Shown piece by piece: positions 1 to 64,000 of a stretch of 64,000 nucleotides of DNA; positions within the stretch are counted from its first letter, which is position 1; each line of letters begins with the position of its first letter. Below the pieces are notes generated by a model, which was given only the letters and a program-made list of their open reading frames with translations, was not told the origin of the DNA and did no database searches. The stretch lies in the IMG/VR virus record IMGVR_UViG_3300032309_002614, positions 25,836 through 89,835 of that record, one strand, 5' to 3'. Both the position numbers and the translations under genes were made by a program. The DNA comes from a virus (taxonomy: Duplodnaviria; Caudoviricetes).

Positions 1-1
1 A

Positions 2-145
2 ACACCCGCTCCCCCTACTGGCAATATCACTCCTGATGCAACTATCGAAGGATTAAAAATTGATGAAAAATTAAAAAAAGAGCAAGAAGCCGCAGCCCCA
101 AACAATCCCGGTTTACAAAGTCCGAGGTTCAATCCAAAAGCCTAA
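2..145 (+). CDS. 3' end of a gene entering the window (Pro-rich C-terminus), unknown product
   Basis: Open frame from nt 2 (TPAPPTG...FNPKA) to TAA at 143-145, followed by a terminator. Confidence 0.6.
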   Translation, partial: TPAPPTGNITPDATIEGLKIDEKLKKEQEAAAPNNPGLQSPRFNPKA

Positions 146-152
146 TTTAAAT

Positions 153-181
153 AAAACCGCTGGGCAACCAGCGGTTTTTTG
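153..181 (+). terminator. Intrinsic terminator
   Basis: AAAACCGCTGG-GCAA-CCAGCGGTTTTTT hairpin plus U-tract. Confidence 0.9.
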
Positions 182-184
182 CTG

Positions 185-212
185 TTGACATCTTGAGTTT
201 CTCTGTTACTCT
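185..212 (+). promoter_or_regulatory. Sigma70-type promoter, near-leaderless transcript
   Basis: TTGACA(185-190)-N16-TACTCT(207-212); ATG at 221. Confidence 0.7.
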
Positions 213-220
213 TAATACAG

Positions 221-541
221 ATGAATAAAAGAGAGCTATTAAATAAGCTTTTGCATATTCCTAAAAAAGTTCATCCGTCATTCTGGGGTAAACAATTCAG
301 AATATTAAACTCTCTTCTCAAAAAGTTTCCAGATATGAAATTCTGGGAACAGGTTGTAGTTATTAGAGTTGATTGCCTCACTTTATATGCTGGAGAAGAT
401 GCCAATGGAATAGCTGATAAATATAAGAAATATATTTTTCAACCTGAATTAAAGAATATAGAATTTCAGCTTGGTGAAAAAGCTGGACAAGACTATAATA
501 TTATGGTAAAACCTAAAACAATTAAAGACTTTCTAAAATGA
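221..541 (+). CDS. Hypothetical protein
   Basis: 106-aa ORF after the promoter, overlaps recA start (ATGA). Confidence 0.8.
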   Translation: MNKRELLNKLLHIPKKVHPSFWGKQFRILNSLLKKFPDMKFWEQVVVIRVDCLTLYAGEDANGIADKYKKYIFQPELKNIEFQLGEKAGQDYNIMVKPKTIKDFLK

Positions 542-1713
542 GTAAAAAGAATAATAATAAAGAAGAAGTAGATAGTGGTAAAATTACTACATCTCAAGAT
601 CAGCTAAAAAGCTTCTTGAAGCAAAATAAAGAATCTCATTATAATTACGAACCAACTATTGATTACAAGGTTTCAAGCGGCAGTCTCCTGCTTGATTACT
701 TTCTAGCTGGTGGTATCGGTACTGGATTGCATCGATTCTGTGGAATCAATGAAGGAGGAAAAACGAGTTGCGCTCTTCAATTCATGAAGAACTTCTTAGA
801 TCAACCTAAGAAGCGCAAAGGATTTTATATCAAAGCTGAAGGTCGATTGAGCAATGAAATGATCACTCGCTCTGGAGTTAAGTTTGTATTCAATGAAGAA
901 GAATGGGTCGAAGGTACATGTTTTGTTTTTGAGTCAAATATTCATGAAACGGTATTTGATGCAATGCGAGAACTAGTTGGTAAGAATGATGAGAAAATGA
1001 TGTATTTCTTTCTCCTAGATTCTGTCGATGGTTTAATTAGAAAGGGTGATCTTGATAAAACCTTCGAAGAGTCGCAAAAGGTTGCTGGCGGTGCAGTAAT
1101 CGCAGCAGATCTTATGAAGCGCATGTCTATCGCACTTCAAAAGCGTGGACATATTGCAGTATTTATTTCTCAAGTTCGTGCTGATATCAAACTTGATCCA
1201 TACAGCAAGGCTCCAATTCGTCAAACGACTGCTACAGGTGGTAACGCTTTGCTACATTTTGCTAACTGGATTTTTGAATTTGATGCTCGTTTTAAGGGTG
1301 ATCTAATTCTTGAAGATCCTAACGCTTCTTACGATGAGCAAAAGAATCCATATCTTGGACACTTTGTGAAGATCGTTGTTAAGAAGTCTCCAAATGAAAG
1401 AACTAACTGCACTATTCGATATCCAATTAAATATGGAAGAAAGAATGGTACTTCTAATTGGGTAGAAAAGGAAATCTTTGATTTTCTAACTATGTGGGAA
1501 ATCGCTATTAAGAAGGGAGCTTGGATTAGCTTTGATGAAGAGTTTCTTAATACTTTAAAAGAAGCTGGCTTTACAGAATTTCCTGCTCAAATTCAAGGAG
1601 CAGCTAAGTTTGAACAAATTGTCAACGACAATGAAAAACTTAAGAATTTCTTCTTTAAGTATATCAGCGAAAACCTACTAAATTTTGGCGATGGAATTTC
1701 TATCTCTGAGTAA
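538..1713 (+). CDS. recA: RecA/UvsX-like recombinase
   Basis: SSGSLLLDYFLAGG, Walker A GINEGGKT, Walker B LLDSVD, FISQVR, TATGGNALLHFA. Confidence 0.9.
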   Translation: MSKKNNNKEEVDSGKITTSQDQLKSFLKQNKESHYNYEPTIDYKVSSGSLLLDYFLAGGIGTGLHRFCGINEGGKTSCALQFMKNFLDQPKKRKGFYIKAEGRLSNEMITRSGVKFVFNEEEWVEGTCFVFESNIHETVFDAMRELVGKNDEKMMYFFLLDSVDGLIRKGDLDKTFEESQKVAGGAVIAADLMKRMSIALQKRGHIAVFISQVRADIKLDPYSKAPIRQTTATGGNALLHFANWIFEFDARFKGDLILEDPNASYDEQKNPYLGHFVKIVVKKSPNERTNCTIRYPIKYGRKNGTSNWVEKEIFDFLTMWEIAIKKGAWISFDEEFLNTLKEAGFTEFPAQIQGAAKFEQIVNDNEKLKNFFFKYISENLLNFGDGISISE

Positions 1714-2098
1714 TAAGAAAAGACGTTGCAAAAATGCTCGCAATTATTTAATTAATTGGAGCATGGATAGCCGTAGTAAATTTCAAACTGAAGCTAAAAA
1801 ATTTTTACGAAACTATTGGCAGCATAATATTGTGTTTGAAGAGTTTCCAATTGTTGGCACTCGTCTTACCTTGGATTTTTATAACGCTAATAAAAAAATA
1901 GCTATAGAAGTTCAAGGTAGGCAACACACTGGTTTTGTTAAATTCTTCCATGAAAATAGAATGAATTTTCTTCATCAATTAAATAGAGACAAGAAAAAAG
2001 AACGTTTCTGCGAACTTAATGAAATTACACTTGTAACTATTTTCGAAAACGATACAATAAATAAAGATCTTTTCGAAAGTCAAGGTGTAATATTATAA
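1685..2098 (+). CDS. Vsr/DUF559-like PD-(D/E)xK endonuclease
   Basis: LTLDFYNANKKIAIEVQGRQH; D..K...C....I.L..I C-terminal pattern. Confidence 0.7.
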   Translation: MAMEFLSLSNKKRRCKNARNYLINWSMDSRSKFQTEAKKFLRNYWQHNIVFEEFPIVGTRLTLDFYNANKKIAIEVQGRQHTGFVKFFHENRMNFLHQLNRDKKKERFCELNEITLVTIFENDTINKDLFESQGVIL

Positions 2099-2099
2099 T

Positions 2100-2360
2100 A
2101 TGAAGAAGGACTCTCAATCAGAGAATTTTAAACAGTTCAAAATTCCTGAAAACTATTTTAATAAACTATACGAGTTTAGTGGGTCCGATGAATCCTCGAA
2201 AGGATTTATAGTGGCTTATGTCTCTCAAGATGGATGCCCCATGATTTATACTAAAGTTGCTAATCCAATCGTAGAAATGGGCCTAGTTAAAGCTTTGGAA
2301 AAATATTTAGACGAAGTTAACAACGAACAGAATTCCATTGACATGACTGACGAGCCATGA
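2100..2360 (+). CDS. Hypothetical protein
   Basis: 86-aa ORF, GTGTAA motif 9 nt upstream. Confidence 0.75.
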   Translation: MKKDSQSENFKQFKIPENYFNKLYEFSGSDESSKGFIVAYVSQDGCPMIYTKVANPIVEMGLVKALEKYLDEVNNEQNSIDMTDEP

Positions 2361-2375
2361 TAAAGTGCGCTCGGA

Positions 2376-3890
2376 ATGATTTATTCGTATGATTTAGAGA
2401 CTCAGTTGCTCGCTGGACTGATTAAATATCCAGAAAGATACGCAGATGTCGCATCTTTCGTGACAGAAAAAGACTTCTGGAGTGAAAGCTCTAAGATAAA
2501 TAGAACTATTTTTTGTGTGCTTCGTCAAGCAATTGACAATGGTGAAAAAATTGATGACGTAGTAATATCTCAAAGAGTAAAGAATTTTGGGGTAACTTTT
2601 GAGGACAATATCAATCCATCTGATTATATTGAATCTTTGTCTCTCAAGAAGTTGTCCCCAGAATCTATTATAAGCGTTGCTAAAGAGTTAAAGAAGTACA
2701 CTATTCGTCGCGAAATTGCGATGTGTGGTGCAGAGATCAACAAGAAGATGAAGTCTATATCTCCATCTTCTGATTATAATGTTATCATTGAATGCGCTGA
2801 TAAGCTTTATAATGATCAAATTAATCTCTATGAAACTGGTGCAGATCAACCAGAAAATATTTTTGATGAAATGGAAGCTCTTGTTGAAGAGCGTGGAAAT
2901 AATCCAGTCACTGAATTTGGATTCGCTGGACCGCATCCAAAAACTCAAGACATGTACGGTTCTCTTTTGAGACCGGGAAATATCACTGTTATCGTCGCTC
3001 GTTCAGGTGTTGGTAAGACTCAATTTTGTTTGGATTTTACTACAAAAGTATCTGAACAATATGAAGTACCAGTTCTTCATTTCGATAACGGTGAAATGAG
3101 CAAAGAGGAACTTATTTTTAGACAATGTGCTGCAATGTCCAAAGTTCCAATGTATCTATTAGAAAGCGGAAATTGGCGTAAGGCTGGCGCAGAAATTGTA
3201 GATAATGTTAGATCAGTATGGAAAACTATTAATAAACGATATAAGCATCTATATTATTATAATGTAGGCGGCATGAGCGTTGATGCACAAATCAGCGTTC
3301 TTAAAAGATTTTACTATTCCAAGATAGGTCGCGGAAATCCAATGATTTTTAGCTTTGATTATATCAAAGCTACAAGTGAAAATGGAGGTAATAAAACCGA
3401 ATGGCAGCTTGTTGGAGAGATGGTTGATAAATATAAGCGTTGTATTCAAAGAGATATCGTAAGCGATAAAGGCCCATGTATATCAATGATGACATCAGTG
3501 CAATCTAATCGTGCTGGTATCGTCACCAATAAAAATTCATCAAATATCACTGATGATGAAAGTATCGTTTCTCTTTCTGATCGTATTACTCAATTTGTTT
3601 CTCACTTGTTTATTTTGCGACAAAAAACTTCTGATGAATTGCAGAATGAAGTTGGTTTTGGAACACACAAATTCATTAATATAAAAGCTCGCCATCTTGG
3701 TAAAGATATAGCTGGAGCAATTAATCCAGTAAAACTTGCAGATGGAACTCTTAAAAAGAATTTTGTTAATCTTGAAATTGCTAATTTTTGTGTCTCAGAA
3801 AAGGGTGATTATAGAGATATCGTTGATGCTCTTGGTACAAACGCAACTGTAATTAAAGATAACGATGACGACGTACCTAACCTCGATTAA
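2376..3890 (+). CDS. dnaB: DnaB-like replicative helicase
   Basis: N-terminal E..LLAGL helical domain, Walker A ARSGVGKT, GEMS, FDYIK, SVQSNR, IKARH. Confidence 0.9.
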   Translation: MIYSYDLETQLLAGLIKYPERYADVASFVTEKDFWSESSKINRTIFCVLRQAIDNGEKIDDVVISQRVKNFGVTFEDNINPSDYIESLSLKKLSPESIISVAKELKKYTIRREIAMCGAEINKKMKSISPSSDYNVIIECADKLYNDQINLYETGADQPENIFDEMEALVEERGNNPVTEFGFAGPHPKTQDMYGSLLRPGNITVIVARSGVGKTQFCLDFTTKVSEQYEVPVLHFDNGEMSKEELIFRQCAAMSKVPMYLLESGNWRKAGAEIVDNVRSVWKTINKRYKHLYYYNVGGMSVDAQISVLKRFYYSKIGRGNPMIFSFDYIKATSENGGNKTEWQLVGEMVDKYKRCIQRDIVSDKGPCISMMTSVQSNRAGIVTNKNSSNITDDESIVSLSDRITQFVSHLFILRQKTSDELQNEVGFGTHKFINIKARHLGKDIAGAINPVKLADGTLKKNFVNLEIANFCVSEKGDYRDIVDALGTNATVIKDNDDDVPNLD

Positions 3891-4944
3891 TAATCAAGCA
3901 GAGGCTATTGAAAAAACGTTGATTGATCTTGGATATCAATTATCAGATCGCGGCAAATACTGGCAATGCAATGCCGTTTATCGTGATGGTGACAATAGAA
4001 CCGCTCTACAAATTTGGAAAGATACTGGAATCTGGAAAGATTTTGTAGCCAACACTTCTTATCAACCTTTTAAAAGACTTCTTGAGCTTACTTGTAATGA
4101 TGATTCAAAGATAGAAGAAATCTTGCAATCAATTAAGACTAATAATGATCCCTGTATAGAATCAATCAGAACACCCAAAATGGAATCAGATCAATTTTTT
4201 GACCATGATGAAGTAAAAACTTTGCTTCCTCACTATGATTTTTACAACAAGAAGAACATTAGCTCTGAAGTTCTTGAGCTTTATCGTTCTGGTTTTTCTA
4301 TGTCTGGAAAGATGAATGGTCGTTTCGTATTTCCAATATTCGATGAGAATAAAAAAGTAATCGGCATCAGTGGACGACATCTATTGTGGAAGCCAAACAA
4401 TTCTGCTCCTAAGTGGAAGCATATTGGCAGAAAAGGTAATTGGATTTATCCTATAAATCTTCAAGGCGAAGAAGATAATGTGTTTAAGAAAACTATTGAA
4501 GAGAAGCGTTCGATTATTCTTGTCGAAGGAATTGGCGACAGCTTGGCTTTATCTCAGCAAGGATATTATAATCATCTAGTAGTTTTCGGCTTGGAGATAA
4601 GCTCTAAACAATTGTCTTATCTAATGTCATTGTCTATAGATGAGGTTGTTATTTCCACAAACAACGATGCAGATAAAACTGACAATCGCGGACTTCAAGC
4701 TGCCATTAAAATATTCTTAAAACTTATTAAGTATATCGATATTGATAAAGTTAAAATCAAGCTTCCTATTTGTAAAGACTTTGGTGAAATGCTAGAGAAA
4801 GGTATTACAATGGAAAGATGGCACAATAAGAAAAGAGATAGAATAACTCAAGTAGAATACATTCTTGATTATGTATATAATAACGATAAGGATAAAAAGA
4901 CAATTTCTATTCTTAAAGATTATTTAGAAAGTCTAAAGCTTTGA
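3865..4944 (+). CDS. DNA primase (TOPRIM)
   Basis: RFVFPIFD...GISGR, KWKH, LVEGIGD, NNDAD, KDFGEM; follows the helicase. Confidence 0.85.
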   Translation: MTTYLTSINNQAEAIEKTLIDLGYQLSDRGKYWQCNAVYRDGDNRTALQIWKDTGIWKDFVANTSYQPFKRLLELTCNDDSKIEEILQSIKTNNDPCIESIRTPKMESDQFFDHDEVKTLLPHYDFYNKKNISSEVLELYRSGFSMSGKMNGRFVFPIFDENKKVIGISGRHLLWKPNNSAPKWKHIGRKGNWIYPINLQGEEDNVFKKTIEEKRSIILVEGIGDSLALSQQGYYNHLVVFGLEISSKQLSYLMSLSIDEVVISTNNDADKTDNRGLQAAIKIFLKLIKYIDIDKVKIKLPICKDFGEMLEKGITMERWHNKKRDRITQVEYILDYVYNNDKDKKTISILKDYLESLKL

Positions 4945-5993
4945 AGGAAATATTATCAGCCAGTAAAATCAAGACACTAAAATCCTGCTCATGGCAGTAT
5001 TGGTGCAAGTATCTTTTAAAGCTTCCAGATAAAACAAATTCTGGAGCTTTGATTGGCGATACTGTGCATATTATTCTTGAATGTCTTGGCCTAGCCAGAC
5101 ACAAAAAACATTATGACATTATTATAAAAAAACAAAATATCTTCGCTTCAAAAGCCATCAAGAGAATGGTTTATAAACACATCAAGCGAAAGAATCTTAA
5201 TGAACAAGAGAATCTGCAAGATATTTGTTCAATGGCTCTAAAAGGATTGATGTATGACTTTTTTGGCAAAAAGTTTGGTGAACCAACGGAAGTCATTTCA
5301 GAAAAAGATTTTGAGATCACCGTTCAAGAAGAAGATATTAATTATAAGATCAAGGGTTTTATTGATAAACTCTTTATTTATGGTGATCATGGAGTTGTAT
5401 TAATTAGAGATTTCAAAACGAATAAAAAGAAATATGAAGGCAAGGAAGTAACTGATAATCTACAAGATTATATGTATACTCTTGCTATTAGAAAGCTATA
5501 CCCCCATCTTAAAGATATTAAGATGGAATTCTTGTTCTTGAAACAAGATTTAAATACTGATGGAGTTATACCCATGCAAGCTAAAGATAAATATGAGCTT
5601 CTTGGCTTTGAGCATGAACTTACTGGCTATCAAAAATATGCCGATTCTTTTACAGATAAAACTGCTATATCTAACATGGCGGCAAAGCAAGGAATGCCTA
5701 AAGATGGTAGTTTTGCTGGAAAACTTTTATGTGGCTTTGCTAAACAACCTAATCAAATTAAAAAAGACGGTACTCCAATGTGGTATTGTACTTATAAATT
5801 TGGATTTGATTATTTTGCAATTGTAGACAAAGATGGCAAAGTAAAAAAATCAGCATTTACTAAAAAAGAATTGCAGAAAATTAAACTTCAAGAAGGAGAA
5901 AAATTAATAAAAAGCAAGTACGATGGATGCCCATGTTTTAAACCTGTTGAAACTCCTGACGATTTTGATGCTTTCGATCTTGACAAGTTCTAG
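4941..5993 (+). CDS. RecB/Cas4-like PD-(D/E)xK exonuclease
   Basis: LSASKIKTLKSC, G..VH..LE, KGFIDKL, IRDFKT, Q..MY; TTG start. Confidence 0.8.
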   Translation: MKEILSASKIKTLKSCSWQYWCKYLLKLPDKTNSGALIGDTVHIILECLGLARHKKHYDIIIKKQNIFASKAIKRMVYKHIKRKNLNEQENLQDICSMALKGLMYDFFGKKFGEPTEVISEKDFEITVQEEDINYKIKGFIDKLFIYGDHGVVLIRDFKTNKKKYEGKEVTDNLQDYMYTLAIRKLYPHLKDIKMEFLFLKQDLNTDGVIPMQAKDKYELLGFEHELTGYQKYADSFTDKTAISNMAAKQGMPKDGSFAGKLLCGFAKQPNQIKKDGTPMWYCTYKFGFDYFAIVDKDGKVKKSAFTKKELQKIKLQEGEKLIKSKYDGCPCFKPVETPDDFDAFDLDKF

Positions 5994-6007
5994 TTCTTCA
6001 CTAGAAT

Positions 6008-6775
6008 TTGGACGACATGCTACCATTGTTTAAATCTCATTTCAGTATAGGAAAATCTATACTGACTTTAGATGATCCAAAGAAGGTCACTGAAGGAGGA
6101 TCTGATAGTGTATTTAAGATCGCGAAAGACAACGGTCTTAAACAGGTTATATTAGTCGAAGACTCGTTGATTGGATTCTTTGAAGCGTACAAGCGCAGCA
6201 AAGAAATGGGTATTCAATTAATATTTGGCCTAAGACTTTCAATGAGAAACTCTGCTCTTCCAGAAGATGAAGGCAGTCAACATAAAGTAATTATATTTGC
6301 TAAGGATGATATTGGGTGCAAGTTACTCAATAAAATCTATTCAAAAGCCTTTTGCACCAATTCTGGATTTCTAAGCTATAGCGACTTGAAGGAGTTGTGG
6401 AACGAAACTTCTCTCAAGCTCGCTATTCCATTTTATGATTCATTTATTTATATAAATAATCTATCTTTTGGAAATGCTGTTCCTGATCTTTCTTTCACTA
6501 AAGCTACTTTGTTTTACGAAGATAACGCCTTAGCTTTAGATTATATTCTTCAAGAGAAGGTAAAAGAATTTTCTATCAATAACGAGATGCCAATGGTTAA
6601 AGTTCGCAGTATTTATTACAATAAGAAATCTGATGTCAAAGCTTTTATGGCATACAAGATAATTTGTAATCGATCTTTCGGCAAAGACCGTTCACTAGAA
6701 AAACCAGAGTTGCCTCATTTTTGCAGCGATAAATTTAGTTTCGAAGCTTGGAAGGAAGAAAATGCTACGATTTAA
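6008..6775 (+). CDS. PHP domain of DNA polymerase III alpha, as a stand-alone gene
   Basis: FKSHFSIGKS, F....K..G...IFGL, IIFAKDDIGCKLLNKI; start TTG 6008 or ATG 6017; promoter TTGACA(5980)-N16-TAGAAT. Confidence 0.8.
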   Translation: MDDMLPLFKSHFSIGKSILTLDDPKKVTEGGSDSVFKIAKDNGLKQVILVEDSLIGFFEAYKRSKEMGIQLIFGLRLSMRNSALPEDEGSQHKVIIFAKDDIGCKLLNKIYSKAFCTNSGFLSYSDLKELWNETSLKLAIPFYDSFIYINNLSFGNAVPDLSFTKATLFYEDNALALDYILQEKVKEFSINNEMPMVKVRSIYYNKKSDVKAFMAYKIICNRSFGKDRSLEKPELPHFCSDKFSFEAWKEENATI

Positions 6776-7391
6776 TAAAGAACAAAAGTATATTTGTTTC
6801 GATTTTGAAACCTGTCATCTAAATCTGCTTGATGATAGCAATAAGCCTTGGCAATTAAGTTATCTGATTGCTAAAGGCAGCAATATACTTAAAGAAGTAG
6901 ATAATCATATCTATTGGCCCGATCTTAAGCTCTCAGAAGGAGCAAAGATTGTGACTCATTTTGATGAACGTAAATACCATTCGTTAGCTGCCGATCCAAA
7001 AGAAGTTCTGGAGGCTTTTGAAGATTATATTTATAATGATGAGTATCTGATTATTGGACAAAATCTATTGGGCTTTGATGTGTATATTCATAATACATAT
7101 AGAAGACTGATGGGTAAGAAAAGCGACTTCTCTTATGTTAAGAGAATTATAGATACAAACTGTATCGCTAAAGCTATTAAAAAGAATCTCAAACCTCAAA
7201 GAGATTCTGATTTTACTTTTTGGCAGTATAGATTAAATGATTTTCGCGAGAAAGGTCTAAAGACAAGCATTAAAACTCAGTTGAAAGAATACAAGATTGA
7301 CTTCGATGAGAACATGCTTCACAATTCCATGTACGACGTTCAGATGAATTTTAAGATTTTTCAGAAGCAGCTTTGGCAAATTGAAATATGA
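6762..7391 (+). CDS. DEDDh 3'-5' exonuclease (DnaQ/epsilon-like proofreading subunit)
   Basis: DFET (Exo I), GQNLLGFD (Exo II), HNSMYD (Exo III). Confidence 0.85.
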   Translation: MLRFNKEQKYICFDFETCHLNLLDDSNKPWQLSYLIAKGSNILKEVDNHIYWPDLKLSEGAKIVTHFDERKYHSLAADPKEVLEAFEDYIYNDEYLIIGQNLLGFDVYIHNTYRRLMGKKSDFSYVKRIIDTNCIAKAIKKNLKPQRDSDFTFWQYRLNDFREKGLKTSIKTQLKEYKIDFDENMLHNSMYDVQMNFKIFQKQLWQIEI

Positions 7392-9148
7392 ATTTTTTAC
7401 AAGACATTAAAACTTATGATAACGCCATGCTTCCCGGCGTTCGATTGCCACAAATCTCCATCGAAAGTAAATATTACGATTTGTTGAGCATACCCACTTC
7501 TTCAGATAATTTTACATTTCTGAAGACTTTGTGTTGCAAGAGTTTAAATAACTTAGGATTAAATAATAATCAATATGTTGAGCGAATGGAGATGGAATTG
7601 GAAATCTTCAGAGAGCTTGATTTCGTTGATTATGTACTTCTCAACTGGGATATTCTTAATTACTGCCATGAAAATAATATTCCAACTGGTGCTGGTCGTG
7701 GTAGTGCTGCGGGTTCTTTGGTTCTATTTATTGTGGGTGTTACGAAAGTTGATCCCATAAAATACGAACTATTCTTTGAGCGTTTCGTTAGCCGTTCTCG
7801 CGCTAAGAAGATTATCAAAGATGATATTACTTATCTTGATGGTTCTCTTCTTCCTGACGTAGATAACGATATCAGCTATGATAGACGCGCAGAAGTAATT
7901 AAGTATATTGAGCAGAAACATCTTGGCAAAACATCGAAGATCTTAACTCTCAATACTCTTTCTAGTAAGCTTTGTATTAAAGAGTGCGGAAAGATTGTTG
8001 GCGCTTTATCAGAAACAGATGTTAATGAAGTCAGTGACAATATTCCTAAATTATTTGGACGGGTTTTTGATTTGGAAGAGGCTTACAAAGCTAATGATAA
8101 ATTTAAAGCTTGGGTTGATCAAAATAAATTCGTATTTGAAATAGCTAAGAAGATCGAAGGACTGAATAAGAATACTGGTGTTCATCCTTCTGGTATTGCT
8201 ATTTCTTATTATAAGATCGAAGAAGTTTGCCCAGTTCAAAAGACTTCTGATGGTGATTTAGTTAGCGGCTATGATATGAATTATGTAGCCGAACTAATGG
8301 TTAAGTTCGATGTTCTTGGCTTGAGAACTTTGACTGTAGTCAGCGAAGTTTGTAAAAGACTTAATATTGAAATGACTTCTATTGATCCAGAAGATCCTTT
8401 CATTTACGAAAGCTTTCAGAATCTTCGTACTCCACAAGGTCTATTCCAAATTGAAGCGGAAACCAACTTCAAGGTATGCCGTAAAGTTAAGCCCAAGTCT
8501 CTTGAACAGCTTAGTGCGGTAGTTGCTATTGCTCGTCCCGGTGCATTGGACTTCGCTGATCAGTATGCTACATATTCAGCTTCAGGAGTATTTCAGCTTG
8601 TTCACGATTTCTTTAAAGAAGAGCTTTCATATACTGGTGGCATTCCTCTTTATCAAGAGCAGTTGATGAAGATGGCTGTGCGTTTGGGATTCACTCTTGA
8701 TGAGTCAGAGCAGTTGCGACGTATCGTTGGTAAAAAGAAGGTTGATCAAATGCCAGCATGGCAAGGAAAAATTCGTCAGAAAGTTACAGAGCAGAATTTA
8801 GATATAGCAATTGGAGACGTATTATGGAAGGTGGCTGAAGACTCAGCGAATTATTCATTTAACAAATGTTTATTACCAGAAACTGTAGTTGAAAGCAAAG
8901 ATGGTCTAAAATGTTTAAGTGAGATTAAAAAAGGAGATTCTGTTTTAGCTTATGATGTAGAAAATAATATTGATCATTTTGTACAAGTTGTAGATATTCA
9001 TAAGAATGAAGTTGAAGTCTACGAAGTGGAAATGGAAGACGGAACAAAAATTTGCTGTTCTATGGATCATAAATTTCTATGTGGAGATAAAAAAATGCAT
9101 ACTCTCAGAGATATTATTTCTCAACGTTTAGAGATTATGTGTAAATAA
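7388..9148 (+). CDS. dnaE: DNA polymerase III alpha N-terminal part fused to N-intein (split intein N-half)
   Basis: GRGSAAGSL, FERF, PDVDND, HPSG, VKFDVLGL, YQEQLM, NYSFNK then CLLPET intein block A. Confidence 0.95.
   Translation: MNFLQDIKTYDNAMLPGVRLPQISIESKYYDLLSIPTSSDNFTFLKTLCCKSLNNLGLNNNQYVERMEMELEIFRELDFVDYVLLNWDILNYCHENNIPTGAGRGSAAGSLVLFIVGVTKVDPIKYELFFERFVSRSRAKKIIKDDITYLDGSLLPDVDNDISYDRRAEVIKYIEQKHLGKTSKILTLNTLSSKLCIKECGKIVGALSETDVNEVSDNIPKLFGRVFDLEEAYKANDKFKAWVDQNKFVFEIAKKIEGLNKNTGVHPSGIAISYYKIEEVCPVQKTSDGDLVSGYDMNYVAELMVKFDVLGLRTLTVVSEVCKRLNIEMTSIDPEDPFIYESFQNLRTPQGLFQIEAETNFKVCRKVKPKSLEQLSAVVAIARPGALDFADQYATYSASGVFQLVHDFFKEELSYTGGIPLYQEQLMKMAVRLGFTLDESEQLRRIVGKKKVDQMPAWQGKIRQKVTEQNLDIAIGDVLWKVAEDSANYSFNKCLLPETVVESKDGLKCLSEIKKGDSVLAYDVENNIDHFVQVVDIHKNEVEVYEVEMEDGTKICCSMDHKFLCGDKKMHTLRDIISQRLEIMCK
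8867..9145 (+). mobile_element. Split intein N-fragment (93 aa)
   Basis: Starts with Cys (CLLPETVV), block B CSMDHKF, ends at stop codon; no endonuclease domain. Confidence 0.9.
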
Positions 9149-9152
9149 TAGC

Positions 9153-10100
9153 ATGAGCGTTTTTAAAGATGAAGGTTTAAAAAAAATCATACCTATAGAT
9201 ATTTTTAATTATTGTATAATAGACAAAAAAACAAAAAAAGAAATTACAAATCTATTTCCTTCTAGGAATGAAGGTATTTATTATTTAAATAAATTTATAA
9301 ATTTTTTATCAAAATATCATAAAATTTCTATTCAAGAATATATTGAAAAATATTTTAATGAAAAATGGCCTATTTGTCCAATATCTAAAGAACCAGTTGG
9401 CTATAAAACCACAGGAATTGGACTTGTTCTTTCTAAGTTTAAAAGAGGCAAAGTAGACAAAAACAATAGCGTGGCTTTTAGAAAAGCTTGTGAAAAGTTT
9501 TCCCAAGAAAGACTTGGTAAAAACAATCCTATGTATGGTAAAAAAGCTTGGAATACTGGATTAAAAAAAGAGACTGATGAAAGAGTGGCTATAGTAGCAA
9601 AAAAAAGAACTGGTAAAAAAATGTCTCAAGATTCAAAAGATAAAATGAAAGAAGCTAGAGAAAGACATCCTTTAAAAGCTAGGCACACTACAAAACATTC
9701 GGAAGAATCAAAAGAAAAAATGAGAAAAGCCACCATTAATCGTTGGCAAATTGGTGAATTTTCATTCAAAATTACTTCTATAGAGAAAAAAGTAGATCAA
9801 TGGCTTAAAAATAACTGCGTTAACTACGTTTTTCAACACGGTATCGGCGGTTTTGTTGCCGATTTCGTTTGCTTAGATGAAAAAATTATAATAGAATGTC
9901 AAGGAGACTTCTTCCATTGCAATCCGTGTTTTGAAAAATATGCAGAACCAAAATACGATATACAAAAAAGAAATCTATATAGAGATAAAATAAAGAAACA
10001 GAAGTATAAAGATTTAGGATGGAAGTTGATAGAATTGTGGGAAAGCGACATTAACTCTGGAGAATTTAAAAACATTTTAAGATGCGAACTCAAAAAATAA
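9153..10100 (+). mobile_element. Free-standing homing endonuclease (NUMOD3-type repeats plus Vsr-like/EDxHD nuclease) between the split-intein halves
   Basis: GKNNPMYGKKAWN, HSEESKEKMR, ADFVCLDEKIIIECQGDFFHCNP, D..K.......GW.L..LWE. Confidence 0.85.
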
Positions 10101-10195
10101 TTTCGATTAAACCTTTAGGTTTAAAAAATACTTTAGATTTAGAAGTTAACCATTCAGATCATAATTTTTATGCTGAAGGCTTAGTTTCTTCGAAC
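10082..10195 (+). mobile_element. Split intein C-fragment (38 aa)
   Basis: MRTQKIISIK..., block F TLDLEVNHSDHNF, block G VSSN followed by Ser+1 (SHS). Confidence 0.9.
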
Positions 10196-11269
10196 TCTCA
10201 CTCTATCTCTTATGCTATTTTGGCTGCGTGGACTGCTTATCTAAAATTCAAGTATCCGCATGAATTTTTCTTGGCATTGCTTCAGTTGTCTAAATATGAG
10301 CCTGATTCACATCAAGAAATTAACAAGATTTCAAAAGAGCTAGTATATTTTGATATCAAACTTTTACCTCCTGATCTAGCAAAATCTGCTCTTGATTTTA
10401 AGATTGAAGATGGCAATATTCGTTTTGGATTAAATTCTATTAAAGGCGTTTCTGAAAAGACGTTACAAGCTCTTCAGAGTTTCAGAGAAACGAATACTCC
10501 AACAAAGTTTGATATTTTTATCGCCGCTAAACAAGCTGGTATTAATATCGGTCTACTTTCTTCTTTAATTCAAGCTGGAACTCTAAGTTCATATACTCAT
10601 AGACGATCACGCTTAGTTCTTGAGGTGCAAACTTTTAATATCTTAACTGATAAAGAAAAGAAGTTCGCTTGTAGTGTTGGGCCTAAATATGACTATGATA
10701 TTTTAACTATCGTAAGTGAATGCGCTTTCAAGGGTCAATCTCTTAATGAAAGCGGTAAACCTTTCATGAATGAAAAGCGAAAAATTACATTCAAGAAAAA
10801 GTACGATGAATACAAGAAAATCTATGAACAGAACAAAGATCATGAGAAGTTCGCGAACTGGGTTTTTGAAAATAGGCTCTTAGGTTATACTCCAACTATT
10901 CGACTAAAGACTATTTTTCAGCAATCTGAGTGTACGTTTACAGATACAATGGAATTTCAATCTGCTTTTAAAGAAGACAGAGTAAAGATGGTTGGAGTGA
11001 TAGATGATGTTTATAAGGGCAAAACTAAAAAGTCTAATTCTACATTCTATAGATTCCAATTGAAAGATGAAGTTGGCAGCGTAAGTGCGATGTTTTTAGA
11101 TGGTGGAAAACACCAAAGATTAACAGAGTATCTTGAAGACGGTCTTAAAATTCCAGATAAGGAAAGTATTGTAGTTTTCACTGGCAGAAAGGGTGACGAT
11201 GTGCTATGGATAGAGAACATCGGAATCTTGGACGACAAGATCTACATGAAGTTATCTGACATAGAATGA
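10082..11269 (+). CDS. dnaE: C-intein fused to DNA polymerase III alpha C-terminal part
   Basis: SHSISYA..AYLK, LLPPDL..S, IRFGLNSIKGV, E...LGY, C-terminal OB-fold-like region. Confidence 0.93.
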   Translation: MRTQKIISIKPLGLKNTLDLEVNHSDHNFYAEGLVSSNSHSISYAILAAWTAYLKFKYPHEFFLALLQLSKYEPDSHQEINKISKELVYFDIKLLPPDLAKSALDFKIEDGNIRFGLNSIKGVSEKTLQALQSFRETNTPTKFDIFIAAKQAGINIGLLSSLIQAGTLSSYTHRRSRLVLEVQTFNILTDKEKKFACSVGPKYDYDILTIVSECAFKGQSLNESGKPFMNEKRKITFKKKYDEYKKIYEQNKDHEKFANWVFENRLLGYTPTIRLKTIFQQSECTFTDTMEFQSAFKEDRVKMVGVIDDVYKGKTKKSNSTFYRFQLKDEVGSVSAMFLDGGKHQRLTEYLEDGLKIPDKESIVVFTGRKGDDVLWIENIGILDDKIYMKLSDIE

Positions 11270-13671
11270 AAAATTTAAATTTAACACCAAGAGCGCAAAA
11301 GCTAATCAAAGAAGCTTATAAAATAGCTGTAGATCTCAAGCATACAGAGATCACGCATCTTCATTTATTTATAAGTTTTTTGAATCTTAAGCAGAGTCAG
11401 ATAGAAGAAGCATTTGGAAATTTTGGCATAGATTCTTTAAAAATAAAAAACAGTGCTATAACATTTTTAAAAATCAACACTACAGCACAAAAGAAAGCGG
11501 TAACTAAACCTTTATTATCTGAAGGCATAAAGACTATTTTTAAATGCGCCAAAACTATATCTTCAAAATTTGATCATAAATATATTGGACTAGAACATGT
11601 ATTTTTAAGTTTATTTGAAGTTCCTAATCAAACTTTTGAACTTTACTTGATTGATTATAATTATGATTTTGTTAAAGTCGTGGACTATGTTGAGCAAAAG
11701 CTAGAAGATGATGATATGTTACCAAGCGTTGAGGAGGAAATAAACAGTCCTAATGAAGCGAAACAAACTTTTGATATAAAGAAGTATAAGGTTTTAAATA
11801 CTTATGCTAATAATCTTAATATACAAGTTGTTAATGGTAAAATAAATAATCTACATCTTAATAAAGAACTGATTCAAAAGATCTCAGAAGTTCTTTGTCG
11901 CAAAAATAAGAATAATCCACTTATTGTAGGCGAAGCTGGTGTTGGTAAAACAGCTTTAGTCGAATCATTAGCGCAAGCCATCGTTAAAGGTGAGGCTTCC
12001 GATCTGCTTAGTCTAAAGCAGATTTATAGCTTGGATATTCCAATGATGATTGCTGGTTGTAAATTTCGTGGTGAATTCGAAGAGAAGATTAAAAACCTTT
12101 TAAAAGAAATCACAGATGATCCATATATTGTTCTGTTTATAGATGAAATCCACACAATCATTGGTGCTGGAAATCCAGAAAATGGCAACGATGTTGCTAA
12201 TATTCTAAAGCCTTATTTAGCTAGAGGAGAAATTAGCTGCATTGGTGCTACTACTTTCGACGAATACAAGAAGACTATATCTGATGACCCAGCTTTATCT
12301 AGGCGTTTTCAGATTATTAAAATCGAAGAACCCACTAAAGAACAAACCTTTAATTTAATCAAGAATATTAAAGGTGGATATGAAAATTTTCATGTCATAG
12401 ATTTTTCTGATGATGTTATTCATTTTATCATTAATAGTGCTGAAAAGTATATTGAAGGAAGATTTCCTGACAAAGCTTTAGATATTATTGATCAAGTAGG
12501 AGCTAAAGTTAAATTAAAGAATTTTATAAAGTCTCCTGAAATGCTTAAAATAGAAAAGAAGCTCAGTAAATTTGTTGATTCTAACAAGCAAATACGAGAT
12601 AAGAAAAAGATTACTTCTTTAGAAGATCTTCTTATCGAGTATGAAGAGTCTACAAAAAAGATGATTGCTAATTGGCGCAATAACAGATATCAAGTTACAA
12701 ATTCAGACATATTAGAAGTCGTCTCTGATAAAACCAATATTCCGGTTAATGATTTAAAATTACAAGACTTTGATAAAGTCAAGTTACTTAAAACCAGACT
12801 AAAAGAACAAGTACTTGGTCAAGACAATCAAATAGAACATATATATAAATGTTTAATAAGAGCGAAAGCTGGTTTTCGAAATCCAAATAAGCCTATTTGT
12901 TCAATGCTTTATGCTGGGCCGACAGGCGTTGGAAAAACAATGACTGCAAAAATAATTGCAGAAACTATATTTATAAATAAGAATAATTTTATAACAATTG
13001 ACATGTCTGAATACACAGACAAGACCGCCGTAAATAAACTAGTTGGATCTAGTCCCGGTTATATTGGATTTGATAAAGGTGGAGTATTAACTGAAAAGGT
13101 AAGAAAGAATCCATATTCTTTAATTCTTTTCGATGAAATTCAAAAAGCCGATCAAGATGTTTTGTACTCTTTGTTACAAATCCTTGAAGAAGGAAAGATA
13201 ACAGACTCTTCTGGAAAGACGGTTGATTTCTCTAACACTATGATTGTTATGACAACTAATATCGGTGCTGAAGTCGTCAATCATTCTGCTATAGGATTTG
13301 GAAAGCAGAAAGCTGGCAAATCTGATGTCCTTTCTTCTATCAAAAAGCATTTTCCACCTGATTTGTTAAACCGTATTGATGAAGTAGTTATTTTTGAGAG
13401 TCTTGAGCAAGAACAAATTAAATTAATCATTGATAAAGAATTACAATTATTTAAAACAGATCTAGCAGATAGAAATGTCAATATTAAATATTCTCCAGAA
13501 ATAACTAACTTTATTTTTGATAAAATACAATTTAATAACTTTGGCGCACGACAAGTTATTAAAACTATTCAACGAGAACTGCAAACACAAGTTGCAGAAA
13601 AAATGCTTGATTCTGATGAAAAATTAAATTTGGAAATTTCAGTTAAAGACAACAATATTTGTGTAATTTAA
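11266..13671 (+). CDS. ClpA/ClpC-family double AAA+ ATPase (Hsp100)
   Basis: Clp N-domain, [40 protein letters not shown] loop. Confidence 0.92.
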
Positions 13672-13676
13672 TTTGT

Positions 13677-13880
13677 ATGCCTTTACCTACTAAACATAAA
13701 AAAGAAACTGAACAAGAATTTGTGAATCGCTGTATGAGCGACGATATGATTAAAAATGATTTTAAAGATCAAAAACAAAGGTTAGCTGTTTGTTATTCTC
13801 AATATAAGATTCGTCACAAAGCTAAGGGCGAAACTAGTTGGGACGATGTTCGCAAAGGTGACAGTCTAAATATTCTATAA
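13677..13880 (+). CDS. Small hypothetical protein (MPLPT...RCMSD...RLAVCY)
   Basis: ATG 13677 in frame with the track ORF, GTGTAA 10 nt upstream. Confidence 0.75.
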   Translation: MPLPTKHKKETEQEFVNRCMSDDMIKNDFKDQKQRLAVCYSQYKIRHKAKGETSWDDVRKGDSLNIL

Positions 13881-13883
13881 TAT

Positions 13884-15032
13884 ATGAACGATCATAATCC
13901 TATTTACGGTATGAATCCAAATCCTCCAGTATCAAACGATACGTTTGATTTTGCGATGCCAGATATTCCTGAGCCTCCTCAATCAGAAAAACCAGAACCA
14001 AAGGACAAAGATGCGGTTGGTTTTAAATTTGGCTTTATTGGTGCTGGTCAAGGTGGCGGCAAACTAGCTGAAACGTTCTCTCAAATTGGTTATGCTCGCG
14101 TTGGCGTAATTAATACTGCTGATCAAGATCTTGCTACTATCAATGTACCAAACAAGATGAAGTTTGGTGAGCAACAAGGAGCGGGTAAGAATAGAGAGTT
14201 TGCTAAACAAGCTTTCTTGAATAGTAAAGAAGATGTCGTTGATTTTATTAAATCTTCTGTTGGTACGGATATTGATCGTATTTTTGTAACAGTTGGTGCT
14301 GGTGGTGGAACTGGTGCTGGTGTTTGCTCCGAACTTGTTAAGACGGTTAAGGAATATCAAAATACTGTAAAGGCAAGTTCTCCTTATGTTGGTCTAATTC
14401 TCGCTCTGCCAAAGCTTTCTGAAGGTAAGAAAGTTAGTCAAAATGCTTACGAGACACTAAAGGAAGCTTGTGAACTAGTAGAGCAAAAGATTGTTTCTCC
14501 TCTTATTATTCTTGATAATGAAAGAATTAATACTCTTTATCCAAAGCTATCTGTAAATAAATTCTGGCAAGTTGCAAATGCCAATATTTGTTCTCTATTC
14601 CACTTGTTTAATAATATTATAACAAAGAATAGTCAATATAGCACATTCGATACAAATGATTTCAGAACTGTTCTCGATTCTGGTATTATGGTTTTTGGTG
14701 CAGCTAACATTACTAATCATAGCAGTGAAGCCGAAATCAGTAAGGCAGTACGCGAAAATCTCAAGAGAAATGTTTTGTGCGGCGAACTTGATCTTTCTAC
14801 TGGTAGCACCGCTGCTGCTGTGGCTATTTGTGACGAAAAGACGTTAGACTATATTCCTCAAGAATACCTAGACAATGCTTTTAATCAATTAAATAGAACT
14901 TTAAAGACTAACAGCACGGTTCATCAAGGTGTTTACAAGGGTGTTAAAGAAGGTCTTTCTATTTTTACTGCAATTGGCGGCATCACGACTCCAACTGGTA
15001 AACTAGAAGCTCTTCTAAAAGCTAGTCAATAA
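13884..15032 (+). CDS. Tubulin/FtsZ-family GTPase (PhuZ/TubZ-like)
   Basis: GAGQGGG (T1), INTAD, GAGKN, tubulin signature GAGGGTGAG, LDNE, D..DFRTVL. Confidence 0.9.
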   Translation: MNDHNPIYGMNPNPPVSNDTFDFAMPDIPEPPQSEKPEPKDKDAVGFKFGFIGAGQGGGKLAETFSQIGYARVGVINTADQDLATINVPNKMKFGEQQGAGKNREFAKQAFLNSKEDVVDFIKSSVGTDIDRIFVTVGAGGGTGAGVCSELVKTVKEYQNTVKASSPYVGLILALPKLSEGKKVSQNAYETLKEACELVEQKIVSPLIILDNERINTLYPKLSVNKFWQVANANICSLFHLFNNIITKNSQYSTFDTNDFRTVLDSGIMVFGAANITNHSSEAEISKAVRENLKRNVLCGELDLSTGSTAAAVAICDEKTLDYIPQEYLDNAFNQLNRTLKTNSTVHQGVYKGVKEGLSIFTAIGGITTPTGKLEALLKASQ

Positions 15033-15046
15033 GTGTAATTAAATAT

Positions 15047-15274
15047 ATGGCTAACAATCAAGACATAGAATTTTGTTATTTTAATACTGGCACAACTATC
15101 ACTCCAACAATCGATAGAGATATTTATATCGTTTCTGCTTTAGCTTCATTTAGTGGAGATTTTGGAACTGTAACTGTAGGAGCGAATCAATCTTTGAATC
15201 CTGCTTTTCCAATTAAAATTTCTAGTCCAGTTGTCAGCGGAACTGCTAGAAGTTTGTTTTATTATTTCGATTAA
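15047..15274 (+). CDS. Small hypothetical protein (beta-rich, possibly virion)
   Basis: 75-aa ORF, GTGTAA 8 nt upstream. Confidence 0.7.
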   Translation: MANNQDIEFCYFNTGTTITPTIDRDIYIVSALASFSGDFGTVTVGANQSLNPAFPIKISSPVVSGTARSLFYYFD

Positions 15275-15285
15275 TTTTATTAGAA

Positions 15286-15318
15286 ATATCGCAGGATACT
15301 CATAATATCCTGCGATAT
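15286..15318. repeat. Perfect 13-bp inverted repeat abutting a start codon
   Basis: ATATCGCAGGATA-CTCATAA-TATCCTGCGATAT then ATG. Confidence 0.95.
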
Positions 15319-15912
15319 ATGAATCTTCAGATCTATAAGCCAAACCCTAAGAATCAGGGTTGCGCCATCAGCTTCCAAATCTCACAAAAGCCAAGTAGTG
15401 AGCCACAGTTTTATGTAAACTGTATTGCTCAACATTCTTGGAATGATCAGGCTAAGACAGGCTCATTCGCCGAGAGCCGTAACAATCCTTCAAAGACTAT
15501 CGCTATTAAGTTCAACGAGTTTGAACTTGGAGAAATGATCAACGCATTTCAGCAGAAGACTTCTTACTCTTCTTTTCATTCTAGCGAGTCAAACAAGACT
15601 CAAATTAAGCTCGCTCCCTATGAAAAGACTAAGGGAACGGGAGAGTATGCTGTTAAGTATACTGCTTTTGGTTTGTCATTTACGCGAAATGGTGCAGACA
15701 CTTTCAAGGTTCCACTAGAGCCGGGAGAAGCTGTGCGATTGATTGCTTTCATTAATAAGTTTTATTCTGTTCTTGATGACTCACGCAAGCTACCAACAAA
15801 GAGCGAACAACCCGCTCCAATAGTAAAGCGAGAAGCCGCTACTCAAAAAACTCCTCCAAAGTCCAAGAAGCCAGAACCAGTTGCTGCCGATTCCGAAGAA
15901 ATGGATTTCTAA
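15319..15912 (+). CDS. Putative Whirly-fold ssDNA-binding protein with acidic tail
   Basis: IYK..., F...E.G.MI, SFH, K.IKL.P, F.LS, F.VPL..GE...L pattern matches the two beta4-alpha Whirly repeats; flexible tail ending SEEMDF. Confidence 0.6.
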   Translation: MNLQIYKPNPKNQGCAISFQISQKPSSEPQFYVNCIAQHSWNDQAKTGSFAESRNNPSKTIAIKFNEFELGEMINAFQQKTSYSSFHSSESNKTQIKLAPYEKTKGTGEYAVKYTAFGLSFTRNGADTFKVPLEPGEAVRLIAFINKFYSVLDDSRKLPTKSEQPAPIVKREAATQKTPPKSKKPEPVAADSEEMDF

Positions 15913-17807
15913 TGCGTAAAAAACGGGTTTTAATTCATAGCAATTTTTGCAAAATGTTTACTGGCTTTGGTAAGCATAAAAAGAATCTATTATCTTATCT
16001 ATACAAGACCGGCAAATACGATATTATTGAATTAAGTAATGGATATACTTGGGAATCTGAACAATTAAAATTTGTTCCTTGGAGGTCTTATGGTACTTTA
16101 CCAGACGATCCAGAGATTCATAAGGAAATTGCTATTGATGAAAGGCGTAAAAATGCTGCTGGTTATGGCGCAGAAATGATTGATCATGCAGTAAAAGAGT
16201 TAAAACCCGATATTTATTTAGGCATTGAAGACGTTTGGGCGTTCAACGGTTTTGTAGAAAAAGAATGGTGGAATAAAGTTCATTGTATTATTCATACCAC
16301 TTTAGACAGCTTACCAATCCTTCCTGATGCTGTATCAATAGCCCCTAAAATAAATCATTATTTTGTATGGGCTTCTTTTGCTGAAAAAGCAATGCACAAA
16401 CTTGGACATACTAATGTAAAAACAGTACATGGCACATTGGATACAGATTCTTTTTATAGACTTAGCGATGAAGATAGAAAAAAGATTCGTGCGCGTTTCA
16501 AGTTAGATCAAGAATTTATTATTGGTTTCGTTTTTAGAAATCAATTACGAAAGTCAGTTCCTAATTTGCTTGATGGATTTAAATTATTTCAAACTGCGAA
16601 TCCAAATTCAAATGCCAAACTTCTTTTGCATACTTATTGGAATGAGGGGTGGGATATTCTTAAGTTATTGAAGGAGAAAGAAATTGATCTAAAAAATATA
16701 TTAACAACTTATGTTTGTAAAAACTGTAATGGATATCATGTTAAACCATTTGCAGCGCACATTATAAATTGCGATTATTGTCGCGCACAAAATAGTTGTG
16801 AAACAACTAATGTAAAAACAGGAGTAAATGAACAACAGTTGAACGAAATATATAATCTTATGGATGTATATTGTCATCCATTTACTTCTGGTGGGCAAGA
16901 AATACCTATTCAAGAAGCAAAGCTTACTGAATTGATAACACTTGTTACTAATTATAGTTGCGGTGAAGATTGTTCTACTGAAGAGAGTGGCGGCTTTCCT
17001 CTTGAATGGGCTGAATACAGAGAGCCGGGAACGCAATTTATTAAAGCGTCTACTTTGCCAACAAGTATTTTTTCTTATTTGCAGTATGTATATAATTTAT
17101 CTTCAGAAACTAGAAAACTATTAGGTAAAAAAGCTAGACAATTCGTAATAGATAATTATAGTATAGAAGTTGTTGGCAAGTTTTTCGAAGATTTATTTGA
17201 TAGTCTGCCTGAAGTAAATTATGTCTTTGAAAATAAAAAGACAAAATGCAATCCATTTTACGATGTAAATGAAAATTTAAAAGATAAAGAATGGGTGGAG
17301 TCTTTATACGAAAACATTTTAACTAAAAAAGATCCTGTTGGAGTAACTCATTGGGTTCAAAGATTAAACACTGATCTTAAAAGATCTGATGTTCTAAATT
17401 ATTTTAGAAAGATAGCTACGATAGAAAATCAAAATGCATTTCTTAATGAAATGTTAGAATCTTTGAAAGAAAATAATAATTGTAAAAAAATTGCTTTTGT
17501 ACAACCTGAAGGTGCAGAAGAAATAATTATAGCAACATCTTTGGTATCATCAATTAAGAAGCTTTATCCAGAACACGATATTTATTTTTTTACTAAATCA
17601 GAATACTTTGATATTATAAATTCTCATCCAGATGTGAAGAAAGTTCTTAATTACTTCGACAAAATGAATGATCCTTTATTTTTTGAAGGCAAAGGATCTG
17701 GTACTAAATATTTTGATATAGTTTATGCCCCTCATTTGTCAATAAATAACAATTATTTTAGAAACGGCGAAGATAAGCTACAATATAACGTTTATGAATC
17801 TAACTGA
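15912..17807 (+). CDS. Multidomain glycosyltransferase (GT4-like plus C-terminal GT9-like N-half)
   Basis: FRNQLRK, YNLMDVYCHPFTSGGQEIPIQEA; CKNC/CDYC insert; IKKLYPEHDIYFFT..YFDII..HP.V.KV. Confidence 0.8.
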   Translation: MRKKRVLIHSNFCKMFTGFGKHKKNLLSYLYKTGKYDIIELSNGYTWESEQLKFVPWRSYGTLPDDPEIHKEIAIDERRKNAAGYGAEMIDHAVKELKPDIYLGIEDVWAFNGFVEKEWWNKVHCIIHTTLDSLPILPDAVSIAPKINHYFVWASFAEKAMHKLGHTNVKTVHGTLDTDSFYRLSDEDRKKIRARFKLDQEFIIGFVFRNQLRKSVPNLLDGFKLFQTANPNSNAKLLLHTYWNEGWDILKLLKEKEIDLKNILTTYVCKNCNGYHVKPFAAHIINCDYCRAQNSCETTNVKTGVNEQQLNEIYNLMDVYCHPFTSGGQEIPIQEAKLTELITLVTNYSCGEDCSTEESGGFPLEWAEYREPGTQFIKASTLPTSIFSYLQYVYNLSSETRKLLGKKARQFVIDNYSIEVVGKFFEDLFDSLPEVNYVFENKKTKCNPFYDVNENLKDKEWVESLYENILTKKDPVGVTHWVQRLNTDLKRSDVLNYFRKIATIENQNAFLNEMLESLKENNNCKKIAFVQPEGAEEIIIATSLVSSIKKLYPEHDIYFFTKSEYFDIINSHPDVKKVLNYFDKMNDPLFFEGKGSGTKYFDIVYAPHLSINNNYFRNGEDKLQYNVYESN

Positions 17808-18987
17808 AAAAATGGCCTTGGATTGTGGAGTTAAGATTTCACAACCTTATCTTGATAGATATTTTCTTCCAGTAAGAAATGATAATTATATAATAATTGA
17901 TACACGTTGCAAAAGTGCAACTGGTGAATACGATTACTTTAACGATGTTCTTGATTTAATAAAGCCATATTTAAAAGAAGCTGGTATTGATATTTTTCAA
18001 ATAGCTACTGATAAAAACGTAAAACTAGCTTGCGATAAATGTTTCATCACGATTAATAAAAAACAAGAAAACTATTTAATATCCAAAGCTAGACTTTTAA
18101 TTTCTAATGAGAATTATAGTTTGCATATAGCTTCGGTATTTAATACGAAATCTATTGGCTTATATTCTTTATTTAATCCAATCAATACCAGACCAGTTTG
18201 GAACACGAATTCTCAAATCATCCTTGAATCACATAGAGATGGTAATCTTCCTTCTTATGGACGATTAAATGAATCGCCAAAAACGATTAATTTTATTAGT
18301 CCATACGTTATAGCAAAAAATATTTTAGATTCTCTTGGCATATCTAACGATCTTGAGCGTTTTGAATTGGTTCATTTGGGCAAGAGTTTTAATCAAAAAA
18401 TTGTAGAAATTGTTCCTGATTTTATTTCTGATGCGAATTTCATGAAAGAAAGATCTATTAATTTAAGGCTCGATTACGTTTCTAACTTAAATTCGTCTGT
18501 TTTTAATTATTGGATGACCAATAGAAAGGTGAATATTATTACTAATAAAGATATTAATATTAATATGATTGCTCCTTATAGAAATAATATTCTATTAATG
18601 ACTATAATATTGTCTGAAAATATTTCTGAAAAATTTTTAAAACACTGTAAATCTATAGGTTTAAAATTAAAAATCTTTTGCGACGTTAAAGATAAGCTGG
18701 AAGAGTATAGATTTAAATTTTTAAATTGGGAAGTTCATCAAGATTTTGAAAATGAAGGTTCTTTAAATAAACTAGACACTCTTTCTCAAAAGTCTAAATT
18801 TATAAGCTCAAAAATTTTAATTTCCAAGGGTAAACAATTTTCTTGCAAAGCTAACTATTTCGCAAATAAACATCTTGACAATTCTGAAGAATCTGTTATT
18901 CTGTCAAAAGAATTCGAACAAGAAATAGAATTCTTTAAAATTTACAATGAGCGAAAAGAATCCACATCTAGTACCTCAGTCGCGTAA
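17794..18987 (+). CDS. GT9/heptosyltransferase-like protein (C-terminal GT-B half) plus extension
   Basis: YIIID, ISKARLLISNENYSLHIASVFNTKSIGLYS resembles the GT9 I..A...IG.DSG..HLA..... motif. Confidence 0.55.
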   Translation: MNLTEKMALDCGVKISQPYLDRYFLPVRNDNYIIIDTRCKSATGEYDYFNDVLDLIKPYLKEAGIDIFQIATDKNVKLACDKCFITINKKQENYLISKARLLISNENYSLHIASVFNTKSIGLYSLFNPINTRPVWNTNSQIILESHRDGNLPSYGRLNESPKTINFISPYVIAKNILDSLGISNDLERFELVHLGKSFNQKIVEIVPDFISDANFMKERSINLRLDYVSNLNSSVFNYWMTNRKVNIITNKDININMIAPYRNNILLMTIILSENISEKFLKHCKSIGLKLKIFCDVKDKLEEYRFKFLNWEVHQDFENEGSLNKLDTLSQKSKFISSKILISKGKQFSCKANYFANKHLDNSEESVILSKEFEQEIEFFKIYNERKESTSSTSVA

Positions 18988-19696
18988 CGCATGGGGTTTA
19001 ATTGAAGGCGTAGACTATAAAACAAATGAAGACGGCTCAATCAACTGGCGAGCAATGGTTAAGGCAGAGCATCTGTTCCCGAATAGAGGATGGTTTGAGT
19101 CTCGTAAGCAGCAGATGCCCACTTCCATTGAAGGTCTTGCTGATAACCAGCTTCTTATCAAGCTTGCTGGCATTAAAGAGCTTGCAAAACTCCGAGGATA
19201 CACAAGCGTAAAATATGATGTAGTTAAGTGTGAAGCTTCTTATGTATCTATTAAGTGCGGTATAACTTGGATTCCAAATTATGAATCAGAATATGAAAGT
19301 TACTACGAAGATATCGCAAATGCTACAGTCAATAATACTTCAGATTTTGCTGTCAAATTTTTGGAGACGATTGCAGCTAATCGTGCATTCGTTAGGGCTG
19401 TAAGAAATTTCCTTAACGTACACATCGTAGGTAGCGATGAAATTGACGCTTCCAAGAAAGGCACTCCTTCAGTATTTGAAGACGACAATGAAGTAGCTCT
19501 ACCTTCTTCTCAAGGAATGCTGGAGAAGACTGCTAAAAATTCTGGATTATCTTCGTTTGAAGAGTTTCAAGAATATCTTCGAAATGCTTGGAAGGTTGGT
19601 GTTTACAAGAATTCTGATGCTAAAGTCTGGACTTGTTACAACGATATTCCTGCAAAAGAAGCTAGAATTCTAATGTCAATTCTAAAAGATAAGTGA
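18947..19696 (+). CDS. Possible single-strand annealing (Rad52/Sak-like) protein
   Basis: LIKLAGIKELA, A.A...N......ETIAANRAFVRAVRNFL..; weak family resemblance. Confidence 0.4.
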   Translation: MSEKNPHLVPQSRNAWGLIEGVDYKTNEDGSINWRAMVKAEHLFPNRGWFESRKQQMPTSIEGLADNQLLIKLAGIKELAKLRGYTSVKYDVVKCEASYVSIKCGITWIPNYESEYESYYEDIANATVNNTSDFAVKFLETIAANRAFVRAVRNFLNVHIVGSDEIDASKKGTPSVFEDDNEVALPSSQGMLEKTAKNSGLSSFEEFQEYLRNAWKVGVYKNSDAKVWTCYNDIPAKEARILMSILKDK

Positions 19697-19697
19697 T

Positions 19698-20174
19698 ATG
19701 GATACTATAGCTACAATAACTACACATCTTAGTAATATTGAAAAAGTTTTATCAATCAATATTAAGAAGCTTTCTGACAACGCAATTATACCTAGCAAAG
19801 GAACGAGTTTTGCTGCTGGATATGATTTATATGCAGCGGAAGATGCGCTAGTTGTTTGCGGCAGCAGAAAACTAATTAAGACAAACATTTCAATGCAGAT
19901 TACTCGCGGTTATTATGGACGTATTGCTCCTCGTTCTGGCCTAGCTTACAAGAGTGGAATTGATGTTCTAGCTGGCGTAATTGATTCTGATTATCGTGGA
20001 GATATTGGAGTTATTCTTTATAATACAGACAAGAACATTGATTTTGAAATTAAGAAGGGCGATAGAATTGCTCAGATTATTTTTGAAGCTTGTTATACCG
20101 CTACTTTAAATAATGTAGAAAACTTAGATAATACCTTGAGACAAGGTGGCGGCTATGGATCTACAGGCGTATGA
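19698..20174 (+). CDS. dut: dUTPase (trimeric)
   Basis: AAGYDL, PRSGLA, GVIDSDYRG, GDRIAQ, R.GGYGSTG. Confidence 0.97.
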   Translation: MDTIATITTHLSNIEKVLSINIKKLSDNAIIPSKGTSFAAGYDLYAAEDALVVCGSRKLIKTNISMQITRGYYGRIAPRSGLAYKSGIDVLAGVIDSDYRGDIGVILYNTDKNIDFEIKKGDRIAQIIFEACYTATLNNVENLDNTLRQGGGYGSTGV

Positions 20175-20452
20175 ACGACAAACATATTAAAAAGATTTTA
20201 GATAAACAATTTAAGATAGCTAATTTAGATCTTAAATATGAAGATGTCCGCGACGATCAAACTCCAAATTGGCTCACAAAGTATTCTTGCACCGAAGAAG
20301 ACAATGAAAAGTGGAAGAATTGGACTATGAAATATATGCGCGAAAAGATGAAACTCACTAAAGATAAAGCATTGATAGAAACAGCGTGGATTGATTTGAA
20401 TTTCGGACTACGAACTTCAACTCATTCTGTCAAGAAATCTAAAAAGAAGTGA
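20171..20452 (+). CDS. Hypothetical protein
   Basis: 93-aa ORF coupled by ATGA overlap. Confidence 0.75.
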   Translation: MNDKHIKKILDKQFKIANLDLKYEDVRDDQTPNWLTKYSCTEEDNEKWKNWTMKYMREKMKLTKDKALIETAWIDLNFGLRTSTHSVKKSKKK

Positions 20453-20724
20453 AGCGAGATCTTAAATTATTAGATCTATGCAAGATTCTTGATACAGATT
20501 ATTCTGATTATGGAGGAAAAATACGTCGCCACAGCGATCCAGATTACAATTATAGCGATTGTAGTTGTGGCTGTAAGTATTTTATTCCTTTATACAATCA
20601 GAAATATAGAGATGCAGACGTTGACTTCGGAGTCTGCACAAATAAAAGAAGTAAAAGATGCGGACTACTTACATTCGAACACCAAGCTGGCTACGGATGT
20701 TTTGAAACAGAAAAATTAAAATAA
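20449..20724 (+). CDS. Cys-rich hypothetical protein
   Basis: CSCGC...GVC...C...GC; GTGA overlap. Confidence 0.7.
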   Translation: MKRDLKLLDLCKILDTDYSDYGGKIRRHSDPDYNYSDCSCGCKYFIPLYNQKYRDADVDFGVCTNKRSKRCGLLTFEHQAGYGCFETEKLK

Positions 20725-20764
20725 TTATATAAAAGTTCTAGATTTTTAGAATATAAAAATTTAT

Positions 20765-20849
20765 GGTTGAATGGCTGAGTGGTTTAAAGCAGAAGTTTAC
20801 TAAACTTCAGTGCGTAAAAGCACCCAAGGTTCGAATCCTTGTTCAACCT
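20765..20849 (+). tRNA. tRNA-Ser(ACU), class II, CCA not encoded
   Basis: GGTTGAA/TTCAACC acceptor, GAAGT-TTACTAA-ACTTC anticodon arm, long variable arm, CAAGG-TTCGAAT-CCTTG. Confidence 0.85.
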
Positions 20850-20854
20850 AGAAA

Positions 20855-20930
20855 TGGGAGTTCGTATAATGGCTTATTATGTCTCGCTTTGAACGAGAAG
20901 AAGGGGTTTCGATCACCTCACTCCCAACCA
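20855..20930 (+). tRNA. tRNA-Gln(UUG)
   Basis: TGGGAGT/ACTCCCA, TCTCG-CTTTGAA-CGAGA, TTCGATC T-loop, CCA. Confidence 0.92.
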
Positions 20931-20937
20931 TTTTATA

Positions 20938-21132
20938 ATGCAAGAAGTAGATAATATAATAAATAAACTAATCGAATCAATCAAAACAGTTGATTCTAAT
21001 AAAGCTATTCCTCATTTAGTAAAAGATTTAGATAAACATGTTCAAGAAGCTTATGCTGAACTCTATAAATATAGAGAACAAAAATTAGTGTATAAAACTG
21101 TTAATGACGACAAACGAGGTCACTGCTGTTAA
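20938..21132 (+). CDS. Hypothetical protein
   Basis: 64-aa ORF. Confidence 0.6.
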   Translation: MQEVDNIINKLIESIKTVDSNKAIPHLVKDLDKHVQEAYAELYKYREQKLVYKTVNDDKRGHCC

Positions 21133-21307
21133 AATATCTACTCCTTGCACTAGAAAATGCAAGTTAATAGACAATCATTGTGTAGGCTGTGGTCGAACTT
21201 GGCAACAAATACGAGACTGGACTATTTATAACGAGTCTGAAAGACTTTCAATAATGAACGATCTAAAGCCAAATATACAATTAAAAGATCAATATGAGTG
21301 CTGGTAA
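21104..21307 (+). CDS. DUF1289-like Cys-rich protein
   Basis: TPCTRKCKL...CVGCGRT..I..W. Confidence 0.75.
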   Translation: MTTNEVTAVKISTPCTRKCKLIDNHCVGCGRTWQQIRDWTIYNESERLSIMNDLKPNIQLKDQYECW

Positions 21308-21473
21308 AGGCGATAAACCAAGAAATTGTTTTAGCAAAAAATATAAATCTAATTACGATTCAATTAATTGGGGCGATATAACTGCTTGCCCATCTTGCAA
21401 AACAAATATGAAAAAACATTTTAAAACTTGCCCAAGTTGCGGCAAAGAAAATAAGGTCAATAGTGAGCGATAA
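21294..21473 (+). CDS. Small Zn-ribbon protein (59 aa, not in the ORF track)
   Basis: MSAGKGDKPR...CPSCK...CPSCG. Confidence 0.65.
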   Translation: MSAGKGDKPRNCFSKKYKSNYDSINWGDITACPSCKTNMKKHFKTCPSCGKENKVNSER

Positions 21474-21684
21474 TTCTTCAAATATACATAGAGCAGTTAA
21501 TATAACTACTCTTAGTGAAAAAGATATTAAAAAACATTCGCTAGTAAAAACTGGTGACTTATTCGAAAAAGATGATTATCTATTGTTATATGATGATCAA
21601 TATGTAAAAATTGGCGAAGGAAATAAGCTTCTTAAACATAAAATCATTAAAGAAAATACCGTATATAGAAAGAAGCAAGTGTAA
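21463..21684 (+). CDS. Hypothetical protein
   Basis: GTG start, 73 aa. Confidence 0.6.
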   Translation: MSDNSSNIHRAVNITTLSEKDIKKHSLVKTGDLFEKDDYLLLYDDQYVKIGEGNKLLKHKIIKENTVYRKKQV

Positions 21685-21692
21685 ATAATTTT

Positions 21693-23003
21693 ATGGCTCA
21701 ATTGTTCGCCGCTCAGTTTCCTCAGAATGTACATACTAATTTGATTTATGATACTCAAAAAGAGTATTATAGACCATTCAAGGATAGTGATTTTTATGGC
21801 GGAAATTCAGTAACCAATCCATCTAACGACGCTTTTGGTCGTCAAAGAGTTTCAAATCCTTTTACTTTATTTGATAGCTCTCATAGATTTAAAGATAATA
21901 ATCTTTGGAGTACGGCGACTACAGGAACAGCATCAGCGACATTTGACGCTAATGAAGGTCTAGTTGATTTAGAAGTAGATAACACCATTAATTCTGAAGT
22001 GGTTAGAGAAACTGTAAAAGTGTTTTCTTATCAACCGGGAAAATCTTTGCTAACAATGAATACTTTTGTAATGCAATCAGCAAAAACTGGTCTTCGTCAA
22101 AGAGTTGGATATTATGGCGCTAATAATGGAATATATATTGAACTTGCCAATTCTGTTTTATATATTGTTAAAAGAAGTTCTATAAGTGGTTCTATAGTAG
22201 ATACTAGAATATCACAATCTTCTTGGAGCAACGACAAGTTAGATGGAAGTGGGCCTTCTGGTTTAACTTTAGACATTTCTAAAGCTCAAATTTTATGGAT
22301 GGATATTGAATGGTTGGGTGTAGGTTCTGTTAGAACAGGATTTATTATAAATGGTCAGTTTGTTTTGTGTCATATATTTCATCATGCAAATTTAATAACC
22401 TCAACATATATAACATCAGCATCTTTGCCGCTTCGTTATGAGATTAAAAATACTGCCGCAACTTCTGGTAATAGCACATTAAAACAAATTTGCTCTACTG
22501 TTATTTCTGAAGGCGGTTTTGAACTCAATGGATTGCAACAATCAATAAACATACCGATCACCTCTCCAAGAGCTTTGACTACCGCTGGAACTTATTATCC
22601 AATAATTAGCATAAGATTAAAAAGTGCTTTTTTAGATGCAATTGTGATTCCAACTGCATTTTCTATGATGGGAACTGCTAATGGCATTAATTACAATTGG
22701 CGAATAATAGTAGCTGGAACAACATCAGCAGGAACTTGGGTCAGTGCTGGAAGTGATAGCGCAGTTGAATATAATATCACTGGAACTTCTTTTAGCGGAG
22801 GAAAAATACTCGCAAGTGGATTTTTAAATTCATCAAATCGAGGTTCCCCAACAATTGAAGTTCTCAGAGAAGCTGTTTTTAAATTTCAACTAGAAAGAAA
22901 CGGTCTAACTTCGACTCCGAATGAACTAACACTTGTTGTTACCGCTGCGACTGCTAATGAAACTATTTTTGCGGCTATAGATTGGCAAGAAATAAGCAGA
23001 TAA
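21693..23003 (+). CDS. Probable virion structural protein (beta-rich)
   Basis: Ser/Thr/Gly-rich, DAFGRQRVSNPFTLFD, YQPGKS, WLGVG.VR.GF; GTGTAA 8 nt upstream. Confidence 0.6.
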   Translation: MAQLFAAQFPQNVHTNLIYDTQKEYYRPFKDSDFYGGNSVTNPSNDAFGRQRVSNPFTLFDSSHRFKDNNLWSTATTGTASATFDANEGLVDLEVDNTINSEVVRETVKVFSYQPGKSLLTMNTFVMQSAKTGLRQRVGYYGANNGIYIELANSVLYIVKRSSISGSIVDTRISQSSWSNDKLDGSGPSGLTLDISKAQILWMDIEWLGVGSVRTGFIINGQFVLCHIFHHANLITSTYITSASLPLRYEIKNTAATSGNSTLKQICSTVISEGGFELNGLQQSINIPITSPRALTTAGTYYPIISIRLKSAFLDAIVIPTAFSMMGTANGINYNWRIIVAGTTSAGTWVSAGSDSAVEYNITGTSFSGGKILASGFLNSSNRGSPTIEVLREAVFKFQLERNGLTSTPNELTLVVTAATANETIFAAIDWQEISR

Positions 23004-23048
23004 TTATTTTATATTTTCTTTTTTGCAATTATTTGTGTAATTATAGAT

Positions 23049-24008
23049 ATGACAACCAAACTGCCAATATTAATACTATTGGTTTTTTTATTTACTGGAT
23101 GCTTTTCTACGATCAAACCTTCTAAGCAGATAGATGATAACCAAAAAGTTATTGCTAAAGAAGAGAAAAAAGTAGACGCTACTATAGTAGAGATAGAAAA
23201 AAATGACAAAGGAAAAAAAATACAAACTTCTACTTTAGCTCAAGGCATTCAATATTCTCTTAATCAAGTAACTAACCCCCCAATTCAAGTAGACACAGCA
23301 AAGTCTTTAAATGAAAGAGTAGTTTCTATTGTCGGCTCTCCTCACATTGATGAAATAAATAGAATCAAAGCCACAGTTGATTTATTAAATTCCGCAGTAG
23401 AAGAAGAACGTAAAAAAGGGCAAGAGATGCTTGCGAAAAGAGACGAATTAATTAATAAACTACAAAAAGAAAAAGTAGATTTAAGTGAACAATACGATGA
23501 TCAACTTTGGCAATTAACAGACAAAGCTAAAGAAGTCGCTAAAGAAGCTGATCAAAATAAAGCGGTTTTAGATACGATGAGCGGAATGTTTGGTTTGAAT
23601 GCTGTATTTTGGGGATTGAAAAAGTTCTTTTTTAGCACTTTGACTGCGATAATTATATTTACTGTAATTTTTACTATTCTTCGTGTGTTAGCTGCAATAA
23701 ACCCTATTGCTGGTGCAGCTTTTTCTATATTTAATATATTTGGATCTGTATTGATATCTGCCGTCAAAACTTTAACGCCTAAAGCTTTTGAAATGAGCAA
23801 ATTAGTCAGTGCAGATAAATTTGATGAATACAAATCTCCGTTGGTAAAGATTGTCGATGTTGTGCAAAAATTTAAAGAAAAAGCTAAAGAAAATCCAGAA
23901 AAAGTTTTTACTCTTAATCATGTCTTAGATGAACTTGATAGAGACATGGATAAGCCTGAAAAAGACTTGATCGATGACATTTTAAAAGACCTAAAGTGGA
24001 AAAAATAA
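23049..24008 (+). CDS. Lipoprotein with coiled coil and hydrophobic segments
   Basis: Lipobox-like LFTGC after a hydrophobic signal, coiled coil, ~50-aa hydrophobic stretch. Confidence 0.6.
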   Translation: MTTKLPILILLVFLFTGCFSTIKPSKQIDDNQKVIAKEEKKVDATIVEIEKNDKGKKIQTSTLAQGIQYSLNQVTNPPIQVDTAKSLNERVVSIVGSPHIDEINRIKATVDLLNSAVEEERKKGQEMLAKRDELINKLQKEKVDLSEQYDDQLWQLTDKAKEVAKEADQNKAVLDTMSGMFGLNAVFWGLKKFFFSTLTAIIIFTVIFTILRVLAAINPIAGAAFSIFNIFGSVLISAVKTLTPKAFEMSKLVSADKFDEYKSPLVKIVDVVQKFKEKAKENPEKVFTLNHVLDELDRDMDKPEKDLIDDILKDLKWKK

Positions 24009-24059
24009 TACATAAAAAAATGATGCTCCCAATGTTTATTTTTTAGTGTAAAAAACGAT

Positions 24060-24281
24060 ATGTCTGAAGATTATAATAATAATAGTTATGATGCAGTCCT
24101 ATCAAGGATGGAACAAAAATTAGACACTATTGTTGAAAATATTGACAACATTAAAAAAGGCCAGAAAGATTTGGAAATGCGAGTTTCTGGTCTGGAGTAT
24201 TTTAAATATTATTTAGCGGGAATAGTCGCAGCGGTTTCAGTTGGTGCTAATTATTTAATAAATAAAGTCAAAAACGGCTAA
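24060..24281 (+). CDS. Coiled coil plus C-terminal TM protein (holin/XhlA-like architecture)
   Basis: LSRMEQKLDTI...LE then YYLAGIVAAVSVGANYLI. Confidence 0.5.
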   Translation: MSEDYNNNSYDAVLSRMEQKLDTIVENIDNIKKGQKDLEMRVSGLEYFKYYLAGIVAAVSVGANYLINKVKNG

Positions 24282-24326
24282 TCAAAGAAAACTTCTTGAC
24301 TTCTTCTGAAAATGGCATAATATCGT

Positions 24327-25037
24327 ATGCCTATGATTAAGTCATTTAAGTTATTTATCGCGTCACTTCTGACCTCAGTCGCAGTTTTTGCTGCGGATAC
24401 CGAGTCAACAATCAATGCCAGCATTAATGCTGGTTACAATAATCACTACATCGTTAACGGACTAGCAAAGACTAGCGAATCGGCATTTGCTGGTTTCGAC
24501 ATTGGAAAGGTCTATTTTGGTGTGGATACTTATGTCGGTGGTGTCATTCTTCCTAATTCTAACAATATTGATGAATCTCACTGGAAGGTCGGAGTTGGTA
24601 AGTCTCTAAAAATTACTGAGAAGTTTTCACTTCGTGGCGATTTGCAAGCTCTTCGTCACCAGAGTTCAATTGTTGGAGGTCGTAATTCTACCGAAATCGC
24701 TCCAAAGATTGCATTAGTAAATCCATATCTAACCCCTTACATCCGTGGTTCACATGATTTTAACATTGGTCAGTCAGGTTATATCGTTGGTGTCGAACGC
24801 CCAACCGATGTATTTGGTTGGTTCACGCTTACTCCTACCGTCGAATATGGCAAGTTTACTGATTATGATGTCGTGGCTGCTAAGATTGGTGTCTCTCGCA
24901 CCTTCTTCAATCATCTTCAACCTTATGCTGAAGTTGGATACTATGACAATAATTTTCAAGCCTCTAAATACAACTTTGCAAGTCAAGAGTTCAGCGGTGA
25001 TGTAGTCGTTCTAGCGGGAGTTCGCTGGAACTTCTAA
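24327..25037 (+). CDS. Outer-membrane beta-barrel protein
   Basis: Sec signal peptide, alternating amphipathic strands, C-terminal GVRWNF beta-signal. Confidence 0.8.
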   Translation: MPMIKSFKLFIASLLTSVAVFAADTESTINASINAGYNNHYIVNGLAKTSESAFAGFDIGKVYFGVDTYVGGVILPNSNNIDESHWKVGVGKSLKITEKFSLRGDLQALRHQSSIVGGRNSTEIAPKIALVNPYLTPYIRGSHDFNIGQSGYIVGVERPTDVFGWFTLTPTVEYGKFTDYDVVAAKIGVSRTFFNHLQPYAEVGYYDNNFQASKYNFASQEFSGDVVVLAGVRWNF

Positions 25038-25062
25038 TAGTGAACGATATTTAGTCAAATAC

Positions 25063-25090
25063 ACCGTCAACGAAAGTTGGCGGTTTTTTT
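25063..25090 (+). terminator. Intrinsic terminator
   Basis: ACCGTCAAC-GAAA-GTTGGCGGT plus T7. Confidence 0.9.
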
Positions 25091-25091
25091 G

Positions 25092-25119
25092 TTGACATTT
25101 CAAGATTTTTTGTTAACCT
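25092..25119 (+). promoter_or_regulatory. Sigma70 promoter with extended -10, leaderless
   Basis: TTGACA-N16-TAACCT with TG; ATG 6 nt after the -10. Confidence 0.75.
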
Positions 25120-25125
25120 CGTTCA

Positions 25126-25719
25126 ATGTCAAGTTATTCTAATAAAATAACAACTTTACTTTTAGATTCATCGTTTATGCCTTATACCTTTTTAACTGGT
25201 AGGGCTACCTTCTTACATTTATTAAAAAATAATATTAAATGTTTTGATGCAAGTGAGAATCTTATAGATAATAATCTTCAATGGTTTTCTAATCAGGGAG
25301 TTAATTTTTATGAAGATCAACCTTTTTTGACCTCTAAAGATAGAATTTGGTTTTTACCTACAACTGCTGTTATTAAAGCTTCATTTTATTCTAAGAGAAA
25401 AAGACTACCTCGCACACTAAGTCTTCAAAAATTGTGCATGATTTTTGATTATACTTGTCAGATTTGTCACGAAAGATTTGACAAGAAGGACATGACTGTG
25501 GAACATATATTTCCTCGCTCTAAAGGAGGAACAAAGGAAATAGAAAATATCACCTTAACTTGTGCGCAGTGTAATCAAATAAAGAAAGACATGTATCCAT
25601 TCTTTGATAACAAGAATCGCGATATCAAATCTGTTCCCATGCCGATTCCCGTTCTTCCTAATAAACCAATTAATAATCGCGAAGAGTGGCAGAAGTATTT
25701 TATATATAAAAAACTATGA
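25126..25719 (+). CDS. HNH endonuclease (McrA-like)
   Basis: CQIC, TVEHIFPRSKGG, NITLTCAQCNQIK. Confidence 0.9.
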   Translation: MSSYSNKITTLLLDSSFMPYTFLTGRATFLHLLKNNIKCFDASENLIDNNLQWFSNQGVNFYEDQPFLTSKDRIWFLPTTAVIKASFYSKRKRLPRTLSLQKLCMIFDYTCQICHERFDKKDMTVEHIFPRSKGGTKEIENITLTCAQCNQIKKDMYPFFDNKNRDIKSVPMPIPVLPNKPINNREEWQKYFIYKKL

Positions 25720-25901
25720 ACCCGTCTGAATTCGAAAGAACAAAATCAGTCAACATTTTTAAAAAAATAAAAGAGCTAGAAAAACTAATTAAAGAAGAAC
25801 AAGTAAAAACTGAAAATCTTTATGCAAACCGCATTGCCACTCTTGATACGATGTTAAAAGGTATTCATGACCTCATGTACACATTTAAAAAAGGCGAATA
25901 G
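25716..25901 (+). CDS. Hypothetical protein
   Basis: 61-aa coupled ORF. Confidence 0.65.
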   Translation: MNPSEFERTKSVNIFKKIKELEKLIKEEQVKTENLYANRIATLDTMLKGIHDLMYTFKKGE

Positions 25902-26560
25902 TGAGCTACCTTTCAACAAATATACCAACTCAGTTAGGATATTTAGACGCATCTTTTCTTAATGACAGTGCGCCCAGAACAAGTGGAAAATTTATTCCTG
26001 TAGAAATTTTTTCAATTGTATCTATTCCTCGACGTTGTTTGATGTTTAATGTTATGAGTGAATACGGCGCACAATTTGCAAGAGTGCCTATTCATTACCT
26101 TTCCAATAGTGAACAACCAATTACCAAATATGACTTAGATTGGTTGCAGCTATGGGACAGTTTTAGTTATTATTTTACAATTCAAAGATTTGAGTATTTA
26201 AAAAATGGTAGTGCATATATTTATCTTAAAGATAAGAAAATGCACGTTGGAAAATATCTATTCACAATTGATTGGTGCAATGGCGAAGATTATAATCTAG
26301 GCTATTCTGAAATATCCGCTGGACACAAATGCGCTCACGTTTTTTGGGGCGAAGGCGGACAAATGTTTGCTCAACCAAACAATAGAATAATATTTAGAGA
26401 CAGTGGAGCTTGGATTTCAAGCAAACTGCCTCCCGAATCAAAAATTTGGAAACCGTTTTCTAAAGAATTTTCCTGTGAAGGTTTAGCTCACAAGTGGACC
26501 GCAGGTGACGATGAATTAATGTATTATGAGTTTCAACCCCAACAATCCGAGATTAAGTAA
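25901..26560 (+). CDS. Hypothetical phage protein
   Basis: GTG start; ARVPIH, QLWDSFSY, YLFTIDW, AQPNNRI. Confidence 0.75.
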   Translation: MSYLSTNIPTQLGYLDASFLNDSAPRTSGKFIPVEIFSIVSIPRRCLMFNVMSEYGAQFARVPIHYLSNSEQPITKYDLDWLQLWDSFSYYFTIQRFEYLKNGSAYIYLKDKKMHVGKYLFTIDWCNGEDYNLGYSEISAGHKCAHVFWGEGGQMFAQPNNRIIFRDSGAWISSKLPPESKIWKPFSKEFSCEGLAHKWTAGDDELMYYEFQPQQSEIK

Positions 26561-27044
26561 GCCTGAGTATGGTTGTTATCTTGCCTTATCCGCAAGATCC
26601 CGCTCAGAAGACCCTCACACTCAAGTAGGCGTTGCCTTATTTGACGAAGAATGGAGAACTGTATCCACTGGCTTTAACGGCTTTGGCCCCGGTTTTATAC
26701 CTACAGAAAATATTTTTAAAGATCGTGAAACAAAGTCTTGTTTAATTAATCATGCTGAAATAAATGCTATTTTATATTCATCTCGTCAGGCGCATTATGC
26801 TTGCATGGTTTATAGTCCATGTGTTCATTGCGCCAAAACAATCGCTGCTTCTAAAATTAAAAGTGTATATTTTATTCAACAATATGTAAAAGGCTCAGAT
26901 CAACAAGTTGATTTGAAATTTGAAGAAATCTTTAAATTTTATGGAATAAACAGCATTCAATTGAATAATAAGAGTATCGGAAAAATCTTGCACTGGAACA
27001 AAAAGGACCAAGATTTTTTAGAAGCTCTATATGTTAAACCATAA
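26526..27044 (+). CDS. dCMP deaminase
   Basis: RSEDPHTQVGV, GFNG, HAEINA, PCVHC. Confidence 0.9.
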   Translation: MSFNPNNPRLSKPEYGCYLALSARSRSEDPHTQVGVALFDEEWRTVSTGFNGFGPGFIPTENIFKDRETKSCLINHAEINAILYSSRQAHYACMVYSPCVHCAKTIAASKIKSVYFIQQYVKGSDQQVDLKFEEIFKFYGINSIQLNNKSIGKILHWNKKDQDFLEALYVKP

Positions 27045-27210
27045 AAAAATCATGGAAGATTCTGCTGTATTTTTTAATAAAGAAGTTGACAAAGTTATTT
27101 TAAAAGTTGCGACAGCAAAAACCGGAAAAGCTAGATCAAAGTATTTGAAACAATTGATGGCATTAAAAAACAGATTAGTTCTTGAAGTTAAAATGATCGA
27201 TGAGCTTTGA
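27031..27210 (+). CDS. Small hypothetical protein (59 aa, not in track)
   Basis: MLNHKKIMEDS...MIDEL; overlaps the deaminase end. Confidence 0.55.
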   Translation: MLNHKKIMEDSAVFFNKEVDKVILKVATAKTGKARSKYLKQLMALKNRLVLEVKMIDEL

Positions 27211-27357
27211 AATTTTTGAAAATACTCCTTGACACACTCAAAAAATATGATAAATTGGTTTAGCGTAAATAATTGCTAACATGAAGATAAAAATTAGTGC
27301 TACTATTAATAATAATATTCGTTTCGTTAGCTTTAGTTTTTTACCACAATAAAAAAT

Positions 27358-27684
27358 ATGAGTAATACTACAGATAAGCAATCAGACTGGAAGAATCGTG
27401 AAGTTGGCGCACTTTGGAAGAAGGCTGCTGCCAATGGCAAGAGTTCGTTTTGCACTGGCTATATCGTTTCCGACGAACTTGGGAATAAGGTTAAGCAGCG
27501 TGTAATTATGTTCTCTAACAAGACAAAGAGTAATGAGAAGTCGCCAGACTTTATTATTTATTTGTCTAATGAGCAAGAGAATGGTGAAGCCGCTCCTGCA
27601 CCAAAGGCTAAGGCTTCTGCTCCTCCGAAGCGAACGCCGCAACCAGCAAGCGTTGACGCTGATGACGATAACGTTCCGATGTAA
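27358..27684 (+). CDS. Small probable ssDNA-binding protein (DUF736-like) with acidic tail
   Basis: VGALWKK, N..K.....PDF.IY, tail DADDDNVPM. Confidence 0.5.
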   Translation: MSNTTDKQSDWKNREVGALWKKAAANGKSSFCTGYIVSDELGNKVKQRVIMFSNKTKSNEKSPDFIIYLSNEQENGEAAPAPKAKASAPPKRTPQPASVDADDDNVPM

Positions 27685-27690
27685 ATAAGC

Positions 27691-27717
27691 AAAGCCCCCA
27701 GAAATGGGGGCTTTTTT
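27691..27717 (+). terminator. Intrinsic terminator
   Basis: AAAGCCCCCA-GAAA-TGGGGGCTTTTTT. Confidence 0.92.
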
Positions 27718-27722
27718 GCGCC

Positions 27723-27750
27723 TTGACATCTTCCGAAAATCTGATATCGT
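27723..27750 (+). promoter_or_regulatory. Sigma70 promoter, leaderless
   Basis: TTGACA-N16-TATCGT with TG; ATG 27758. Confidence 0.75.
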
Positions 27751-27757
27751 GACCAAA

Positions 27758-28699
27758 ATGAAATACGGACTCGTTTGCATTTCGGAACTTTTGCGGGATA
27801 AAAATCCCGAATTGGCGTTCAAGACTATGACTCGTACTCAATTCCTTAAAAAGAATCGTGACGAATCTATCGCTGAACTTTCTCGCCGCATCTCCCATAA
27901 TCTTACAGTTACGCTTGAGACTATAAAGCACTGCAAGGAAGTTGGTATTAAACATTATCGTTTGTCTTGTAAGTTGTTTCCTCTTGTTACTGATCCTACT
28001 TTGAAGATTCAAGTGGAATTACTTCCATATTGGAATGTGCTTGAACAAAAGTTAATGGAGATTGGTCGAGTTGCGCGTGAACTAAATATTACAATGTCAA
28101 TTCATCCTGATCAGTTTGTCGTTCTTGGTTCTGACTCCGATGATGTTTGTGCAAAATCTATTGCTGAATTGAATTTTCATGCTTGGGTGCTTGACCAAAT
28201 AAAGATGCCGCAATCGCATCTATGCCCGATCAACATTCATCCTAGTTTGTCCAACTTTGAATCTGTTCAGAAATTTGTAGATAAGTTTGTGCGTAATTTC
28301 TTTCGATGTGATATCGGTGTTCGCAATAGACTTGTAATTGAAAATGAACATCATGCGTTTTGGAATTGTAATAATTTACATGAATACTTTCATAATTATA
28401 TGAAACACACTTATAATTTTTATTTTCCACTCACACTTGATAATCTTCATGATAAATGCAATCCTAGTTATGATACCAATAATAACATCATTCCTTACGA
28501 GAAACATTTTATTAAGTTTTATCAAACATGGTCTGTTATGCCAGTTTTCCACTGGAGCGAAAGTGATGATAATTCATTTAAACACGCAAAAAAAGTAATT
28601 AATCCTCCTGTGGATCTTGGTTTAGATTGCATTTATGAAATGGAATACAAAGCTAAAGATAAAGCTTTCATTCATCTAATCAAGCAAATTGCTAATTGA
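27758..28699 (+). CDS. uvsE: UV damage endonuclease (UvsE/UvdE)
   Basis: MKYGLVCI, HYRLS, SIHPDQF, NIH, RLVIENE, DNLH, FHWSE, KHA. Confidence 0.92.
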   Translation: MKYGLVCISELLRDKNPELAFKTMTRTQFLKKNRDESIAELSRRISHNLTVTLETIKHCKEVGIKHYRLSCKLFPLVTDPTLKIQVELLPYWNVLEQKLMEIGRVARELNITMSIHPDQFVVLGSDSDDVCAKSIAELNFHAWVLDQIKMPQSHLCPINIHPSLSNFESVQKFVDKFVRNFFRCDIGVRNRLVIENEHHAFWNCNNLHEYFHNYMKHTYNFYFPLTLDNLHDKCNPSYDTNNNIIPYEKHFIKFYQTWSVMPVFHWSESDDNSFKHAKKVINPPVDLGLDCIYEMEYKAKDKAFIHLIKQIAN

Positions 28700-28729
28700 A
28701 AAATTAATAAGCCAATATATTATTATTAC

Positions 28730-28900
28730 ATGAAGCATGTAACAATTAAGATTGGGGACAAAGACATTGAAGTATTGAAAGATATTTTCAAAAACGAAGC
28801 TGATTTCAAGCCTCAAGCTCAACAAGACTTACTTATTATTGAGATCCTCAAGCAAGTTCTAAATAATCCTAAGAGCGAAATTACAGATATCGATCTATGA
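28730..28900 (+). CDS. Small hypothetical protein (56 aa, not in track)
   Basis: MKHVTIKIGD...TDIDL; ATGA overlap with the next gene. Confidence 0.55.
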   Translation: MKHVTIKIGDKDIEVLKDIFKNEADFKPQAQQDLLIIEILKQVLNNPKSEITDIDL

Positions 28901-29196
28901 AGTTTATTCTTAATGTAGAAGGTGCAAATGCTGGAGGCAAATTCTTGGAAAACTATGTTGGACAAGAAGTAAATATTGATTCCTTGTATAAGGATATTGA
29001 TATCAATTCGCCGCCACTTGCTACATTAAGAACTTCAGATAATAGACAGCATAGTATTCAATTGATAGATATCAGATTCATTAATGAGTTTATTTTTATT
29101 AATTGTTTTGTTATTCAGCATGATGATAAACACGGCGGCAAAGCTTTGCTAAGATTGAAGCCTGTTTGTGATTTAGAAAAGATCGTTAATCCATAA
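28897..29196 (+). CDS. Hypothetical protein
   Basis: 99-aa ORF. Confidence 0.7.
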   Translation: MKFILNVEGANAGGKFLENYVGQEVNIDSLYKDIDINSPPLATLRTSDNRQHSIQLIDIRFINEFIFINCFVIQHDDKHGGKALLRLKPVCDLEKIVNP

Positions 29197-29203
29197 TTTT
29201 AAA

Positions 29204-29277
29204 GCATCATTAGCATAAAAGTAATGTTCCTGTTTTCCAAACAGGACAAATCGGGGCAGTACCGATATGATGCTCCA
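29204..29277 (+). tRNA. tRNA-Gly(UCC), atypical T-loop
   Basis: GCATCAT/ATGATGC, CCTGT-TTTCCAA-ACAGG, ATCGG-GGCAGTA-CCGAT, CCA. Confidence 0.9.
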
Positions 29278-29282
29278 ATTTC

Positions 29283-29567
29283 ATGACTCATAAATTTGCA
29301 GTAATTGTAGATAAAAAATCATACTATAAACTTCAACAAGAAGATGATTTCTATTTGCGAGTTATGATATTAGATATAATAAGAGTATTGTCAGATAAAA
29401 AAGAATCTTTAGAAAAATACAAAGACGATTTGTTTTATAAATGCGCTAAAAGCATCGCTAATGAAGTAAGAATGTTCGAAGATGAAAATTCAGTTATTTT
29501 TTACGCTGAATTGAGTAATGGATACCTTGATGATTTTTTTGAAAAACCCCTTGACGATTTGGAATAA
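29283..29567 (+). CDS. Hypothetical protein
   Basis: 94-aa ORF. Confidence 0.7.
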   Translation: MTHKFAVIVDKKSYYKLQQEDDFYLRVMILDIIRVLSDKKESLEKYKDDLFYKCAKSIANEVRMFEDENSVIFYAELSNGYLDDFFEKPLDDLE

Positions 29568-29599
29568 ATCAATAAATAGTGTATTATATAATAGATCCT

Positions 29600-29703
29600 A
29601 CACTACCCGAGAAATCGGAGGATGAAAAATCAATTTTTAGCGGCAATCGCTAAATAGGTGCGTTTACGCATCGTCCCTTTTTCGAGTAGTGTCGGAAAGG
29701 GGA
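29600..29703 (+). ncRNA. Structured, pseudoknot-capable RNA leader upstream of an HNH gene
   Basis: CCGA-GAAA-TCGG, TTTAGCG/CGCTAAA, GGTGCG/CGCATC, 12-bp TCCCTTTTTCGA/TCGGAAAGGGGA whose loop GTAGTG complements upstream CACTAC. Confidence 0.6.
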
Positions 29704-29709
29704 TTTTTT

Positions 29710-30347
29710 ATGAAAATATGTAAAATATGTAACGCAACAGAAGATTTAATAGGATTTAGAAAAGATCGTATAATTTGTAACGATTGTTTAAAGAAAAATA
29801 AACAAGAATATTATTTCTCTAATCTTGAAAGAATCAAAGAAAAAAGAGATCAATATAGAGAAGCTAATAGAGAAAAAATAAATACTCAGAAGAGGGAGCA
29901 TTATCAATTAAACAAAGAACGATTAATAAAAAATTCTTCTGATTATAAAAAAATAATAGAAAGAGATATAACGACTTAAAAATCAATAGAAAAAAGAATG
30001 ATCCATTGTATAAATTAAGAATTACTGTTAGTGAAAGAATAAGACAAGCTTTAAAATATCATCTAGCAGGTACATACAAAAAGAAAGATTCTACTATAGA
30101 ATTATTAGGTTGCAGTATTGATGAATTAAAAACTTATTTACAAAATCAATTTAAAGAAGGCATGACTTGGCAAAATCACGGCGAATGGCATATTGATCAT
30201 ATAATTCCATGCGCGGCTTTCGACCTATCAAAAAAAGAAGATTGTTTAAAATGTTTTAATTATAAAAATTTACAACCACTTTGGGCGCATGAAAATCTTT
30301 CGAAATCCGACAAAATACCCATTGACAGGTTTCAAGAAATCGTCTAA
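29710..30347 (+). pseudogene. HNH endonuclease split by a 1-nt frameshift in an A7 run (29947-29953)
   Basis: CxxC...CxxC N-terminus plus second frame RKKNDPLYKL...NHGEWHIDH...NLQPLW..EN..K. Confidence 0.75.
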
Positions 30348-30358
30348 GGTCTTCGCGA

Positions 30359-32551
30359 ATGAAACTAGATGTTGCTGATCGAATCGTTGCTACTTCGCAC
30401 GATTTTCCCACCGTAAACTGCACGATTGATCCAGAAGATATGAGGTACATTTCCTCGCTTCTGCGAAATAATTATTCAAACACGATTCTTGCGACCATTC
30501 GTGAGCCTTATGCGAATGCAGTTGACGCTAATAAAGAAAATGGATTATCGCCAGAACTTATTGAAGTCAAATCCCCAACCTCTCTTGATCAGACTTTTTC
30601 TATTCGTGACTTTGGTCCCGGTTTGAGTCGCGATCAGATTTTTAATCTATATAGTAAGTTTGGTAAGTCTACAAAGCGCGATTCTAATACAAAGCTTGGA
30701 GCTTTTGGCATTGGTAAGTTCGCACCTCTTTCTTATAAAGATAGTTTTACTGTTACTTCTTATCACAATTGTCTTAAAACCATCTATAGTATTTATATCT
30801 CAGAAGACAACGATACTAAGATCGATGAAATTTTTTCTGAAGTCACGTTAGAAGCTAACGGTATCTGCATTTCTGTAGGTGTTTCGAGCGGCGATATCAA
30901 CAAGTTCAATCAGGAAATTTCTTCATTCTTTAGTAATTTTGAAGTTCAACCTCATTTCTTGAATTTGCAAGTTGACATTGCAAAGCCTGAAATCGTTGCT
31001 TCTGGTACTAATTGGCAAATTCGCAAATCTGTTAATGGTTATAATCTTTATTCAGTGGGCGAGCATGGGATTGTAATGGGCGGCATTTATTATCCTATCA
31101 ATCTTGAACTTGTTGATTTCAAGAGTGACGATGATTACGCATGGACTAAGTTTCTTAATAAGCTTGTTTTTATTGCTGATATTGGATCTGTTTCGCTGCA
31201 TCACTCACGCGAAACACTTGAGTATAACAAGACTACTAAGACTTATTTGAAGTCTCGTTATCAAGCTTTCTGTAAAGAGTTTACGGATTCAATTAAGAAT
31301 AAGATCGCGCAATTTGATTGTTTGCGTGATGCTATGTCTTACTATAAAGACATTAGCGAGACGTTTCCTCGAAATGCTTTTGACCGACTTCAAAATCAAA
31401 ATGTTTTTGTTTTCAAAGGTCATAAAATTATTACTTGGAATTTCAATCGTCCTAGTTATGAAGAGAATGATAAAGCGATCAGGATTCCTGTTTATGCTAA
31501 AACTTATAGCTTATCTGGTGATCGTGTAGCTATTGCCAAATGTTATACTATTGGTAATGATAAAAATACTTATATTGTATTTCATGATTTGCCAGACAAT
31601 ACGAAGGTCGTTCCTCGCGTTTACGAATTAGTTAAAAAATACAAAAACGTAGTCGTTGTTGCTCACGATCAATCAATCATTAGTTCTGCTACTCTTAATG
31701 GTGTTGACAAGTTTAAAGAGGTTAATCGATTTGATCTTGTCAAGTCTGGTTACTGCAATCTTAGTGAATTGATTCCAGTAAAGCTTCCTTCTACTAAAAA
31801 AGGTTCTGCTAGTTCATATACTGCTAATTATTTTTATAAGGTTGAGAGTTGTTATTTTCGGTGTTCAAGTGTTTTTGCTAAAGAAATTAATGATAGTTCT
31901 ATTACTAAACTTTATTTTCCTGTTTCTAATGGTAAACCAGTTAATAACTATTCCTTTTTTTATCAGGAAAAGAATAAACTTAATAGCTACTTTTTTAGTA
32001 AAGTAGGTAAACTATTTAATGTTAGTATTTATGCAGTATCAAATAATGTAGCCGCAACTGTTAAATTTAAAAATCGCGCTGATTTCGTTGATATTATTAA
32101 GTATATCCAAGATAAATGGAATGCTTGTTCTGATGAAGTTAAGTCGTTGATTCTTGAATATATTTCTTGCAAGACTGATGATGGGTATAATATTATGACT
32201 TTTACTGTCATGGTTGCAGATATCGACACTTACCAAAAATACGACTACAAGCTAAATTTTTGTTCAGAAAATCTTAAGAAAGCAGGTGCGCTTGAATTTG
32301 CAGATTTTATTGAAAAATGGCGGAATGCGTTAGAAATTCTTAAAATTAACATGTCTCACGACAATGAAACTCCAGTTTCTATCTGCGGAAAATATCTAAG
32401 ACAAGCAACCGAAGAAATTTATAAAAATTATCCAATGCTTGAAATTCATGCCGACATGTACAATAGTGATCGCATCAAAAATGAATTAAAATATAAGGAG
32501 TATATTTCCTTCATGAATCAACAGAATTCTGTTGACTTTTCAGAAATTTGA
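30359..32551 (+). CDS. rIIA-like protein (N-terminal GHKL ATPase)
   Basis: YSN..LATIREPYANAVDA, IRDFGPGL, STK...LGAFGIG, F.VTSYH; adjacent to rIIB-like gene. Confidence 0.85.
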   Translation: MKLDVADRIVATSHDFPTVNCTIDPEDMRYISSLLRNNYSNTILATIREPYANAVDANKENGLSPELIEVKSPTSLDQTFSIRDFGPGLSRDQIFNLYSKFGKSTKRDSNTKLGAFGIGKFAPLSYKDSFTVTSYHNCLKTIYSIYISEDNDTKIDEIFSEVTLEANGICISVGVSSGDINKFNQEISSFFSNFEVQPHFLNLQVDIAKPEIVASGTNWQIRKSVNGYNLYSVGEHGIVMGGIYYPINLELVDFKSDDDYAWTKFLNKLVFIADIGSVSLHHSRETLEYNKTTKTYLKSRYQAFCKEFTDSIKNKIAQFDCLRDAMSYYKDISETFPRNAFDRLQNQNVFVFKGHKIITWNFNRPSYEENDKAIRIPVYAKTYSLSGDRVAIAKCYTIGNDKNTYIVFHDLPDNTKVVPRVYELVKKYKNVVVVAHDQSIISSATLNGVDKFKEVNRFDLVKSGYCNLSELIPVKLPSTKKGSASSYTANYFYKVESCYFRCSSVFAKEINDSSITKLYFPVSNGKPVNNYSFFYQEKNKLNSYFFSKVGKLFNVSIYAVSNNVAATVKFKNRADFVDIIKYIQDKWNACSDEVKSLILEYISCKTDDGYNIMTFTVMVADIDTYQKYDYKLNFCSENLKKAGALEFADFIEKWRNALEILKINMSHDNETPVSICGKYLRQATEEIYKNYPMLEIHADMYNSDRIKNELKYKEYISFMNQQNSVDFSEI

Positions 32552-32588
32552 GTTAGCATAGTCGAAGAATAAAGGTGTAAAAAATATT

Positions 32589-33698
32589 ATGAATAAGCCA
32601 GCATATATTGCCACTAGCAACGCAATCACGGTCATTTGGGAGGGTAAGCCTTATACGGTTAATACCGACAATCCCAATTATACTGGACTGAAGAACGCTC
32701 TAATCAATGCAGAATACGACAGTATTGGTCGTTTTCTTGATATTAAGAAGCAAATCGAAGACTTCTCTCATGGCAGCATCAAGGTTGTCGCCGAGAAGGT
32801 TTATTATGGCAATCATGAACTCAAGGGTTTTGTAATTGATAAGCTACTTGAGTTTTTGCGCTCAGGAGCTAAGGACGCTCAACCTATTCTCAATTTTATT
32901 GAGAAGCTTATGTTCAATCCTAGTAAGAATAGTGTTGATCAACTATATACTTTTCTTTCTTATAAGACTTTGCCATTGACTGAGACTGGCAATGTTATTG
33001 GATATAAGGGTGTTAATTGTCTTTACTATTCTCATCGTGGCAATACCAGTACTGTTGTCATTACTGGCACTGTAGATAAAAATGGTCGCATTCTTAATAA
33101 GATTGGCGAGACTATTGAAGTCGCTCGTAATAGTGTTGATGATAACAAGGACAATCATTGTTCTCACGGTCTACACGTTGGCAGCTATGATTATGCAAAG
33201 GATTGGGCTGATAACGACGGCCATCTAATGATGGTTGAATTCAATCCTTCAGATGCAGTTAGTGTACCTACTGATTGCAACTTCCAGAAGCTTCGTGTTT
33301 CTAAGTACAAGGTCATTGGAGAAGTTCCTTTCGAGCGTGTTAAGGAAACTGAAGCTCCGCTCAATGAGCCTTATTACAACACTGATAAAGAAATCAGCGT
33401 TGATGATGACAGTAATGATTGTTTCGACGGTTGTGGTTGCAATATCAACGAAGGCTATGAATATAGTGATGCTACTATTCTTGCCATTAAGAATTACGTT
33501 GAGGGTCGCGTTGAAGGTGGAACACCTGCTACCCTCAAGTCCATTCAGTCCCGCCTAAAAGGAACGCATATCACTTGTCAAGAAATCAAGGATATTTGTT
33601 TGGATCTAGGATTTACCGTTCATGAAGATGACAACATTGCTTTGTCTAATAGTCTTGTAACTATTGTGACAATCAGTGAAAAGTCTGACTATCAGTAA
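32589..33698 (+). CDS. rIIB-like protein
   Basis: NF..KL..NPS...V.QLY.FL, LP.T..G....YK.V, RNSVDD...HCS.GLH, K.RV.KY. Confidence 0.85.
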   Translation: MNKPAYIATSNAITVIWEGKPYTVNTDNPNYTGLKNALINAEYDSIGRFLDIKKQIEDFSHGSIKVVAEKVYYGNHELKGFVIDKLLEFLRSGAKDAQPILNFIEKLMFNPSKNSVDQLYTFLSYKTLPLTETGNVIGYKGVNCLYYSHRGNTSTVVITGTVDKNGRILNKIGETIEVARNSVDDNKDNHCSHGLHVGSYDYAKDWADNDGHLMMVEFNPSDAVSVPTDCNFQKLRVSKYKVIGEVPFERVKETEAPLNEPYYNTDKEISVDDDSNDCFDGCGCNINEGYEYSDATILAIKNYVEGRVEGGTPATLKSIQSRLKGTHITCQEIKDICLDLGFTVHEDDNIALSNSLVTIVTISEKSDYQ

Positions 33699-33707
33699 TA
33701 TTATAAC

Positions 33708-33971
33708 ATGAGTGAAACAGCTACAGTTACAGAGCCAGTTGTCTTGTTGAATGCCATCACTAAGGCAACTCCAGAACAAGTTGACACATTGTGGTCAATT
33801 CTAAAGTATAAGGAGATTGGTATTTACCGAAAGATTAAGTGCATGAGTTCCGTTCTTGGGCTTAATTTTGATAAGGTTGTCACTGATCTTCCGAAGGATG
33901 AAACAGGTCGAATTCTTGATCACAAGACTCGCCATCTGATTCACGACATTCTAATTAAGATTCATTCCTAA
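33708..33971 (+). CDS. Hypothetical protein
   Basis: 87-aa ORF. Confidence 0.7.
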   Translation: MSETATVTEPVVLLNAITKATPEQVDTLWSILKYKEIGIYRKIKCMSSVLGLNFDKVVTDLPKDETGRILDHKTRHLIHDILIKIHS

Positions 33972-33972
33972 A

Positions 33973-34170
33973 ATGAATAAACGATATATCGTTAGAGACA
34001 AGGATGGTGCGTATCAGTCAGCTTACAATCTTGCGCTAGGAAAGAAGCAAGCGTATGATTGGGCCATGCAATGCGCTAAGTCTGTAAATGGTGTTATCTA
34101 TTATGTAGAGGGTGACGCCAATAAGGAACAAGAAGTGTTTCGCGCTCCTGATAGTTACCGTCGCAATTAA
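33973..34170 (+). CDS. Hypothetical protein
   Basis: 65-aa ORF. Confidence 0.7.
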   Translation: MNKRYIVRDKDGAYQSAYNLALGKKQAYDWAMQCAKSVNGVIYYVEGDANKEQEVFRAPDSYRRN

Positions 34171-34179
34171 CAAACAAGG

Positions 34180-34211
34180 TTTGCGGTCATCCTTAAAACC
34201 GCACTTTTTTT
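34180..34211 (+). terminator. Intrinsic terminator
   Basis: TGCGGT...ACCGCA plus T-tract. Confidence 0.7.
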
Positions 34212-34216
34212 ATTTT

Positions 34217-34423
34217 ATGGCTCATTTTGTAAAATTGCATCAACTAGATTTGCATCACGATAATAGTATGGCATATACGCCAATTCTTTTTAATATGGAC
34301 ACTGTTGTAAGTATTGAACCGAGTCCTAGCAAGAAGCATAGTATTATTATTACTCGTTGGAATAACAATGGTATTAGAGTAAAAGAAACTCTTGATGATA
34401 TTCTTAAATTAGCAAATCAATGA
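34217..34423 (+). CDS. Hypothetical protein (MAHFVKL...)
   Basis: ATG 34217 after the terminator, in frame with the track ORF. Confidence 0.7.
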   Translation: MAHFVKLHQLDLHHDNSMAYTPILFNMDTVVSIEPSPSKKHSIIITRWNNNGIRVKETLDDILKLANQ

Positions 34424-34563
34424 ACTGCGATTACTGCGGCAAAAAAACCGCTTTCTTAGAAGATCTTAATTATTGTTCTGTTTGTGTAGACTGTCTTGGA
34501 GAAATTGATGAACAAGACGATAGCCCTTTCGATTTAAACCAAAACGATAGAAATCATGACTGA
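34420..34563 (+). CDS. Small Zn-finger protein with acidic tail (not in track)
   Basis: CDYC...CSVC..C; coupled overlaps at both ends. Confidence 0.55.
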   Translation: MNCDYCGKKTAFLEDLNYCSVCVDCLGEIDEQDDSPFDLNQNDRNHD

Positions 34564-34927
34564 TAAAAATACTGAAAAACTCGTTAATAGATTTCCCTCT
34601 ATTTTTAAAGAGGATTTTTATTTTGAATGTGATGATGGATGGTTTGATATCATCTTTGATCTTTGCAAAGACATGCAACATGAAATTAATAACTCTGGTT
34701 GCCAACAAGTCGTCGCGGCTCAAGTCAAGGAGAAATTTGCAGGACTTCGGTTTTATGCAAGCGGCGGAAACGAAGTGACCTCTGCTATGATTGATAAGTA
34801 TGCAAAACTTTCGTCTAAAACTTGCGAAGTGACTGGCGGCAAAGGATATCTTTGCGAAAAACATGGATGGTACAAAACACTATCTACACAATCGGCATTG
34901 CTACTGGGTTTTAAAAAACTTAAATAA
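34556..34927 (+). CDS. Conserved-looking phage hypothetical protein
   Basis: ECDDGW, QVKEKFAGLRFY, CEVTG. Confidence 0.75.
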   Translation: MTDKNTEKLVNRFPSIFKEDFYFECDDGWFDIIFDLCKDMQHEINNSGCQQVVAAQVKEKFAGLRFYASGGNEVTSAMIDKYAKLSSKTCEVTGGKGYLCEKHGWYKTLSTQSALLLGFKKLK

Positions 34928-34976
34928 TTAACTTGTTTGTCACTTACAAATTCAATTTTTTATATAAAATATTTTA

Positions 34977-35273
34977 ATGATGAATACTTTTCTAAAAAAT
35001 CTTAAATCTATATTTTTAAGTGAAAATAAACAGATTAAAAAGATCGCAGATAAGCAAGCATCGTTACAAAAACAAATAGAACATATTATGTCCTCACTAA
35101 CTAACCTACAAGAAGCAGTAACTCGCCTAGCTTCAATCACTGATGAAGCTGTAAAGGTACTCAACACTCCACATCCTACTGAAGAAGCTATTCAAGCTGC
35201 CGCAGACTTGATCAATGCTCAGGCAGATCGCCTACAGGCCGCTTCTGATAACGACCCAAACACTGTTGCTTAA
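34977..35273 (+). CDS. Coiled-coil hypothetical protein
   Basis: 98-aa ORF. Confidence 0.7.
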   Translation: MMNTFLKNLKSIFLSENKQIKKIADKQASLQKQIEHIMSSLTNLQEAVTRLASITDEAVKVLNTPHPTEEAIQAAADLINAQADRLQAASDNDPNTVA

Positions 35274-35294
35274 TAATTATTGTTATAAATAAGC

Positions 35295-35324
35295 AACCCA
35301 CAGAGTTAAATCTGTGGGTTTTTT
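35295..35324 (+). terminator. Intrinsic terminator
   Basis: AACCCACAGA-GTTAAA-TCTGTGGGTTTTTT. Confidence 0.9.
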
Positions 35325-35442
35325 ATTATTTTTTTTGAGCAAATGCGTTTTTGCGACGATTTTCCCTTGACTTAAAGGGTGATTTGGTATAAATTTTGCG
35401 TTAAGTAAGAACTTCAACGCTACAAATTTTACTTTAAAATTC

Positions 35443-36114
35443 ATGAAATTACTTGATTTATTTTGTTGCGCTGGTGGAGCGAGTATGGGTTATAGCCAAG
35501 CTGGATTTGAAGTAACAGGAGTTGATATTAAAGATCAACCAAGTTATCCTTTTAAATTTATTAAAGGCGATGTCATGGAAATCATAAAGGATAAAGATTT
35601 TCTTAATTCTTTTGATGTTATTCATGCGTCACCTCCTTGTCAGGGATACAGCAACGCTACAAAGCCCGATTCAGTCTACGTTCATTACTCTCAAGGCAAA
35701 GACACGCCGAAACTAATTGAGCCAGTTCGCAATGCATTAATTAATACTGGTAAATATTACATTATTGAAAACGTTGCTGGCGCAAAAGAATATCTTATAG
35801 AACCATTTAAGTTAACTGGCTATATGTTTAATATGCCAATCGAACGAGCAAGATATTTTGAATGCAACTTTCCAGTTGCGCCATTAAAAAATATCACTAA
35901 ACGTGGATATTCTAAAAAATATGCCGAAGAGAATGGTATTGATTATCGCGACATGAGCGTTACCGGCAAGAGTCGCCGCAAAGGCTCAATCGATATTTGG
36001 CGCAAAGTCATGGATATGCATTGGCCTAAGCGAGGATGGGAGTTGACAGAAGCTATTCCACCTGCTTATACTAAATATATCGGCGAACAACTTTTAAAAT
36101 ATGAAAATAAATAA
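35443..36114 (+). CDS. DNA cytosine-5 methyltransferase (short form)
   Basis: LDLFCCAGG (motif I), HASPPCQ (IV), IIENV (VI), R.R.F (VIII), EAIPP (X). Confidence 0.85.
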   Translation: MKLLDLFCCAGGASMGYSQAGFEVTGVDIKDQPSYPFKFIKGDVMEIIKDKDFLNSFDVIHASPPCQGYSNATKPDSVYVHYSQGKDTPKLIEPVRNALINTGKYYIIENVAGAKEYLIEPFKLTGYMFNMPIERARYFECNFPVAPLKNITKRGYSKKYAEENGIDYRDMSVTGKSRRKGSIDIWRKVMDMHWPKRGWELTEAIPPAYTKYIGEQLLKYENK

Positions 36115-36652
36115 ATTACCATCTTTAGAATATCTTAAAGAGTGTTTTGTTTTAGAAGGTTCTTTGCCAAGTGGACTTAGATGGTCTGCTAATAGACCTC
36201 TTTCTCACTTTAAGAGCGAAGCTCTTTTCAAAAGATGGAAGACAAATAATTCAAATCAATCAGCAGGTTGTATTTTAGGTAATGGATATTATTATTCAAG
36301 ACTTGATAAAAATAGATATGCAAATCATCGAATTGTATTTGCTATTTATAATAACAATGTAGATTTTCAAGATAAACAAATAGATCATATAGATGGTAAC
36401 GTATTAAATAATTCTCCTCAGAACTTAAGGCTTGTAACAGCATCTCAAAATCAATTTAATCGTAAAAAACAAAAAAATAATTCCAGCGGACATAAAAATA
36501 TTTCTTTTGTTAAAAAATTAAATAAGTATCGCTGTGCTATGCAAATAAATGGTGAAGATATTTATATTGGTTTATTCAATACTGTAGAAGAGGCCATTGT
36601 AACAAGAGATTTAAAATTTAAACAATTAGCTGGAGAATTTTATAAATCATGA
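36101..36652 (+). CDS. HNH-AP2 homing endonuclease
   Basis: HRIVF, IDHIDGN.LNN...NLR, SG.KNIS, LGxF...EEA. Confidence 0.88.
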   Translation: MKINKLPSLEYLKECFVLEGSLPSGLRWSANRPLSHFKSEALFKRWKTNNSNQSAGCILGNGYYYSRLDKNRYANHRIVFAIYNNNVDFQDKQIDHIDGNVLNNSPQNLRLVTASQNQFNRKKQKNNSSGHKNISFVKKLNKYRCAMQINGEDIYIGLFNTVEEAIVTRDLKFKQLAGEFYKS

Positions 36653-36870
36653 AAGCAATATTAGAATTTAATTTGCCCGAAGATCAAAAACGATTTGAGA
36701 TGGCTAATCAAGCTATCGATATGTTTTCTGCTATTTGTCATTTTGAAGATAGACTACGAAGCTATCATAAATTTGGACACGATTTTAAAACAGCAGATGA
36801 AGCTATTGAAGCTATTCGCACTCTTCTATATGAAGAAATTAACATTCGACGCATAAATATTCATGACTGA
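36649..36870 (+). CDS. Hypothetical protein (MKAILEFNLPED)
   Basis: 73-aa coupled ORF. Confidence 0.75.
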   Translation: MKAILEFNLPEDQKRFEMANQAIDMFSAICHFEDRLRSYHKFGHDFKTADEAIEAIRTLLYEEINIRRINIHD

Positions 36871-37150
36871 CGATATACAAAAAGAAATTCTCGCATTAAC
36901 TGAAGAATGGCATGAACTTGTTTGTGCTGAAATTCATAAAGATCGTGATTGCCATTGGTACATAGAAACTCGCTGGTCTTATGGCGAAAAACCTAAGTAC
37001 AGAGTCTTTCATAATGGTTATATTACTGATGATATAGAAATAGCTTGCGACTCTTATGAAACAGCTTTGACAGAATTGCGAAATATTCTAAAACGAGCTA
37101 TTGAAAGAGAAAAAGAATTAGAAAAACCACCAAAACACAATAACTGGTAA
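36863..37150 (+). CDS. Hypothetical protein
   Basis: 95-aa ORF. Confidence 0.7.
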   Translation: MTDDIQKEILALTEEWHELVCAEIHKDRDCHWYIETRWSYGEKPKYRVFHNGYITDDIEIACDSYETALTELRNILKRAIEREKELEKPPKHNNW

Positions 37151-37194
37151 ATTTAAATAATTTACTATTGTAAAAACATTGTGTATTATATTTT

Positions 37195-37638
37195 ATGGCT
37201 GTTTTCACATATAGAGGATCTATAAAAAATCAAGGTTTTTGTGTTTTTTTTGAAGAAGAAATAGGAATGCCGCTGACTCAATATGAAGCGGAAGTAGTGG
37301 TGGACTGGTTAAACAATACTCAATTCAGTATTAATTCATATACTTTTTTTTCTTTCGAACAGGTTAAGGATAAAAATTCTGAAGATGTCTATCAAATACT
37401 TGATCAAACAAAAAAAGTAGGAGACATCATTATCTCTAAAAGAGATGTAGTCGCTATAGTTAATTGGTTAAATAGTTCTCTAAAAAAACTTAAAGAAAAA
37501 CTCGATAAAAGAATATACACTCCTATTACGGGCGAAGAACCTACAGAAGAAGAAATTAAAGCGCACATGATTTCTAAAAAGATGGGTTATTATATAGCTA
37601 AAGAAGATCTTAGAAAAATAAAATATAAAAGGCTATAA
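37195..37638 (+). CDS. Hypothetical protein
   Basis: 147-aa ORF, GTGTAT 8 nt upstream. Confidence 0.7.
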   Translation: MAVFTYRGSIKNQGFCVFFEEEIGMPLTQYEAEVVVDWLNNTQFSINSYTFFSFEQVKDKNSEDVYQILDQTKKVGDIIISKRDVVAIVNWLNSSLKKLKEKLDKRIYTPITGEEPTEEEIKAHMISKKMGYYIAKEDLRKIKYKRL

Positions 37639-37647
37639 TATACAACT

Positions 37648-37995
37648 ATGAAATTTACTCGTAAAGGATTCTTTAAATCTATATTCGGCGGTTTTGTAGC
37701 GGCAGCAGCGACTCCATCTCTAATCAAAGCAGAAGAAAAGCCACAAACAAAAGTAGAATCTTACCCTTTAACTCTTGATACAAATGCCTATCTTGGTTTA
37801 GGAACTTCACACCAGAATATTCCATTGGTAGTATCTAGCCTCGTCTTTCAAGTTGGGGAAAGACAATTACTAATGTCAGGAAATGAAAAAGGCGACTTTG
37901 AAATTAAATGGCTAGATGTTAAAGAAGACGAAAACGCTGCTACTCTCAGTTTTCGTAAACCTGAAAAAGATCGTTTTCCAATACTTTATAAATGA
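37648..37995 (+). CDS. Protein with Tat-like signal peptide
   Basis: MKFTRKGFFKSIFGGFVAAAATP. Confidence 0.55.
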   Translation: MKFTRKGFFKSIFGGFVAAAATPSLIKAEEKPQTKVESYPLTLDTNAYLGLGTSHQNIPLVVSSLVFQVGERQLLMSGNEKGDFEIKWLDVKEDENAATLSFRKPEKDRFPILYK

Positions 37996-38762
37996 AATTC
38001 GATAGTCACAATAAAAAAATACTATTACTTTCTGATCTTCACAATAATATTGAGAAGTTTAATAAGATTATTCAGCACGAATCGGCAGACATAAACCTTT
38101 GTCTCGGCGATTGGTTTGATAGTTTTAATTTGGATGATTCCGATGATTATAAAAAGACTGCTGATTATTTGATGCGATATCTGTCTGCGCCAAATAATTA
38201 CACTCTTTTTGGTAATCATGATTTGCATTATTTATCTAATAATTATTATACTATTTGCAGTGGATATGAAGATAGAAAGTATTTTGCTATCTATGAAATA
38301 CTAGGATCTGAGCGTCAAAATATTACCAACAAGTTCAAATGGCGTTTTTGGATTGATGACTATCTTTGTACTCATGCTGGACTGTTTTCTGATTACATAG
38401 ATCCATCTGTTAAAAACAATGATGACTTGAATCTATTTTTTGTGAAAGAAATAGAACGCGCAAACATTGCTTTACGGACAGGCCAAAATCATTGGTTTTA
38501 TTATGCTGGCCGAAGTCGAGGTGGTCCCAAGAAAGGTGGAGGAATTGTTTGGCTAGATTTTAAACAAGAGTTTCAACCTATTGAAGGATTAAAACAAATC
38601 GTTGGTCACACTTATCATAAAAATGGTAGAGTTAATCCTCACCATTTAGATGGCAATGTGAATCCAGCAGATTGCAACAATCTTTGCATTGACAATGGAC
38701 TAAATGAGTATATAGTATTTAGCAACGGTAAGTTGGAAATTAAAAAATTTTTAGATATATGA
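37992..38762 (+). CDS. Calcineurin-like metallophosphoesterase
   Basis: SDLHN, GDWFD, GNHD, HAG, VGHT. Confidence 0.9.
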   Translation: MKFDSHNKKILLLSDLHNNIEKFNKIIQHESADINLCLGDWFDSFNLDDSDDYKKTADYLMRYLSAPNNYTLFGNHDLHYLSNNYYTICSGYEDRKYFAIYEILGSERQNITNKFKWRFWIDDYLCTHAGLFSDYIDPSVKNNDDLNLFFVKEIERANIALRTGQNHWFYYAGRSRGGPKKGGGIVWLDFKQEFQPIEGLKQIVGHTYHKNGRVNPHHLDGNVNPADCNNLCIDNGLNEYIVFSNGKLEIKKFLDI

Positions 38763-39433
38763 TTAATGATAAAAATGACAATAAAGTTCAGTTGCTAGGC
38801 TTCTATGGCGATGACAAAGTTCACGCTTGTTCAGCTTGGACTTCCACAAGCCGAGATTTAAATGAAGATAAAATTAATAGAATTCCTAAACTCCTTAAGA
38901 TGCTCGCTGATGCGGGGCATCATACTCCCTTTGAAAAGTCTAGCATTCACTTCTTAGTCGATACTGATATTGCTAGTCACATTCATCTTCTTAAGCATCG
39001 AGTCGGTGTATCTATTAATGGAGAGTCTGCTAGGTACAAGGAGATAAAGGAAGATAAGTATTTGATTCCTAGTGATTGGGGAGATATTGAATCTACCTTT
39101 GATAAAGAAGGAGTCCAAAATAGTAAATGGACTACAATACTTGAAGATTATACTCACCTTGGCAATACTCTTTATCATCAATGCGTTAAAGATCTTGAAC
39201 CAACTTTAGGTCGCAAGCGAGCTAAGGAATCTGCTCGATTCTTTAAGGCTTATAATTCTCAAATTCAAGCTGACGTTATGTTTAATTGGCGCAGTTTTTA
39301 TCACTTCCTTGAGCTTCGCAACAAGCCTGACGCTCAGAAAGAAATCCGAGAGATTGCTGCTGAGATGTTAAATCTGGTAAAGAATATTGAAGGCAACCCT
39401 TTCCAACATACAATTGCCGCATTTGAGCTATGA
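38759..39433 (+). CDS. thyX: Flavin-dependent thymidylate synthase
   Basis: GHHTPFE, HLLKHR...S...SARY, N.RS..HFLELR....AQ.EIR. Confidence 0.93.
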   Translation: MINDKNDNKVQLLGFYGDDKVHACSAWTSTSRDLNEDKINRIPKLLKMLADAGHHTPFEKSSIHFLVDTDIASHIHLLKHRVGVSINGESARYKEIKEDKYLIPSDWGDIESTFDKEGVQNSKWTTILEDYTHLGNTLYHQCVKDLEPTLGRKRAKESARFFKAYNSQIQADVMFNWRSFYHFLELRNKPDAQKEIREIAAEMLNLVKNIEGNPFQHTIAAFEL

Positions 39434-39825
39434 GTTATTATTTATTTTTAGATGATATTCGTTCGATTTCTGATGTCAGAAAATATTGTAATTTACCGAA
39501 TATAAATGACGAAGAGTGGACGGTTGTACGAAGCTACAAGGAATTTGTAGATTTAATCATATTGAGAGGAGTTCCTCAATTTGTATCTTTAGATCATGAT
39601 CTTGGAATTTCTTCATATTCAGAATGTTCTAATTCTGTTAAAAATGGTTATATAAACTACGAAAATATATGTGAAATGACTGGTTATGATGCCGCTAAAT
39701 GGTTGGTCGAGTATTGTATTCATAATAAATTAAAATTTCCACGTTATCAAGTCCACTCTATGAACCCCGTGGGAAAATGTAATATAGAATCTTATATAGA
39801 GTCATATTTTAGCAGTTATGCCTAG
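39430..39825 (+). CDS. Cyclic-phosphate-processing receiver-like domain protein
   Basis: LFLDD.R, VRSY.EF, SLDHDLG, TGYD.AKWL, HSMNPVG. Confidence 0.75.
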   Translation: MSYYLFLDDIRSISDVRKYCNLPNINDEEWTVVRSYKEFVDLIILRGVPQFVSLDHDLGISSYSECSNSVKNGYINYENICEMTGYDAAKWLVEYCIHNKLKFPRYQVHSMNPVGKCNIESYIESYFSSYA

Positions 39826-40527
39826 AAGATGTTTCCATAAATGACCATTACGAATACTTGATATGTTTGAGGTAGACATGTTAAATTTTTTTGACAATTC
39901 TACTCCACTGCCTCTATATTTTGGATAATTTCTAATATATGAAATATCTTCTTCAGATAGATTTGTGTGAGCTTCTCTTATGGCGCGTTTTGTCTCTTCA
40001 GTGTGAGTTTTTCCAAAAAAATTATTCTTTTCTCCAAGTTTAGCGGCGCGTAATTTTTTTATAGTTTCTTCACTCGGAGACTTACCAAACATAGGATGCG
40101 ATGATCCGGTTTGAGCTTTACTCATTTTGATTTTAGTTTCAATTGAATGTGGAACTCCTTTGTTAGGAGCGACTCTGCCTTTTAATTTTTTACTCAATTT
40201 TTTTCTAACGTCATCAGTAAATTCAACAGATCCAGCGATGAATGAAAGATTATAACATTTATCTTGTTCATTTTTTGCTGCATCCAAAAAACTTTGTTCA
40301 ACATCAATCAGTTCAGATCTATCAGATGTGCATTCTTTTATTATGATAAATTCAAAATTGCTCTCTCCATATTTGTTCCACGCATGTTGAAGTTTTAAAT
40401 TTTTATGAATTTGTTTATTAAGAGTCCGTCTATGCTGCGTCCATCTTATAAAAATATTTTTAGAACTTCCAACATAATACTTTCCATTTAATTTATTAAT
40501 TATTTTATATATTCCGCTTATTTTCAT
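39802..40527 (-). mobile_element. GIY-YIG homing endonuclease with NUMOD3 repeats
   Basis: SGIYKI.N..NGKYYVGSS, R..QH, EQ, YN; HSIETKIKMS, HTEETK. Confidence 0.92.
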
Positions 40528-40648
40528 GGTAGGTCTTTAAATTTTTTTCTTTTATAATGGATTTATTTTTTAAATAATATTTAGCTGATTTTTCGCGTAT
40601 TGCTTGTTTTAACTCTTTTTGAGTATTGTATTTCTTTTTTCTCCCCAT
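40505..40648 (-). CDS. Small basic protein preceding the GIY-YIG gene
   Basis: MGRKKKYNTQKELKQA...; GTGTAT 8 nt upstream on the - strand. Confidence 0.65.
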   Translation of the reverse strand: MGRKKKYNTQKELKQAIREKSAKYYLKNKSIIKEKNLKTYHENKRNI

Positions 40649-40762
40649 ATAATAAAATACACTAAATTTAAATAAAAGTGATAAAAAAGTCATAAAAATA
40701 TATTGACAAATGCAGTATATAGTCTACGATATTAGTTGTATTAATTCTTATAATAAAGCACT

Positions 40763-41431
40763 ATGAGCTATCAACTTCCATTCGATTTCGAAACGCCAGA
40801 ACAAAAAGAACAACGTCTTAAAGACTGGCATGATCAACAAATAAAGCTAAACAAGATGTTTGAAGGAAAAGCTAATGATTATTATATATATAATAAATAT
40901 GTAGATCAGTTTATTGATTTTCTTCCTTATCGACTTGGATGGGGACTCAGAGGAAATTATAATGAATTGCGTTGGTGGATTAAATGCCAATACCAGAAAT
41001 TCCGTTATGGAGTTTCTGATGATGAAGTTTACTCTTTAGAAACTAATATTGCTAAATATATGGTTCCTCGTTTGCAATATTTCAAGAAGAAAGGTAAAAT
41101 GGGCATTCCAATGAAATTTTTGCCTAGTAATTACAACAATCTACAAGATGAAGATAGAGAAAAAGCGGAAAAGATCGGTGAAAAAGAAATTAATCGCATC
41201 TTGGATGAAATGATTTTTGCTTTTGATTATATTATCGATTCTGATAAGTATGTAACTTTTCCTAAATCGTGTAGTTGGGATATTAAAGATAAAAATTATT
41301 TCAATAGAGAAAAAAATCTTGAAGCAAAACAAGCTTGGGACGAATATACAAAAACATGCGATCAACTCGAAACTCGTAAAAAACAAGGTTTACAATTATT
41401 CGTAGACCACATGGATATGTTGTGGATATAA
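40763..41431 (+). CDS. Hypothetical protein
   Basis: 222-aa ORF; ILDEMIFAF...GLQLF. Confidence 0.75.
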   Translation: MSYQLPFDFETPEQKEQRLKDWHDQQIKLNKMFEGKANDYYIYNKYVDQFIDFLPYRLGWGLRGNYNELRWWIKCQYQKFRYGVSDDEVYSLETNIAKYMVPRLQYFKKKGKMGIPMKFLPSNYNNLQDEDREKAEKIGEKEINRILDEMIFAFDYIIDSDKYVTFPKSCSWDIKDKNYFNREKNLEAKQAWDEYTKTCDQLETRKKQGLQLFVDHMDMLWI

Positions 41432-41770
41432 ATGAAATTATTATTAGCAATATTACTTCTTAGTTTAGTTTATGTTATTGGATGGTATCAACTTCATGGA
41501 CAATTCTTATCTGAATGGTTCAAGAAGTATGAATACTATCTAATATTTATTAGTGTACCAACAACATTAATATCAATTCGCGCCATCAAATTAATTAATG
41601 AACATTTTAATGGTTTGATTTGGCCCAACAGAATATTAACTTTTACTATAGGTATAATACTTTTTACTTTCTTAACTTCTTATCATTTTGGTGAGAAATT
41701 AAGTTTAAAGACGTTGACATTATTATGTCTTTGCGGTATTATAGTTACACTTCAAGTCTTTTGGAAATGA
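41432..41770 (+). CDS. Small 4-TM membrane protein (DMT/SMR-like size)
   Basis: Four hydrophobic helices, FGEKLS...L. Confidence 0.6.
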   Translation: MKLLLAILLLSLVYVIGWYQLHGQFLSEWFKKYEYYLIFISVPTTLISIRAIKLINEHFNGLIWPNRILTFTIGIILFTFLTSYHFGEKLSLKTLTLLCLCGIIVTLQVFWK

Positions 41771-41961
41771 AATTCACTCCTCAACAAATCGAACTCTTAA
41801 TTAAGACTCGCGATGAAATAAGAGATTTAACCGAAAAACAACATAAATCCTATGATATTCTTATTAAAGAATTGAATATATCGGTTCATGCTGAAGATTG
41901 GCTATTTGATTATATATATAATGAGTGTGGTAGCATAGAAGACTTAGAATCAAAGATGTAA
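41767..41961 (+). CDS. Hypothetical protein
   Basis: ATG 41767 (ATGA overlap). Confidence 0.65.
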   Translation: MKFTPQQIELLIKTRDEIRDLTEKQHKSYDILIKELNISVHAEDWLFDYIYNECGSIEDLESKM

Positions 41962-42290
41962 TGGATTTGACTTCAGCAATAATAGGACATCTTATTGCAG
42001 ATTATCTTCTGCAATTCGATTTCATTGCTGAGAATAAGAAAAAAAGCCATATAATTTGTGCAATTCATTGTTTAATTTGGACTTTATTAGTTTGTCACAT
42101 GGGCCAAATTTTCAGTATTACAGCTTTTTTTATTTTATTTGCGTCTCACTTTATCCAAGATAGATGGAATTTAATTCCTTGGTATATGAAAATTATTGGA
42201 CAAAAGAATTTCACTAAACCCCCCCTCGCGCCTTGGTCACTGATTGTTGTTGACAATGTTTGGCACATATTTACTATATGGATAATATAA
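41961..42290 (+). CDS. DUF3307-like membrane protein
   Basis: HLIADYLLQ, H..I, SHFIQD, DNVWH. Confidence 0.75.
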   Translation: MDLTSAIIGHLIADYLLQFDFIAENKKKSHIICAIHCLIWTLLVCHMGQIFSITAFFILFASHFIQDRWNLIPWYMKIIGQKNFTKPPLAPWSLIVVDNVWHIFTIWII

Positions 42291-42294
42291 AGTT

Positions 42295-42477
42295 ATGCAT
42301 CAACCAAGTTTTTATTTAACTTTGGATCTTCCTAAGAATTTTACTAGAGAAGATGCTGAAAATATTCAAAAAGATATCCTTGACTTTCTTGAAGGCAAAC
42401 GCCATTATGGTGCGAAATATGATGGAAAAAATGGAATAACCGTTAAAGTCATCAGCGTATTAACAAATCATGATTGA
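42295..42477 (+). CDS. Hypothetical protein
   Basis: 60-aa ORF. Confidence 0.6.
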   Translation: MHQPSFYLTLDLPKNFTREDAENIQKDILDFLEGKRHYGAKYDGKNGITVKVISVLTNHD

Positions 42478-42637
42478 AAAATCTATAGAACGTCTTCGTG
42501 CTTATAACGATTGGCGAATTGGTAAAGATGAACGAACAATGGAAGAAGCTGGAATTACACCAAGTCAAATAACAATTGATTTGCAAAATGTTCTTAATGA
42601 GCTTGAGAAATTAATAAAAATGCGCGACTCTGAATAA
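42470..42637 (+). CDS. Small hypothetical protein (55 aa, not in track)
   Basis: MIEKSIERLRAYNDWRIG... Confidence 0.6.
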   Translation: MIEKSIERLRAYNDWRIGKDERTMEEAGITPSQITIDLQNVLNELEKLIKMRDSE

Positions 42638-42641
42638 TTAT

Positions 42642-42848
42642 ATGAAAAAAGTTGTTACTTCTAAATTTTTCTTAGTTCTTGCTAGAACTATAGATCATCG
42701 TGTTGGTCTTGACGACAACGAAAGACCTGATATTCCTATTTTACCATTAAACTATGCTTTATTTTCTTTCTTTTTGAGATTTTTAATAGTTATGATTAAT
42801 TTTATAACTTGTACGTTTGTTATTTTTAGTATTATTCATCATTGGTAA
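42642..42848 (+). CDS. Small membrane protein
   Basis: Hydrophobic C-terminal half. Confidence 0.55.
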   Translation: MKKVVTSKFFLVLARTIDHRVGLDDNERPDIPILPLNYALFSFFLRFLIVMINFITCTFVIFSIIHHW

Positions 42849-42854
42849 TGTTGA

Positions 42855-43247
42855 ATGAAGCAAAAAATAATAAAAAAAGCCGTAGAAACGGCTTATGCTT
42901 TATGCCCCATCAATTGGAAAAACGTTGATAATTCTCATATCGCTTTTCTTGTTAAAAAAAATAAGATAGTAAAAATTGGGTGGAATAGAAAAAGAACTCA
43001 CCCCAAAATCGCGAAACATCCGTATCACGATGGATACGTTGGTACTCATGCGGAGTTAGATGTCATTCTCAAATCAGGGCTTGACAATCTCGACGATCAC
43101 TCTATGATCGTTCTTAGAGTTGACAGGAAAGGCCGTTTAGCTAACAGTAAACCGTGTCCCGGCTGTTTGAGCTTAATTAAGTCATACAACGTCAATGAGG
43201 TTTTTTATTCAGACACTGAAGGTAATATTGAAAAATTATCAAATTAA
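42855..43247 (+). CDS. Cytidine/deoxycytidylate deaminase-fold protein
   Basis: HAELD, SKPCPGC. Confidence 0.8.
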   Translation: MKQKIIKKAVETAYALCPINWKNVDNSHIAFLVKKNKIVKIGWNRKRTHPKIAKHPYHDGYVGTHAELDVILKSGLDNLDDHSMIVLRVDRKGRLANSKPCPGCLSLIKSYNVNEVFYSDTEGNIEKLSN

Positions 43248-43284
43248 CCTTGACTATGTCTGAGCATAGATTATTATAAACGAA

Positions 43285-43515
43285 ATGATTAAAGATTTAT
43301 ATATGAAGAATATTAATGACAAGATACTTGTTCAAAGTGACGATCTAAAGTTTGATGGTAAAAATATTATTATTCCATCTTATTATGTTGATACCATCTT
43401 GGACTATGTTAAAGATTACAAGCTTAATGGAGTGCCTTTAGTCGATATTGAGGATTATCAGTTGTTTCGCAATTTCTTGTATGATGTGCAAGAGTTTAAA
43501 AATAAAGGAAATTAA
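43285..43515 (+). CDS. Hypothetical protein
   Basis: 76-aa ORF after a TTGACT promoter-like site. Confidence 0.65.
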   Translation: MIKDLYMKNINDKILVQSDDLKFDGKNIIIPSYYVDTILDYVKDYKLNGVPLVDIEDYQLFRNFLYDVQEFKNKGN

Positions 43516-43518
43516 TTT

Positions 43519-43541
43519 ATGGGAATGGTTCCCATTCCCAT
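43519..43541. repeat. Inverted repeat/hairpin before the LAGLIDADG gene
   Basis: ATGGGAATGG-TTC-CCATTCCCAT. Confidence 0.8.
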
Positions 43542-43562
43542 ATTTTAGTGTAATCATTTATA

Positions 43563-44228
43563 ATGTATAAAATAAATAAAGATTATTTCAAATTTATAAA
43601 TAATAAAGATAAAGCTTATTTTTTAGGTCTTTTTTACGCTGATGGCAATAATTATGTGGCAGGCAAAATAAAACAAGCTTCTTTAGAATTGCTGTTAGAA
43701 GATATTAAAATCATACAAATGTTAAAAAATAAAATAGAGACAGATAAACCAATTAAACTTAGAAAAGCGAAAACAGATAAAAATTCTTTTAAAATAAAAG
43801 AAAGATGTGGCCTAGTTTTATCTAGCCATCAAATTTCTGACGACTTATGCAAACATGGATGCATCCCTAGAAAAACTTTTAATTTAAAATTCCCTTCTGA
43901 AGAGTCTCTTTCTAAACAATTTTATCCATCCTTTATAAGGGGTTATTTTGATGGAGATGGATGCGTATATACAGGAAAAAGTATTATGAGTTCTATATGC
44001 GGTTATCATCCATTTATTTATCATTTATTTAACCTTCTTAAGAAAGAAAATTTAAACGTTAAGCTTTACCTTCATAAAAGAATTAAATCTTTTTCAGTGT
44101 TGTATATACAAGGAAAAAAAGATAATATAGATTTTTATAATTATCTATATGATGAAAGCGAGTTATTCTTAGATAGAAAAAAAGAAAAATTTATGGATAT
44201 AATTAAAATGCAGAAAGGGCAAGGGTAA
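43563..44228 (+). mobile_element. Double-motif LAGLIDADG homing endonuclease
   Basis: AYFLGLFYADG and FIRGYFDGDG. Confidence 0.92.
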
Positions 44229-44238
44229 ATCTATCGGA

Positions 44239-44820
44239 ATGTACAATAGCGTAGATTGTCACTATCCACTGCCAATGCCAGAAGACCCAAAAGGTTATAC
44301 TGGTTCGCATGGTTTTCAAACTAAAGATTTTGAATGCGCTTTAGATGTTTATGTTATTGACAAAGATGGTCAATTGCTTATTGAACGTCGAGATTCAGAA
44401 TGGATAGAAGGAGATCCAAATGGCAAAAGCTTTTTAGATAAAATGGGTCATGTAAAAACCATAAAGACTTGGCTTGAGCCTTTGACCAATACTTGTACAA
44501 TACAATTTTATGATTTTATTGATTCTAATAAGACTGATTATGATTACTTCATAACTTATGAAGCTGTATTTATTAACGGCAAAATCTCTTCAGTAAAGAT
44601 TATAAATTTTGAAGCGAATGAAAACGCCAAAAGAAAGATCCGAGATGCCGAGTTTGCCAAGAAAAATAAAGAAAACTATCAATTTAGACAGACTTGGCAA
44701 TACAAGTATTTTGTAAAGCCGTACAATCGTGTTATTAGTTTTATATTTTTTAAAACCATTAAAGTTTTATCTTTCTTATCTACTATGCTTTATAAGATAG
44801 AAAGAAATATTAGAATATGA
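44239..44820 (+). CDS. Hypothetical protein
   Basis: 193-aa ORF, FQTKD...Y.I...G.L. Confidence 0.75.
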   Translation: MYNSVDCHYPLPMPEDPKGYTGSHGFQTKDFECALDVYVIDKDGQLLIERRDSEWIEGDPNGKSFLDKMGHVKTIKTWLEPLTNTCTIQFYDFIDSNKTDYDYFITYEAVFINGKISSVKIINFEANENAKRKIRDAEFAKKNKENYQFRQTWQYKYFVKPYNRVISFIFFKTIKVLSFLSTMLYKIERNIRI

Positions 44821-45062
44821 AAGAAGAAAAAGATTCGGCATTTCTTATTTGCGATTGTTTTAGTCACGGGCTTCTTGTCGAGAAGTTCGAAGGCGAAGAA
44901 GAAGTGTGTTTGAGTCTATTTGAAAGAGGAATGGATGGCAGAATCTTAAGGTGGTCAGAAAGATTAAGATGGTGTTGGCAAATACTTAGATATGGAAAAC
45001 CTTGGTCTGACTTTGTAATATTAAATACAGAGAATCAGAAAAAGTTAAAAGAATTTTTATGA
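44817..45062 (+). CDS. Hypothetical protein
   Basis: 81-aa coupled ORF. Confidence 0.7.
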   Translation: MKEEKDSAFLICDCFSHGLLVEKFEGEEEVCLSLFERGMDGRILRWSERLRWCWQILRYGKPWSDFVILNTENQKKLKEFL

Positions 45063-45328
45063 AATTCAAGAATTTTGAGGGTGTAGAATATACAGTTAAT
45101 TACAATAAACCACACGCAAGATTTCATGCTTCTGGTTTGTGCGATTCTCCAGAAATAGAAAACCCTCAAATTCATGTTGATCCAACATTGTTAACTCGCC
45201 GCCAACTAAATGCGTTAATTGAAGAAGTGTTTCATGCACATCTTTTTGAATTACCTGAAAAGAAAGCTAGAAAGTTTGCCGCCAATTTAGGCAAACTTGT
45301 GTATAATAGATTTATAAAGAAACGATGA
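45059..45328 (+). CDS. Hypothetical protein (zincin-like EEVFH motif)
   Basis: GLCD...I.VD...ALIEEVFHAH. Confidence 0.65.
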   Translation: MKFKNFEGVEYTVNYNKPHARFHASGLCDSPEIENPQIHVDPTLLTRRQLNALIEEVFHAHLFELPEKKARKFAANLGKLVYNRFIKKR

Positions 45329-45332
45329 ACGA

Positions 45333-45713
45333 TTATTTAACTCCAGAAATAACTACAGGAAAAACATCTGAAGTCCAAGGTATGGGAAGTTGAACAATCG
45401 GCGGAATTAATTGATTTTCTATTTTAGAAAACGAAGCTTTTTCATAATTATTTTTTGTTTCAGATCCTATAACATCCCATACCCAAGATAATACCTGTGA
45501 TTCTTTCAAGCCAGTATAAGGCGTAAACTCTCCGGTATTTTTAGGAATTTCTGTAACGCTGAAAGTTCTTCCATATAATGGTCCTCCACTAATACCAGAA
45601 TAATAAGTCAAACAGTCCCAATGAACATTAAATACATAATCTTTTGCTCCACTAAAATCAGGATAACAATCCATTGATGTTATTTGCCATTTTAACTGTA
45701 AGTCATCAACCAT
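45333..45713 (-). CDS. Probable tail/virion-associated protein
   Basis: WQITSMDCYP...VFNVHW...FTPY..L.E.QVL.W..LPW; start ATG 45713 has GTGTAT 8 nt upstream. Confidence 0.6.
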   Translation of the reverse strand: MVDDLQLKWQITSMDCYPDFSGAKDYVFNVHWDCLTYYSGISGGPLYGRTFSVTEIPKNTGEFTPYTGLKESQVLSWVWDVIGSETKNNYEKASFSKIENQLIPPIVQLPIPWTSDVFPVVISGVK

Positions 45714-45803
45714 ATCTTTATATACACATGATAAAATATTTTTCGTTATTTTCATTTATTTTTTCACAAGTTCGCGTATGATATGTACAATTAGAATATA
45801 AGT

Positions 45804-45968
45804 ATGAAAAAATGTTTATATTGTAGCGAATTTATCGACACTGAAAATGACGATTACCAAAAAGTTGGTAAGAAGTTAGTTTGTGTATTCTGCTATGAAG
45901 ATTATGCAGATGAAATAGACAATAATTTTTCAGACGATGATGAAGATGATTGTCGCGAAAATGAATAA
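45804..45968 (+). CDS. Small Zn-finger protein with acidic tail (not in track)
   Basis: CLYC...CVFC...DDDEDD. Confidence 0.6.
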   Translation: MKKCLYCSEFIDTENDDYQKVGKKLVCVFCYEDYADEIDNNFSDDDEDDCRENE

Positions 45969-46159
45969 ATAGTGTAATATATAGTAGCGCAAATATAAAC
46001 TGTTCAAACTTTGATCTATTGATTAAAAAACAGCAAGACCCGAAGCGCATCAAGCTTGTGTTTGATATCGGGTCTTTTTTCGTCCCCACCCCTCACTTTT
46101 CTCAAAAAATCTTGCGAAGCCCCTTGACAGCACCTAAAAACCTGATAAAGTGGTCGCGT

Positions 46160-46411
46160 ATGGAAAATCCATCAGCTAAAAAAGGTCGTGGTCGCCCCAT
46201 TGGTGCAACCTCCACTATTGAAATCACGTTGGCCGAGCTTCTCGCGAAGCTTAACAACGATGTGAATGCCACTGTTACTGTTGGCCGTGTTTGGTATGAC
46301 AAGTACAGCAACGTTCCTACAGCGTCGGTTCAGGACGGTGATTCACTTCCTCAAGAGATTCAGAATCAGCTTGACGAAGAGCCTGTTGCAGAGTTCACTA
46401 TTACCCAGTAA
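46160..46411 (+). CDS. Small DNA-binding candidate with AT-hook-like motif
   Basis: KKGRGRP; promoter TTGACA(46124)-N16-TAAAGT. Confidence 0.65.
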   Translation: MENPSAKKGRGRPIGATSTIEITLAELLAKLNNDVNATVTVGRVWYDKYSNVPTASVQDGDSLPQEIQNQLDEEPVAEFTITQ

Positions 46412-47340
46412 TGAACTACTTCGCTGAACTTGTTGGGCAAGAAGAAGTCAAACGCAAGCTTTCATTTTATTTGGAAGCTCATGATAAGACCGAACTTGTA
46501 CCGTTTTTGAACTTCGTTGGCGCAAAAGGTTTAGGCAAGACTGCATTTGTTCGCGAATTTGCCAAGAATATTTACAATACCACCGGAGTCAATAAGCCAC
46601 TACTTGAGCTAAATAGCTCTAGTATTAAATCGGGGAATCAGTTTTTCGAACAAGTTTTTCTGCCCCATATTCAAGATCAAGAAATTATTTGTTTCTTTGA
46701 TGAAGCGCATTGTCTGCCAAGAGACTTTACTTACGCATTACTTTCTATTCTCTCTACAGAGAAAGATCATGTAATTGATTATAATGCTGGCAAAGCAAAT
46801 TATATCTTCAATTTCAAGAAGCATCATTTTATATTCGCGACAACTGAATCAGATAAGCTATTTATTCCGTTGCGTGATCGATTGACGACGATTGAATTTG
46901 CAGATTATAATACAAACGAATTGAAGGAAATTTTTCAAAAAGCTCTACCAAATATTGAGTTTGATGAAGAAGCGTTGTCAATGTTGTCTGAAACTTCCCG
47001 AGGCAACGCGAGATCTTGTGTGCTTCGCGCCAAAGAAGTCAAGCTTTACGCTGATCGATACGAGATCACGCGATTTACCAAAGAAGACGCTGAGAAGTTG
47101 TTTTATATTCTTGATATTCTTCCTTACGGTTTGAATAGAATTGAGTGGCAGATACTAAATATTTTGCGTAAAGAAGGTAGCTGTACTCTTTCTATGCTCG
47201 CTGCAAAAACTGGTTTGTCAAGAACCGCGATTCAAAGGGATTTTGAATTGTATCTTATTCGTAAAGGGTTTATTAGTATTGATAATGTTAGATATATTAC
47301 GAGTAATGGATGCAAAGTATTAGAAGGTGTGAAGAAATAG
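46411..47340 (+). CDS. ruvB: RuvB-like Holliday junction branch-migration ATPase
   Basis: GQE.VK, GAKGLGKT, FFDEAH, ATTE...L..PLRDR, SRGNAR, E.YLIRKGFI. Confidence 0.85.
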   Translation: MNYFAELVGQEEVKRKLSFYLEAHDKTELVPFLNFVGAKGLGKTAFVREFAKNIYNTTGVNKPLLELNSSSIKSGNQFFEQVFLPHIQDQEIICFFDEAHCLPRDFTYALLSILSTEKDHVIDYNAGKANYIFNFKKHHFIFATTESDKLFIPLRDRLTTIEFADYNTNELKEIFQKALPNIEFDEEALSMLSETSRGNARSCVLRAKEVKLYADRYEITRFTKEDAEKLFYILDILPYGLNRIEWQILNILRKEGSCTLSMLAAKTGLSRTAIQRDFELYLIRKGFISIDNVRYITSNGCKVLEGVKK

Positions 47341-47362
47341 TGTAAGATATTATACATTTGAT

Positions 47363-47437
47363 GCCGGAGTAGCTCAATAGTAGAGCAATACTTTTGTAAA
47401 GTAAAGGTTGCAGGTGCAAATCCTGTCTTCGGCTCCA
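47363..47437 (+). tRNA. tRNA-Thr(UGU)
   Basis: GCCGGAG/CTTCGGC, loop TTTGTAA, GCAGG-TGCAAAT-CCTGT, CCA. Confidence 0.9.
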
Positions 47438-47443
47438 ATTTTT

Positions 47444-47908
47444 ATGAAAAGAAGTTTGTATAAAGATGAAATCTTCAGGTTGAGATCTGAAGGTAAAACA
47501 GGAAATGAAATTTCTAAGCTTCTCAAATGTTCAAGAACATTAGTTTCTTATTACATAGATCTAGGTTATCAAAAAAAACATCAAAATCGATCTAAGACTT
47601 TTAAAAAGACTAATAGATTTGCAAAGAAAGAAGAGATAAGAAACAAGTTTGGCGGCAAATGTCAAATTTGTTCTTATGACAAGTGTCAAAGTGTACTGAG
47701 TTTTCATCATCTTCCCGGTACAGATAAAAAGTTTACTATTTCAGATGCGATAGTAAGAAAAAGAAAATCAGATGAAGAATTAGTGAATGAGTTGAAAAAA
47801 TGTATTTTGGTTTGTGCGAATTGTCACGGTGAGATTCATGCGGGGATCACAGAAATTCCAGAAGGTATCAAGAATCCCTTGACAATCAGTGAAAGTATGG
47901 TAAATTGA
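47444..47908 (+). mobile_element. HTH plus HNH homing endonuclease
   Basis: G.TG.EISK.L.CSRTLVSYY; CQIC...L.FHH; KCILVCANCH.EIH. Confidence 0.85.
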
Positions 47909-47995
47909 TCGTGTTCTTTGGATGCAGCAGGTAGTTGAAGATAGTTTGAAGTTTCTGCTAAGTCCGCTTGACAATCGGTGAAAGTGTGATAGATT
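47879..47995 (+). promoter_or_regulatory. Tandem near-duplicate sigma70 promoters for the stable-RNA cluster
   Basis: TTGACAATCAGTGAAAGTATGGTAAATT (47879) and TTGACAATCGGTGAAAGTGTGATAGATT (47968), each followed by GTTCTTT. Confidence 0.8.
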
Positions 47996-48012
47996 GTCAA
48001 TGTTCTTTAAAT

Positions 48013-48086
48013 GGGATTGAAGCTTTAAAGTGAAGCAATAAACTTTTAATTTATTGAAGAGGGAGCGTTACCCTCCAGTCCTACCA
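48013..48086 (+). tRNA. tRNA-Lys(UUU), atypical D/T loops
   Basis: GGGATTG/CAGTCCT, ATAAA-CTTTTAA-TTTAT, GAGGG-AGCGTTA-CCCTC, CCA. Confidence 0.88.
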
Positions 48087-48108
48087 TTTTTTTTGTTCTT
48101 TATAAGCT

Positions 48109-48333
48109 TTGAGCGGTTGATGATTTATATCTAATGTGTGTTAGATATATTTGAGGAATTATTCCTTCCCGCTCAATTAATTTGAGTAAAGAAGTAGATT
48201 TTATCTTAGAGTGATATAAGATAAATTTCGAAGTAATTGGAATTACACTTTACTCTATTTTTAAGTAAGATAGTAGAAGTTATTATGAATCGCATAATAT
48301 CTTTGAAGGTAATTGGTATTACAATCTTACTTA
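48109..48333 (+). ncRNA. Three tandem ~70-nt three-way-junction RNA units of unknown family
   Basis: Units 48109-48176, 48184-48255, 48262-48333, each with a closing stem and two internal hairpins. Confidence 0.7.
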
Positions 48334-48367
48334 GTTCTTTTAAAATTTAATATGTAGTAGTTTCTGT

Positions 48368-48875
48368 GAGTCATTAGCTCAAGGGTAGAGCAAAAAACTT
48401 AGCGTATACAGCAATGTATACTGGGTCCATATAGTAGAAATATTATATGCGTATGGTGTAAATTCGGTGAACGGCTCGATTTAATAAGTCAACCCAACGC
48501 CGAGCGAAGTTTTAGGCAAACGCTAGAGAAATAATAGAAGAAAGGATTGTGGGTAAATAGGTGCAATAGTGACCTACCATGATTGCTAGGCTACCCGTCT
48601 AGCCACTTAATTGTGATAAATTCTATAGCCTCATAATAAAAAACGTGTAGAGACTATAATCACCTATCTAAATTTGTGTGTAAAGGGTAGTCTCAACTAT
48701 CGGAATAAAATACAAATATGATAAAGGCATAGTCCAGACCACAAACAATGAAATCAGTTGTATATGGTGGTCCTTTAGGCCATTTAAATTATAACTCGTC
48801 AAAAGACCGTTGGTAGTGAAAACTATAGTGGTAAGCATAATTTTTCGGTTATTCGTTCGAATCGAATATGACTCA
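48368..48875 (+). tRNA. tRNA(CAU) (elongator Met or Ile2) interrupted by a group I intron; exons 48368-48399 and 48836-48875
   Basis: GAGTCAT/ATGACTC, GCTC/GAGC D-stem, AAAAA-CT|CATAA-TTTTT, ATTCG-TTCGAAT-CGAAT. Confidence 0.88.
48400..48835 (+). mobile_element. ORF-less group I intron (436 nt)
   Basis: U33 5' splice site with P1 U-G pair, terminal G; P AAATTCGGTGAA(48460), Q AACGCCGAGCGAAG(48496), R GTGTAGAGACTA(48645), S AAAGGCATAGTCC(48723). Confidence 0.9.
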
Positions 48876-48899
48876 CAGAGACTATTATGTATTTTTTAT

Positions 48900-48971
48900 C
48901 GTAGGTGAAGCTGGTAGTCTAGCGCAGTGACTTATAATCGCTGAGTATCGGGGCAGAACCGACATCTACGA
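48900..48971 (+). tRNA. tRNA-Ile(UAU), unusual stem geometry, CCA not encoded
   Basis: CGTAGGTG/CATCTACG, CAGTGA-CTTATAA-TCGCTG, TCGG-GGCAGAA-CCGA. Confidence 0.75.
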
Positions 48972-48972
48972 C

Positions 48973-49047
48973 GGCCCATTCGACTACTGGCTAGGTCATC
49001 AGGTTTTCAACCTGAAGAAGAGAGATCGATACTCTCATGGGCTACCA
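48973..49047 (+). tRNA. tRNA-Glu(UUC)
   Basis: GGCCCAT/ATGGGCT, TCAGG-TTTTCAA-CCTGA, GAGAG-ATCGATA-CTCTC, CCA. Confidence 0.92.
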
Positions 49048-49059
49048 ATTTTTGTTCTT

Positions 49060-49722
49060 TTACAATTTTGAATTTATTATATTTACTATAATATCTAAGT
49101 ATTTTTGAGCTTTGTCAGGTTTGAAATAATTTAAACTAGATGTATCAATAATACATAATTCAATACTCTTCTCTAAGCAAGCTTGAAATTTACGCTGATC
49201 GTTGTTTTTGATTTGATCTAGTTTATTTAAACCATAAATTGGTTCGTAATGAAAAATGCCATTAAGCTCAAAAGCAAGCTTTAATATTGGAATATAAATA
49301 TCTAGTTCAGAGTTAATTGTGTCTTTACGATTAAAATGAAATTCTAAATTTGGATATTTATTTGGTAACGCTTGTTCAAAGTATATTTCCATTTTTGATC
49401 TTCTGCATCCATGAGTCTTATGGGTATTATTATAAGTGGCGGCACAAGAAGACGAACAAAAAGAGTTAGGATGTTTTTTTAATTGATTGCGTGTTTTTAA
49501 AAACGCTTTGTCACATTGTCTGCACGTTACTTCTTTTCTTTTATCTTTCGCTTTAACGCTGCAAGCATTGGAGCAAAAATGATTCTTATAAGAACGTAGT
49601 TTTAGATTAGATTTTATATATTTCTGCATTTTCTCAAAATTTTGTTGGCAATAGTCGCACTTAACAGGTATCATCTGAGTAGCTTTAAAAGATAACATTT
49701 GTTCTATTGAAATTAAAAGCAT
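49060..49722 (-). mobile_element. Zn-ribbon plus Vsr-like/PD-(D/E)xK homing endonuclease
   Basis: CDYC, FCSNAC, CRQC, FCSSSC; ELDIYIP.LKLAFELNGIFHY. Confidence 0.8.
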
Positions 49723-49775
49723 ATAATATAGTATACATGATAGAACTCGAAATGTGAAATTCTAAATTTTTCTCC

Positions 49776-49817
49776 TTGACTGGAGGCATGATCTATAGTA
49801 GATTATGTACGTTCTTT
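49776..49817 (+). promoter_or_regulatory. Sigma70 promoter plus boxA-like element before tRNA-Leu
   Basis: TTGACT-N17-TAGATT then GTTCTTTAAA. Confidence 0.7.
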
Positions 49818-49824
49818 AAATTTT

Positions 49825-49911
49825 GGCACCATGATGTAATTGCTAGCCATAGCAGACTTAAAATCTGCTGGTCGAAAGACCGTGAGGGTTGGAATCCCTC
49901 TGGTGCCACCA
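49825..49911 (+). tRNA. tRNA-Leu(UAA)
   Basis: GGCACCA/TGGTGCC, GCAGA-CTTAAAA-TCTGC, long variable arm, CCA. Confidence 0.93.
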
Positions 49912-49914
49912 CTT

Positions 49915-50245
49915 TTGCAGCAATGAGGGCAGTCGTCACTAAGACGTAGTTTGAGGTACTGGAAATAATCCGGTATATTAGACAACTGAGCGACCTGATC
50001 TGCGAATACATACAGTGCGCCCAAGTGATAATGTTTCTAGTCGCTTTACACTGTGAAAAAAATGGGTATTAATTTTGACCATTAGTGTATAGAATTATAG
50101 CACACTACGCAATAGGAGAGACTGAAGTTGGCGAGACAGACATTTGGAAAAAAAGTACATATATGTTCGAAAGTAAATGTATTGATTTTCCATAATATAT
50201 GGAACAATAGTGAAATCCTCGTATATTCGCAAGTCATGGTCATCC
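49915..50245 (+). ncRNA. Unassigned structured non-coding RNA candidate
   Basis: No sense ORF; long-range stem 49992-50013/50221-50241, pseudoknot, several hairpins. Confidence 0.6.
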
Positions 50246-50263
50246 AGTTCTTTAAATAATTTA

Positions 50264-50325
50264 TCTCATTAGAAGGACAAGGGGCTTCACGCCCCGTTCT
50301 TTAAAAAGACTTACTTCTAGTGGGA
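50264..50325 (+). ncRNA. Small structured RNA element
   Basis: 12-bp TCTCATTAGAAG/CTTCTAGTGGGA enclosing GGGGC-TTCAC-GCCCC. Confidence 0.5.
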
Positions 50326-50386
50326 TTTAATTTTTAAAACTATTGACAATACTATAATAGAGTATAAGATAGTTGTAGATTTTAAC

Positions 50387-50462
50387 GCCCCGATGGTGAA
50401 ATTGGATATCATTTTTCGCTTCTAACGAAAAGTTCCTGAATCGTCCTCAGGTCGGGGTGCCA
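50387..50462 (+). tRNA. tRNA-Arg(UCU)
   Basis: GCCCCGA/TCGGGGT, TTTCG-CTTCTAA-CGAAA, CCTGA-ATCGTCC-TCAGG, CCA; TTGACA promoter at 50343. Confidence 0.9.
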
Positions 50463-50469
50463 ATTTAAT

Positions 50470-50541
50470 TGTAGAGTATCATAACGGTAATGAAATTGCT
50501 TGTTAAGCAATAATATGAAAGTTCGATTCTTTCCTCTACAG
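50470..50541 (+). tRNA. tRNA-Asn(GUU), CCA not encoded
   Basis: TGTAGAG/CTCTACA, ATTGC-TTGTTAA-GCAAT, GAAAG-TTCGATT-CTTTC. Confidence 0.88.
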
Positions 50542-50548
50542 TTTTTAT

Positions 50549-51652
50549 TTATATTTGATAGTCTAAAATTTGTTTCGCTTCGAATTTAGCCCAATATCCT
50601 CTATCGGGCTTAATTATTTTATATTTTTTGCACCATTTAGCTATAGCTACGTCTGAAACTCCAAGTTTTTTAGATAACTGTACAGCCGACATACTCCAAA
50701 CAAGTTCATGCAGTTCAGATTTCGATGGGCGAGCAACTTTTCTTCTCTTAAATCTCATACAAGGCATACAAAGTTTAGCGATTTTAGTTTTTTGCTGGCC
50801 GCACTGACAAAAACTGTAGATTGGATCAATAATTTTTTTCTCTATTTTTTGTGGTTTTTCTTTTTGAATTGAAATTTTCTTTCTATCTTTTATACAGCTT
50901 TTACATTTTATGTTTTGATAGTGTTGAAATTCAATACCGCAGACTGCACAGTTTTTTTTGTTTTTTTCTAACTTGTTCTTTATATACTCCTCATAATTAA
51001 ACTCAATTTTATTCTCTACCGCTGAGATTTGATTTATTAAATTAAGTATATATTCTTCATTGAAACATAGCGAATAATGTATTTCATAAAGCTTATATCC
51101 AAGACATTGTATATAATCATGTCGATCTTGATAATACTTTTTTAATTTACCATCTCTTTCGTAATGTTGATTGCCATTTATTTCAAAACCAATCATTTTT
51201 TCTGGAAAAACGATATCAATTGAATAATTTCGGTCACAATTTGGGGTAAATTCTTCTATAAAATTAAAATTATTTTCGCGCAAAATCTTTTTAAAATTCT
51301 CGCACGGTTCAGATTTAAATTTATCTTTTGATTTCCAAGGGTGTTTATCAGGATTATCGCGCAAAAATTGCTTTCTTTTTTCTGATAAAAGTTTTTTTGT
51401 ATTTTCAGACAGCTTGTTCAAGCCTAAATCACGATAGCATTTTTGGCAATGATTATTGATATTCCTATCGTCTATTGAGATATTACAATTCTGACAATAT
51501 TTAGAAGGCTTTTTATGGCGACTCCATCTTGCTACAGAACTCGCTTTACAAGAACATTTTTGAGAACAATAATGATGTTTTGAAGTAGGTATTCGGTAAT
51601 TTTCTTTTAAAAATTCTTTACTACATAATGAGCAGTTAACTAAAGTTTTCAT
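50549..51652 (-). mobile_element. Zn-ribbon plus Vsr/DUF559-like nuclease plus C-terminal HTH (homing endonuclease-like)
   Basis: CSLC, YCSQKC, YSIDIVF....GFEINGNQHY, S...LSKKLGVSDVAIAKWC. Confidence 0.8.
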
Positions 51653-51719
51653 ACGATTCGAACCTACAATATATTATACACATAAAATAACAAATTGCAA
51701 GTTCGAATCTATATTTATC

Positions 51720-52613
51720 TTAATACATCTTAAATCCACTCAAGTCTACTTCATTAACTTTATATCCACTACTTAATGAAGATATTGTATTATTTACTTC
51801 ACTTATATAACTAGGAATATTTGTGCCTAAACCGGCCATAGCTCCAAGTGTCATATACCAGCCGCCGATCAATACAACTTCATTATTAATAATAGTAGAA
51901 ACAATATTGCCGCTATCTCCAACTATCAAAGGTTCAAAATATTGCGCTCTGTTAGAGTCTTTGGAAATATTTATTAATGTATTTGTTGACCCGTAAGTAG
52001 TATTGAGAAGACCATTTTCCCCTATTAATGCTTTTCTTTCTTGATCTGAATATAAAATAGGAAAATTAATCTCCTTATTAAGATATTTAAGATAATTGGT
52101 TGGTAATGCTTTGTATATCTTTAATGAAGCATCAGCTTCTCTATCAAGTTCACCAATTAATATATCGGTATTGGCGACTTGTTTTGTTTTAATAATCTTA
52201 TATTCGTAAGAATTATTATTTTTATCTACAAAATAAATAGTTGCTGGTAAAGATGGGTATGGAACATGATTAGCTAATAAAACATGTTTTTTAGTTATCA
52301 ATGTACCACCGCCCACCCCACCTAAACCCCAAATACCACATGAAGTGCCAGTCAAATCTAAATCTTTAGCCCAGCAATTAATATTTCTTGTCCATTTTAT
52401 AGGAGTCATAGTGAAGCTAGATATGAGATTTTTTTCTTTTCTATCCTTAATTAAATTATCGAAGTTAGAAGAGATATGAGAAAATAGATCTAATTTATTT
52501 GTGGTTATAGATTTTGGTTTGGGCGCATCATTTAAAGCTTCGTTCTTAGCTTCTGCGATTATTTTTTGGATTAAAATTGTGTGATCTGCGAGTAGTTGTT
52601 CTAGGGTTGTCAT
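51720..52613 (-). CDS. Trypsin-like serine protease
   Basis: GTLITKKHVLLANH (His), DILIG (Asp), GDSG (Ser); likely start ATG 52613. Confidence 0.8.
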   Translation of the reverse strand: MTTLEQLLADHTILIQKIIAEAKNEALNDAPKPKSITTNKLDLFSHISSNFDNLIKDRKEKNLISSFTMTPIKWTRNINCWAKDLDLTGTSCGIWGLGGVGGGTLITKKHVLLANHVPYPSLPATIYFVDKNNNSYEYKIIKTKQVANTDILIGELDREADASLKIYKALPTNYLKYLNKEINFPILYSDQERKALIGENGLLNTTYGSTNTLINISKDSNRAQYFEPLIVGDSGNIVSTIINNEVVLIGGWYMTLGAMAGLGTNIPSYISEVNNTISSLSSGYKVNEVDLSGFKMY

Positions 52614-52683
52614 ACATATTTTCTTACACCGAAAAATGCCGCTTGACAAGGGGAAATTTTTCTGCCATCATGTTCGCACGATT

Positions 52684-53061
52684 ATGAGTGATGCAAATTT
52701 TTTCGAATTAAAGGGTCAGATCGTTAAAGAAATAACTGGTTTAGAAAAAAACAGCCCAGAAGTGCATATTGTAACCAATCAAACAACTTATAAATTATAT
52801 CATCATCAAGATTGCTGCGAAAGCGTTTTAGTCGAAAATGTTATTGGAGACGAGAAAGATATTCTTAATGAAGAAATAATCTTTGCTGAAGAAGATGCTG
52901 GCGCAAATGCTCCTGATTGGTATACTGAATACGATAGACTTTACAGCCACACTTGGACTAAGTATGTTTTAAAAACTAAAAACGCCAGTTTAGAGTTTTG
53001 GTTTCTTGGAGAATCAAATGGTTATTATAGCGAAGATGTCACAATTAAAAAAATAATATGA
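52684..53061 (+). CDS. Hypothetical phage protein (HHQDCCESV)
   Basis: ATG 52684 after TTGACA; W.GESNGYYS. Confidence 0.75.
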   Translation: MSDANFFELKGQIVKEITGLEKNSPEVHIVTNQTTYKLYHHQDCCESVLVENVIGDEKDILNEEIIFAEEDAGANAPDWYTEYDRLYSHTWTKYVLKTKNASLEFWFLGESNGYYSEDVTIKKII

Positions 53062-53405
53062 AAATAGTAATTAATAAAAAATACGGCGGCTTTGGCCTTA
53101 GTGAAGAAGCTGTTCTATTATATGGTGATAAAAAAGGGCTTAACATCATAGCCCAACAAGATGAAAAAGTTAAAACCATTACTCATTATTATTTAGACGA
53201 AAAGAAAGATGGAAATCAATTCGCTGAGTGGGAGATTGAAAGGACTGACCCAATCCTCGTCGAAGTCGTCGAACAGCTTGGTGATTTAGCGAATGGACAT
53301 TATTCTAAATTGAAGGTTGTTGAAGTACCTGATGATGTTAAATGGTATATTCACGATTATGATGGGATTGAACAAGTCCATGAATTTCACCGTGTCTGGG
53401 AATAA
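53058..53405 (+). CDS. Hypothetical phage protein (MKIVIN..YGGFGLS)
   Basis: 115-aa coupled ORF. Confidence 0.75.
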   Translation: MKIVINKKYGGFGLSEEAVLLYGDKKGLNIIAQQDEKVKTITHYYLDEKKDGNQFAEWEIERTDPILVEVVEQLGDLANGHYSKLKVVEVPDDVKWYIHDYDGIEQVHEFHRVWE

Positions 53406-53407
53406 TT

Positions 53408-53971
53408 ATGAAAGAAATTAAGAAACTAAACGCAGAATTCAAAAAAGCAACCAAAGCTCAGAAAAGAGTAATGATTGCTCAAGATGTCCTTGCCCAACTC
53501 AAGGCTAAGAGGTATGTTGCTGAGTCTGGATGTTGGGTGCAAGCAAATTACAATCCTGCTGCTCCTCTGGCAGATATTAAATACACCGACTCTGTTCAAG
53601 AGTTATTCGCAGAAAAGAAAATCGAATCTTGCAATGTGTGCGCTCTTGGAGGACTCTTTATGAGTTGCACAAATTTCAATAATAATACCTTGCTTGAAGA
53701 TCTTGATGATCTTTCAGAAGATTTGGGAAATTTAATTGATGAAGAAGAGAACCTGTCTAACAAACTTAATAAAATATTCAGCACTAATCAACTAAAATTG
53801 ATCGAATCTTATTTTGAAGCAAATGACGGATACTTTCGAGATTATGACGAAGATGATCGCATAGAAGCATTTTATAATAAAAATTCATCTGACAAAAAGC
53901 GTCTCCAATTAATCATGGAGAATATTGTAGAAAATAATGGAACCTTTGTTCCTGAAAAGCTGAAGGTATGA
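53408..53971 (+). CDS. Hypothetical protein
   Basis: 187-aa ORF, CNVCALG. Confidence 0.75.
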   Translation: MKEIKKLNAEFKKATKAQKRVMIAQDVLAQLKAKRYVAESGCWVQANYNPAAPLADIKYTDSVQELFAEKKIESCNVCALGGLFMSCTNFNNNTLLEDLDDLSEDLGNLIDEEENLSNKLNKIFSTNQLKLIESYFEANDGYFRDYDEDDRIEAFYNKNSSDKKRLQLIMENIVENNGTFVPEKLKV

Positions 53972-54276
53972 ATAAAACACAAACCTCAAGAGGTTTCACT
54001 TATTATGAATTTACAGATGTTGGCGGCGACGTATGTACTATTCAGAAAAGCAGCAGCGCAACGCAAGATTGTATTTGGCTTGGTAGTAAAGAGATTGGCT
54101 TAAATGGATTTATTCCAAACGGCAATCCATCATGGCGAGATGTCTCTGAAGATCAAATCAAAGAAAAATTTGGTTTTCAAAATGTTATCGCCAACAATCG
54201 TATGCACCTGAGTCGAGATCAAGTCGCAGAAATCTTGCCGATTCTCCAAAAATTCGTTGACACTGGAGAGATTTAG
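53968..54276 (+). CDS. Hypothetical protein
   Basis: TSRGF...IQKSS.A...IWLG. Confidence 0.75.
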   Translation: MNKTQTSRGFTYYEFTDVGGDVCTIQKSSSATQDCIWLGSKEIGLNGFIPNGNPSWRDVSEDQIKEKFGFQNVIANNRMHLSRDQVAEILPILQKFVDTGEI

Positions 54277-54450
54277 AGCATACTGACCTCATGCTTTGTC
54301 TAAAGTTCAAAAAAGAAGCAAAACTAGAAGAGTGCGCCGTTCCTTGGAGCGGCGACACTATTTCTGTTTGTGATAAATGTAGAATGAGTATTTGGGATTT
54401 TGATTATGATGATTTTCATTCCCAAGAGAAGATAAGCGAATAAAAATAAT

Positions 54451-54693
54451 ATGACTGATAAGAGTATAATTTACCAAAAAATTAACCAACGCCAGTATAT
54501 TGTACGAGCCAATATAGATTTTCCTCAAAGAGATGTTGGTAGTTTAGTTATGGATGTGGATGGTTATTTTTATTTTTGGCCGGTAGATAACAATGGTGCT
54601 TGGTCATCATATCATCTAAGAGAAGTAGCAAACAAATTAGATGAAATTAATAAGGAGTGGCATCAACAAGTTGAAAAGGAATTTAGCAAATGA
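54451..54693 (+). CDS. Hypothetical protein
   Basis: 80-aa ORF. Confidence 0.7.
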
Positions 54694-54920
54694 AATACAG
54701 AAAAAAGCCTGTAGTTATCGAAGCAACGCAATGGTTCCAACATGGAGATCATCCAATGGTAGAACCTATTTCACTAGATTCAAAAAATGGATGGATTGTT
54801 ACATTAGAGGGAGGACATATTGTTTCTCCCGGTGATTATATTATCACTGGTGTCAAAGGAGAACATTATCCTTGCAAACCTGATATCTTTGAAGCCACTT
54901 ACGAAAAAGTAGAAGAATAA
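54690..54920 (+). CDS. PGDYG-like small phage protein
   Basis: [13 protein letters not shown]...TLEG...[20 protein letters not shown]. Confidence 0.75.
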
Positions 54921-54921
54921 T

Positions 54922-56344
54922 ATGGAAAAATTCGATAAATTTATTCACACTGATATACTTGGCAAAAAACATGAACTAACATACACTGGAACTCGACGCA
55001 TAGTTAAAGATTGTGAGTTTGAGTTTTTTGTAGATGATAAAGGAGATAGTTGTTTTTTTACTGATACAGAAGTGAGTAAAATGAAAAAGGTAGGATATAC
55101 CCACGATGAAAACTGCTTGTAAGAATGTGAAGCCCGTAAATTGTGTTTGTGGTTCAAATACAAAGGGAAATGGACGATTAATTGAATGCTCTTCAAGAAA
55201 TTGTCTGCGGTTTGTTTCACGGCCAACGAGAACTCAAGCCATCATCCGATGGAACGAAATGAACGACATAAGATTGCAAAAAGCTGTTGACTTCTCGGAA
55301 AAAGCTGGTAAAGTAAAAAAATAATATGAAAATGACAGACGAAAATAAATTAAAAATTGTAACCCTAAGCCACAACATTAAAGCCTTGTGCTATATACTT
55401 GACAAAAAAACATTCAGTGAACATTGTATCACTAGTGGCACTTTTACTGAAATTGATTCTTTGTTTGAATTGGTTAAGGAATTGAAAGAAATGAACAAAG
55501 AAGAATGAACGAACTCGAACTCTCTAATCTTTACCGCGAATCTTGCGGTGCTTATAACAAAGCCAAAGACGCACAAGACTTAATCATAATGATGAACGTA
55601 TTGCATCTTAGACTTGAGCATAATATGGCATATCATAAGATTGCAAAAAGGTGTGGTATTAAAGTGAATAAGGTGAAGTTGATTTTATTTAATTATCAGA
55701 ATGAAAAATGAAAGTTTATCTTGCTTTTTTACCGGGAGATGTTGTAGGAGGCGTTTTCAAAAACAAAAGAGACGCTTTTAAATACATTGAGACGACACTT
55801 TATAATACCAAAAAGCTAAATCACATCAAGAATTCTATTGGATTAGAATACACTAATAGTCAAATTAAACAATTAATTAATGGGTGTATTGATGAATTTG
55901 AGCTTCAATAATTAAAAAATATTATATGACTCCAGATCCTAATTTGTGGGCAGAAATCCCTCAAGAAGTCAAGGATGCAGCCCTGCTCCTTGGAAATTAT
56001 TTTAAAAAACAAGGTATTGACAACTGGGCCTTGTATGATGTATGTTCGCGCAAGTCAGTTGATAACCTCGAAAATCAAGTCAAAAATCTTGAAACGTGGA
56101 AAAATAAACAAGTAAATGGATTTATAGATTAAATAATATGAAATACAAATACGATAAGAAGAACCTAGCCGATGCCTTCAAGAATCTCGCTGAATGGGCA
56201 GAGAATCTTGATGCCAAGCGAGATAAAAAGGCCATAGATGATGTTTGGAATGAGTTGTTGGTATTAATGGGTGAGGTTCAAGAGAATAATGACGACATTT
56301 TTGGCACTGAAGGTTACGAGTCAACGATTATGGGAAAAGATTAA
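54922..56344 (+). other. Run of seven small coupled hypothetical ORFs (54922, 55106, 55326, 55505, 55708, 55926, 56138)
   Basis: Track ORFs of 60-72 aa tiling the + strand with short or overlapping junctions. Confidence 0.65.
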
Positions 56345-56346
56345 AT

Positions 56347-56613
56347 ATGAAATACAAAGTAACATACTACGATTACGATAGCGATAGCTATCTAACAAAA
56401 GAACTATATTGGATGGCATCTTATAGAGGGTCATTTGATTTTGTTCCTGTTGGTGATGGGCCAAAAGAGAACTGGAAAGGTTTTTCTATAAGTGGTTCTG
56501 GAGTCAATGTGTTTTATAACGACAAAGGCATGAATATTACTGTGGATGGTTTTCAAGAAATGAAGAGCGGCGGCTATGGTAAAACTACGACTTTTATTCA
56601 GAGCGTGAATTAA
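56347..56613 (+). CDS. Hypothetical protein, paralog of 63017-63286
   Basis: MKYKVTYYDYD...TKE. Confidence 0.75.
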   Translation: MKYKVTYYDYDSDSYLTKELYWMASYRGSFDFVPVGDGPKENWKGFSISGSGVNVFYNDKGMNITVDGFQEMKSGGYGKTTTFIQSVN

Positions 56614-56646
56614 CTGAATAATGATATAAATAAAATATAAAAAATT

Positions 56647-56895
56647 ATGGGATCACATTACGACGAACATTACGAAGAACGAGCCAGAGAAGATAGTGCT
56701 TATTATTATAAACAAATAGAAGAAGAAGTTTCTAAAATTAGAAATGAAATTACTAAGCGATTCCCAAGTGCATACGATTTTAAAGGATATAAGGTTAATT
56801 TAGTAACAGCGTTGGCTGCTTGTCGTGTTAATAAATCCAATGAAGTTGCAATTGTCAATCTGTTGAATGAAATCGTAAAAGAATTACATAAATGA
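56647..56895 (+). CDS. Hypothetical protein
   Basis: 82-aa ORF. Confidence 0.7.
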   Translation: MGSHYDEHYEERAREDSAYYYKQIEEEVSKIRNEITKRFPSAYDFKGYKVNLVTALAACRVNKSNEVAIVNLLNEIVKELHK

Positions 56896-57284
56896 AATAT
56901 ACTCCAGAAAATATTACTCATTTAAAACCAACTCAAATCTTTGTTTACGGAGCAAACGCCGCAGGAATCCACGGTGCAGGAGCCGCAAAATTAGCCTTGC
57001 GTTGGGGCGCAAAGATGGGAGAATACGGCCTGAACGGTCAGACCTACGGCATCCCCACAAAAGACAAGAAAATTCAAACCTTGCCCCTTGACAAGATCCA
57101 AGTTCATGTTAATGATTTCCTTGCGACGGCGTTCTCTCACCCTGAATATGAATTTTTAGTAACCGCAGTGGGGACAGGATTGGCGGGGTATCATGCGAAA
57201 GACATTGCCCCATTATTTAAGATAATTAAAACAGGAGTATTTGAAAACGTAATCTTACCAGAAGACTTTCACAAGTATATTTGA
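56892..57284 (+). CDS. Macrodomain-like phage protein (A1S_2505-like)
   Basis: TPENI, IFVYGAN..GIHGAGAA, YGIPT, VTAVGTGLAG. Confidence 0.65.
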   Translation: MKYTPENITHLKPTQIFVYGANAAGIHGAGAAKLALRWGAKMGEYGLNGQTYGIPTKDKKIQTLPLDKIQVHVNDFLATAFSHPEYEFLVTAVGTGLAGYHAKDIAPLFKIIKTGVFENVILPEDFHKYI

Positions 57285-57285
57285 T

Positions 57286-57691
57286 ATGAAAGATTTTGAT
57301 TTTTTATTAGGTCTCGGTTGCGGAGTTGGCGGTCTGGCTCTACTTTTAACCATATTCAATTGTAATCCCAGACAAATAGAAGAAAAGATGCAAAAAGAAG
57401 CAATCTCTCATGGTGCAGCGCATTATGAAGTAGATACTAATGGTGTTGTGACTTTCAAATGGAATAAATAATATGAATGATGCTATTTTTTTTGAACTTA
57501 GAGGCAAGACTATTACTTCAATTGATGGTATTAGCTCTTTTGATGGTGCAATTACTATCTCTACCAGTGACGGTTCTATTTTCTCTTTAGATTTAGAATT
57601 ATTACCAACAAGGGAAGTTTTGAAATTTAATAGCTGGATGAATCAAATGAATATTAAAGCGAATCCGTTTTCTGTATTTAAGAATAAATAA
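57286..57691 (+). other. Two small hypothetical ORFs (57286-57471 with N-terminal TM; 57473-57691)
   Basis: Track ORFs tiling the + strand. Confidence 0.6.
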
Positions 57692-57694
57692 TAT

Positions 57695-57982
57695 ATGAGT
57701 ACACAAATAAATATCATTGGCTATCATCGACAGGACGAAGTAAAAAAAATTCCTATTGAATTCAAATACGTTTTGAATCAAGTTAAACCGGATCATCCTG
57801 AGATATTGCGCCCCGCAAGGACAGAGTTTGGCATTAACTCTCCGAAAGAGTATAATTTTATTGATCTGATTTGTAAAAATTATTTTTCTGGTTATGATTT
57901 AATGTTCGCGTACAATTACGCGGATAATCGGAGTGCAGGACTGTTATGTATTGGTCACTTTAACGATGGTGTAGTGGAATAA
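57695..57982 (+). CDS. Hypothetical protein, tandem paralog 1
   Basis: IDLICKNY..GYDLMFAYN...GLLCIGHFNDGVV. Confidence 0.75.
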   Translation: MSTQINIIGYHRQDEVKKIPIEFKYVLNQVKPDHPEILRPARTEFGINSPKEYNFIDLICKNYFSGYDLMFAYNYADNRSAGLLCIGHFNDGVVE

Positions 57983-57985
57983 TAT

Positions 57986-58255
57986 ATGAATACACAAGTT
58001 ACAATTATCAGCAAACAGCAGAGCGAAAAAACAAAAACTGCTATTAAATTTAGGTGTTTTTTGAATACTAACCTTAATATTGATGGTGGTGCATATAGTC
58101 CTTCTCATTATAAATATATTGAGTTGATCTGCAAAGATTATGCGCTTGGATGCGATCTCATGTTCGCTTACAATGATCCCAATTGTCGTTCTTTTGGTGT
58201 TTTGTATATTGGTCACTTTAATGATGGTGTTGTTAATGATGGCGAAGTAGAGTAA
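57986..58255 (+). CDS. Hypothetical protein, tandem paralog 2
   Basis: IELICKDY..GCDLMFAYN...GVLYIGHFNDGVV. Confidence 0.75.
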   Translation: MNTQVTIISKQQSEKTKTAIKFRCFLNTNLNIDGGAYSPSHYKYIELICKDYALGCDLMFAYNDPNCRSFGVLYIGHFNDGVVNDGEVE

Positions 58256-58263
58256 ATAATTGT

Positions 58264-59112
58264 ATGAATAAATTGCGTAAAGCCCGATACCGTAATATCT
58301 TAAAGAATGCGGCGAAAATTAATCGCCTTATCAAGAAAGGTTATCTTGTGTTTGATCATTACGATTATAAATCAGACGGATTTAAATTTAATAATGGAAT
58401 TCTTTATCAAGGCGGTGATCAATGCAAAATCGTGTGGGTAGGAAAAGATGGCAGCGGTTGGGATTCTGCTCTTGACATTCCCATCAAAAAGTATAATGCT
58501 GATCGCTTCGATAAGTGGACAGCAGTTCATCCTAAAGATATTAAAAAAATATGAGATACAGACATACAGAAGACATAGTTTGGGGCGCAATATTTGTTGC
58601 GATTATTGGTTTAGTTATTTATTCTTGGATCTTTATTGGAACTAAGAATAATACCATAAAAGTAATAGATAACTGCCAATATATTCAGCAATATAACGGT
58701 CATGGCTGGAATTTAACCCATAAAGGCAACTGCACCAATGCAGTGCATTATAAGAAATAAAAACATGGGATATCTTACTACAATTACTATTCATAATGAT
58801 GCTTTGGGTACATTTGAAAAGCATCCTAAAGAATTCGCCGAAGCTTTGTTTGACGGCATCAACAAAGCATATATAAATCGTGGCGTTACTTCTGTTTCGT
58901 TTCATGGTTATGCAAACTACATAGAAGTTCAGCCATCTCGTCATGCTGATGATTTTACAGTTTATGTTCATATAGGAAATCAAGTTAAGAATTTGAATAA
59001 CTATGATGATAGTTTTAAGAAGTTTGTGAAATCTAATCCTGAACTAGCAGAATCTTATATAGATCAAGCGATTAATCATCTTAAGCGATTAAAGAAAGAC
59101 ATAAAGATATGA
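58264..59112 (+). other. Three small hypothetical ORFs (58264-58554; 58551-58760 with TM; 58765-59112)
   Basis: Track ORFs with coupled junctions. Confidence 0.65.
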
Positions 59113-59480
59113 GTCGCGAATATAAATTCAGAATCTATTCTTTTGTTTCTAAGTATTTTATTTACTTTGATGTGTACGAAGGAGTGCCTCAAGGAATTGC
59201 TGGCGGCGTAAGTGAGCCGCAACAATATACAGGATTGAAAGACAAAGACGGCAAAGAAATTTATTGCGGCGACATAGTTGAACTACATACTGCAAAAAAT
59301 GATAGCGTCAAAGGCATTAAAGATAATCATTGTGGATTGTATGAAATATATTGGGACCGTTGCTATAAATTAAAAACTATAAAACCCAATTGGTTCTTTA
59401 TACCAAACTTTGAAAGTCCAGCGGCTGATTATAATATTATGAAAGTTGTCAGTAATGTATTCGAACATAAAGAAGTATGA
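59109..59480 (+). CDS. YopX family protein
   Basis: REYKFR, QQYTGLKDKDGKEIY.GDIV, V.SNVFE. Confidence 0.85.
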   Translation: MSREYKFRIYSFVSKYFIYFDVYEGVPQGIAGGVSEPQQYTGLKDKDGKEIYCGDIVELHTAKNDSVKGIKDNHCGLYEIYWDRCYKLKTIKPNWFFIPNFESPAADYNIMKVVSNVFEHKEV

Positions 59481-59887
59481 GAGAATTAAAATTTAGAGTC
59501 TGGAGTATTGAAGAGAAACAATTTATTTCTCCAAATATTTTAGAAGTTTGGGATGAGTCAGGCGATTTGACTCCATTTAAATACATTAAAACCGGAAAGT
59601 TAAATCCATTGTATATGCCGGTTGAAAATTATATCATTCAACAAAATACAGGCTTAACCGATAAGAATAAAAAAGAAATCTATGAGGGAGATATTCTTGA
59701 CTTTACTGCCAGATACAAGCAAACTGGGCCAGTTGAAGTAATTTATTATGGCGCATCTTTTGGGTGCGTTGTTACTGATGATGGTGGCTTAAAAGAGTTT
59801 TGGAATTTAAGTCATATTGTTCAGCAACATTATCCTGAAATAATTGGCAATATTTTTGAACATAGTGAACTATTAAAAACAATATGA
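59477..59887 (+). CDS. YopX family protein
   Basis: RELKFRVW, QNTGLTDKNKKEIYEGDIL, EIIGNIFE. Confidence 0.88.
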   Translation: MRELKFRVWSIEEKQFISPNILEVWDESGDLTPFKYIKTGKLNPLYMPVENYIIQQNTGLTDKNKKEIYEGDILDFTARYKQTGPVEVIYYGASFGCVVTDDGGLKEFWNLSHIVQQHYPEIIGNIFEHSELLKTI

Positions 59888-60309
59888 GAGAACTAAAATA
59901 CCGAGTATATATACCAGAGTTTAGTAAATTTGTATATTTTGGGCTTAATGACTTTGATTATTCTGATAGATATTTAACTAATGACGAATATCCAATCCAG
60001 CAATACACTGGAATGAAAGATAAATACGGCAAATTAATTTACGAAGGCGACGTTATTCGTGGCATATTTGATTTTGGCCCCGCTGGCTTTAAAGAAGAAA
60101 TACTGCCTGTAGATTGGAATAATGAAAGAGGTTATCAATGGGATTATTGGAGGTTGATGACTATCGAAGTTCTTGGCAACTTGAATGAGTGGCCTTGTCG
60201 TAAACCTAAAGCTTTTGATCACAATGGTGAGTGTTTAACTTGTGACGCATGGGCCACAGATTGCCCATTTCTTAAATTTTGCCCTTCTCCTAAATTAATT
60301 TTAAAATGA
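59884..60309 (+). CDS. YopX family protein with Cys-rich tail
   Basis: RELKYR, QYTGMKDKYGKLIYEGDVI, EVLGN. Confidence 0.85.
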   Translation: MRELKYRVYIPEFSKFVYFGLNDFDYSDRYLTNDEYPIQQYTGMKDKYGKLIYEGDVIRGIFDFGPAGFKEEILPVDWNNERGYQWDYWRLMTIEVLGNLNEWPCRKPKAFDHNGECLTCDAWATDCPFLKFCPSPKLILK

Positions 60310-60542
60310 AAATAAACATAATAAACGACCAAAAGAATTTTAGATTTTTATATATTGAACTCTACTTTCCAATCATAGGCAGAATCAATAAATTCAATGA
60401 ATGGACTGATGAATACTATTCAGGATTTAAAATGAGTTTCCCGACAGAAATTTATTATTTAAATGACCGAGAAGGTTTTTGGCATTTTTCCTTGACTTTC
60501 TTGGGTTTCGGGGCGAAGATTGTGAATCAAAATGGATATTGA
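60306..60542 (+). CDS. Hypothetical protein
   Basis: 78-aa coupled ORF. Confidence 0.6.
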   Translation: MKINIINDQKNFRFLYIELYFPIIGRINKFNEWTDEYYSGFKMSFPTEIYYLNDREGFWHFSLTFLGFGAKIVNQNGY

Positions 60543-61943
60543 CTCGACAAAAGCTCCAAGAACATACGCAACTTGGAAAAAAGCTTATGATGCTCAAGAG
60601 CTTGCGAAACTCATGGTCGAGCTTTCTGTGCAACTTGAAGTTGAATTAAATGTTGCGACAGTAAACGAAGCTATTGCAGAAAATAAAGCATATAAGCTTG
60701 AAGAAGAATTAGAAAAAGCGCAAGATCGTATTAATCGGTTGGAGGAGGCGGGTGATTTACTCACTCGCATGGTTTGTAGACAAGATGGATACGGAAGCTA
60801 TCAAGACGAAGAAGATGCAGTTAATTCATGGCGCAAAGCCAAGGAGGCAAAGCCGTGAGCATTATCAAGATAAGCCAGTTTATCAAAGAACCGTGGCGGG
60901 AAGTCGGCTTGGACTCAATGAAACGAGGACTCGAAATCTGCAAGCGCAACCAGATTGAGAAACCGGAAGCCAACATGGTAATGATTATTGGATTGTGCGA
61001 CATCATCAACGAATTGAAAGCCAACGAATTGAAAGCCAAGGAGGTCAAGCCGTGAAAAAAGCACCAGACAAATGCCCGTTCTGCAAGTCGCCTATCATGG
61101 TTCATGTAGGAAACCTGCTGGTGTCAGAGAATGGCGGATTTGCTACCTACGAATGCAAGACAATGCAAGATGTTAGGTTGACTAATCATTGGAAAAGGGT
61201 TAATCAATCTGATGGCTGTCATAGGCGTGAGATTGAACTACTGATGAAGCAGCGTGATGCAGCGAATAAATGCATCAAGCGACTAGAAAAAGCTGGCGAC
61301 AAAATGCACAATTGGTTAGTGTCTAAAAATCGTATTGGTTGTGATATGGAAATAGCTAGTGAATGGACAAGGGCTAAGAAAAACAAACCATGAACAAAAA
61401 ACTTATCAAAAAACTCTTAGAATACATCGACGCTAGAATTGCTGAGAAATCATGCGATGCAAGAAATTCATCTGATGGAGGACTTCTTGAGGCGACGAAT
61501 ACATGGCGCATTAAAGATGAATTGTATGAAATTATACAATCTATGGAGGATAAACCATGAGCGATATCAATACAAACACACGATTGTTTGATCTTGTACG
61601 GTTTTGCCGTGCAGGACTTCACGAAGAAGGGCTAATTGATGACAAGGAGTATGCATGGCTTTGCGCTGAAGCATCAATGAATAAATCACCATCAGGCGGA
61701 AGCGCATCAGCGCGTAGATTAGAGGATTACGACGAATTAAAAGATCGCATCAAGCAATTAGAGCAAGCATTAGAATCAATAACAAAACAAGTACCCGCTC
61801 ATGATGGCGGCGGATTCTTCTGTCTACGATTTGATGGAGAAGGAAATGAAATTGGTGTTGAGTATATTGATCCGATGACGATTGTGTCAAAAATATATAG
61901 TATTGCTATTGAAGCAATTGAAACCAAGGAGGCTAAACCGTGA
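60532..61943 (+). other. Five coupled cassette-like ORFs (60532-60858, 60855-61055, 61052-61393, 61390-61560, 61557-61943) ending in related KEAKP-type tails
   Basis: Shared junction CCAAGGAGGNNAARCCGTGA / AAACCATGA with stop-start overlap. Confidence 0.75.
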
Positions 61944-62086
61944 AATCAAAAATTATTATTGGATTTTTATTAATGCTGTCGGCAGGGCTTCTTTGGGACT
62001 TGACAAAGCTTCATGTTACAGCTTATATTATTGGAAGTATTGGGTTTATGTTTTTGACTTTTGGTTTTACTTCAATCGGAGATTAA
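61940..62086 (+). CDS. Small 2-TM membrane protein (48 aa, not in track)
   Basis: GTG start overlapping the previous stop; MKSKIIIGFLLMLSAGLL... Confidence 0.6.
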   Translation: MKSKIIIGFLLMLSAGLLWDLTKLHVTAYIIGSIGFMFLTFGFTSIGD

Positions 62087-62089
62087 GTT

Positions 62090-62698
62090 ATGAGCAAAAA
62101 AACTTCTAAAAAAGAAAAAGACAATATAAATGTCGTCAACCTAACAGATACTCATTTATCTGTTATTAATGCTGCGCTTGAGACTTATTATAGATTAAAG
62201 TCTGGGCAGATTGATATGGCACTTGACATTGCTTATAATTACAAAATAAAGCATGAACAGTCATCAGCCATTTCTACAATAATTAGATCTTTTGCGTTAC
62301 CTGAACTATCAGTTCGCGGCTCAAGTTATCGTTACAATGCGTTAGAAATTGGCGATGCTAAAATCGCTTACGAAATTAGAAAAACTTTTGAAGAAGTTCT
62401 TGCGGTGAAGAGAAACGGCGGCTATTATGGCAACACCGTTGATTTTCATGGTCCGCTGAAAACAAGCGATGAACCATTGCCAGAGGTTGTTAATTTTGTC
62501 AATTACATAGACCATAAATTCACCGACAAACAATCAGATATCATAAATGATCTTTATCATTTGAAAGATTTTGAAAAGATGTGGCAATATGCAGATTCTA
62601 TTACTTCTAAATTGCCCCGAGGGGACAAGCGGGAAATTATTCCTAGCTTTGCTGGCGTGACTATGAGGATACACAAACCAAAAAAACCCGGTAATTAA
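62090..62698 (+). CDS. Hypothetical protein
   Basis: 202-aa ORF; ALETYYRLKSGQ. Confidence 0.75.
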   Translation: MSKKTSKKEKDNINVVNLTDTHLSVINAALETYYRLKSGQIDMALDIAYNYKIKHEQSSAISTIIRSFALPELSVRGSSYRYNALEIGDAKIAYEIRKTFEEVLAVKRNGGYYGNTVDFHGPLKTSDEPLPEVVNFVNYIDHKFTDKQSDIINDLYHLKDFEKMWQYADSITSKLPRGDKREIIPSFAGVTMRIHKPKKPGN

Positions 62699-62709
62699 AA
62701 AGAAGTGAT

Positions 62710-63015
62710 ATGAACGACATAGATATTAAATTTCATAAAGAAATCAAACAAAAACTTACGAATCAAAGTTTGCGAGTTCTTTTCAATTCAAGATCTGTAT
62801 ATTTGGAAGGGGCATTCAATATGGATGAACTGAAATATATCATAGAAAAATCTGAAAAATATCTGAAATATTTAGAAGACGAATCTAAAGCCGAAAACAA
62901 ATCCGAAAAAAAGTGCCACAGTTGTGATGGAAAAAAATATTATGTCAGCTATGATGGATATTATGATCCGTGTCATATATGTAACCCCAAAGACAAATTG
63001 AACATACTTAAATAA
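62710..63015 (+). CDS. Hypothetical protein with C-terminal Zn ribbon
   Basis: CHSCDG...PCHIC. Confidence 0.7.
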   Translation: MNDIDIKFHKEIKQKLTNQSLRVLFNSRSVYLEGAFNMDELKYIIEKSEKYLKYLEDESKAENKSEKKCHSCDGKKYYVSYDGYYDPCHICNPKDKLNILK

Positions 63016-63016
63016 T

Positions 63017-63286
63017 ATGAAATTCAAAGTATCATATTACGATTTTGACACTGATAAATATGTAACAAAAGAGTGTTATCGTATGAGTTTTTACGACGGG
63101 GTATTTGATTTTATGCCCGTAGATGATCCAATTAAAATTTATAAAAGTATAATCATAGATCATCCTATATTTTCTGTGAGCCAGAATAATACAGGATTTA
63201 TATCAATTTCTGTAGTAGGTTATCAAGATACAAAAAATGGTTTCTATGAAAAAACTACAACTAAGATAGAAAATGTGAGAGATTAA
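63017..63286 (+). CDS. Hypothetical protein, paralog of 56347-56613
   Basis: MKFKVSYYDFD...TKE. Confidence 0.75.
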   Translation: MKFKVSYYDFDTDKYVTKECYRMSFYDGVFDFMPVDDPIKIYKSIIIDHPIFSVSQNNTGFISISVVGYQDTKNGFYEKTTTKIENVRD

Positions 63287-63429
63287 TATGAAATTAAATA
63301 TAAGAAACATCATTTTATCTATATGCTGGGGCGTTATGTCTTCAGTTATGGGATATAGTGTAAAAACAGCGCAAGGAGCAATTGTTTTTGGTTTGGGCAT
63401 GGTTATTATTTTAATTTTGGCTGATAGAA

Positions 63430-63783
63430 ATGACTAACGAAGAAATTAATATTGAAATTGCTGAATATTGTGGCTGGAAGTATGAATTTAATGGTAATGA
63501 CGAAGATCCTGAATGGTATTGGATTCCGCCAAATAATCCAGATGGAAACGGGATTCCGCCAGATTATTGTAATGACTTGAATGAGATGCATGAATTAGAA
63601 AATACATTGTACAAAGGGTTTATTGACAAAGATTACTGGCAAAAAGGGTATGGACGATTTCAAAATTTGCTAGGGGAATTAAGCACAAATCCATATTCCG
63701 CCAATGCCCGACAACGTGCAGAAGCGTTTCTTAGAACTATTGGTAAATGGAAACTTAGAACTATTGGTAAATGGAAAGATTGA
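63430..63783 (+). CDS. Phage hypothetical protein (EIN..IAE..GW...PDYCNDLN.MHE...A.AR.RAEAFL)
   Basis: 117-aa ORF containing a 24-bp tandem duplication at its 3' end. Confidence 0.75.
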   Translation: MTNEEINIEIAEYCGWKYEFNGNDEDPEWYWIPPNNPDGNGIPPDYCNDLNEMHELENTLYKGFIDKDYWQKGYGRFQNLLGELSTNPYSANARQRAEAFLRTIGKWKLRTIGKWKD

Positions 63784-63784
63784 T

Positions 63785-64000
63785 ATGACTGCTGATGATT
63801 TTGAATTTAATCCTGAAACATATAAGGAAGATATAATTAAATTATACAAGCCGTGGGATTATAAGGAAATTCCAGTGTGTGTAAAAATGCGTGATATTAC
63901 CCAACCTAATAGTTGGTTTGGTGTGGTTGACGTAATTTTACCGGGAGCATCTCCAAACTATAATAAACCAATACATTGCACTTTATTGGGGTGGTGTACA
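63785..64000 (+). CDS. Hypothetical protein, truncated by the window edge
   Basis: ATG 63785, open to the end of the window. Confidence 0.6.
   Translation, partial: MTADDFEFNPETYKEDIIKLYKPWDYKEIPVCVKMRDITQPNSWFGVVDVILPGASPNYNKPIHCTLLGWCT

Follow-up and report, generated by a model that had tools for sequence, protein, structure and literature searches.

A probable group I intron that interrupts a phage tRNA(CAU) gene at its anticodon loop, and its relatives in viral and bacterial tRNA genes

Group I introns have long been known in the anticodon loops of bacterial and plastid tRNAs, among them tRNA-Leu(UAA), tRNA-fMet, the tRNA-Ile(CAU) of Azoarcus, and tRNA-Arg(CCU). Phage group I introns are known from protein-coding genes, for instance td, nrdB, and sunY of T4 or genes of Twort, Bastille-like, and crAss-like phages, and they are often accompanied by HNH or GIY-YIG nucleases. 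The Azoarcus intron is 205 nt long (PMC13168695), and both the Azoarcus and the Anabaena tRNA introns have guide sequences of 3 nt (PMC2241849). The cyanobacterial tRNA-fMet intron is found with or without the PD-(D/E)XK endonuclease I-SspI, according to the work of Bonocora and Shub (2001) as it is cited in a 2014 review (PMC3984707). By the account of the same review, all phage introns known to date were in protein-coding genes, despite the many tRNA genes that phages carry (PMC3984707). A later description of group I introns in phage tRNA genes was not found in the open full-text literature. In effect, phage tRNA genes as a setting for this kind of intron appear not to have been described previously.

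Here, we analyze a 64,000-nt stretch of viral DNA (the window), in which a tRNA(CAU) gene on the plus strand is split by a 436-nt insert between U33 and C34. The 5′ exon (tRNA positions 1-33) is found at 48368-48399 and the 3′ exon (positions 34-73) at 48836-48875, as indicated by the sequence itself, by an alignment with the intron-less contig L228, and, for the 5′ exon, by ARAGORN on the joined exons. The insert between them, at 48400-48835 on the plus strand, is very probably a group I intron that is intact and without an ORF, belongs to the IC3-like type of bacterial tRNA introns, and splices at the U33/C34 site of the phage tRNA(CAU). This is seen in its alignment to an Rfam model, in its score with a model of its own family, and in its absence from L228. 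The kind of intron is itself already known, and the window intron joins the bacterial tRNA group I introns.

The Azoarcus intron likewise belongs to group I, lacks an ORF, and interrupts the anticodon loop of a tRNA with CAU. Its core strings are presumably very similar to AAAUUCGG.GAA, GUGUAGAGACUA, and AAGGCAUAGUCC of the window. Both introns also have a short guide (3 nt; PMC2241849), a P9.0 helix, and a 3′ hairpin capped by GAAA. By contrast, the window intron, with its 436 nt, has expanded P1, P5, P6, P8, and P9 regions, and its host gene is encoded by a phage. The sequence-only reading of this DNA had placed the two introns at the same position, which is wrong: the Azoarcus guide pairs with the triplet CAU (PMC2241849), and the Azoarcus intron thus follows U36, whereas the window intron follows U33. 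The cyanobacterial tRNA-fMet intron also interrupts a CAU anticodon loop, and some viral relatives of the window intron encode a PD-(D/E)XK protein (PF11645); nevertheless, the tRNA of the window is no initiator, and there is no ORF in its intron. In comparison with the phage introns of protein-coding genes, the difference lies in the host gene, which is a tRNA.

The extent of the insert is fixed by L228, a close syntenic viral contig with 86-95% nucleotide identity to the window over several kilobases. The alignment between the two stops at 48399 and restarts at 48836, and L228 is itself ungapped at this point. Since L228 is contiguous across these positions, 48400-48835 is exactly the inserted segment, in full agreement with the coordinates and the length of 436 nt that had been read from the sequence alone. 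The intron-less junction, AGCAAAAAACT followed directly by CATAATTTTTCGG, is present exactly in two IMG/VR contigs, one of which is L228. In the tRNA cluster that L228 shares with the window, which comprises Thr, Lys, CAU, Ile-UAU, Glu, Leu-UAA, Arg, and Asn, no intron is found in any gene. The insert itself holds no sense-strand ORF of at least 60 aa and no terminal repeats.

Read from the sequence, the 5′ exon consists of the acceptor strand GAGTCAT, the D arm GCTC/GAGC, and the anticodon stem strand AAAAA followed by CT; it therefore ends in ...AAAAACU, with U33 as the splice-site U. The 3′ exon starts with CATAATTTTT and comprises CAT-AA, the stem strand TTTTT, the variable loop CGGTT, a canonical T arm (ATTCG-TTCGAAT-CGAAT), the acceptor strand ATGACTC, and the discriminator A; CCA is not encoded by the gene. 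The anticodon stem AAAAA/UUUUU is kept whole around the insertion, which lies directly 3′ of a U. The split gene is missed in the window by both ARAGORN and the Rfam tRNA model. When the exons are joined, ARAGORN reports a 72-nt tRNA(CAT) in which all stem positions are paired. The loop of this cloverleaf is CT-CAT-AA, the same loop that splicing had been expected to restore and, with these boundaries, would restore. Compared with the tRNA of L228, the exons show four compensatory changes on both sides of a pair (acceptor pairs 2:71 and 6:67; T-stem pairs 51:63 and 52:62) and one change from G.U to A-U. The four double changes suggest that selection still maintains the interrupted gene as a tRNA, and the differences could also be recombinational in origin.

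At its gathering threshold, Rfam reports no intron in the window. The generic group I model, RF00028, aligns over its full length at 48406-48752 with 18.7 bits (E 0.024), the operational cut-off of this model, its gathering score, being 50 bits. RF00028 is known to have given nothing in cases where subtype models succeeded (Nawrocki et al. 2018; PMC6125680). A family covariance model (R1), built from 29 short relatives (185-215 nt) with the window left out, gives a single match in the 64-kb window, at 48407-48847, with 93.3 bits and an E-value of 7e-21. In addition, when the helices of the window were projected on a 29-sequence alignment (A2), 87% of the cells were paired, as against 35-44% in controls in which the partners were slid by 1-3 columns. 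Changes on both sides were observed in 45 of 68 pairs, and none of 500 shuffles attained the observed values. The lower values for P1, P5, and P8 in A2 are due to MAFFT register shifts between introns at 33/34 and at 34/35. The window has the consensus residue at each of the 46 invariant A2 columns. For a separate set of short introns, RNAalifold recovers the anticodon stem, P2-P6, P8, P9.0, P9, and the terminal hairpin, whereas the single-sequence fold of the window intron is only modestly better than that of shuffles (z -1.9). A second match to the core motif, at 24183-24200 on the minus strand, was rejected as a chance match in coding DNA with no group I features.

All helices were assigned in window coordinates on the plus strand, and pairing was verified at each position. 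P1 is formed by 48397-48401 with 48422-48426. Its exon part has 3 bp (U48399.G48424 at the splice site, C48398-G48425, and A48397-U48426) and is followed by two pairs on the intron side. The guide sequence, UGGGU, is read at 48422-48426, and P1 is extended by a 6-bp hairpin seen in the sequence (48404-48409 with 48416-48421). The 9-bp P2 hairpin (48428-48436 with 48441-48449) has a GAAA loop and is found by RNAalifold and in the MFE fold; in A2, it shows changes on both sides at 9 of 9 pairs, with 84% of the cells paired. P3 has 4 bp (48455-48458 with 48661-48664) and is paired in 96% of the A2 cells, while P4 (48464-48469 with 48498-48503), which comes after J3/4, reaches 99%, both with compensatory changes. 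P5 (48473-48474 with 48494-48495), which carries a small P5a hairpin, is assigned in the window and recovered by RNAalifold. P6 (48504-48506 with 48644-48646) is paired in 97% of the A2 cells and shows a swap between C-G and G-C, and P6a (48510-48513 with 48638-48641) is paired in 95%; it bears a peripheral extension of about 124 nt (48514-48637).

The 3′ half of the core follows the same pattern. P7 consists of G48650-C48735, a bulged A48651, and the pairs of 48652-48656 with 48730-48734; it makes a pseudoknot with P3 and is paired in 98% of the A2 cells, and relatives show swaps between A-U and U-A and between U-A and C-G. From the established anatomy of group I introns, we take G48652-C48734 to be the position of the guanosine-binding pair. 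P8 (48665-48668 with 48720-48723), which has an additional inner helix, is supported by RNAalifold, A2, and R1, and J8/7, with the sequence AAAGGCA, lies between P8 and the 3′ strand of P7 (48730-48735). P9.0 (48738-48742 with 48828-48832) and the GAAA hairpin (48813-48817 with 48822-48826) are invariant in the 29 sequences; the expanded P9 (48746-48750 with 48808-48812) is found by RNAalifold. The intron ends in AA and the terminal G48835, a G that is invariant in the 29 aligned relatives and whose boundary is fixed by L228. The U-G pair of P1 (U48399.G48424), the P/Q/R/S core, and the terminal G that the sequence-only reading had recognized are thus in place with all other core elements. With the empty site in L228 and the 93.3 bits of the family model, its proposal that a group I intron lacking an ORF lies between U33 and C34 of a tRNA(CAU) encoded by a phage is borne out.

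Judging from these elements, splicing would proceed as follows. The end of the exon, A-C-U, would pair with the guide G-G-U (48424-48426) to form a short P1 with the U33.G48424 wobble, and this P1 would be prolonged on the intron side by the 6-bp hairpin. A free guanosine, held at the P7 pair G48652-C48734, would then attack after U33. Subsequently, the terminal G48835, placed by P9.0, would take the guanosine site, and the exons would be joined. The expected product, a tRNA of 72 nt, would have the loop CU-CAU-AA and the junction ...AAAAACU-CAUAAUUUUU.

The guide sequence differs between hosts. For instance, GGGUCC faces GGACU in a tRNA-Leu gene interrupted at 33/34, GGGGCC faces GCCU in a Lys gene, GGCAGC faces GCUGU in an Asn gene, and GAGU faces ACUU in tRNA-Leu at 34/35 (the guide sites of L042, L010, and L001 were read by eye, the others by an automatic finder). 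As the guide changes together with the exon across hosts, P1 is also supported by covariation. The guide of the window, GGGUCC, matches tRNA-Leu exons (GGACU) better than its own exon (AAACU). Three exon pairs in P1 are found in 16 of the 63 distinct family introns, and an exon pairing of 3 bp is normal for bacterial tRNA group I introns.

Given this weak pairing, the insert might be seen as a decaying relic that no longer splices, in which case the tRNA(CAU) gene would be dead in the phage. The exon part of P1 is indeed short and non-optimal, with 3 bp and a guide that is better for Leu exons, and P3 is short as well. Nevertheless, two other CAU-hosted copies, L010 and L087, have the same 3-bp P1 arrangement, the invariant core positions are all kept, every helix is intact, and the exons hold a perfect cloverleaf through four compensatory changes, so that a relic seems very unlikely. 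The failure to reach the Rfam gathering threshold might instead suggest an element of another type that resembles the group I core, such as a group II intron, an insertion sequence, a protein-spliced tRNA intron, or an assembly chimera. Against this stand the covariation of the full set of group I helices, the E-value of 7e-21 with the family model, the recurrence of this architecture in over 200 independent contigs, invariably 3′ of an anticodon-loop U, and the lack of ORFs and terminal repeats in the insert. The helix covariation and the R1 score effectively refute any such element, to which we assign next to no probability. The intron is probably active, its catalysis being predicted from the preserved structure.

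An intron that splices may still be kept for different reasons. It could be retained for the benefit of the phage, either because it destroys the site recognized by endonucleases that cleave tRNA genes in the anticodon region and so confers immunity against homing nucleases, or because it gates the supply of the tRNA in infection. In favor of such a benefit, free-standing HNH genes abound in the tRNA cluster, at positions that vary from one relative to another, longer members of the intron family encode HNH or PD-(D/E)XK endonucleases, and introns and nuclease genes are found in alternative places of related clusters. By contrast, the closest relative, L228, manages without the intron, and a selfish element would explain the patchy distribution just as well. 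We know of no target site for any of these nucleases. A benefit to the phage is considered unlikely.

The identity of the tRNA has three candidates: initiator, elongator Met, and Ile2, the lysidine type with the anticodon CAU. An initiator is expected to have a mismatch at 1:72 and three G-C pairs at 29-31:39-41, and neither is found in the window tRNA. It has instead a paired G1-C72, an anticodon stem of AAAAA/UUUUU, and C-G at 11:24, which upholds the earlier view that the hallmarks of initiators are missing. BLAST with the spliced tRNA gives no match among E. coli genomes, and consequently its identity can be approached only via orthologs. The syntenic intron-less ortholog in L011 has its best match in E. 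coli genes annotated as tRNA-Ile with the anticodon CAU (81.6%) and scores 59/73 for tRNA-Ile(CAU) and 48/74 for metT. The AT-rich window tRNA is equidistant from both (46/73 for tRNA-Ile(CAU) and 46/74 for metT). In the window as well as in its relatives, a gene for tRNA-Ile(UAU) adjoins that of tRNA(CAU). By orthology, the balance tips slightly toward Ile2 rather than Met.

Relatives of the window intron are widespread. A search with the P7-P8-P7′ pattern led to 16 viral contigs, and BLAST to homologous introns with up to 88% identity. Exact copies of the 22-mer at 48811-48832, directly before the AAG end, are carried by at least 120 contigs of IMG/VR and by 87 contigs from bacteria. When candidate exons were joined and then tested by ARAGORN, 69 credible viral cases were resolved, 63 of them distinct; two solutions that gave a "tRNA-Phe" with 2898 nt (L046 and L070) were discarded as artefacts. 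About half of the viral cases (35 of 69) are at the classical 34/35 site of tRNA-Leu(UAA), where the introns are ribozymes of the same kind as that of the window. The window copy differs from these in being at 33/34 of tRNA(CAU), as in nine cases including the window itself, and eight further tRNA-Leu(UAA) genes are also split at 33/34. The remaining viral hosts are UCA tRNAs, which resemble opal suppressors (seven, at 34/35), tRNA-Arg(UCU) (four, at 34/35), tRNA-Lys(UUU) (three), and tRNA-Ile(UAU), tRNA-Ser(UGA), and tRNA-Asn(GUU) (one each). The viral UCA tRNAs, which ARAGORN calls "SeC", are those of L066, L067, L068, L080, L110, L118, and L130.

In bacteria, 40 cases were resolved: tRNA-Tyr(GUA) at 35/36 (14), tRNA-Arg(UCU) at 34/35 (12), tRNA-Leu(UAA) at 34/35 (eight), CAU tRNAs at 33/34 (four), and tRNA-Thr(UGU) and a UCA tRNA, both at 34/35 (one each). 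The UCA case is that of L192, a bacterial MAG. The insertion is directly 3′ of a U in the anticodon loop in all resolved relatives, viral (69/69) and bacterial (40/40). Bacterial members are found in chromosomes of Lysinibacillus, Arcicella, Marinomonas, and Psittacicella and in many MAGs. Among the CAU cases, three Cytophagales genes are initiator-like and have introns at 33/34, and one Psittacicella gene scores higher with E. coli tRNA-Ile(CAU) (61/75) than with metT (54/76). Several species of Lysinibacillus (L139, L143, L145, L154, and L170), some represented by complete chromosomes, carry introns of 258-637 nt at 34/35 of tRNA-Arg(UCU). Longer members of the family encode endonucleases, with HNH proteins in Leu introns and PD-(D/E)XK proteins (PF11645) in some of the introns of UCA tRNAs. 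Bacterial tRNA-Leu usually has a long variable arm. A tRNA with the anticodon UAA in L001 (4760-5230), split at 33/34 by a family intron, has a variable loop of 5 nt and no long Leu arm.

Described phages offer fewer cases. Neither the intron region of the window nor the 20 kb around it gave a BLAST match to GenBank phages; a shorter query from a minimal relative gave partial matches. In Microcoleus phage My-WqHQDG (OR578706; L225, 414-699), a "tRNA-Arg" of 286 nt is a CCU tRNA with an intron after U36, which scores 126 bits with R1 and has no intron annotation or note in the GenBank record. As in the window, a phage tRNA harbors a family intron, with the difference that the anticodon is CCU and the site is after U36. 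Since the annotated tRNA spans the intron, phage tRNA introns are already present, unremarked, in databases. A family ribozyme is also found in a crAss-like Kolpuevirus (OQ198718; L226, 458-672; R1, 91 bits), between the CDS of a GIY endonuclease and that of a replicative helicase, and is probably an intron in a protein-coding gene.

The interrupted gene varies between related clusters: it is CAU in the window, Lys and Leu in L013, Leu in L011 and L006, and none in L228. The introns themselves are similarly mixed. Window positions 48493-48675, which contain the P6a extension, are 98.9% identical to the tRNA-Lys intron of L108, and 48493-48755 are 88% identical to the tRNA-Leu intron of L012; P8 of the window resembles that of L008, unlike the 48493-48675 module. 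As the best relative differs from segment to segment, these introns are mosaics that have recently moved from one tRNA species to another. The copy in the window most likely derives from a sister intron that resided in a different tRNA gene of a related phage and was transferred through either transposition or recombination, and an origin in a Leu or Lys gene is plausible, given that the GGGUCC guide fits Leu exons best.

More broadly, the window might represent one hop of an abundant, undescribed population of introns that moves between the anticodon loops of phage tRNAs (Leu, Lys, Ile2/Met, Arg, and UCA). The hop would be a recent transfer from Leu or Lys to CAU, in which the Leu-adapted GGGUCC was kept and its poor pairing with the exon is made up for by a newly gained P1 extension. 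We hold this possibility tentatively, at somewhat less than even chances. If it is correct, the sole requirements of a hop are a U and a match of two or three bases, which would be in keeping with reverse splicing and subsequent recombination.

The presence of these introns in phage tRNA genes contradicts the picture of phage introns that live only in protein-coding genes (PMC3984707), and by the present scans, tRNA introns are common in uncultured phages, as indicated by the contigs with the 22-mer (at least 120). Because split genes are missed by ARAGORN and by the Rfam tRNA model in the runs of this analysis, the tRNA repertoires of phages are under-counted. The missed genes include suppressor-like UCA tRNAs, which are relevant for calling recoded phages, in which TGA is reassigned. 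In addition, the filled and empty sites in near-identical clusters (the window, L228, L013, and L011) are a natural system for the spread of ORF-less introns, to which nearly identical intron modules in different tRNA species add. The family also comprises many compact natural ribozyme variants (185-215 nt) with differing guide sequences. As a single locus, the window intron represents ordinary biochemistry; its value to specialists lies in the breadth of the family, in the hopping between tRNA species, and in the blind spot of annotation.

Within and beside the tRNA cluster of the window, there are three genes of the HNH type and one of the LAGLIDADG type (47408-47908, 49060-49722, 50549-51652, and 43563-44228), and the positions of nuclease genes around the cluster differ among the window, L013, and L228. 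A free-standing HNH endonuclease gene (47408-47908, plus strand; PHROGs HNH, E 7e-25) is found after tRNA-Thr and shares 40% identity with an HNH gene located elsewhere in the cluster of L013. A free-standing HNH-like gene (49060-49722, minus strand; PHROGs HNH/homing endonuclease, E 4e-13) lies between tRNA-Glu and the intron-less tRNA-Leu(UAA). Kinship of the latter gene with the HNH gene of L013 was also considered and rejected, as comparison shows the two to be unrelated. In L228, tRNA-Glu (596-670) and tRNA-Leu (463-538) are 57 nt apart, which leaves no room for a gene of the 49060-49722 type. These neighboring nucleases might mobilize the intron in trans, as the sequence-only reading had suggested, or might be blocked by it. 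The HNH proteins of the window and those encoded in the longer introns share similarity only at the level of motifs and are not close relatives.

Other features of the cluster were also observed. The spacer between tRNA-Lys and tRNA(CAU) (48087-48367) has about 280 nt in the window, compared with 42 nt in L228. The tRNA-Lys(UUU) gene at 48013-48086 has a non-canonical T loop, AGCGTTA; it scores 43.8 bits with Rfam and is missed by ARAGORN. A promoter-like repeat, consisting of TTGACA, 16 nt, TAGATT, and then GTCAATGTTCTTTAAA, is found before individual tRNA genes, at 47968-47995 in the window and at similar sites in L013. Upstream of the split tRNA(CAU) gene, there is only a weak match to this unit, at 48318-48346.

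Follow-up and report, generated by a model that had tools for sequence, protein, structure and literature searches.

That phage tRNA clusters can contain extra stable RNAs has been recognized for about fifty years, the examples being the species 1 and species 2 RNAs of T4. These are encoded by non-tRNA genes, rnaC and rnaD, which follow a tRNA in the phage operon (in the order tRNA-Arg, rnaD, rnaC) within a cluster that also contains the homing endonuclease gene segB. As read from their sequences, rnaD has a CCA end and rnaC a T-arm-like 3' part, and to our knowledge the function of these RNAs is still not known. Several other RNAs occur in similar surroundings or share some of these traits. 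In tmRNA (RF00023), a tRNA-like acceptor end is combined with extra structured RNA containing H-type pseudoknots; its hallmarks further include a T arm, an alanine-identity acceptor stem and a tag ORF with a resume codon. GOLLD and ROOL (500-800 nt), as well as RNase P RNA, are also found near tRNA genes in phage or prophage regions, while YrlA and the 3' external transcribed spacer of E. coli leuZ are tRNA mimics or tRNA-operon by-products freed by tRNA-processing enzymes.

In this report, we analyzed a stretch of 64,000 nt of phage DNA (hereafter the window), which is AT-rich (~33% GC) and comes from a large phage-like genome in which nearly all genes are on one strand and encode, among others, a DnaB-like helicase, a family-A-type DNA polymerase, a Lon-like protease, RIIA and virion proteins. 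When the window was compared with INPHARED phages, only tRNA-Leu was matched and no near relative of the genome was found. A sequence-only reading of the window had proposed that the ~330 nt downstream of tRNA-Leu (49915-50245) form one large, structured and unassigned noncoding RNA. We find instead, with a probability of roughly 0.7, that this stretch consists of two separate structured RNA genes riding in a phage tRNA operon, which we call A and B (with covariance models R1 and R2, respectively).

The T4 RNAs are the closest known counterparts of A and B, which likewise are distal in a tRNA operon, their co-transcription being deduced from this layout. However, A has no tRNA-like part, while B has kept D-like and anticodon-like arms and has its T loop replaced. 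Neither shows similarity to the T4 RNAs, since R1 with filters off gave noise alone in the T4 region (E 1.5 or worse) and R2 had no match there at E up to 1. The order of helix and pseudoknot had been thought to recall tmRNA, a likeness that did not hold up. ARAGORN detected no tmRNA in the window, RF00023 was negative at E up to 10, and there is neither a tag reading frame nor a T arm; B further differs from tmRNA in having A3-U70 instead of G3-U70. B is also a gene distinct from tmRNA because one related phage carries both, its tRNA cluster with B also encoding a full-length tmRNA at a distance of two tRNAs (L166:11623-12008, - strand; RF00023, 102 bits). Unlike GOLLD and ROOL, the two units are only 155 and 171 nt long and have no Rfam match at E up to 10. 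The likeness to YrlA and the leuZ spacer is one of kind, homology to any Rfam family not being detected. No paper describing A or B was found in the literature, where motif strings gave chance matches only. They may be among the more than 10,000 candidates in a catalogue of viral structured RNAs (PMC10690425).

Results

Layout of the tRNA-Leu operon and independent assortment of A and B

In the window, tRNA-Leu(UAA) is followed by ~370 nt without a tRNA call, an intrinsic terminator at 50281-50295, a promoter at 50343, tRNA-Arg and tRNA-Asn. The features framing the two units are listed below.

49060-49722 and 50549-51652, - strand: cysteine-rich ORFs with HNH/homing-endonuclease PHROG matches, on either side of tRNA-Leu/A/B
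49776-49804, + strand: sigma-70-like promoter of the tRNA-Leu operon (TTGACT, 17 nt, TAGATT, then the GTTCTTTAAA motif; consensus scan, 9/12)
49825-49911, + strand: tRNA-Leu(UAA) with encoded CCA (ARAGORN; Rfam tRNA, 48.5 bits)
50246-50254, + strand: AGTTCTTTA spacer motif, recurrent at unit boundaries here and in related clusters
50281-50305, + strand: intrinsic terminator ending the tRNA-Leu/A/B unit (5-bp all-GC stem, T-rich tail; terminator scan)

The promoter block is also found ahead of a Leu-type tRNA in four related loci (L002, L003, L004 and L008), the terminator is kept in these four and in L130, and the element at 49776-49804 is predicted from its sequence to be an active promoter. 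A begins 2 nt past tRNA-Leu and B 8 nt past A, gaps too short to accommodate a promoter. From this spacing, together with the shared and conserved promoter and terminator, we infer that tRNA-Leu, A and B are co-transcribed as one RNA bounded by these two elements. The 9-mer AGTTCTTTA is not enriched in the window as a whole, where it was found 8 times against 4.1 expected, a count reached in 6/100 shuffles. The homing-endonuclease-like genes flanking the operon are consistent with a mosaic, cassette-like exchange among relatives.

All the segments quoted in the sequence-only reading are present where it had placed them, and its view of the stretch as noncoding and structured was borne out. None of the ORFs on the + strand is conserved, the sole candidate being a 43-aa TTG ORF discussed below, and 49912-50310 folds better than shuffled sequences on the + strand (z -3.9, compared with z -1.95 for the - strand). 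In Rfam searches of 49750-50400, nothing but tRNA was found at gathering thresholds, nor when the filters were permissive and E was allowed to reach 10. This RNA in a phage tRNA cluster thus matches no Rfam family, tmRNA, RNase P, GOLLD and ROOL included.

What had to be abandoned is the single large ornate RNA, because A and B assort independently among related phages. We collected related loci from IMG/VR, via the clamp-loader gene just upstream and short DNA patterns, and later from metagenome and genome contigs. In phages with A but not B, A is directly followed by the promoter of tRNA-Arg (L011, L013 and L016), by a tRNA (L049 and L161) or by a terminator (L130). In L037, a different module comes after A, with B only beyond that module. 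Conversely, in L164-L170 and L187, B comes after a tRNA or an unrelated module, and the flanks that were fetched are without A. When loci with one unit alone were searched with R1 and R2, there was no cross-occurrence.

Unit A is a three-way junction followed by a pseudoknot

Unit A (~155 nt, 49913-50067), present in ~45 loci, consists of a three-way-junction domain (A1) followed by an H-type pseudoknot (A2), with the following elements.

49913-50007, + strand: A1, three-way junction (comparative fold and single-sequence MFE)
49913-20 with 50000-07, + strand: A1 closing stem, with a CA bulge
49923-28 with 49994-99, + strand: next helix of A1
49930-33 with 49985-88, + strand: inner helix of A1
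49934-46 and 49949-83, + strand: the two hairpins of A1
50012-50067, + strand: A2, 56-nt H-type pseudoknot
50013-17 with 50049-53, + strand: A2 stem 1
50019-23 with 50063-67, + strand: A2 stem 2
50024-29 with 50040-45, + strand: nested hairpin of A2
50055-62, + strand: A-rich linker of A2

In an alignment of 21 distinct sequences, pairing is kept in 98.6% of the cells of the 48 pairs, 10 of which have undergone compensatory changes, with RNAalifold and a count on the specified structure in agreement. None of 500 shuffles was as good, and controls in which the structure was slid were ~30% paired. Every helix of A1 has at least one compensatory pair, and the MFE structure of the A1 sequence of the window folded alone is the comparative fold (z -3.1). 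The frequent G-U pairs identify the + strand as the RNA strand. Two helices proposed earlier, CGTC/GACG and TACTGG/CCGGTA, are real, belong to A and show compensatory changes. In long forms of A (191 nt), the second A1 hairpin is replaced by a branched domain that is itself covarying. A2 is 56 nt long in 14/14 distinct sequences, and within it only the nested hairpin covaries, one of its pairs being UA, CG, GC or UG depending on the sequence. The pseudoknot that had been proposed, with the stems ACAGTG/CACTG and GCCCA/TGGGY and a linker rich in A, is found in every homolog. Its stems are invariant except for one GC/GU change and, since they do not vary, what speaks for them is conservation and complementarity, with which pairing is consistent.

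A1 and A2 almost always occur together, the exception being L003, which has A2 alone; L036 and L154 have a tandem of long A1, short A1 and A2. A is usually found 3' of tRNA-Leu(UAA), of which there are several versions, either directly or with modules between, and 5' of tRNA-Arg(UCU). As far as searched, the family is confined to one group of uncultured large phages. A scan of genome contigs with the A2 pattern gave 36 matches, 34 of which were due to chance. The two real ones are on short phage-like contigs in bacterial assemblies, a 2.9-kb contig in a Flavobacterium sp. MAG (L203) and an 11.4-kb contig in a gammaproteobacterial assembly (L219). This binning may hint at the host or may be noise, and A was not found in 150 other genomes from the family of the MAG with the A-bearing phage contig. 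R1 gave no matches to tRNAs, which served as a control for the R2 matches described below.

Two other readings of A were tried and rejected. A K-turn or box C-D motif in the CA-bulge region of A1 was dropped, a compensatory GC-to-CG change in L036 and L154 fitting the Watson-Crick register and not that of a K-turn. As for RNase P RNA, which is marked by a CR-I/CR-V P4 helix with a bulged U, a P3 hairpin and a P15 loop that binds CCA, the GAGG-like stretch of A is base-paired, there is no free J3/4 and no P3 hairpin between the stems, the bulged-U P4 is lacking, and Rfam is negative (no RF00010 or RF00011 match).

Unit B is best explained as a derivative of tRNA

The second unit is a tRNA-shaped RNA whose features are as follows.

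50076-50246, + strand: B, tRNA-shaped RNA, 171 nt (comparative alignment and covariance model R2)
50076-82 with 50236-42, + strand: acceptor-like stem, 7 bp
50085-88 with 50100-03, + strand: D-like stem, 4 bp
~50105-50116, + strand: degenerate anticodon-like arm
50120-23 with 50232-35, + strand: T-like stem, enclosing a 108-nt domain instead of a T loop
50145-50199, + strand: variable hairpin region within the insertion (alignments)
50243 and 50244-46, + strand: U73 and CCA

The alignment of B comprises 15 distinct sequences, with 96.8% of the cells paired and 7 compensatory pairs, the changes being in the acceptor-like, anticodon-like and T-like stems. The compensatory events that can be counted as independent are few because most come from one split between two lineages, and the folding of B alone is only modestly better than that of shuffled sequences (z -1.55). 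Elsewhere, B ranges from 122 to 175 nt and falls into three types. These are the window type (~171-175 nt), a type represented by L166, in which the inner hairpin is unrelated, and a minimal type (134 nt, with 122 nt between stem ends), in which it is absent. The region 50145-50199 is accordingly missing in minimal forms and occupied by unrelated sequence in L166. The hairpin TTCCATA/TATGGAA, which minimal forms lack, is not supported. The hairpin TAGTGT/ACACTA is better replaced by the register GUGU/GCAC, which is the D-like stem of B. Some of the B sequences had been collected using a pattern that included the GGTCATCCA end as a requirement, and the independently found variant in L219 has UUUA where the others have UCCA. 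The D-like loop (50089-50099, AUAGAAUUAUA) is, apart from one bulge, the complement of the sequence UAUAUUC in the insert (50221-50227). Both sides are invariant, and their pairing could be an elbow-like tertiary contact.

The best explanation for B is that it derives from a tRNA. Like canonical tRNA (RF00005), it has a 7-bp acceptor stem, the linkers of a cloverleaf, a D-like stem, an anticodon-like arm, a short variable region, and a T stem that stacks on the acceptor, with N73 and CCA at the end. The spacing is that of a cloverleaf throughout, with the acceptor, a 2-nt linker, the D-like stem with its invariant 11-nt loop, a 1-nt linker, the anticodon-like arm, 4-5 nt, and the T-like stem, which is contiguous with the acceptor 3' strand, U and CCA. 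The main difference is that the 7-nt T loop (UUCRANY), which in tRNA makes the elbow together with the D loop, is replaced in all members by a conserved domain of 50-110 nt, and both ARAGORN and the Rfam tRNA model are silent on B. Window-type B also lacks a 7-nt anticodon loop with U33 and a purine at position 37, having a 3-4-bp stem with a 5-6-nt loop, and the L164 type has G33. The sole canonical anticodon loop is that of the L166 type (5-bp stem, 7-nt loop, U33, anticodon UAG and G37). When 46500-51000 was searched using R2 with filters off, the next-best matches after B were genuine tRNAs, led by tRNA-Glu (24.4 bits, E 3.6e-4), and scores were also obtained for a second Rfam-called tRNA, tRNA-Arg, tRNA-Thr and tRNA-Leu. 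tRNA-Glu is aligned from the acceptor 5' strand through CCA, with its 7-nt T loop opposite the 106-position insert. The earlier statement that no tRNA-like domain is evident is therefore wrong for the 3' half of the stretch, genuine tRNAs being aligned end to end by R2. A reading of B as a tRNA with a T-loop intron was rejected. There are no group I features, removal of the insert leaves no sensible T loop, and the insert is conserved.

Alternative readings of the stretch

Four explanations other than a pair of RNA genes were weighed. The degenerate anticodon arm of window-type B, and the location in a mosaic region between homing-endonuclease-like genes, would fit evolutionary debris, B being a tRNA pseudogene in decay that has acquired junk sequence and A a functionless spacer remnant. 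We consider this unlikely. The insertion core and the 3' half of B are nearly invariant across phage groups in which its stems have diverged with compensation. Furthermore, A is almost completely paired, shows its ten compensatory pairs and has elaborated long forms, and both families are found in dozens of contigs from many samples.

That the stretch is one ornate RNA of ~330 nt closed by a helix between 49992-50013 and 50221-50241 is less probable still, even though this helix is not without merit. It is within the MFE structure of the window sequence, the duplex amounts to -19.8 kcal/mol, the whole stretch folds as well as noted above, and the 14-bp core of the helix is possible wherever A and B adjoin. 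Moreover, the modular fold (with the pseudoknot ignored) is only 0.6-5 kcal/mol less stable than the MFE, and the long helix is thermodynamically competitive where the two units adjoin. Comparison nevertheless contradicts the idea that the helix defines a 330-nt unit. Both of its strands are unchanged in the many phages that have A without B or B without A, and in L037 the two units are kept apart by another module. Each strand also has a local partner. The 50221-50241 strand pairs inside B, where it provides the 3' strands of the T-like and acceptor-like stems and shows compensatory changes, and 49992-50013 corresponds to the 3' strands of A1 helices, whose partners within A1 covary. Finally, 12 distinct A-B sequences were compared, and uncompensated changes in the 5' strand were found to shorten the long helix, which in L191 is reduced to -13.1 kcal/mol, while the A1 closing stem is kept. 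The long helix is thus best explained, on this comparative evidence, as a side effect of two independent RNAs adjoining, and it may exist as an alternative conformer in phages with adjacent A and B. More generally, this case shows that the juxtaposition of two independent RNAs can create a long-range helix that is thermodynamically attractive yet artefactual.

We also considered that A, or A2, might be a self-cleaving ribozyme, HDV-like or of a new class, that processes the transcript of the tRNA operon. HDV-like ribozymes form a nested double pseudoknot whose strand order is P1, P2, P3, P1', J4/2, P2', and that of A2 fits it (5' strands of stems 1 and 2, hairpin, 3' strand of stem 1, linker, 3' strand of stem 2). 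In addition, the junction nucleotides of A are very highly conserved, and A often begins 1-2 nt past the CCA of tRNA-Leu. However, no ribozyme family was matched in Rfam at E up to 10, stem 1 has just 5-6 bp where an HDV-like P1 at the cleavage site has 6-7, and A is also found far from tRNA 3' ends, after other modules. The linker that should provide the catalytic C is without any C in L004, L008 and L049, for which the HDV-like reading of A2 was rejected. Overall, a ribozyme appears very improbable. As for a small protein encoded by the 43-aa TTG ORF (50128-50259), which has a possible Shine-Dalgarno sequence (GGAG) ahead and is kept in L004 and L008, it can be dropped as having next to no chance because of the variation between B types inside the ORF, of which relatives lack or replace 50-60 nt (~57 nt being absent from minimal B forms and L166 having unrelated sequence there), and, in addition, GGAG is changed to GAAG in L008 and the ORF overlaps covarying RNA stems.

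Discussion

The locus described here adds two well-supported and widely sampled families to the T4-type stable RNAs, one a junction-plus-pseudoknot RNA of tRNA-Leu operons and the other what appears to be a tRNA with its T loop turned into a large conserved domain. By analogy with the T4 species 1 and 2 RNAs, A and B are most likely cut out by tRNA-processing enzymes, because the promoter and terminator are common to tRNA-Leu, A and B. In such a scheme, the precursor would be processed by the host tRNA-processing enzymes. An acceptor/T-stem stack with NCCA is a minihelix-like substrate for RNase P, and since B has an 11-bp stack of this kind, RNase P would be expected to cut at the 5' end of B, the same cut setting the 3' end of A. 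An endonuclease, together with 3' trimming, would act in the U-rich spacers. The products would be stable small RNAs that work in trans, their likeliest mode of action being to bind or decoy a protein, of the host or the phage, whose normal role is the handling of tRNA. For B, such a protein is the partner that seems most plausible.

A bolder possibility, which we regard as doubtful, is that B is a working tRNA mimic diverting a host factor, while A represents a new catalytic or protein-binding RNA class of the tRNA-Leu operon. B would then be matured by RNase P and by the CCA/aminoacyl machinery, and the domain that has replaced its elbow would trap or divert a host factor acting on tRNA, such as a toxin that serves in defence by attacking the acceptor end or the anticodon loop of tRNAs. 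If this were true, A and B would for the first time open a way to the function of phage stable RNAs, T4 species 1 and 2 among them. Whatever their role, the exchange of A and B as cassettes between phages provides natural presence/absence contrasts for the study of function.

Several other elements were observed in these tRNA clusters. In the window, R2 with filters off gave two further tRNA-like matches, one at 48007-48090 (E 0.017), which is called a tRNA by Rfam but not by ARAGORN, and one at 48104-48183 (E 0.12), which lies within a tandem array and is called by neither. In two related loci (L002:12330-12790 and L008:12905-13290), tRNA-Leu(UAA) is split after U33 by an insert of ~300-400 nt that resembles a group I intron (P1 with a U-G pair), the Rfam intron model scoring below its gathering threshold. 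More structured modules, as yet unassigned, are present between tRNA-Leu and A in L001:13245-13560, L003:13690-13840 and L219:4900-5000. Module X combines a 9-bp hairpin with a stretch resembling GAGGAAA, module Y terminates in the hairpin GUGCAG/CUGCAC, and L001 contains (~13376-13470) a tRNA-like element that has a T arm and whose terminal stem is 11 bp long. Finally, two cassette-like modules, B' and C, can take the place of B after A, each with its own closing stem (AUUCGAUGU/ACAUCGAAU for B' and GUUUGGAGC/GCUCCAAAC for C). Sites with these modules include L002:13195-13350, L037:1535-1700 and the region downstream of A in L028, L148, L155 and L157, and B' and C are often set off from their neighbours by a TTAGTTCTTTT-type motif.
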